DNA of 28,923 nt. Origin: a virus. Its lineage: Duplodnaviria; Caudoviricetes. The stretch covers positions 1 through 28,923 of the IMG/VR virus record IMGVR_UViG_3300036546_000156; one strand, given 5' to 3'. Positions 1-28,923 of this stretch are shown one piece after another. The number at the start of each line of letters is the position of its first letter. The stretch's first letter is position 1. Under the pieces are notes generated by a model, which was not told the DNA's origin, searched no databases, and saw only the letters and a program-made list of their open reading frames with translations. Made by a program: the position numbers and the translations under genes.

Positions 1-30
1 ATAGCGGAATGATTAACGAGGAGGGTGATT

Positions 31-453
31 TTGAGCAGTAAAAAAGAAAACATCATAACCCTCGCTATCGCCACATCCCTTCTCCATGCAGAAGGGCAAC
101 AACAGGGCGGGAAGTACAAGCGAGAAATTGAAAACCTATGGGCGATTGTAGATGTTGAGAGTATGCTCATAGGGAATAGTTTCACAAGAGCAATAGCCAA
201 GCACGTGAAAAAAAACGTTGAAATACTTAAGACTCTTGACGACAAGCAAGCTGAACGCAGGACGATGATACTTGACATGTTAGCAAAGGTCATTTCGGGG
301 TTCTCAACACAGTCAGCCTACAAATACAAAGTCTATGTGGAAGAGGTTGAAAAAATCACAAACAAGTTCATTCATTGGTGGACAGATGCCTTCAATTGTG
401 ACATAAGCGAGGCAGAAGAAGCGGTTGATGAGATGATAGGGAACCTAAAATAG
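31..453 (+). CDS. hypothetical protein
   Basis: ORF 25..453; GAGGAGG at 18-24 abuts the GTG at 25, so the in-frame TTG at 31 is the likelier start. Confidence 0.7.
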   Translation: MSSKKENIITLAIATSLLHAEGQQQGGKYKREIENLWAIVDVESMLIGNSFTRAIAKHVKKNVEILKTLDDKQAERRTMILDMLAKVISGFSTQSAYKYKVYVEEVEKITNKFIHWWTDAFNCDISEAEEAVDEMIGNLK

Positions 454-479
454 AAAAACTAAAAAAAAGGAGTGTCAAA

Positions 480-674
480 ATGATGGTTGATAACAAAGAA
501 TACGAGACAATCGCTAAAAGCATGGCTGAGACAGTTTCCACAATGATAAACCTTACAAACAACACAAGGAGCTGTGGTGTCGACTACATGGCATACTTAA
601 TATTCGATGAACTGACACCGAAATCAAAAGATCTCATCGCCGCCATAAACGAATTAATTCTAATAAGAGGTTAA
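480..674 (+). CDS. hypothetical protein
   Basis: 64-aa ORF with AAGGAG RBS, packed against neighbours. Confidence 0.7.
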   Translation: MMVDNKEYETIAKSMAETVSTMINLTNNTRSCGVDYMAYLIFDELTPKSKDLIAAINELILIRG

Positions 675-677
675 GTG

Positions 678-1364
678 ATGGGTATTATAGGCGTAAATAT
701 GCAAGATGGAGAAACTCTTGAACAATACCTTGAGCGAATACGCAAGGAGAAAGAGAAAGCTAAGCAGAATAGGCGAAGAGGGAGACCCTTTAAAAATGCG
801 TACCGCAAGAGACTGAAAAAGCTCAAGGATGCAGGGGTTCTCAAGTGTGATGCTGGGAGATACGATAAAGACCATTACACACTTAGAACAACTAACAATG
901 AGATTAAGCTGGATGTGAAAAACCTAGCTATAATCCAGATGCATAACTTCGGCATGGATGCAAAGGAAATATCAACACACCTAGATATCCCGATAGACTC
1001 TGTGCGTAAATACATTTCACGAGGGTTCAAGAAGGCTCAGGCATCGGTTATGATGGAGTGGTTGAAGCTCAGGCTAGGCAGACTGAACGCAACGGAACGG
1101 CTTGTGATAGAAGAGTTTTTCAAGAAAGCTTTGAACATGGTGGGCGTGAGCGAGATGGAAGCTCCTGAGTTCATGCGAGCATTGGCTCTTGAGGGTGTTA
1201 TAAAAGTTGATGATTGGTTCGTGGTTGAAAAGATGGGGTTATCCGAAGAGGAAATGAGCGAGGCAAAGCGCATAAACCCTGATTTCGACCAGAAACAGAG
1301 GATGCTGGACTATATTGATGAGAAGCTGGGGTATGATAGGTTAGAAAAGGAGAAGAAAAAATGA
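678..1364 (+). CDS. putative DNA-binding protein (sigma70 region 4-like HTH)
   Basis: MDAKEISTHLDIPIDSVRKYISRG is HTH-like; basic RRRGRP segment; GAGG RBS fits the ATG at 678. Confidence 0.55.
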   Translation: MGIIGVNMQDGETLEQYLERIRKEKEKAKQNRRRGRPFKNAYRKRLKKLKDAGVLKCDAGRYDKDHYTLRTTNNEIKLDVKNLAIIQMHNFGMDAKEISTHLDIPIDSVRKYISRGFKKAQASVMMEWLKLRLGRLNATERLVIEEFFKKALNMVGVSEMEAPEFMRALALEGVIKVDDWFVVEKMGLSEEEMSEAKRINPDFDQKQRMLDYIDEKLGYDRLEKEKKK

Positions 1365-1546
1365 GTAAATATATAGTATCTGTGCATGTGAAAAATAAAA
1401 GCAATAGCTTAATCCTGCATGTTGAAACGGCTGTAGACGAATATCCAAAAACCGCATCATTATCAGATGTTGTAAGCAATGTTGTGGATGTCATCGCACC
1501 TGACTTGGAAGTGGAATCAATAACAGTGAGAAGTACCGATGGGTAA
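1361..1546 (+). CDS. hypothetical protein
   Basis: 61-aa ORF, AAGGAG RBS, overlaps both neighbours. Confidence 0.65.
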   Translation: MSKYIVSVHVKNKSNSLILHVETAVDEYPKTASLSDVVSNVVDVIAPDLEVESITVRSTDG

Positions 1547-2903
1547 AGTAGCGTACCTTTGTAGCTCAATCCAACTACAAGACCAGTTGTTAGCAGATTT
1601 CCCAGAAGCAGGATACTTGAAAGGGCGGAACAACTACCCTTGCCTATCGTCTGGCAGGACTGCCTCAGATTGTACATGGAGCATGGATGACCCTTGTAGT
1701 TTCCGCATGAGCTGTCCTTATCAGCTACAAAAAACAGAGCTAATGAATAACGACGTACATATACTAAACTATCACTATTTCCTATACGCTGCAAACTACA
1801 CAGAGAAATTCAGCGATTATGACCTAGTGATATGCGATGAGGCGGACACGTTAGAGCAAATCCTAACAGATTTCATTTCATTTCAGATTTCGGATTCTGC
1901 AATGAAACGCTACGGTATCCACAAACCCTCAAAGATAGACAACAAATCTCAAGGGGTTGAAGAAGTGTGGCGTGAGTGGGTGAAGTCCTCAATAGCCAAA
2001 ATCCGCAAGTATCCGCTTGACAAGCTACCTGGCGACAGGGACTCTCAGGAGTGGAAAATAGCCGTTAAGAAGCAAAATTCACTACTCCAAAGCCTTGCGT
2101 ACCTAGGTAGCAATATCAACGCTCAAAACTGGATTTTTGAGGCTGACAAGTATGGTGTTTCATTCAAGCCCGTGTGGATAACACCGCAGATGTTTGATGA
2201 GTATTTCGGGCGACATGGCGAGAAGTTTATATTCATGTCTGGGAGCTTGCCTGACGAGATGACATTCTGTAAGACTCTTGGGCTTTACCCAGCAGACATA
2301 GACTATTTTGTGCTTGACTCAGATTTCCCAGTAAAGAACCGACCAGTATATAAAATGTTCAGTGGTTCAATGGGGAGGAAAAATCAAGACGCTACCTTGC
2401 CAAGGATAGTTAAGGACTTGGAGAAGATATTCGACAAGTACCCTGATTATAAAATCTTAGTCCATACTGTGTCTTACGCACTGCAAGAGAAGATATGCGA
2501 GTTGGTAAAGAATAAAAGGATACTGACGCATAATTCACAAAATAAGTTAGAAAAGATTGACGAGTTCAAAAAATCGAGGTATCCTTACATATTCCTGAGT
2601 CCTGTGTGCAGCAGAGGGGTAGACTTACCAGATGAGCAATGTAGGGTGAATGTGATACTAAAAACACCGTTTCCCTACCTAGGAGACAAGTTAACAGCTC
2701 TAAGGTTCTACGGTAACGGTGAGATAGGGAGGCGTTGGTACAAGTCTATGGCTTGTCAGGAGATTATCCAGATGTGTGGCAGAGGGGTTAGACATAAGTA
2801 CGATTGGTGTCATACTTATGTACTGGACGATGATGGATGTAAGCTGTTAAGTGATAAGGAAATGTTTAAAGAATGGTTTTTAAAAGGAGTTAGTTATGGC
2901 TGA
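1539..2903 (+). CDS. DinG/XPD/Rad3-family SF2 helicase-like protein with Fe-S cluster, lacking Q motif and Walker A
   Basis: Motif Ia (YLCSSIQLQDQL), LKGRNNYPC plus three more Cys, ICDEAD, MSGSL, SRGVDLP, QMCGRGVR. Confidence 0.85.
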   Translation: MGKVAYLCSSIQLQDQLLADFPEAGYLKGRNNYPCLSSGRTASDCTWSMDDPCSFRMSCPYQLQKTELMNNDVHILNYHYFLYAANYTEKFSDYDLVICDEADTLEQILTDFISFQISDSAMKRYGIHKPSKIDNKSQGVEEVWREWVKSSIAKIRKYPLDKLPGDRDSQEWKIAVKKQNSLLQSLAYLGSNINAQNWIFEADKYGVSFKPVWITPQMFDEYFGRHGEKFIFMSGSLPDEMTFCKTLGLYPADIDYFVLDSDFPVKNRPVYKMFSGSMGRKNQDATLPRIVKDLEKIFDKYPDYKILVHTVSYALQEKICELVKNKRILTHNSQNKLEKIDEFKKSRYPYIFLSPVCSRGVDLPDEQCRVNVILKTPFPYLGDKLTALRFYGNGEIGRRWYKSMACQEIIQMCGRGVRHKYDWCHTYVLDDDGCKLLSDKEMFKEWFLKGVSYG

Positions 2904-3102
2904 TTTTTGTTTTAAATGTGGAGCTGAGTTAGACTTTATCAAAATTGACAGTTGGGAATATTTGTATGTATGTAAAAGATGCGGGGAACTTTATCTTGAG
3001 ATAGTTGATGACCCCATGGGTGGAGTTACAGGCTCTATCAGCTCTATAACTCAAGAACAGTTTGACCGTATTATAAAAAAGGAAGGAGTTAGTTATGGAT
3101 GA
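2896..3102 (+). CDS. small zinc-ribbon protein (paralog 1)
   Basis: CFKC...CKRC; AGGAG RBS. Confidence 0.8.
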   Translation: MADFCFKCGAELDFIKIDSWEYLYVCKRCGELYLEIVDDPMGGVTGSISSITQEQFDRIIKKEGVSYG

Positions 3103-3313
3103 TTTTTGTAGCAAGTGTGGAACGGAGTTAGACATTATAGCTTTAAGCAAAGATGGTGAATGGAGCTCTTTGTGGATATGTAAGAGCGGTGAGCACTTCT
3201 ACCATAAAATAGAAGGTGACGCCATGGGCGGCGGTATTGATGATATGCGCCTCATAAGCAAAGAAACTTTTGAAGCAAAAATAAAGTCTGGTGATTATCG
3301 TAAACTAATATAA
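3095..3313 (+). CDS. small zinc-ribbon protein (paralog 2)
   Basis: CSKC...CKSGEH; aligns with 2896..3102 (DFCxKCGxELDxI, W, DxMGG, F..xIK). Confidence 0.8.
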   Translation: MDDFCSKCGTELDIIALSKDGEWSSLWICKSGEHFYHKIEGDAMGGGIDDMRLISKETFEAKIKSGDYRKLI

Positions 3314-3325
3314 AAGGAGTAAGTT

Positions 3326-3556
3326 ATGGATAAGTTGATGTATGCGGTTCAAGATGTTTTAAGTGGTGATATTGGCGCGCTAGGCACAAAAGAAGTAATC
3401 TTGGAAGCTCTTATGGCTTTTGATGTATCTGCACCTAGTTTTGACCCTAGAGAGAGAGGTGTGATCAAGGTTTACCGTCTTGAAGAGATGGGTGAAGAGT
3501 CAATAGCGGAGTGGTTGGATAATGCGGAAGCGAAATCGGAAGGAGAGATGAAATGA
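3326..3556 (+). CDS. hypothetical protein
   Basis: 76-aa ORF with AAGGAG RBS. Confidence 0.7.
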   Translation: MDKLMYAVQDVLSGDIGALGTKEVILEALMAFDVSAPSFDPRERGVIKVYRLEEMGEESIAEWLDNAEAKSEGEMK

Positions 3557-3858
3557 TAACATCAGAGCAGATACAGCAAAAACGAGATGAGTCAGCAAGA
3601 GTGAATAAAGAACTGTTAGAGCTTGGGCTTGCATATGCCGAACAAGAATGTCCTTTTGCTGTGTGGGACATTGTTGAGGTAAAAGGTTATACTTATAAAG
3701 GCAAAAAGATGCAAGTAATAAAAATAGTAGAGCCAAGGCACGGACTTCAATATGGTAATACTTGGCGAGTTATAGGTATTGTGCTCAAAAAAGATGGAAC
3801 ATTTTCTAAAGCCTTAACCGAAATGTCTCAATATCAATATGAAAAGAGCAAGGCATGA
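3553..3858 (+). CDS. hypothetical protein
   Basis: 101-aa ORF, ATGA overlaps at both ends. Confidence 0.7.
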   Translation: MITSEQIQQKRDESARVNKELLELGLAYAEQECPFAVWDIVEVKGYTYKGKKMQVIKIVEPRHGLQYGNTWRVIGIVLKKDGTFSKALTEMSQYQYEKSKA

Positions 3859-4694
3859 AGACGCACATAAGCATATCCCAGCTCAAGCAGTTCACGCAAT
3901 GCCCTATGAAGTGGTATTACGGTTACAAAGAGCAGATACGCATAAAACCTGAACTGAAATCGTCGCCGCTCAAGATGGGTACATGGTGGGATTTGTTCAC
4001 CAAAAGCCAGTATTCTAAACTCACGGTTGATGAAGAGGCAGAATTTCAAACTACCATAGACAACATTTCAGACATAGACAAGGTGAAATTATATGCACTG
4101 GCTAATGTGTTTAGCGAGTTCATCAACACAAAAACGGACAAAAAAGTGAACACGCAGAAGGAAGTTTCTGTTGCAATCGAGAACTCTACAAGGTATGATA
4201 AGGTACTCGGCTACCTAGACAGATACGACGGTGATATATATGAAGTCAAGTTGTCAAGTAGACCAGAGAACTATTACACTTTAGAGAACATCGAAATGCA
4301 GATAGGTTTCTACTTCATAGGATGTCCAGAGGCTAAAAAAGCAACAATGGAAGTGACTCGTGTCCCGCAGCTCAGAATGGGCAATGGCGAAACCTACACA
4401 ACCTTCCAAAACCGTATAGAAGAGGATATAAAGTACAACCTAGCGAAATACTTCATAGGCTACAACCCATCCGATTCAACATATGGCAAGTTGTTTTATC
4501 GCACAGATTTCCGCCTAGATGCGGTCTGGTATCAGGTAGAAAGTGTTTGCAAAATCATCGATTATATGGTACAATCGGATACGTGGTTTGCCAACACCGA
4601 GGATTGTAGCAAGTTTAGTGGTTGTGATTTTTTCGACATATGCAGACTGGGGATTTATAACGAGAAAAAGTATAGTATAAAAGGAGGTGAGTAA
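3855..4694 (+). CDS. PD-(D/E)XK exonuclease (RecB/AddB/Cas4-like, probable Fe-S)
   Basis: N-terminal HISISQLKQFTQCP, GYLDR...YEVK catalytic motif, C-terminal CSKFSGCDFFDIC. Confidence 0.85.
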   Translation: MKTHISISQLKQFTQCPMKWYYGYKEQIRIKPELKSSPLKMGTWWDLFTKSQYSKLTVDEEAEFQTTIDNISDIDKVKLYALANVFSEFINTKTDKKVNTQKEVSVAIENSTRYDKVLGYLDRYDGDIYEVKLSSRPENYYTLENIEMQIGFYFIGCPEAKKATMEVTRVPQLRMGNGETYTTFQNRIEEDIKYNLAKYFIGYNPSDSTYGKLFYRTDFRLDAVWYQVESVCKIIDYMVQSDTWFANTEDCSKFSGCDFFDICRLGIYNEKKYSIKGGE

Positions 4695-5462
4695 GTGATG
4701 AAAATCAAGAAGGCTAACGACTTGACAGGAGAAGAAGCTCAGGCGAGAACAGTTCTCTTGTACGGTGAATCCAAGGTAGGGAAATCCTTGAACTGTATCC
4801 CCCGCTCAGGGAAAACACTCTACATCCAAGTAGAAGCAAATAACCCTATGCCTGAACTAAAAGCATTAGGGGTTGACGTTTCCCATGTAGATGTGCTACA
4901 ATGGGGAGTAACAAACTGGAGAGAGTTCAGAGAGTTTATGAATGACACAAAGAACCTTGACGGCTATAGGTACTGCGTGGTAGACTCATTCACGGAGCTT
5001 ATGGGCAGGTGTTTTGACGAGATAGTGTCAGAAACACGTCAAGCGACAGCAACGAAAAAAGGGGGGTTGTCACTAGGAGCAGAAGTTCGAGCAGAGCAGT
5101 CAGACTACGGTGCAATAGGTCAAATGATGATACAGTTCTTCCGCTCGCTTGAGCAGTATAAGTTCACAGGAACGAATATAATTTTCACTTGCAAGCTGTC
5201 GGTTGATAACTACTACGAGTACCCTATGATAGTAGGTCAGTATTTTAAAGACAAACTACCATACTTCGTAGACCTAATAGGCAGGGTAAAAGAGAGACCG
5301 CTTGACGAGAACGGCAAGTATCAATTACCAGTGGTTTATTTCCACAGTAAAGATAAGTCATTTGAGGCAGGTTATCGTGGGGCATCGGCTGAGTTCAAGT
5401 ACAAGCCACAGGTTTTGGATATTGAGCGGATAATCAGTAACAGTTTCAAGAAAGCTGAGTAA
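4695..5462 (+). CDS. AAA_24 / Sak4-like ATPase, ssDNA-annealing recombinase
   Basis: Walker A LLYGESKVGKS, Walker B VVDSFTEL; lies between exonuclease and SSB-like gene; AAGGAGGT RBS. Confidence 0.8.
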   Translation: MMKIKKANDLTGEEAQARTVLLYGESKVGKSLNCIPRSGKTLYIQVEANNPMPELKALGVDVSHVDVLQWGVTNWREFREFMNDTKNLDGYRYCVVDSFTELMGRCFDEIVSETRQATATKKGGLSLGAEVRAEQSDYGAIGQMMIQFFRSLEQYKFTGTNIIFTCKLSVDNYYEYPMIVGQYFKDKLPYFVDLIGRVKERPLDENGKYQLPVVYFHSKDKSFEAGYRGASAEFKYKPQVLDIERIISNSFKKAE

Positions 5463-5528
5463 TTAAGTATCTAAAATAAGAAAAACAAAGTGTTCAGCGT
5501 GGAGCGGACACAATATAAGGAGAACCAA

Positions 5529-6119
5529 ATGAAATTTGTAATGAAAAAAGAAGTAGAGAAAACAGGCGAAGAAGGATTTCAGACAACCAAGTATCCAGAG
5601 AATGGCACTTTCACATTTCAGCTTATAGGTGGCGACCGTGGTACAGGCATTGAGCAGACACCTAACGGCAAATTCGCACTCACTATAAAAGGTAAAATTA
5701 TAGCCGATGCAGATGGCAAAGAAACAGAGTTCACAGGTGCGTTCTACGAGAATAAGGTATGGTTTGGTGATAATGGCTCCTACATGGATTATATCCAGAA
5801 AGACCCTTCACGTATCCAGAACGTGCTTGACTTCTTCTCAGCACTCCTCACAGAAGGTGAGAGAGATGAGTTCCTTCGTGTTTTCGGTGAGGACATCGAC
5901 CTTTTCGACCCTAAGCTCGCAGCGTGGATAAATGAGAGAGCTGAAGGATGTAAGTTCAAAGCTTTTGTACAGAAGCAGATGGAAACTTACACTAACAAGG
6001 ACGGTGAGGAGAGGACAAGAAGATTTCTCAAGCCTGCCGGTTATTGGGAAGCCCTTACAAAACAAGGTAACGCTACATCAGCCGACTCAGGATTTGACGG
6101 TGAAGACGAGCCGATGTAG
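5529..6119 (+). CDS. putative single-stranded DNA-binding protein
   Basis: Follows Sak4-like gene; beta-rich; acidic tail DSGFDGEDEPM; AAGGAG at 5517-5522 supports ATG 5529 over GTG 5490. Confidence 0.65.
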   Translation: MKFVMKKEVEKTGEEGFQTTKYPENGTFTFQLIGGDRGTGIEQTPNGKFALTIKGKIIADADGKETEFTGAFYENKVWFGDNGSYMDYIQKDPSRIQNVLDFFSALLTEGERDEFLRVFGEDIDLFDPKLAAWINERAEGCKFKAFVQKQMETYTNKDGEERTRRFLKPAGYWEALTKQGNATSADSGFDGEDEPM

Positions 6120-6218
6120 CGATTAAAAAATAGGCAATATCTCTTATAGATGCGGAGGAAACTCTTAGAAACAACCTAATGATTATATGTAGTTCAGAAA
6201 ACCTTTGTAAGTAAAGTT

Positions 6219-6257
6219 AGGGGCTGGGTTGTAATGTGCCCAGCCTTTGGCTTTTCT
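6219..6257 (+). terminator. probable intrinsic terminator
   Basis: GGCTGGG (6222-6228) / CCCAGCC (6239-6245) stem followed by an interrupted T tract TTTGGCTTTTCT. Confidence 0.55.
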
Positions 6258-6279
6258 AAGATAATATAAGGAGAAATAA

Positions 6280-6495
6280 ATGAGTAGGTTTATAGAGCTT
6301 AAAGGATTGGATGGTTCTAGAATATCAATAAAGGCTGAGGATATATCTTCAGTAGACGAGTATAACAATAGTCCCTTGTATTGCGTAGTATCCACAGACA
6401 GAAGTATTATTAATGGATGGAGAACTATTTTTGCTTACGATGATGTAATGAAGATGATAAATAATGCTTTAGCAGATATTGAAGGGGATGAGTAG
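6280..6495 (+). CDS. hypothetical protein (weak FlbD/SwrD-like pattern)
   Basis: AAGGAG RBS; FIELKGLDGSRISIKAEDISSV. Confidence 0.7.
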   Translation: MSRFIELKGLDGSRISIKAEDISSVDEYNNSPLYCVVSTDRSIINGWRTIFAYDDVMKMINNALADIEGDE

Positions 6496-6840
6496 ATGGA
6501 AGATATAAGACTTATTTACCGCTGCGAAAGAAACCAATTTAGCATCAAGGGGGGTGTTGCCGAGACAATAAAACTCGTTAAATTAAAAAGTCTTTCTACT
6601 GATTGTGAGGTATCAAACAATACCCACAACTGCATCCTTGAAAATGCGGCAGAAGGCTTTCTCTCTCTTGCAGAACTTGTCGACGGTTTCGCTTATCAAG
6701 CCAAACTGTACGGGTACGATGAAGATTATGATATTGTTTTCGAGCCATATCCTGACAAGCAACACGCAAGCCTTTATGCAGAAGGGATTAAAAGATACTT
6801 GCTTAAGCAGGAGTCCGCCCATAAGAGAAAGGAGGATTAA
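6496..6840 (+). CDS. hypothetical protein
   Basis: 114-aa ORF abutting the previous stop; AAGGGG RBS. Confidence 0.7.
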   Translation: MEDIRLIYRCERNQFSIKGGVAETIKLVKLKSLSTDCEVSNNTHNCILENAAEGFLSLAELVDGFAYQAKLYGYDEDYDIVFEPYPDKQHASLYAEGIKRYLLKQESAHKRKED

Positions 6841-6841
6841 A

Positions 6842-7108
6842 GTGAGCAAATTAGCAGGAGTGATACTTTTCTTATATATAACCGTTCAACCGATAATACT
6901 TTTCCATTACACGAAGAAGTATGTAGACAACCAATTTGAACAATTAACAACCAACTTAACCATGGGGCTTAAGAATATGACAGGTTCGATGGATGGGTAT
7001 CATGATAAAATGATAACCCTAGCCGAGCGTGACGGCATGACAACCGTCATAATCCTGAGTGACCTAGTTGCGGAGCAACTGGAGGATATAAGGAGAATGA
7101 GTGAATGA
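6842..7108 (+). CDS. small membrane-anchored protein
   Basis: 3' part of ORF 6605..7108; AGGAGG precedes the GTG at 6842; hydrophobic LAGVILFLYITVQPIILF. Confidence 0.65.
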   Translation: MSKLAGVILFLYITVQPIILFHYTKKYVDNQFEQLTTNLTMGLKNMTGSMDGYHDKMITLAERDGMTTVIILSDLVAEQLEDIRRMSE

Positions 7109-7665
7109 TGCGATTCAATCCAAACAAACATAAACCAAACCAAGTTAAACCGAACCTGAAGAGGCAGTTCCTTAAAAAGCTTCAGCCGTTAAAAAGTTTC
7201 AAGATGATAATAGATACAAGAGAGCAGCAACCCTTACCAATAGAGACCCATTGCCAAGTGGTCCATAAAGCTTTAAAAGACGGTGACTACAGCATAGAAG
7301 GTTATGAGCACTTATTCGCAATAGAGCTAAAGCGAATGTCTGACCTTACATCATACATCTACGCAGAGCATGAGAAGACTTCTAAAAAGAAACGCAGGTT
7401 CAAACAGATGATAGACAATGGCGGCTTTGTAGCTCTTGTCATTGACGGGGTTGAATACAAGGATATATTAAAAGGATACCAGTATGGAGGGCTTACGCCT
7501 AGCCATTACGAAACATTCTTGACCCGCTTGAAGCTCAAGTACGGGATACATATCTTTGCCTCTAGGGATAGCAAGGAGCTTGCTAGATGGGTTGTCAGGC
7601 ATGCGTTAGAGTTTTATGAATTACAGAGGGAACTTGAGAAGGAAGGTTCAGGTGCGGATGAGTAG
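7105..7665 (+). CDS. ERCC4/XPF-type nuclease (possible junction resolvase)
   Basis: IIDTREQQP, LKDGDYSI, AIELKRMSDL motifs. Confidence 0.85.
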   Translation: MMRFNPNKHKPNQVKPNLKRQFLKKLQPLKSFKMIIDTREQQPLPIETHCQVVHKALKDGDYSIEGYEHLFAIELKRMSDLTSYIYAEHEKTSKKKRRFKQMIDNGGFVALVIDGVEYKDILKGYQYGGLTPSHYETFLTRLKLKYGIHIFASRDSKELARWVVRHALEFYELQRELEKEGSGADE

Positions 7666-7685
7666 TAGATTTTAAAGGAGTTCAT

Positions 7686-8237
7686 ATGAGCAAAGAGACA
7701 GAAGATATAGAGCGGGTAGAACAGAAATCCCAAGCGACAGCGAAGGAAAAAGTTGATATATTCGCTGAGATAAACGAGTTCTACGGTCACAAGTTCCGCA
7801 CGAAATTCGGAAAGCTAACATCGGAAGCCATGAGTCGAACCATGTCAACATTCCGAGTAGACCCGCTGGCTTTTAACATGATAGAGAAAATCATGGAGTA
7901 TGGTCGTGGAAAATACTGGAGTAAGTCAGACCTTGTGCGTCATTGTTTTCTCATAGGGCTTTGTATAGAATTCCCTAGGCTCTTCCACGAGACAGGCGAA
8001 CCAAACAAGTCAGAGCTTCGTAATTTAATGTGCAACTTCTTATCTATGAATGAGATAGAGAACAGGATGAATTACTTGGATATTGTCGATAAAGAAGCTG
8101 ACAGGCTAGATGATGCGCAAAGGAAAGGGTTAATTACGCATGACGAAATAATAAAGGCAAAAGAGGAGTTGATTAAAAACGCTCCTGATGGTATAAGTAG
8201 AGAGGCTGTGAAGCGTAAATTGCAGGGAGGGTATTAA
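7686..8237 (+). CDS. putative ribbon-helix-helix DNA-binding protein
   Basis: STFRVDPLAFNMIEKI...SKSDLVRH matches the RHH pattern; AAGGAG RBS. Confidence 0.55.
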   Translation: MSKETEDIERVEQKSQATAKEKVDIFAEINEFYGHKFRTKFGKLTSEAMSRTMSTFRVDPLAFNMIEKIMEYGRGKYWSKSDLVRHCFLIGLCIEFPRLFHETGEPNKSELRNLMCNFLSMNEIENRMNYLDIVDKEADRLDDAQRKGLITHDEIIKAKEELIKNAPDGISREAVKRKLQGGY

Positions 8238-8239
8238 AA

Positions 8240-8434
8240 ATGATAACCGTATTTAGGAGAAGTTTAATCAACATGGTTGGTTTTAATGAAGAAGAGGGGA
8301 TTATTTATATTTGGCATGGCGAGGTTCGTTATGATTTACATAGGCCAGACACAAAAGAACATTACTTTTTTATAATTAATCAGTTATTTAATACTGATTC
8401 CGAATTTATAAATACTTTAAAGTGTGAAAAATAA
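8240..8434 (+). CDS. hypothetical protein
   Basis: 64-aa ORF with GGAGG RBS. Confidence 0.65.
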   Translation: MITVFRRSLINMVGFNEEEGIIYIWHGEVRYDLHRPDTKEHYFFIINQLFNTDSEFINTLKCEK

Positions 8435-8453
8435 AAAAGGGGAGGGTATTGAT

Positions 8454-8567
8454 ATGGGTTGTTGTCCAGAATGTGGGAGTCCAGTGCAACCGATAGAGGG
8501 TTGTTTTTTGTGCATGATATGTGGTTGGAGTAAATGTGGTTACTATGAGCTTGGAGGTATGGATTAA
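8454..8567 (+). CDS. 37-aa zinc-ribbon miniprotein resembling the C-terminal Cys-rich tail of class II ribonucleotide reductase
   Basis: Not in the ORF track; translates MGCCPECGSPVQPIEGCFLCMICGWSKCGYYELGGMD; GGAGG RBS; TAATG coupling to the next gene. Confidence 0.75.
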   Translation: MGCCPECGSPVQPIEGCFLCMICGWSKCGYYELGGMD

Positions 8568-8902
8568 TGTGGGATGAAAAGGGTGGATATGGATTCAATT
8601 TCCCTAAATTCATAGGCGAGGTGACAGAGGATATTCAGGTGGACAAGATCGTGGAAGAGGCTGAGGAGTATCGCATAGAGGTAAGGAATGGTGATAGGCT
8701 AAAAGCTGGCGTAGAGTTGCTTGACATTATACACGCCTGTGAAACCAGATTAAGGCAATACACGACTCAGGAAATCTTAGCGTGCAAGGCTCACGTGTTA
8801 GAAAAGAATGGTGATAGAGGCTATTACGACAAGGAAACCACAGGAATGGTAAGAGTTGGGAAGCTGTTTAGAGAGTTGGAGATAGGTGGAGGCGAGGAAT
8901 GA
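8567..8902 (+). CDS. MazG-like all-alpha NTP pyrophosphohydrolase
   Basis: KIVEEAEE...VELLDI acidic motif; C-terminal KNxxRGYY. Confidence 0.6.
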   Translation: MWDEKGGYGFNFPKFIGEVTEDIQVDKIVEEAEEYRIEVRNGDRLKAGVELLDIIHACETRLRQYTTQEILACKAHVLEKNGDRGYYDKETTGMVRVGKLFRELEIGGGEE

Positions 8903-9330
8903 ATAATCCTGAAAAAGTAGAAAGTGGCTCATGGAAATACACTTGTCCTGAATGTGGTAAGGTTTCTTATTCTATGCTTGATTCTCATTCAACAATATGT
9001 TTTTCTTGCTCCGTATCACAAGATAATGTAAATCCGCTAGTCGCATCAACTGAGCAACTCTTTTCAGAGGCTCTTGAGACCATGAAACGGAAGAACGCAG
9101 ACTATGCAACCACGGATGATGTATTATCAAATTTTAAAATGTGTGAGCATCGTGGAAACTGTAGTTTGGAAATTGGTATAGTAAACAGGATTGATGATAA
9201 AATAGCAAGAGTATCTAATCTTCTTAAGCGTGAGGCTCAGGTGAAAGACGAGAAGATAACCGACACTATCCAAGACGCTATTAACTACCTAGCGATTTTA
9301 CACTACGCAATAGAAAATAAGGAGAAGTAA
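8899..9330 (+). CDS. DUF1599 / nucleotide-modification-associated domain protein with N-terminal zinc finger
   Basis: KRKNADY...NF...RIDDKIARV...DTIQDAINY; CPEC...CFSC. Confidence 0.7.
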   Translation: MNNPEKVESGSWKYTCPECGKVSYSMLDSHSTICFSCSVSQDNVNPLVASTEQLFSEALETMKRKNADYATTDDVLSNFKMCEHRGNCSLEIGIVNRIDDKIARVSNLLKREAQVKDEKITDTIQDAINYLAILHYAIENKEK

Positions 9331-9864
9331 ATGAGAAGTTTTGTAATGTTAGACATTGAGACTTTGGACACTAAAAATACCGCTGTAATTTTACAGATAG
9401 GCGGATGTATCTTTAACAGAGAGAGGCTTGTTAATAAATTCAGGATAGACTTAGACTGGGAGAATGAGCGAGCAAATAGAACTATATCCAATGCCACTCT
9501 TGCTTGGTGGCTAGCGCAAGATGAAAATGTTCGCAGTGATGTGTTTTATGGTGGGCAAAGAGTTGCTCCAATTGATGCTTGTGGTTCATTAGACTATATA
9601 TTGCCTGCTGATTTTGATTCTATATATTCTAAAGGCTCATTTGATTTTGATATACTGGAAAATTTATATAAAAGTATGGGGCTTATTGCACCATGGAACT
9701 TCAGGCAAAAAAGAGACTATAGGACAATGCTCAAGGTAGCTGAGGACATATACGGATTCAAGGAAGATAAAAGCAACAGTCATAACGCAATGGATGACGC
9801 TGTGAACCAAGCCGAGAACTTGATAAAAATATTCAGGCTTATGAAGACGGGTGTTCAAAGATAA
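9331..9864 (+). CDS. DEDDh 3'-5' exonuclease (Rv2179c-like)
   Basis: MLDIETL, SFDFDIL, RDYRT, HNAMDDA. Confidence 0.85.
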   Translation: MRSFVMLDIETLDTKNTAVILQIGGCIFNRERLVNKFRIDLDWENERANRTISNATLAWWLAQDENVRSDVFYGGQRVAPIDACGSLDYILPADFDSIYSKGSFDFDILENLYKSMGLIAPWNFRQKRDYRTMLKVAEDIYGFKEDKSNSHNAMDDAVNQAENLIKIFRLMKTGVQR

Positions 9865-9875
9865 AGAAAAGTAAC

Positions 9876-9904
9876 AAAAGGCAGGGTTAACGCTCTGCCT
9901 TTTT
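9876..9904. terminator. intrinsic terminator, potentially bidirectional, ending the early region
   Basis: AAAAGGCAGGG-TTAACG-CTCTGCCTTTTT. Confidence 0.85.
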
Positions 9905-9915
9905 CATATCCGCAA

Positions 9916-9944
9916 TTGACAGCAGTATTAATTTAATATATACT
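9916..9944 (+). promoter_or_regulatory. sigma70-type promoter for the packaging genes
   Basis: TTGACA (9916-9921), 17 bp, TATACT (9939-9944). Confidence 0.8.
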
Positions 9945-9994
9945 TGTTATAGATTTAAACAATAACACAACACTACTCATAACAAGAGGTTAAA

Positions 9995-10447
9995 ATGGCG
10001 AAGAAGTATCACAAACCAATACAGGCAAAAGACATATTTGGGGATAGCGCAACATCGCTACCGTCAGATTTAGAAATACAGCATGCTATAATGTACTACG
10101 ATGGTGATATAGGCAAGGTTGCTGACCATTTCGGTTTAAAGAAGATATATATAAACACCCGAATAGCTAAGAACCCTGAGTTGCAACAAACCTTCAGGGC
10201 GAAAGCATTTGACATGGTGGATGAGGCAGAAAACACTTTGAGAACAGTTATGGGTATGACAGAAGAGTTTCCCAACGCTGCTGTCCAAGCTGCAAAGTAT
10301 GTGCATCAAGCTTACGGTAAAGACTTGGGTTACAATCAGGCAGAGAAGCGAAAGGAAGAGGAAGAAGAAGCACCTAAGTATGTGATGATAAAAAACAGCT
10401 ATGGAGAGAGGAAGGTTATAGATACTGAAGTTGAGGAGGATGATTAA
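9995..10447 (+). CDS. putative terminase small subunit
   Basis: HTH-like GDIGKVADHFGLKKIYINTRI, helical body, position upstream of the large subunit. Confidence 0.65.
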   Translation: MAKKYHKPIQAKDIFGDSATSLPSDLEIQHAIMYYDGDIGKVADHFGLKKIYINTRIAKNPELQQTFRAKAFDMVDEAENTLRTVMGMTEEFPNAAVQAAKYVHQAYGKDLGYNQAEKRKEEEEEAPKYVMIKNSYGERKVIDTEVEEDD

Positions 10448-10600
10448 ATGATGGGATATATTATTATTAACAATACAGGGAAACCAAATGATACTGAGGT
10501 TTATGACGAGGACGGTAACAGAATCAAGGGTATTATCAGTGAAGAGATGTTGCCAATTCGAGCTGATGTAAAAGCATATACTACAGAGGATGATAATTGA
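10448..10600 (+). CDS. 50-aa hypothetical protein
   Basis: Not in the ORF track; MMGYIIINNTGKPNDTEVYDEDGNRIKG...; GAGGAGG upstream; TTGA overlap with terminase start. Confidence 0.55.
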   Translation: MMGYIIINNTGKPNDTEVYDEDGNRIKGIISEEMLPIRADVKAYTTEDDN

Positions 10601-11859
10601 GCCAAATTATAGAAATATACGAGCCTTCGGAGAAAGCTAAGAAATTCTACTGGAAAGCTCAGAACTACAAACTTGCATTAGCCGTGGGGGCTGTGAGAAG
10701 CTCTAAGTCCTACACATGCAATCAATTGGCTATAGATGAGCTGAGAGAGCTTCCGCCATGCAACGTCCTGTTATCGGGCAAATCAGCAGGAACGGTAGAG
10801 CGTAATATTATAACAGCGTGGAAAGATGTGCTGGGCAAGGATAAATTCAAGCGTGTTTATGATGGCGATGATAGGTATTGGACGATAAACTATAACGGCT
10901 TAAGAGACAAGAACTTTTACGTGGTTGGTGCTGGCAAGGAGCGAGATGAGGAAAAGATTCAAGGTGCCACATTCGGTTACTGGCTGGGCGATGAGATTGC
11001 CCTGCACACGAAGAAATTTATAGACATGGCGGTATCTCGTCTATCCCTACCATACTCGAAAGGCAGATGGACAGCGAACCCTGGAGCACCGAACCATGTT
11101 ATCAAAACTGATTACATAGACAATCCTGATATTAAAGATATATTCTACTCAGAACATTTCGAGATAACGGACAACCCTGCATTAACCAAAGAATACATAG
11201 AGGGGTTATCCAGAACTTACAGCGGAGTATTCTATAAGCGATTCATTAAGGGTATGTGGGTGGCTGCCGAGGGTGCTATCTATGACATGTTCGACGAGGA
11301 TATACACTGCTTTACGTCGGTTCCTCACGAGATAGATTACAGCAGATTTCAGGATATAGCAGTGGGGGTAGACTACGGAACACTAAACCCTACAGCATTT
11401 GTACTTGGTGGTAAAGACCTGAGAGGGAAGATTCATATAATAAACGAATGGGGCTATAACGGTCGCAAGATGCAGAAGCAGAAAACAGATGCTGAGTATG
11501 TTGTGGCTATGGGGCAGTTTATTCAGTCAACAGTGCCTGGTATAGATATAGCTCAAGTCCCGATATACGTTGACCCTTCAGCAGCTTCGTTCATGCAGGC
11601 ATTACGTAAAGAAGGTTACTGGGTTCTGAAAGCTGACAATTCGGTTCTTGATGGAATAAGAGATGTTCAGACTAAATTCAACACAGATAGGCTTGTAATT
11701 AATTCCTGTTGTACTAATTTAATAGAAGAATTACAAGGTTATGTGTGGGATGAGGCAGCGGCTGAGAAGGGCGAGGATAAGCCTTTGAAGATTAACGACC
11801 ACTGGGTCGATTCCCTAAAATATCTCGTAAGAAGCAGATGGAAAGAGAAATGGCAATAG
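10597..11859 (+). CDS. terL: terminase large subunit (PBSX-like)
   Basis: GAVRSSKS, WLGDE, TANP, nuclease VGVDYG, YVDPSA, NDHWVDSLKY; TTG start. Confidence 0.95.
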   Translation: MSQIIEIYEPSEKAKKFYWKAQNYKLALAVGAVRSSKSYTCNQLAIDELRELPPCNVLLSGKSAGTVERNIITAWKDVLGKDKFKRVYDGDDRYWTINYNGLRDKNFYVVGAGKERDEEKIQGATFGYWLGDEIALHTKKFIDMAVSRLSLPYSKGRWTANPGAPNHVIKTDYIDNPDIKDIFYSEHFEITDNPALTKEYIEGLSRTYSGVFYKRFIKGMWVAAEGAIYDMFDEDIHCFTSVPHEIDYSRFQDIAVGVDYGTLNPTAFVLGGKDLRGKIHIINEWGYNGRKMQKQKTDAEYVVAMGQFIQSTVPGIDIAQVPIYVDPSAASFMQALRKEGYWVLKADNSVLDGIRDVQTKFNTDRLVINSCCTNLIEELQGYVWDEAAAEKGEDKPLKINDHWVDSLKYLVRSRWKEKWQ

Positions 11860-11868
11860 ATCATAAGG

Positions 11869-11886
11869 TGTAAAGTATATTTTACA
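11869..11886. promoter_or_regulatory. palindrome TGTAAA-N6-TTTACA, candidate operator
   Basis: TGTAAA GTATAT TTTACA in the terL-portal gap; TTTACA-16-TATAAC could be an overlapping weak promoter. Confidence 0.4.
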
Positions 11887-11965
11887 TTTATAAGGTATAG
11901 ACTATAACACACTGAAAAAGCAGGTAAAACAAATGGATAGAAAACGATATAGAAAGGAATAAGTA

Positions 11966-13432
11966 ATGGTTAAAATTACAACACCAAACGACATACCATG
12001 GCTACAGTTGGATGCTGATTTTCCAACGGCAGAGCAGAAGAGAAAGATTGACGAATGGAAGAAGATGGAGAAGCTTTACAAGGGTGAATTTAAGGACATA
12101 TTCACGATGCCTAGTTATAAAGCTCTCAGCCCCCATGATAAGGAGATTGTAAGAGTAGCGGTGAATATCACAGGGGCTACCAGTAGAGCATTTTCCAATC
12201 TACTTTTCGGCAAAATGCCCGAGTTTAAGTCTACCACAGCTCAGGACTGGGTTGACGAGTTCATTGAGCGTAATGATTTCGAGAACGAGCTTTACATGGC
12301 TGGGGATGCCCAGAGTTTCCGTGGTCAAGCTATTTGTATGGCATGGATGGAAGATGGTGACAGTTATTGTAAATTTATTCCTGCCGAGCAGTGGTTTCCA
12401 ATCGAGTCCAGAGATATGAGGCAGAGGTTTGATGGGCACGTTGTCGGCTGGTTCGAAGAGGTTCAGCAGAAGGTATATAATAAAGTCCAGACTATAGAAA
12501 TATTCCATGCTACCATATACTTACAAGATAAGATTTACTTCTGGGATTATGAAGTAAAGAATGGAAAGGTGAAAAATATCTCAGAAAGAGAGCCTACCCA
12601 GATAATGAGTGCCAAGGGTTCGCTCATAGTACCTATTTATAACCTAGTGATGGACAACAACATCTATGGGCTGTCCGATTATGACGAAACAACAGTTGGG
12701 CTCGTGGAGGAGCTTGGGGTGAGGTTAACTCAGCTTTCCAATGTTCTCAACAAGCACGCTGACCCTACACTGATAGGCGGAAGGAATCACATTAAGAAAT
12801 TCTTTGACCAGAGCGGTAAGGTTATTAGCGAGTTCTTCACAAAAGAAGACTACCTGATAGTTGATGACAAGGACGACATTAAGCCTGAATACCTCACATG
12901 GGATGCTAAGATTAAGGAAGTGCTTGAGAGTATCCAGACTATTATAGATATGATATATATGAGCACTGACACCAATCCTGCATTGTTCGGTCAGTTCAGG
13001 TCTGGTAATATCCCTTCTGGATCAGCACTGAAGAAAATGCTAATAGCTACTATAGAGAGAAAGAATAGGAAGAAGAATCAATTCAAGAAAGGACTTGACT
13101 CTATCCTGAAAACATGTTACCAATTAGAGACTTCTAATATATTGGATTTGACTATAAAGTTCCACTCAGGTATAACACTAGACGAGAAAGAGGTTGCTGA
13201 AATTGCTTCAATGAGAGCGGTTGGCAAGCAGACCATGAGTATCGAGAGGATGTTAAGCGAGATGGACGGGTTGAACTCAAGAGCCGTTATAGAGGAGATG
13301 GCAAAGATTGAAGCTGAGATGGAAAAGTTTACTGAAGCTGGTCAGTATCAGCCAGGCTTTACCGAAGACAAGCTTCAGTCTAACCCAGAAAACGGAGCTA
13401 CTAGCCTAGACGATATGGGCAGAAACGAATAA
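11966..13432 (+). CDS. portal protein (SPP1 gp6-like)
   Basis: 488 aa after terL; YGLSDY, PEYLTWD, PSGSALK motifs. Confidence 0.9.
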   Translation: MVKITTPNDIPWLQLDADFPTAEQKRKIDEWKKMEKLYKGEFKDIFTMPSYKALSPHDKEIVRVAVNITGATSRAFSNLLFGKMPEFKSTTAQDWVDEFIERNDFENELYMAGDAQSFRGQAICMAWMEDGDSYCKFIPAEQWFPIESRDMRQRFDGHVVGWFEEVQQKVYNKVQTIEIFHATIYLQDKIYFWDYEVKNGKVKNISEREPTQIMSAKGSLIVPIYNLVMDNNIYGLSDYDETTVGLVEELGVRLTQLSNVLNKHADPTLIGGRNHIKKFFDQSGKVISEFFTKEDYLIVDDKDDIKPEYLTWDAKIKEVLESIQTIIDMIYMSTDTNPALFGQFRSGNIPSGSALKKMLIATIERKNRKKNQFKKGLDSILKTCYQLETSNILDLTIKFHSGITLDEKEVAEIASMRAVGKQTMSIERMLSEMDGLNSRAVIEEMAKIEAEMEKFTEAGQYQPGFTEDKLQSNPENGATSLDDMGRNE

Positions 13433-13457
13433 GACAGTTGTAGAGTTGGAGGAATAA

Positions 13458-13655
13458 ATGGCAGAGTTTATAAAGTTAAAAATCAGAGAGCCGAGGCTAA
13501 ATAACCCAGAGAGGATTATACACAGGACGATTAATCCTAAGTGTATAGAGTATTATGATTTTATCGATGGCGAGACAATCATATACTTTATCAGTGGGGT
13601 ATCTATGGTGTGTGTTGAGAATTTAGACGACTATATGGTGGAAGCCAATGACTGA
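13458..13655 (+). CDS. hypothetical protein (weak FlbD/SwrD-like pattern)
   Basis: GGAGG RBS; FIKL...INPKCIEYY...TIIYFISG...VENLD. Confidence 0.65.
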   Translation: MAEFIKLKIREPRLNNPERIIHRTINPKCIEYYDFIDGETIIYFISGVSMVCVENLDDYMVEAND

Positions 13656-14529
13656 TAACCAAAAGAGGATTATTGAGCTAGCTAAAGAAGGTAAAGGTGC
13701 CCGCATTATCAGAAAGGAAACTGGTTACGCACGAGGTTATGTTGGCAGGGTTTTAAAGAAATATGGTTATAGCCAGAAAAGTCTCCAGCGTGGGGTTGAG
13801 AAGTATCTAGTCATAACCGATGCGCATTTTCCTTATGGAGATAAGCAATGTATAGATACTATAATAGATTATGCGAAAGATGAGCAGGTTGACCATTTAA
13901 TCTGCTTGGGCGACATGTTTGATATGCACGAGATATCTAAGTGGGGCGACAAGTTCCGCAAGCCACTTGAGGATGAGATTGAAGAGGGTAAGCAACAGCT
14001 TAACGATTGGGTTCTAAGTCGTATTGATTTTAAAAAGAAGATATTCATAAAGGGTAATCATGAGGATAGATTAGAGAGATACATAACACTTAACGCTCGT
14101 AAGATTCAGAATTTACTTGAGCGAAAGGGTTTTGACATTCCCTCTTTAACAGGTCTTAATGATATGGGTTTTCAGTTTATAGATAACATCCAACACAGGA
14201 TAGACAGTGGAAACTTCTTTAAGATAGGTCACTTACACTTTATCCACGGTCACGAAATAGCTGGTGGCGGTAAATATCCAGCACGGAACAAACTGATGAA
14301 ATCCCACGATAACGTGATTTTCGGGCACTTTCATAAAACGGATGAGGCGATAGAGTTTAACCTGAGCAAGAAGCCTTCTAAGTGCTGGAGCGTGGGTTGT
14401 AGTAGTGGGCTATTACCTGAATATATGGTCTTTAATGAATGGAATCAAGGGTTTGCGATTGTAACATTCAAGCCTGATGGAAAATTTTCGGTAGATAATA
14501 AAGTTGTGGTTGACAGAGAAGTGTTTTAA
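13648..14529 (+). CDS. calcineurin-like metallophosphoesterase with N-terminal HTH
   Basis: DAH, LGDMFD, GNHE, HGH, GHFH motifs; N-terminal GKGARIIRKETGYARGYVGRVLKK. Confidence 0.9.
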   Translation: MTDNQKRIIELAKEGKGARIIRKETGYARGYVGRVLKKYGYSQKSLQRGVEKYLVITDAHFPYGDKQCIDTIIDYAKDEQVDHLICLGDMFDMHEISKWGDKFRKPLEDEIEEGKQQLNDWVLSRIDFKKKIFIKGNHEDRLERYITLNARKIQNLLERKGFDIPSLTGLNDMGFQFIDNIQHRIDSGNFFKIGHLHFIHGHEIAGGGKYPARNKLMKSHDNVIFGHFHKTDEAIEFNLSKKPSKCWSVGCSSGLLPEYMVFNEWNQGFAIVTFKPDGKFSVDNKVVVDREVF

Positions 14530-14538
14530 TGGTAAGGT
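14510..14538 (+). promoter_or_regulatory. sigma70-type promoter overlapping the end of the phosphoesterase gene
   Basis: TTGACA (14510-14515), 17 bp, TG-n-TAAGGT (-10 at 14533-14538). Confidence 0.55.
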
Positions 14539-14543
14539 AGATA

Positions 14544-14633
14544 ATTGAGTTTCTAGGACGGCTAAGTTTTTAATTTTCTTCTCAGACCTCCTTTTCGATT
14601 TAAGCCCTTAGTGTAAAAGCTAGGGGCTTTTTT
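14544..14633 (+). ncRNA. candidate ~90-nt small RNA with exposed anti-Shine-Dalgarno
   Basis: Promoter, no ORF, CU-rich TTTTCTTCTCAGACCTCCTTTTC, then intrinsic terminator. Confidence 0.5.
14602..14633 (+). terminator. intrinsic terminator
   Basis: AAGCCCTTAGT-GTAAAA-GCTAGGGGCTT followed by a T run. Confidence 0.9.
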
Positions 14634-14749
14634 CGTGTCCCGACACCTATTACACAACTAAATATTAACTATTGATTTTACGAATAACGCACCACATTAT
14701 ATATACAACGCTTACTATAGCGGAAAAATATAGGATAAGGTGAATTATT

Positions 14750-15343
14750 ATGGCAGTGGACGAGACAACAGGTGAAGAAAAAGATACTGGTACATCACAG
14801 GAAAACGATGGAGATAAGGACGGGCAGAAGACTTTCACTCAGGAAGAACTTGATGCGATAATCAAGAAGAGACTTGAGAGAACAGAAAGCAAGCTCAAGA
14901 GCGAGTTCGAAAAGCAACTTAATGAGTACAAAGCTAAGGCTGAGGATAATGAAGACAAAACATCCGAAGTTGAAAAGCTGTCAAAAACAGTTACTGAACT
15001 CGCTGAACAACTTGAAAAGCGTGAAAAGGAATCACAGAGGCTTGTGTTCGAATCAGCACTTAAAGATATAGCTGCTGAGGAAGAACTTGACCCGAAGCTG
15101 GTAACTAGGCTTGTGACTCCAGAAAACACGAAGAAAACAGAGGACGGTGTGATTGACTACAAAGCTACAATAATGGGACTCGTAGAAGAGTTTCCCTACC
15201 TGAAGAAAACAGGCAAGGATATTGGGAAGCCACCAGTCAGCCAACCACCTAAGAACAGAAAGAGAAGTGAAATGTCCATAAGTGAAAAGTCGGCATATAT
15301 CCAAGAGCATGGACAGGAAGCCTTCTCGAGATTACCAAACTAA
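14750..15343 (+). CDS. capsid scaffolding protein
   Basis: KTFTQEELDAIIKKRL, coiled coil, FPYL motif, immediately before the capsid gene. Confidence 0.88.
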   Translation: MAVDETTGEEKDTGTSQENDGDKDGQKTFTQEELDAIIKKRLERTESKLKSEFEKQLNEYKAKAEDNEDKTSEVEKLSKTVTELAEQLEKREKESQRLVFESALKDIAAEEELDPKLVTRLVTPENTKKTEDGVIDYKATIMGLVEEFPYLKKTGKDIGKPPVSQPPKNRKRSEMSISEKSAYIQEHGQEAFSRLPN

Positions 15344-15361
15344 TAATAGAGGGAAAATAAA

Positions 15362-16336
15362 ATGGCAGGAACAAAATCGGATTTCGTAATCTATCAAGAC
15401 CAATTCCATGGCGGAATGGTAGATAAACTCACGCAGGAGATTAATCTTTTCAACTCCTCAACAAACAACGCTATCAGGCTTGACGTTGAAGACCTGCTCG
15501 GTGAGTATAACAGAGAGACTTTCTTCAAGCGTGTAGCTAACCTTATCTCAAGAAGAGATAACACATCAACCTCAGCGGTTGCTTCGCTTAAAATGGAAAC
15601 AGACGAGTATGTGGGTATTAAACTGAACCGTAAAGTCGGACCAGTAGACCAAACACTCGATGCTTGGAAGAAAGTTGGTAAATCACCACAGGAGATGAGC
15701 TTCATACTTGGTCAGCTTTACGCTGAAGAGTCTATGAAGGAGATGCTTGATACAGGTCTTAGAAGCCTTATCGCAGCTATCACAACTTACGGTGCTGGTA
15801 CAGGCTACATAGACTCCACTACAGCATCTACAACAACCCTGAACACGACTAAGCTCGTAAGCGGTCTTGGTCTTTTCGGCGACCAGAGAAGCAACATAGT
15901 ATGTTTCGTTGGGCACTCAAAGCCAGCGGTAGACCTCACAAGCTCACAGATTACAGATAACATCCTTAATGTTTCTGGTTCTGTAGTAAGGTCAGCATCA
16001 TCTATCACACTCAACAGACCTTTCCTTGAGACAGATTCGGCTGTTCTTGAAGACACTGGTAACTACTACACACTTGGACTTGTGGAAGGTGCTGTAAGAA
16101 TTAAGCAGTCCGAAGCGCCAACAGTGGTTACTGAGATCGTGACAGGGTACGAAAACCTTATAGGCAGATTCCAAGGTGACTATGCCTACTCAGTAGAAAT
16201 TGAAGGGCATAAGTGGGACTTTACTAACGGTGGCGTCAACCCTAACGATACTGCTCTCGGTACATCTACAAACTGGGATAAGGCTGGTCAGGCAAGTGTT
16301 AAAACAGGACCAGGATTCTACCTTCTAACAAAGTAA
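15362..16336 (+). CDS. major capsid protein
   Basis: 324 aa after scaffold; FNxxTNNAIRL, ISRRD, C-terminal WDxxNGGVNP...LGTSTNWDK...KTGPG. Confidence 0.88.
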   Translation: MAGTKSDFVIYQDQFHGGMVDKLTQEINLFNSSTNNAIRLDVEDLLGEYNRETFFKRVANLISRRDNTSTSAVASLKMETDEYVGIKLNRKVGPVDQTLDAWKKVGKSPQEMSFILGQLYAEESMKEMLDTGLRSLIAAITTYGAGTGYIDSTTASTTTLNTTKLVSGLGLFGDQRSNIVCFVGHSKPAVDLTSSQITDNILNVSGSVVRSASSITLNRPFLETDSAVLEDTGNYYTLGLVEGAVRIKQSEAPTVVTEIVTGYENLIGRFQGDYAYSVEIEGHKWDFTNGGVNPNDTALGTSTNWDKAGQASVKTGPGFYLLTK

Positions 16337-16353
16337 GAATAAGGGGATTTTAA

Positions 16354-16719
16354 ATGAAGTTTGAAGATAAAACAGTTGGAATTTACTATCCGCCTGAGCT
16401 TCAACTTAAATCAGAAATAGAAACTTATGTGCGTAATGGCGGGGGTTTTCCCCGCTTTCGCACAAATAAGGGTTTTAGGTCTGAATTTAGTCAATTAGAA
16501 ATTTTTGATATGGTTGTGGTTATTGATGGTTTTAGTGACGTAGAGATTACTAAGGCTTATGAAGACAGGGGCATAGTGGTGGTTAAATATGGGGCTGAAA
16601 GTAAGCAAGAAAAGGTTGAGGAAAAGGTTACAGGAACAATTGACAGCGCTCAGGATGCCACAGGAACTGTTAAACGAGCTAGAGGAAGCAAAAAGACAGG
16701 TTTTTCAAGAGGTGTCTGA
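16354..16719 (+). CDS. hypothetical protein, possibly head-associated
   Basis: 121 aa, AAGGGG RBS, between capsid and adaptor. Confidence 0.65.
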   Translation: MKFEDKTVGIYYPPELQLKSEIETYVRNGGGFPRFRTNKGFRSEFSQLEIFDMVVVIDGFSDVEITKAYEDRGIVVVKYGAESKQEKVEEKVTGTIDSAQDATGTVKRARGSKKTGFSRGV

Positions 16720-16861
16720 GAAACTCTTTATAATCGAGTGGAACACTAAACTGTTTCTATATAGGGAAGGTTTGTTAGATGAGCGAGACAGTCTCGCAGG
16801 ACTCATTCAAGACTTTGAGCGAAACAATCAACCTAGGGATTGATGAAGAGGAGGATTAATC

Positions 16862-17398
16862 ATGGCGGTAGCTATTAACGCAACAGAAGGCGGGGCTGAT
16901 AGCAATTCTTACGTGACGTTGGCTGAGGCTAATGCAGAGTTGGAATATGTGTTCGATTCTGAGTGGTCAAGTGCTACAGACGACGAGAAGACTATTGCGC
17001 TGGTGCTCGCAGCTCGGAAAATAGATAGTTTCGGGTATTATGGCACTATAGCTTACGAAACCCAGAAGATGCAGTTCCCTAGGTACTTCAGAGAGACTTC
17101 CAGAACAGCGACACTGCTTAGCGGTGCGACTAGTTATATTCAGAGAAACGATGTGCCTATAACCCCTGAGAATGTGAAAACTGCTCAGATACATGAGGCT
17201 CATGAGATCATAAAGATGAAGAAGTTACTCGCTAATAACCGTACAACAAGGGAAGACTTGATTCGTCAAGGTGTTAAGTGGGTACAGATGGGCGAGAACG
17301 TTTATGAGCGGTATGAAAAGAGTTATTTAGAGCCGTTTATATCTCCAGTAGCACAGAGATTAATGCAGGGAATAATCAAGACACAGGTGGCTAGCTAA
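16862..17398 (+). CDS. head-tail adaptor (often annotated DnaT-like)
   Basis: SNSYVTLAEA, QKMQFPR, PENVKTAQ; GAGGAGG RBS. Confidence 0.8.
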   Translation: MAVAINATEGGADSNSYVTLAEANAELEYVFDSEWSSATDDEKTIALVLAARKIDSFGYYGTIAYETQKMQFPRYFRETSRTATLLSGATSYIQRNDVPITPENVKTAQIHEAHEIIKMKKLLANNRTTREDLIRQGVKWVQMGENVYERYEKSYLEPFISPVAQRLMQGIIKTQVAS

Positions 17399-17745
17399 TG
17401 AGCAGAGGCTTTCTTGATGCTTATCATCAGGTAGAAGTTACTTACTGGGATGTGGTGGAAACTACTGATGATTTCGGGCAACCTGTCATGAGTGGCAGTG
17501 CTACGCTGACATTCGGTGGCGTGACAGGGAAGAGCGTTATGACTAGGGATAATAAAGGCGAGGAGTATCATAGCGAGTTACAGGTGATGCTGGATGAGGA
17601 TTTGAGCCTTAACTGTTGGATTGCAGAGGGTGATTGGACGGGGCATGACTTGGCTAATGTTGATATCGCTAGACGACCTGTTAGGAAACAGACGTTGAGA
17701 ATGATTATTGGCGACGAGATTATGGGATATGAGTATTTGTTATGA
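17398..17745 (+). CDS. head closure / stopper protein
   Basis: DDFGQP motif; position after adaptor. Confidence 0.65.
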   Translation: MSRGFLDAYHQVEVTYWDVVETTDDFGQPVMSGSATLTFGGVTGKSVMTRDNKGEEYHSELQVMLDEDLSLNCWIAEGDWTGHDLANVDIARRPVRKQTLRMIIGDEIMGYEYLL

Positions 17746-18155
17746 TAAAGCTAGAGTTTTATAACAAGGATTTTCTTAGTAAGATAAATGCTATTGCAGA
17801 CGGTTTAGATATCAGTGCTAAAGAAGCTAAGATGAGGGGCATGGCAGACATTAAGGATGTTTGCGAGATTATACTTAAAGAAGCTAAGTATGAAGCTCCA
17901 TTCGAAGATGGCGACCTTGAGGACTCAGGGAAGATATTGAGAAATGGGCTATACGCCTATATTATAAGATTCAGAGTCATGGATGGTGATTTTAATTACG
18001 CAGAGATACAGCATGAGAGTTTTCCGAGAAAGAGAATCAAGGGTAAGATAAAATATCTTGAAGACCCTTTCAATAGGCACAAGGACAAGGTTAATAGAAG
18101 GCTTGAGGTTACACTCATGAATATTTTAGAAAGAAATACGAGGGTTGGGCTATGA
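17742..18155 (+). CDS. HK97 gp10-like neck / tail completion protein
   Basis: APFEDGDLEDSG, YAEIQHE, KYLEDP. Confidence 0.8.
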   Translation: MIKLEFYNKDFLSKINAIADGLDISAKEAKMRGMADIKDVCEIILKEAKYEAPFEDGDLEDSGKILRNGLYAYIIRFRVMDGDFNYAEIQHESFPRKRIKGKIKYLEDPFNRHKDKVNRRLEVTLMNILERNTRVGL

Positions 18156-18556
18156 GTTCACCAGCTATGGATTTGAAATACAGGCTTGATAATGATGTAA
18201 GTTTTAATAAGGGTTCTTTCGTTTTCAAGGTGAGCTACGAGCCTGATGTGCCTGAGGAATGCGTTACTTTATACGATTACGCAGGTGAGAACAGGGAGTA
18301 TATGCTCGGCGGGGTTGATATAGAGAAGCCAGCCGTACAATTCAGATGTAGGAGTAACGACTATGCGACTGGTTACGATTTTCTTCGGAGTATTGCTGAT
18401 TATTTTAGGTCGGCGACATTAGAATTTGTCAATGCTGATTCAAGTTATAGTTACTGGGGATTCAGCCAGCAAAACGATATCACTTTCTTAGAGAGAGATG
18501 ATGCTAACAGGTCAATATTCGTCTTGAATTTTTACCTCAAGCGATGTAAGTTATAG
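18152..18556 (+). CDS. tail terminator
   Basis: PAVQFRCR, LERDDANRSIFVLNF; immediately before tail tube. Confidence 0.75.
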   Translation: MSSPAMDLKYRLDNDVSFNKGSFVFKVSYEPDVPEECVTLYDYAGENREYMLGGVDIEKPAVQFRCRSNDYATGYDFLRSIADYFRSATLEFVNADSSYSYWGFSQQNDITFLERDDANRSIFVLNFYLKRCKL

Positions 18557-18601
18557 AATAAGTAAATAAGTTTTATAGGTAATATTAATAGGAGATAAAG
18601 A

Positions 18602-19681
18602 ATGGCTAAAGTTAAGGGAACAGAGAGTAAGTTTTTGGTGTCTACGGATAACATAACTTATTACGCGCTGCCGATTGATTCAAGTTCACCTTCGTTTACA
18701 GCGGATGAGCTCGATGCAACAACACTGCAAGATGCCCAGTTCATGTCTATGGTTAAGGGACTAAAGAGTGGCTCGCTGTCTGGTAGCGTGAAGCTTAAGA
18801 GTGGCACCGAGTGCAAGGCTTATGTAGGTTATAAGGCTGTACTGAAGATTTCTGGCACAGCTATTGCTACTACAGCAGAGGCAATGACGCTCGTGTCAGG
18901 GCTTGTGTACAAGATTACCGATGCTACTAAGAATTGCTGGAGCAGAAATGTTGCAGTGACCGTTTATGATGGTGCTGTTGAGGTTGATGCTGCTGATATT
19001 AAGAGGATAGATTATCTTTTCGGTATAGTAGAGTTCGTATCAGGATACACCGTTACGGGTGCGATTACTGTTGACTGTAGCTATCTCCCACTCACAGTGG
19101 TTGCTGGCAGGACTGGTTATTCGCTGACTCAGACAGCAAATGTACCTGAAAGCTCCGACCTTGTTACAGTACAGGCTAACAATGGCTGGAAAGAGTATTT
19201 CAGCGGAAGAAAGACTGTGTCGCTCACACTCGATGGGAACTATGACACAACAAGCGGATTTTTTGACCTTCTGGTCGGGGACACTGTTTATGTTGTTGAA
19301 GGTACACCGGGTGGCGGCGGTGCCTCTTTCAGAGGATACTTTAACATAATCGGCTACGATTCAACTTCTGACGGGGACAATACAGTTACAGATACTATCA
19401 ACCTTAGTCTTTCTAGCGGTTGCTCCACGGGTCAATCTTTCAGTTGGAATATAGTTGCTCTTGGTGATACCACTGTTTACGATAGAGGCGTTTACGAGTG
19501 CATTAAAGCTTGGCTGGAAGGTACTCCGCTGTATTTCAAGGCTATGGTAGACGATGCTAATAATATTGGCTATACAGGTCAGGTTGTCCTTTCCGATGCG
19601 TCGCTTTCAGGTTCAATTGGCGACGTTGAGACTATGAGCGTATCAATGACCACAAGTGGTGAAGTGACTGAGGTTGCTTAA
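18602..19681 (+). CDS. major tail tube protein
   Basis: ADELDATT...VKGLKSGSLSG and GWKEYFSGRKTVSLTLDG tube motifs; position. Confidence 0.85.
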   Translation: MAKVKGTESKFLVSTDNITYYALPIDSSSPSFTADELDATTLQDAQFMSMVKGLKSGSLSGSVKLKSGTECKAYVGYKAVLKISGTAIATTAEAMTLVSGLVYKITDATKNCWSRNVAVTVYDGAVEVDAADIKRIDYLFGIVEFVSGYTVTGAITVDCSYLPLTVVAGRTGYSLTQTANVPESSDLVTVQANNGWKEYFSGRKTVSLTLDGNYDTTSGFFDLLVGDTVYVVEGTPGGGGASFRGYFNIIGYDSTSDGDNTVTDTINLSLSSGCSTGQSFSWNIVALGDTTVYDRGVYECIKAWLEGTPLYFKAMVDDANNIGYTGQVVLSDASLSGSIGDVETMSVSMTTSGEVTEVA

Positions 19682-19711
19682 ATAAATTAATTTGCTAATG
19701 AGGTGAAAAAC

Positions 19712-20074
19712 ATGGCAGGAAAGAAGAAGTTTACAAACGCTAGGGATGCGTTTTACGCAACGAAGAAGGTACCAGAGTATGTCGATATTACGGCTTCAGG
19801 TGATTGGGGTGAGCTTGAGTTCAAGGCTCGCAAGATGACATATGGCGAAGTTGTGAAGTTTTCCAAGCTTAAAGACTCGGATGACCTTGTTGAAGGCATA
19901 CTTTACCTGAGCGAAATAGGCGTAATTACTAATGCTGATGGGTCTGTGATGTTCGAGAAGGCTGACAAAGACTCTATGCTTGGTTCTGAGATGAGCGATG
20001 TTCTTGTTGACATCTACAGTGAAGTTGGCAAGATATTTGGTGCTCAGATTGAGGAAGGCAAGGAAAAAAACTAA
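19712..20074 (+). CDS. tail assembly chaperone (gpG-like)
   Basis: Between tube and tape measure; GAGGTG RBS fits ATG 19712; ends EKN* on a slippery site. Confidence 0.85.
   Translation: MAGKKKFTNARDAFYATKKVPEYVDITASGDWGELEFKARKMTYGEVVKFSKLKDSDDLVEGILYLSEIGVITNADGSVMFEKADKDSMLGSEMSDVLVDIYSEVGKIFGAQIEEGKEKN
20065..20071 (+). other. programmed -1 ribosomal frameshift site A AAA AAC
   Basis: X XXY YYZ heptamer in the correct phase before the stop; downstream stem GCAGGTG/CACCTGC. Confidence 0.85.
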
Positions 20075-20256
20075 AAGCAGGTGATAGGCGAAGCGAAGGG
20101 GCTTTGTGCTTGAAGCTTGGTTTAACACCTGCGGAATTAAGAACTTTACCGTACGAGGACTACATGTTGCTTAGCTTTGCTTATAGCGAAGAGATTAAGC
20201 AGGAGCAGGAATGGAAAAAGACGTTGCTCAGGTCTAACGGTGCTAAAATAAGATAA
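20071..20256 (+). CDS. -1 frame extension of the tail chaperone (gpT-like part of gpGT)
   Basis: LKAGDRRSEGALCLKLGLTPAELRTLPYEDYMLL...GAKIR*; no obvious independent RBS/start. Confidence 0.82.
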   Translation, partial: LKAGDRRSEGALCLKLGLTPAELRTLPYEDYMLLSFAYSEEIKQEQEWKKTLLRSNGAKIR

Positions 20257-20347
20257 TATGAAAAGGTTTGAAGGATAAGAGGTTTCACCTCCGCTCCACA
20301 ACCACACAGGAGAGGGCTTGCTTGGTTTATGCTGGGCAAGCCTTTTT
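20256..20347 (+). ncRNA. second candidate ~90-nt small RNA or structured 3' UTR
   Basis: Extended -10 TGCTAAAAT (20241-20249), TCACCTCC anti-SD-like, terminator. Confidence 0.35.
20315..20347 (+). terminator. intrinsic terminator
   Basis: GGCTTGCTTGG-TTTATG-CTGGGCAAGCC-TTTTT. Confidence 0.85.
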
Positions 20348-20441
20348 CGCTATGTATATGTTTGTACTATATCTATTATTGATATTTTTGATAGTTGTCG
20401 TATGTTAATGGAAAAGAAAAAGATTGTATAAGGTGTGATAT

Positions 20442-22751
20442 ATGGGCAAAGTTGGAGATGTATACGCTAGGCTAGGTTTGCAGGTAGCTACAGGGCAGTT
20501 TAATACTGCATCGAAAGCTATAAGGTCTATAGGGTATGATGCTATTTTTGTTTCAAAGCAAATGCATCAAACACGAGCATCAACCATTGCTCTCGGAGCT
20601 GCACTTGCTGCTTTAGGAGCAGGGGCGACTGTGGCTGGTATCGCAAGCATAGGCAAGGCTGTATATAAAACCGCTACCGAATTTGAACAGCTAAGAATAA
20701 GACTTAAGGCTGTTACTAAGGATTCTCTTGTTGCAAAACAGGGTTTTGATTGGATTGTAAAGTTCGCGAAAGAAACACCGCTTGATTTGAAAGAAACTGG
20801 CGACTCATTTGTCAAGTTAACCATGAGAGGCATAGACGCTACAAAGTCAATGCAAGCACTTGCAGATACCGTATCTGTGCTCGGTGGTGGAGAGCAAGCC
20901 TTGACAGGCATCACTAGAGCATTAACACAGATGAGTGCTAAGACTAAAGGTATAGGTCAAGAATTTAATCTGCAATTGTCCCAGTATTTAGTTGATGCGC
21001 CACAACTTTTAAACAAGCATTTTGGAACAGCAATATCCACAGCAGAGGAAGCTGTTGAGAGATTTGGCAGTGGGTATAACGTTGCCGTTGCCCTAATAGA
21101 TGCTCTTGGTAAAGAGTATGCTGGCGGAGCTGCGTTATTAATGAATACGGCTGCTGGTCAGATAGAGATGTTGCAGGATAACTTTAGAGTATTTGCGGAT
21201 AAGGTTGGACAGAAGGGTTATCTCGGTGGCATTAGGGATGCTGTAAAAGAAATCAATAACGCATTTGATAGATTAGATGCTAATGGCAAGCTGGATGACC
21301 TAGCTCAGACTTTTTCTATCGTATTGACTGGAGGCATAGTTGTAGCTATCAATGCATTAGGAAAGTTCATAAATTTGTTAGTTTCAGGTTATAGAGTAAT
21401 TGGCACCTTTACTAATAGTATTAACATCCTATTTAAATCATTAGTTGTCACAAAACTTCAGGAGAATAACGAAGAACTTGATGCGTTAAATAAGAGAATT
21501 GCAAAAGGAATTAGTCTTGTAGGCGAGAATACTAAAGAATATGAAGCCATGAATAGGGCTTTAGAGTCTAATACAAGACAAATCGAGGAGAATAATAAGA
21601 AGATAGCCGAAGCATCAATGGCTGGTAGAGACTTGGTCGATGAAAACAAGTTTTTAGAGAAGGTTTCTTTAGACGTTAAAAATGCTGTTAATGAGGTTAA
21701 CTCAGTTCTCGAACAATATAAAAGTAGCGTGATAGAAGGAGCAAAAGCAAATAATGAATTTAATGAAGAGATAGTTTCTGGCGATAAGGCTCTGTTAAAA
21801 TATACAAATGCCCTAGCGAAGGAAACTGCCGAGAAGAAAGCAAACCTCAAGGTTACTCAGCAAGCAAAAGACCTGCAAGAGAAGATTAATAAGCAAATCG
21901 CAAGGGCTAATATGAAGCCTGTTTCTTCTGGGATTGTTAAAGACCTTCAAGCATCTTTAAGAGTTAGTCAGGGTGCTAATGCGTTGTTAAGTAAGGACGA
22001 GTATGGGAACGTAGTACAAAGCAATAAGACTAACAACTCACAGAAACCACTTGGAGTAATAGAGCAACTCAAGGAACCCGAGTCAGTTTTAGCTATTGCT
22101 AATGCTTTCGGGTCGAATGTTGGCGGTGCTGTTGGTATAGGTCAGAATATACTAGACAACAACTGGGGTGGTGCTATTTCTAGTGGAATAGCTCTGATGG
22201 CTGAGAATAGTCCATCTATGAAAGAGGCTATGGAGAAGATTAACAAGTTTGTTGGGAAGATATTTGGAATACTTGGTGATACTCTAGCACCCGCTATAGA
22301 CATAGTTGCTACCACTCTCGAAGCAATGGAGCCTGTGTTGAAATTTATAGGGAAGCTGCTTGAGAAGATTGTAGGGTTCTTTTTAGGCTCTACGAGCGGA
22401 GGCAGTCAGGGGCTTGTGCCGAATACTGTACCTATATTTGGAATATTCCATGACGGCGGGATTGTTGGTAAGGATGCGAACTCTTCCAGCTACGGATTGA
22501 AGGCGGATGAGGTTCCAGCAATTCTCCAAAGTGGCGAGGTTGTTTTAAGCAGGGACACGCTTAAGAATGGTGTTGGTAGTGGCGGAACTACTATCGTACA
22601 GAATATTACTGTTAATGGAGACGTAAGCCCTGAGACAGTCGCTCTTGTAGCTAGAAGCATGAAGCAGGCGGCAAAAGAGGGTTATGATAGAGTGCTGAAT
22701 GATGTTGCTAGAGGGAATGGTCAAATAAGAAAAGCTTTGGTTGGGGGTTGA
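20442..22751 (+). CDS. tape measure protein
   Basis: 769 aa, Ala/Gly-rich helical; FAKETPL tape-measure domain; C-terminal FHDGGIVG...DEVPAILQSGEVVL. Confidence 0.93.
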   Translation: MGKVGDVYARLGLQVATGQFNTASKAIRSIGYDAIFVSKQMHQTRASTIALGAALAALGAGATVAGIASIGKAVYKTATEFEQLRIRLKAVTKDSLVAKQGFDWIVKFAKETPLDLKETGDSFVKLTMRGIDATKSMQALADTVSVLGGGEQALTGITRALTQMSAKTKGIGQEFNLQLSQYLVDAPQLLNKHFGTAISTAEEAVERFGSGYNVAVALIDALGKEYAGGAALLMNTAAGQIEMLQDNFRVFADKVGQKGYLGGIRDAVKEINNAFDRLDANGKLDDLAQTFSIVLTGGIVVAINALGKFINLLVSGYRVIGTFTNSINILFKSLVVTKLQENNEELDALNKRIAKGISLVGENTKEYEAMNRALESNTRQIEENNKKIAEASMAGRDLVDENKFLEKVSLDVKNAVNEVNSVLEQYKSSVIEGAKANNEFNEEIVSGDKALLKYTNALAKETAEKKANLKVTQQAKDLQEKINKQIARANMKPVSSGIVKDLQASLRVSQGANALLSKDEYGNVVQSNKTNNSQKPLGVIEQLKEPESVLAIANAFGSNVGGAVGIGQNILDNNWGGAISSGIALMAENSPSMKEAMEKINKFVGKIFGILGDTLAPAIDIVATTLEAMEPVLKFIGKLLEKIVGFFLGSTSGGSQGLVPNTVPIFGIFHDGGIVGKDANSSSYGLKADEVPAILQSGEVVLSRDTLKNGVGSGGTTIVQNITVNGDVSPETVALVARSMKQAAKEGYDRVLNDVARGNGQIRKALVGG

Positions 22752-22754
22752 TAA

Positions 22755-23345
22755 ATGGCGGCGATTGAATGGGTGGATGGTATAGCACCTAAAAGTATGG
22801 ATTTTAGTATTGTTTATAATAATAGAATTTTCCAATCTTCCTTTACAAATCATCAGCAAGTAGTTGGCAGTACTGGAGATTACTGGCAAGCTACTATGAA
22901 TTTTGATGTGCTGGATACTGCTAAACAGAGAGCTTTAACTGCTTTTTTTGGCAGATTGAAAGGTATGCACGGAACTGTTAAGGTTCCAACGTTTCTGAGG
23001 TATCGAACTGATAATATCGGGTCTCCAGTTATTTCGAGTGCTTTAACACAGGCTACTAGCATGGTTATTAGTGGTGTATTGCCGTCAACACAGGTTTTCA
23101 ATGCTGGTGATTACATAACTACTGGTGACGAGCTTTTTGAGATCACCGATAACGCTACAAGCAATGTGTCTGGTCAGGTTGTTGTTAATGTTAATAAGCG
23201 GATAAGGAATACGTTGAGTGCTGGCACTGCGGTTGAGTATAAGAATCCTTATTGTGTAATGAGGCTGACGAGTGACAGTTTAGGACTTAATGGTCTTGAC
23301 GGATTGTTCGCTGGGTCTAATGTTACCTTTATGGAGGCGATTTAA
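22755..23345 (+). CDS. distal tail protein (Dit-like)
   Basis: FQSSFTNHQQVV...YWQAT...FFGRLKG; follows tape measure. Confidence 0.75.
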   Translation: MAAIEWVDGIAPKSMDFSIVYNNRIFQSSFTNHQQVVGSTGDYWQATMNFDVLDTAKQRALTAFFGRLKGMHGTVKVPTFLRYRTDNIGSPVISSALTQATSMVISGVLPSTQVFNAGDYITTGDELFEITDNATSNVSGQVVVNVNKRIRNTLSAGTAVEYKNPYCVMRLTSDSLGLNGLDGLFAGSNVTFMEAI

Positions 23346-23962
23346 TGAGTATAGGAACATTTCCGTTTAGTCAGGCTGTTGTAGATATTATTACTACTGA
23401 CGAGTTCTTTATGGTCTATGCGTGCGAGCTGTTCTTTGAGGAGGAGACGCTTAGGTTTCATAGCGGAACAGGGCAGTTGGTACTGGATGGTTACACATAT
23501 ACAGGTGTTGGTGATTTTGGCGGCATAACTGCGGTTGAGGAAGACAGTCAGGGAACTTCGCCAAAGAGTATTACGCTGAGTCTTTCTGGGCTCAATAGCT
23601 CAATACTTAGTGATAGTTTATATGGTGCGAAAGGTAGAGATGCCAAGATTTATTTAGTAGTTGCTGATAAATCTGGTACTCAAGCGGCTGACGTGTTATT
23701 TCAAGGCAGAATGGACGCACCTCTGGTTAGCTATGGCGGGAATGATGGCTCAAATTCAATTAATATCACTGTTATTGACAGGATGGATAAGTGGAATAGG
23801 GTAGATACTGAGAGATGGACAGACGAGAGTCATACAAGTAGAAATGGTGCTGATGATAGATTCTTTTATGCTGTGAAGCAACTTGCTGATGCGCCTATAT
23901 ATTGGGGTTACAAGAAAGATGCACCAAGTTTTGAATATACAGTTCCAATTCCGGCGAGGTAA
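23345..23962 (+). CDS. tail tip / hub protein (DUF2163 or gpL-like)
   Basis: HSGTG...YTGVGDFGGI...LSLSG...FQGRMD...DDRFF. Confidence 0.75.
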   Translation: MSIGTFPFSQAVVDIITTDEFFMVYACELFFEEETLRFHSGTGQLVLDGYTYTGVGDFGGITAVEEDSQGTSPKSITLSLSGLNSSILSDSLYGAKGRDAKIYLVVADKSGTQAADVLFQGRMDAPLVSYGGNDGSNSINITVIDRMDKWNRVDTERWTDESHTSRNGADDRFFYAVKQLADAPIYWGYKKDAPSFEYTVPIPAR

Positions 23963-23965
23963 CGT

Positions 23966-24361
23966 ATGAGAAATAGAGAGTGGAGTAAATTTCTTGCGGA
24001 TAAGATTTGTGAGTGGATGGACTATAAGTTTAAGTGGGGTAAGAAGGATTGTTGTATTTTCGTTGGCGAATGTATAGAAGTTATGACTGGCGAGAACCCA
24101 CAGAAAGAGTTTATGGGTAAATATAGGTCTGAGAAGGGCGCATTTAGGATCTTAAGAGAAGTTGGCGGGATAGATGGGGTCTTGGGCAGGAAATACGAAA
24201 AGATCGATTTAAAGATGGTTCAGAGGGGCGATGTGGCTACTGGGATTGCTAGTGACGGCACTGAGACAGTTGCCATCTGGTTTAATGGATGGTGGAGTAC
24301 TTGCGAGAACGGTGTCGGTCGGATAGAGTTTGAGCCTAAGTGTGGATGGAGGATTAATTAA
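23966..24361 (+). CDS. NlpC/P60-like tail tip assembly protein
   Basis: FKWGKKDCCIF, QRGDV; canonical catalytic His not evident. Confidence 0.75.
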   Translation: MRNREWSKFLADKICEWMDYKFKWGKKDCCIFVGECIEVMTGENPQKEFMGKYRSEKGAFRILREVGGIDGVLGRKYEKIDLKMVQRGDVATGIASDGTETVAIWFNGWWSTCENGVGRIEFEPKCGWRIN

Positions 24362-27300
24362 TGGCTAAGAATGTACTTGGTGGGATTGGTGGTGGCTTAC
24401 TCGGGATAGCAATATGGTTCGCAGTTGGTGGTCCGACAAACCCTATTGGTTGGGCTGTTGGTGGAGCACTGCTCGGAGCTATGGCTGCGAATAGGAAAGC
24501 TCCTATTGCTGGCGAGACGAGTGCGCCTAGGGCTACTACAGTGCGGTCCGCTGTTGCACCTACTAGATATATACTAGGCAAAACATATACTGGTGGCGTA
24601 TTAACATGGGTACAGGAACAGAAGGGTGACCAGACGACTGGCGAGTGGCTACATTGCGTTTATACCTTGAGTGAAGGCAGCATAGAGGCTGTTGATGAGA
24701 TATATGTTAATGATGAGTTGATTTCGGAATATGCTGGTGTTATAGATTATGAGGTTGTGATTAACCCAACAACTGTTAATACTTATTTACTTGAGAATTG
24801 TGAAGACTGGAAGGAAACTCAGATTGGCAGGAATCTTAGCTGGGTTAGAGTGAGTTTTAAGTTCGACCAAAATAAATATAGTGGCGGTGTGCCAGATGTT
24901 AAGTTTGTTGTTAGGGGTCTGAATACGATATATGATTACAGGACTGGCACGTCTGGATATAGCGATAACCCTGTCTTATGTCTGATCTGGTACCTGAAGA
25001 ATAGACTTGGGTATACTGATGATGATTTCGTATTGGATAGTGTTATTCAAGCAGCGAATATATGCGACGAGACTGTTACGAATCCTGATGGTTCTGCAAG
25101 TAAACGGTATACTATGGGGTGCGTGCTTTCTGTTAATGAGTCAAAACCAACCGTTATTAACAAGATACTAGACTCGTTTGGCGGTAGTCTCAATGAGATC
25201 GGTGGCAGATGGATGATTGAGGCTGGAGCTTATTACGGGGCTTATGATTATACAGTTACCGAGGACATGGTTATCGGGAACGTTGATTTCAGGACAGAGG
25301 TTGCAAGTTCTGATAGTATTAATACTGTAAGAGGTATTTTTAATGATGTTGACTCTTTGATTGAAAGCGACTTCCCAGAGATAGTTGATTCCGCTTGGGT
25401 TACAGAGGATGGTGGCGAAAGTGCTATAGACCTGAACCTGTCCTATGTTTATGATGTTTACCAAGCACAGAGGCTCGCTGACATCATGTTAAGGCGTAGA
25501 CGTAGTGGTGGTTGGTTTTCACTTAAGCTTAACTATAATGGTTATAATTGCAGACCAGGAAGGGTTGTGCGGTTGCTGCTCCCTAGTCTTGGAATTGATG
25601 GCGAGTTTATAGTTGATAAGTTCTCAATGGATAATGAGGGTTGTCAGGTCGAGTTGAAGGAGTATAACGCAGGGATGTTTGATGATACTGCTGGCAGTGA
25701 GTACATCCCCTTACCTTTTATCACTGTGAGCACTGGCGGGTTGTCTGCACCGACAAACCTATCATGGACTCCTAACTACAACAGCTCTGTTCAAGGCTTA
25801 TTTAGCTGGTCGCCACCGAATGGAAGTGTTGAGAATTATGGCGTTATTATCAGAGATAGTTTTGATAATATACAGCAGACTTATCAGGTGATTGGTGCTT
25901 TTAATAGTGTAGAGGTTAGTGGCTTAGACGCTGGCGTGTATAATTTTGCGGTTTATGCAAGAAGCGCACTTGGGAAATCTGGCGAGGCAGTGCTTTCTGT
26001 TAGTATTAACGTGCCAGCCGACCCAGAGATTGTGACTTTTACTAACCAGATCGACAGTATCACTATCATACCTAGCAATCCAACCACCGATATTAATGGC
26101 GGGACGTACGAGTATTACTATAACATAACAGAGACAGCAGTCCCTGAAACCGAAGGCACAAGGCTTGGTACCGGGCAAAGTTTCACACACACAGGCTTAT
26201 CATTTGCGACAACATACCATTACTACATCAGGTCTGTTAATGCGTATGGCAAAAGTGGTTTTTATCATCTGGAGGCTATGACCTCTAATGATGTAACCGC
26301 CATTCTCGCTGCGCTTAATAAAAAAATATCTAACAGCGAGCTTACGCAGGAATTGCAGGATTCTGTCAACTCCATATCTAACCTTCAGCTTGACGTTGAC
26401 AATCTCAACCAGACTGTTAACGAGCTTCTTGTGGCACCGGATTATGATGAAAATGAGTCGGAGGTTTTAACGGGCGAAGTTCGTTTTTACACCGTTGATA
26501 ACCATATATACAGGGCAATTCAGGATATGACAGCCCTTATCCCTGTTCCGACAGATACCGACTACTGGCTTGACCTCGGCGAGTTTGAAAGCATTGTCAG
26601 TCAGATAGGTGAGCTGACAACCCAGATAGTTAATCTTGAAGCCGTCACGGGCAATCAGGGGCAGATCATATCTATTCTTCGCTCGGCTGGGCGTGATGAG
26701 GACGAAGACGGATATCTTAATGATGTTATGAACCAATATGAGGCGAACGCTCAGATCGTCGAAGAGAAGACTACCCGCATAAGTGAAAATGAGGCGCTAG
26801 CAAGGCGTATCACTACTGTCGAAGCAGAGCTAGGGGACGACCTTCAGGCAACTATTGAGCAGATAGAGCAAACCATAGCCACACTTGAGCAAGCTACAGC
26901 ACAGCAGATAACAACATTACAGGCGAGCGTAGGCGACAATCAATCAGCCATACAGGATAATGCCACAGCCATAGCTAATGTTGACGGCTCTGTATCCGCA
27001 ACACGTATACTTAAAACCGAGGTTAACAGCGGCGGCAAGCAGGTTGTCACAGGGCTAGGTCTTAAGTCTTCTATAGATGAGGGCGGGACTGTACAAAGCG
27101 AGGCTTATTTTCTCGCTAACACTTTTGCAATCATAAGTAGCATAGACGGAAACGAGTTCGTTCCTTTTACTGTGGATGCAGGCAGTGTTTACATGGATAA
27201 TGCATTTATCCGACGCCTTACTGCCGATCAATATGCAGAGCTTAGAAACACTATTGTTTATAATGGTGCCGATTCGCTGGACAACACCTACCCGATACAA

Positions 27301-28041
27301 GCCCCTTTTACGATACCGATAGAGACAACAAGCATCGTCAGTATAAAACTATCTTTCAGGATACAGCCTTTCAGGGCGTATTCAAAAGCTTTGACAAATA
27401 CAGACATGATCTCCAGTGAGGAAGTTGGACCATTTTCAGATTATAAAACTTTTATAGTAGACAACAGTAATACTTTGGGAACGCCTGTCTATGCGTACAA
27501 TGGACAATTGTATTGCGACGGCGGAGGATCCGTGAGTAGCTACGAATCACTTTATGACTATCTAGATATTGAAGATGGCACCATTGGAAGTAAAGTTTAT
27601 GTGATAAATCATAAGCTGTATGTTGATAAAGATTCTGCCCCAATGATACTTCAAACCCGTGGTGGTAGGGAAGTATTAGTAATGAGTGTACCTGATAATG
27701 AAGGGCTTGACTCTACTACTCTTGTTACGTATGCAAACAATGAGTTTTTGCAAACTAATGAGACGAGTTTTTCAACTGTAAGAACTCATTATCATACAAT
27801 ATTTAAACACGATCATGGAATAGAATACGGTATTTACGAAGAAGGCGGGTCACCCCTTGTGGGCGTATTGACCGATGATGGCAATGGATACACCTACAGG
27901 TTCTCATCCTCTTCCGATATTCTAGACTATGACCTGACACCCTATTTCACAGGCACAGGATGGAAGGGAATAAGCTTTACCGCCAATCAGCGATGCAGAG
28001 TGGTATACAGCATACAGCTAAAGCTGGATATAGAAGCGTAA
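24361..28041 (+). CDS. central tail fibre / host specificity protein (gpJ-like) with FN3 domains, coiled coil and DUF1983-like region
   Basis: 1226 aa; YSDNP, QAQRLA, FN3-like APTNL...W and YYIRSVNAYGKS, PFTVDAGSVYMDNAFI. Confidence 0.9.
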   Translation: MAKNVLGGIGGGLLGIAIWFAVGGPTNPIGWAVGGALLGAMAANRKAPIAGETSAPRATTVRSAVAPTRYILGKTYTGGVLTWVQEQKGDQTTGEWLHCVYTLSEGSIEAVDEIYVNDELISEYAGVIDYEVVINPTTVNTYLLENCEDWKETQIGRNLSWVRVSFKFDQNKYSGGVPDVKFVVRGLNTIYDYRTGTSGYSDNPVLCLIWYLKNRLGYTDDDFVLDSVIQAANICDETVTNPDGSASKRYTMGCVLSVNESKPTVINKILDSFGGSLNEIGGRWMIEAGAYYGAYDYTVTEDMVIGNVDFRTEVASSDSINTVRGIFNDVDSLIESDFPEIVDSAWVTEDGGESAIDLNLSYVYDVYQAQRLADIMLRRRRSGGWFSLKLNYNGYNCRPGRVVRLLLPSLGIDGEFIVDKFSMDNEGCQVELKEYNAGMFDDTAGSEYIPLPFITVSTGGLSAPTNLSWTPNYNSSVQGLFSWSPPNGSVENYGVIIRDSFDNIQQTYQVIGAFNSVEVSGLDAGVYNFAVYARSALGKSGEAVLSVSINVPADPEIVTFTNQIDSITIIPSNPTTDINGGTYEYYYNITETAVPETEGTRLGTGQSFTHTGLSFATTYHYYIRSVNAYGKSGFYHLEAMTSNDVTAILAALNKKISNSELTQELQDSVNSISNLQLDVDNLNQTVNELLVAPDYDENESEVLTGEVRFYTVDNHIYRAIQDMTALIPVPTDTDYWLDLGEFESIVSQIGELTTQIVNLEAVTGNQGQIISILRSAGRDEDEDGYLNDVMNQYEANAQIVEEKTTRISENEALARRITTVEAELGDDLQATIEQIEQTIATLEQATAQQITTLQASVGDNQSAIQDNATAIANVDGSVSATRILKTEVNSGGKQVVTGLGLKSSIDEGGTVQSEAYFLANTFAIISSIDGNEFVPFTVDAGSVYMDNAFIRRLTADQYAELRNTIVYNGADSLDNTYPIQAPFTIPIETTSIVSIKLSFRIQPFRAYSKALTNTDMISSEEVGPFSDYKTFIVDNSNTLGTPVYAYNGQLYCDGGGSVSSYESLYDYLDIEDGTIGSKVYVINHKLYVDKDSAPMILQTRGGREVLVMSVPDNEGLDSTTLVTYANNEFLQTNETSFSTVRTHYHTIFKHDHGIEYGIYEEGGSPLVGVLTDDGNGYTYRFSSSSDILDYDLTPYFTGTGWKGISFTANQRCRVVYSIQLKLDIEA

Positions 28042-28113
28042 TGGTTACATGCTACACAAAATAGCTATTGATTTTTGGCATGATAATTGATATATATAAT
28101 ATAGGAGAAGATA

Positions 28114-28923
28114 ATGGCAAATACATGGTATAGGGACGGCACAGTAACCGTCACAAACGGTTCAACGACAGTGACAGGCGCAAGCACAGCTTTTGATGCT
28201 AATTGCAAGGTTGGAGATGAGTTTATCGGACCGGACGGAAAATCCTATGAGATAACCAATATTGCTTCCTCAACTGTAATATCCATTTTATCCGTCACGG
28301 GCGGCGGGTATGACGGTGCTACAGCGTCAGGACAAGCATACGCCATTAGACCTACCCAGGGATATGTTAAACAGAGCGCTGACAGGCTGAGCACGATAAC
28401 CAGTAGTCTTATGGATGGTCTGGACGTATCACAGGGTGGTACAGGGGCGACAACAGCGGAAGATGCACGGACAAACTTAGGTGCTTTGGGCGCAACTGAA
28501 ACCGCAGCCGACTCAGCGTTACTTGGAGGCAAAGCCGAATCTACTCTCAGCGTTGCTGACTCAGTATTGTTAGGGGGTAAGCCAGAAGCTAACCTTAGTG
28601 TTGCTGATGCTGCAACACTAAATGGTAAGGCTGAGTCTACTCTCAGTGTGGCTACTGCTGTGTCTGCTGACAACTTGGGTGGCTATTCAGCGGAGCAACT
28701 TGCGAAGGCTTCGTACAATGCTTGCCGGAATCCGGATTGCTCTGTTAATCAAAGAGAGGCTACTAGTGTATCTGCTATTAATGAGTTTATAGTAGATGGC
28801 TTTTATTTATATACTGTTTTAGATGGTGGTACTTCCAGTGCTGTGAGTTCTCAAGCCGATTTTAATGGACAGAAATGGATTAAAATGTCTGGTGAGATTA
28901 CAGGAGGTGGTGGCACTGAAAGC
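28114..28923 (+). CDS. side tail fibre, 3' end outside the window
   Basis: Not in the ORF track (no stop); AGGAG RBS; MANTWYRDGTVTVTNGSTTVTG...GPDG...QGYVKQSADRL, GGTGATTAEDARTNLG. Confidence 0.88.
   Translation, partial: MANTWYRDGTVTVTNGSTTVTGASTAFDANCKVGDEFIGPDGKSYEITNIASSTVISILSVTGGGYDGATASGQAYAIRPTQGYVKQSADRLSTITSSLMDGLDVSQGGTGATTAEDARTNLGALGATETAADSALLGGKAESTLSVADSVLLGGKPEANLSVADAATLNGKAESTLSVATAVSADNLGGYSAEQLAKASYNACRNPDCSVNQREATSVSAINEFIVDGFYLYTVLDGGTSSAVSSQADFNGQKWIKMSGEITGGGGTES
28507..28650 (+). repeat. three tandem 48-bp (16-aa) repeats in the tail fibre
   Basis: ADSALLGGKAESTLSV / ADSVLLGGKPEANLSV / ADAATLNGKAESTLSV. Confidence 0.88.

Follow-up and report, generated by a model that had tools for sequence, protein, structure and literature searches.

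Does the short gap that follows the phosphoesterase gene of an uncultivated tailed phage, with its pyrimidine-rich tract and terminator, encode a small RNA, and if so, which messages would such an RNA bind? The gap lies in virus record IMGVR_UViG_3300036546_000156, and the window that we analyzed is the whole 28,923-nucleotide stretch of that record. The record is 54% complete, and the source of both sequencing runs that contain it is shale-gas metagenomes. All PHROG-annotated genes in the window are on the plus strand. Replication and recombination genes occupy 25-9864, followed by terminase, portal, phosphoesterase, scaffold, capsid, and tail genes up to the window end; PHROG profiles gave no integrase match in the window. 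We call genes upstream of the terminator at 9878 early and those downstream of it late, a label given by position and not by timing.

A candidate small-RNA unit after the phosphoesterase gene

An earlier note on this DNA, made from the sequence alone, described 14510..14633 as a -35 element, an extended -10, about 90 nt free of ORFs, a pyrimidine tract, and a terminator, in that order. All of these elements are present (Table 1). With promoter, ORF-free stretch, and terminator in place, a stand-alone small RNA unit, termed E1 here, is plausible. The spacer between the -35 and the -10 is 17 nt. The -10 is weak, matching three of six consensus bases in addition to the TG, and the promoter is missing from the list of a consensus scanner because of this 3/6 match. 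On the plus strand of the window, TTGACA-17-TAnnnT occurs at two sites, 14510 and 9916, the latter upstream of the terminase genes; TTGACAG and TTTAAT are common to both promoters. ORFs of at least 40 aa are absent from both strands of 14530-14660. The first terminator called downstream of the one at 9878 is that at 14602, which has the metallophosphoesterase gene as the last before it and would also end the upstream terminase-portal-phosphoesterase transcript.

Table 1. Coordinates of the features discussed, as positions in the window
Feature	Position	Strand	Details
Early leaders with AAGGAG (12), candidate target class	467..9324	+	467, 1347, 2884, 3083, 3314, 3540, 4681, 5517, 6268, 7090, 7675, 9319
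Sigma-70-type promoter, near-consensus	9916-9944		Directly 3' of the early terminator, 5' of the terminase genes
Metallophosphoesterase gene	13648..14529	+	phrog_221, E 2.8e-32; PF00149
-35 element, TTGACA	14510-14515	+	Sequence; perfect hexamer
Extended -10, TG-n-TAAGGT	14530-14538	+	TG 14530-14531, TAAGGT 14533-14538; putative promoter element
Predicted small RNA E1, ~90 nt	14545..14634	+	No ORF; fold; ends predicted from promoter spacing and terminator
Imperfect 5' stem, weak, 14-nt U-rich loop	14555..14592	+	Partly covers the seed; minimum-energy fold
Pyrimidine tract	14574-14596	+	Sequence
Seed ACCTCCTTTT	14586-14595	+	Resembles the 3' half of the 16S anti-SD; contains CTCCTT 14588-14593
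Intrinsic terminator	14602-14633	+	11-bp stem (14602-14629) and U-tract
Leader of late head-tail adaptor gene 16862	16838..16866	+	Best accessibility-weighted E1 site: net -13.1 kcal/mol; shortened E1 -16.4
Second unit E2, ~93 nt	20241..20347	+	Extended -10 20241-20249 in the end of ORF 20104-20256; terminator 20314-20347

The final codons of the phosphoesterase gene contain the -35. The protein ends in V-D-R here, versus N-G, N-G, and S-G in its three closest homologs, and glycine occupies that C-terminal position in 17 of 20 homologs (unaligned C-termini, compared by eye). The arginine codon in place of glycine completes TTGACA; since the closest relatives encode N-G or S-G, a full TTGACA is impossible at that place in them. 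The change from glycine to arginine may be read as mild evidence of selection for the promoter.

The reference for the seed is ACCUCCUU, the 3' end of 16S rRNA. The earlier note held that the predicted RNA displays this seed. The fold (z = -2.6 for 14544-14636) showed otherwise: at minimum energy, the seed pairs with the 5' part of E1 itself, so that it is partly paired, as the 3' side of a weak stem, and not freely exposed. The stability of this stem is unexceptional, with 373 of 1000 shuffles as stable. Opening costs about 3.3 kcal/mol for CCUCC and 1.8 kcal/mol for CUCCUU, and removal of the 5' arm is predicted to free the seed.

DNA of close relatives was found in none of IMG/VR, JGI metagenomes, GTDB, and GenBank phages; as proteins, close relatives compare at 61-63% for capsid, 42-47% for portal, and 52-67% for phosphoesterase. 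Searching 30 virus records with E1 as DNA gave no hit, and none of 119 ACCTCC-terminator matches was an E1 homolog. Five exact 17-nt matches to E1 were rejected as homologs, their flanks being unrelated. Contig pieces covering E1 from two DNA runs have no variant letters there. Separately, run X1 contains a 337-nt contig that is about 85% identical to the phosphoesterase 5' region (window 13602-13935) and ends before E1; judged by this identity, it shows a related phage within the same run.

Early and late leaders and their pairing with the seed

The link between E1 and the early genes proved stronger than first described. AAGGAG is found in 12/21 early versus 0/21 late leaders (p = 5e-5; 1e-4 with three paralogous leaders collapsed; 3e-4 for genes of at most 200 aa). 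With automatic gene calls, it is the top early/late discriminator among all 5-6-mers (11/19 versus 0/21), and none of 2000 permutations of the labels did as well. In the same test, 0/22 control phages came under 0.05; power is lower in these controls, whose gene calls are noisier and which mostly use AAGGAG less. Outside leaders, the motif is about equally frequent in early and late regions. Late leaders carry AGGTG, TGGAGG, or GAGGG instead, and the shorter GGAG is found in 17/21 early versus 7/21 late leaders. An early AAGGAG bias exists in control phages generally (79/864 versus 17/360). Furthermore, six unit-bearing genomes gave an OR of 2.6 versus 1.75 in seven controls of comparable SD use, so that the leader split is no clear signature of the RNA; this window is an extreme case of the split, not the rule. 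Three neighboring small early genes at 2896-3556 have near-identical leaders, and the first two, which begin with zinc ribbons, appear duplicated.

The pairings reported earlier are all where they had been placed: AAAAGGAGGT at 4679-4688, GAGAAGAAAA at 1350-1359, and GAAAAGGAG at 1344-1352, with AAAAGGAG in early leaders at 465, 1345, 2882, 3312, and 4679. Hybrid energies were -17.7 kcal/mol for leader 4695 and -15.9 kcal/mol for leader 1361, and -6.3, -8.4, and -9.2 kcal/mol for scaffold, capsid, and tape measure. The proposed specificity for the Sak4-like gene and gene 1361, on the other hand, failed a shuffled-flank control. With accessibility included and the ACCTCCTT core fixed, flank-shuffles paired with early leaders as well or better in 40/40 cases for full-length and 53/100 for shortened E1; with CCTCC fixed, 37/40 were as good as full-length E1 on early leaders. 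Early versus late pairing gave p = 0.051 for full-length and p = 0.026 for shortened E1. The early preference of shortened E1 was matched by 5/100 CCTCC-fixed but 39/100 ACCTCCTT-fixed shuffles, with no gain beyond the 8-mer, placing the information in the UU that extends CCUCC.

When sites are weighted by accessibility, the leader of late gene 16862 (Table 1) comes out best, which is an exception to the early-only picture. Gene 1361 is also among the best sites, and late gene 10448 ranks third. None of the best phage sites beats shuffles, of which 12-22 of 40-100, and in another comparison 31/100, were as good. Long hybrids from unrestricted duplex scans of the window were discarded as artefacts. 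E1 is probably a real sRNA that acts on a leader class and not on specific targets.

Recurrence of the layout in other phages

We scanned IMG/VR for the layout, defined as a strict promoter, CTCCTT, and AGCCC, and grouped the hits into families by eye. The scan gave 51 stretches, 40 of them distinct, in about 17 families (L438 and L467 appear related). Their likeness to E1 is one of architecture, without homology. A terminator starts at AGCCC in 9/17 families, versus 50/2738 background AGCCC sites and 1/21 sites with the seed and no promoter. The corresponding p value is 1e-4 if promoter and AGCCC alone yield 13%, which is our own estimate, and 0.012 at 25%. Short terminated units were found in 9/17 families versus 3/124 unselected promoters under strict settings and in 12/17 versus 15/124 under loose ones; a differently built terminator detector gave one such unit among 146 unselected promoters.

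Several features outside the scan pattern also recur. A T follows the seed in 12/17 families and TC in 6/17. An anti-AUG lies 4-12 nt upstream of the seed in 10/17 families, though not in E1. In 9/20 records, the -35 is within -18..+13 nt of the upstream co-oriented stop; that of E1 is at -20. Rfam, run on 16 of these loci, returned no family over the unit apart from a single sub-threshold match at E 0.5. A search of 401 bacterial genomes found the layout zero times with the real seed and zero times with permuted seeds, a comparison without power. In the literature covered, with most subscription papers outside its scope, no description of a promoter-CUCCUU-terminator layout was found.

In a shuffle test of the best leader match, 4/20 records fell below 5/100 (G037, its homolog G045, G039, and G040). 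The match in G040 is a self-overlap. In L448/L471 (G037 1/100, G045 0/100) and L460 (G039 1/100), complementarity between the RNA and a neighboring gene's leader beats shuffles; the genes are, respectively, a 364-aa gene and a Mu-like transposition protein gene (phrog_296).

Two further groups came to light. About 22 stretches (L436, L440-L485) form a large phage RNA family directly 3' of the endolysin gene. Its members have a variable 5' hairpin, CCTCCTTTG, and a terminator, and are convergent with a 51-52 aa hydrophobic ORF; the invariance of CCTCCTTTG is partly circular, since members were picked by the seed. Additionally, an RNA-like element recurs in L140, L166, L167, L171, and related stretches; it combines a terminator with ACCTCC in duplicate, and many near-identical copies of it are among the ACCTCC-terminator matches.

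Proposed action and competing explanations

The reading that we favor, while holding it at a little under an even chance, is that E1 is a small-RNA gene whose seed covers the AAAGGAG SDs of early phage, and probably host, mRNAs as a class, with late messages mostly escaping. E1 would be transcribed from its own promoter or would form the 3'-terminal part of the terminase-portal-phosphoesterase mRNA. The seed would open at 1.8-3.3 kcal/mol, or the 5' arm might be removed by a cut in the U-rich loop. The CUCCUUUU seed would then pair across the AAAGGAG Shine-Dalgarno sequence of early leaders and block ribosome loading. This would deny ribosomes to early phage genes and to many host genes, and the scaffold, capsid, and tape-measure leaders would pair weakly. 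Because the seed is the only sense-strand complement of an SD signal found in over half of the early and none of the late leaders, E1 would likely mute early and host synthesis and spare virion genes. The weakest step is timing: a sigma-70-type promoter should fire early unless controlled, and the 9916 terminase promoter is of the same type.

This reading builds on observed elements, namely the layout itself, a unique seed, the leader split between early and late genes, and the recurrence elsewhere. Against class-wide silencing stand the paired seed, the GGAG kept in 7/21 late leaders, the late position of the best site, and the weak -10. With respect to its possible origin from an mRNA, E1 is reminiscent of 3' UTR-derived sRNAs such as SdhX, a type marked by Hfq binding and RNase E processing: its terminator is common to the operon mRNA, and cleavage within the U-rich loop would release the seed. 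It differs from that type in having its own candidate promoter.

Alternatively, the region may simply be where the terminase-portal-phosphoesterase operon ends, with an ordinary 3' UTR and a terminator. The tract would then be there by chance, and the leader split would stem from a nuclease or repressor encoded in genome sequence that the record lacks, from host defence, or from different ancestry of the modules. The record is 54% complete, third-position base use does differ between early and late genes (T at 0.27 versus 0.35), and the early AAGGAG bias is general among phages, all of which fit this explanation, as do the ordinary 5' stem and weak -10. How often a tract of this kind precedes a terminator bears on it directly. 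CCTCC lies within 45 nt of 9/180 control terminators, implying a 14% chance of a second case among three window terminators; at 80 capsid-related loci, it is upstream of 7/148 terminators, with its position not conserved. In IMG/VR, ACCTCC followed by a terminator is found in about 410 stretches versus about 350 for a permuted hexamer, so that without the promoter it is barely enriched.

Other counts argue against a plain 3' UTR. CTCCTT has a single copy on the plus strand of the window, exactly in E1. CCTCC occurs twice on that strand, both times in intergenic units 5' of terminators (the second at 20288), and is absent from coding regions, where codon shuffles predict 4.4 occurrences. An 8-nt match to the 16S tail lies 5' of 2/4 window terminators versus 1/180 controls. 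Taken as a replication test, the second anti-SD unit gives p of about 0.02 for the 8-mer and 0.14 for CCTCC. What exceeds chance is the anti-SD and terminator combined with the promoter and the early/late leader split. With a perfect -35 and a TG at the right distance, and a recurring layout with features outside the scan pattern, we consider the plain 3' UTR unlikely and a functional RNA at E1 likely.

Phage sRNAs described so far mostly have single host or phage targets. E1 might be a real anti-SD sRNA with host mRNAs, or else one or two phage genes (e.g., 16862 or 1361), as its targets, possibly constitutive in a lysogen like SprX of converting phages. E1 is phage-encoded, in a record with terminase, portal, capsid, and tail genes. 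SprX (RsaOR), from S. aureus converting phages, acts on the host target spoVG through a UCCC motif exposed in a loop; as a phage-encoded sRNA, it places a C-rich stretch on a Shine-Dalgarno sequence and blocks ribosome loading (PMC4005690). The action proposed for E1 is alike. They differ in that the CUCCUUUU of E1 lies in a weak stem arm and is aimed at the phage's own early leaders. E1 has no sequence or structure match to SprX in Rfam at E up to 5, and its seed, CUCCUU, is outside any loop. A host or single-gene target would agree with the host-type promoter, with 16862 and 1361 as best sites, with the SprX precedent (PMC4005690), and with the two other families (G037/G045 and G039) whose best leader match beats shuffles. 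However, no best phage site of E1 does so, the window has no integrase match, and the 12/21 versus 0/21 split is left unexplained. We regard this alternative as improbable.

The RF02278 Betaproteobacteria toxic, or double-hairpin, sRNAs, described from Burkholderia genomes, are 57-92 nt long with an unpaired CU-rich stretch and an intrinsic terminator (PMC5688073, PMC4603805); a further criterion of the family is growth inhibition upon expression in E. coli. The predicted length of E1 falls within 57-92 nt (PMC5688073 Table 1), and its CU-rich stretch is likewise just 5' of an intrinsic terminator; the stretch is unpaired in RF02278 RNAs, whereas the E1 seed makes up the 3' side of its weak stem. 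RF02278 is the best Rfam match of E1, over 14575-14634 (24.5 bits, E 0.52). Membership was rejected, the score being below the gathering threshold of 50 and the first model stem broken in the alignment. By analogy, E1 would work like the SprX and RF02278 RNAs but belong to neither.

The second unit, E2 (Table 1), lies 5' of the tape measure gene and is not homologous to E1. It holds TCACCTCC at 20285-20292, including the CCTCC at 20288, within a hairpin that costs about 8 kcal/mol to open, and in its own operon, tail assembly gene 19712 has a leader to which the TTTCACCTC of E2 is complementary over 9 bp. E1 and E2 match the 16S tail over 8-9 nt, each a different half. Era and S1 are proteins that recognize this tail, and the two units might be decoys that mimic it, binding its recognition proteins or soaking up SD-rich RNAs without direct leader regulation. 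The matching of different halves and the locked E2 seed, poor for pairing, would suit decoys, but the anti-AUG in 10/17 same-layout families points to mRNA pairing; we find the decoy reading highly improbable.

Pairing of E2 with 6152-6167 did not reach significance across the window, where 148/200 shuffles were as good; when only intergenic regions were considered, the count was 25/1000. The surrounding 160-nt intergenic region, 6120-6279, has a GGAGG with no gene after it, is folded in its 5' part, and forms a strong hairpin at 6214. Its TCTCTTA, followed by a small GAAA-loop hairpin, resembles a boxA/boxB nut site, for which it is a candidate.

We give hardly any weight to a cis-antisense RNA (type I antitoxin-like) or a relic ribosome-binding site of a lost minus-strand gene: the minus strand does read as a strong SD, and an ATG stands at SD spacing in 10/17 other families (frames of 2-47 aa), but the minus strand here has no ATG, GTG, or TTG at SD spacing and no ORF, and is thus not a reverse gene's ribosome-binding site, the reverse frame of the homologs L448 and L471 is 4 aa in one and 27 aa in the other, and a type I antitoxin was rejected since no opposite-strand small ORF with SD and start overlaps E1.

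If E1 silences early leaders as a class, as we favor, it would be an RNA counterpart of T4 RegB action. RegB is an endoribonuclease that cuts GGAG/U and selectively silences early mRNAs through their SDs (PMC9409239). The proposed outcome is the same, SD-selective silencing of early mRNAs that eases the move to late expression; the difference is that RNA pairing is proposed here and the discriminating motif is AAGGAG. No RegB-like nuclease was matched among 46 (PHROG) or 28 (Pfam) window proteins, in a record 54% complete. In the available text of a 2025 review of phage sRNAs (PMC12197685), Supplementary Table S1 excluded (38 uncharacterised sRNAs, which may bear on novelty), no SD-class-selective phage sRNA is described, and the accessible part of 10.1101/2021.04.21.440840 has nothing on early versus late genes.

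A still broader view, which we hold as doubtful, is that E1 is one of many widespread, repeatedly evolved, and uncatalogued phage sRNAs that mimic the 16S tail, often with an anti-AUG. They would act as an early-to-late and host-to-phage translational switch, with virion genes shifted to SD variants that the seed cannot cover, a RegB-like shut-off by RNA alone. If true, sorting of mRNAs by SD variant would provide protein-free timing of phage expression and a takeover of host ribosomes, and would give a reason for the early/late leader difference in this phage. With the promoter-CUCCUU-terminator layout carried by about 17 further families, such units could also offer a compact tool for class-wide translation control.

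Two minor observations concern the late region. The same 11-mer, CTATTGATTTT, is found at 14669-14679 and 28065-28075, in AT-rich gaps 5' of the scaffold gene and of fibre gene 28114, and CTATTGATTTT is a possible late-promoter element common to the two genes. At 20060-20074, an A-run ends gene 19712-20074 and is followed by a second frame to 20256, making the run a candidate tail-chaperone frameshift site.
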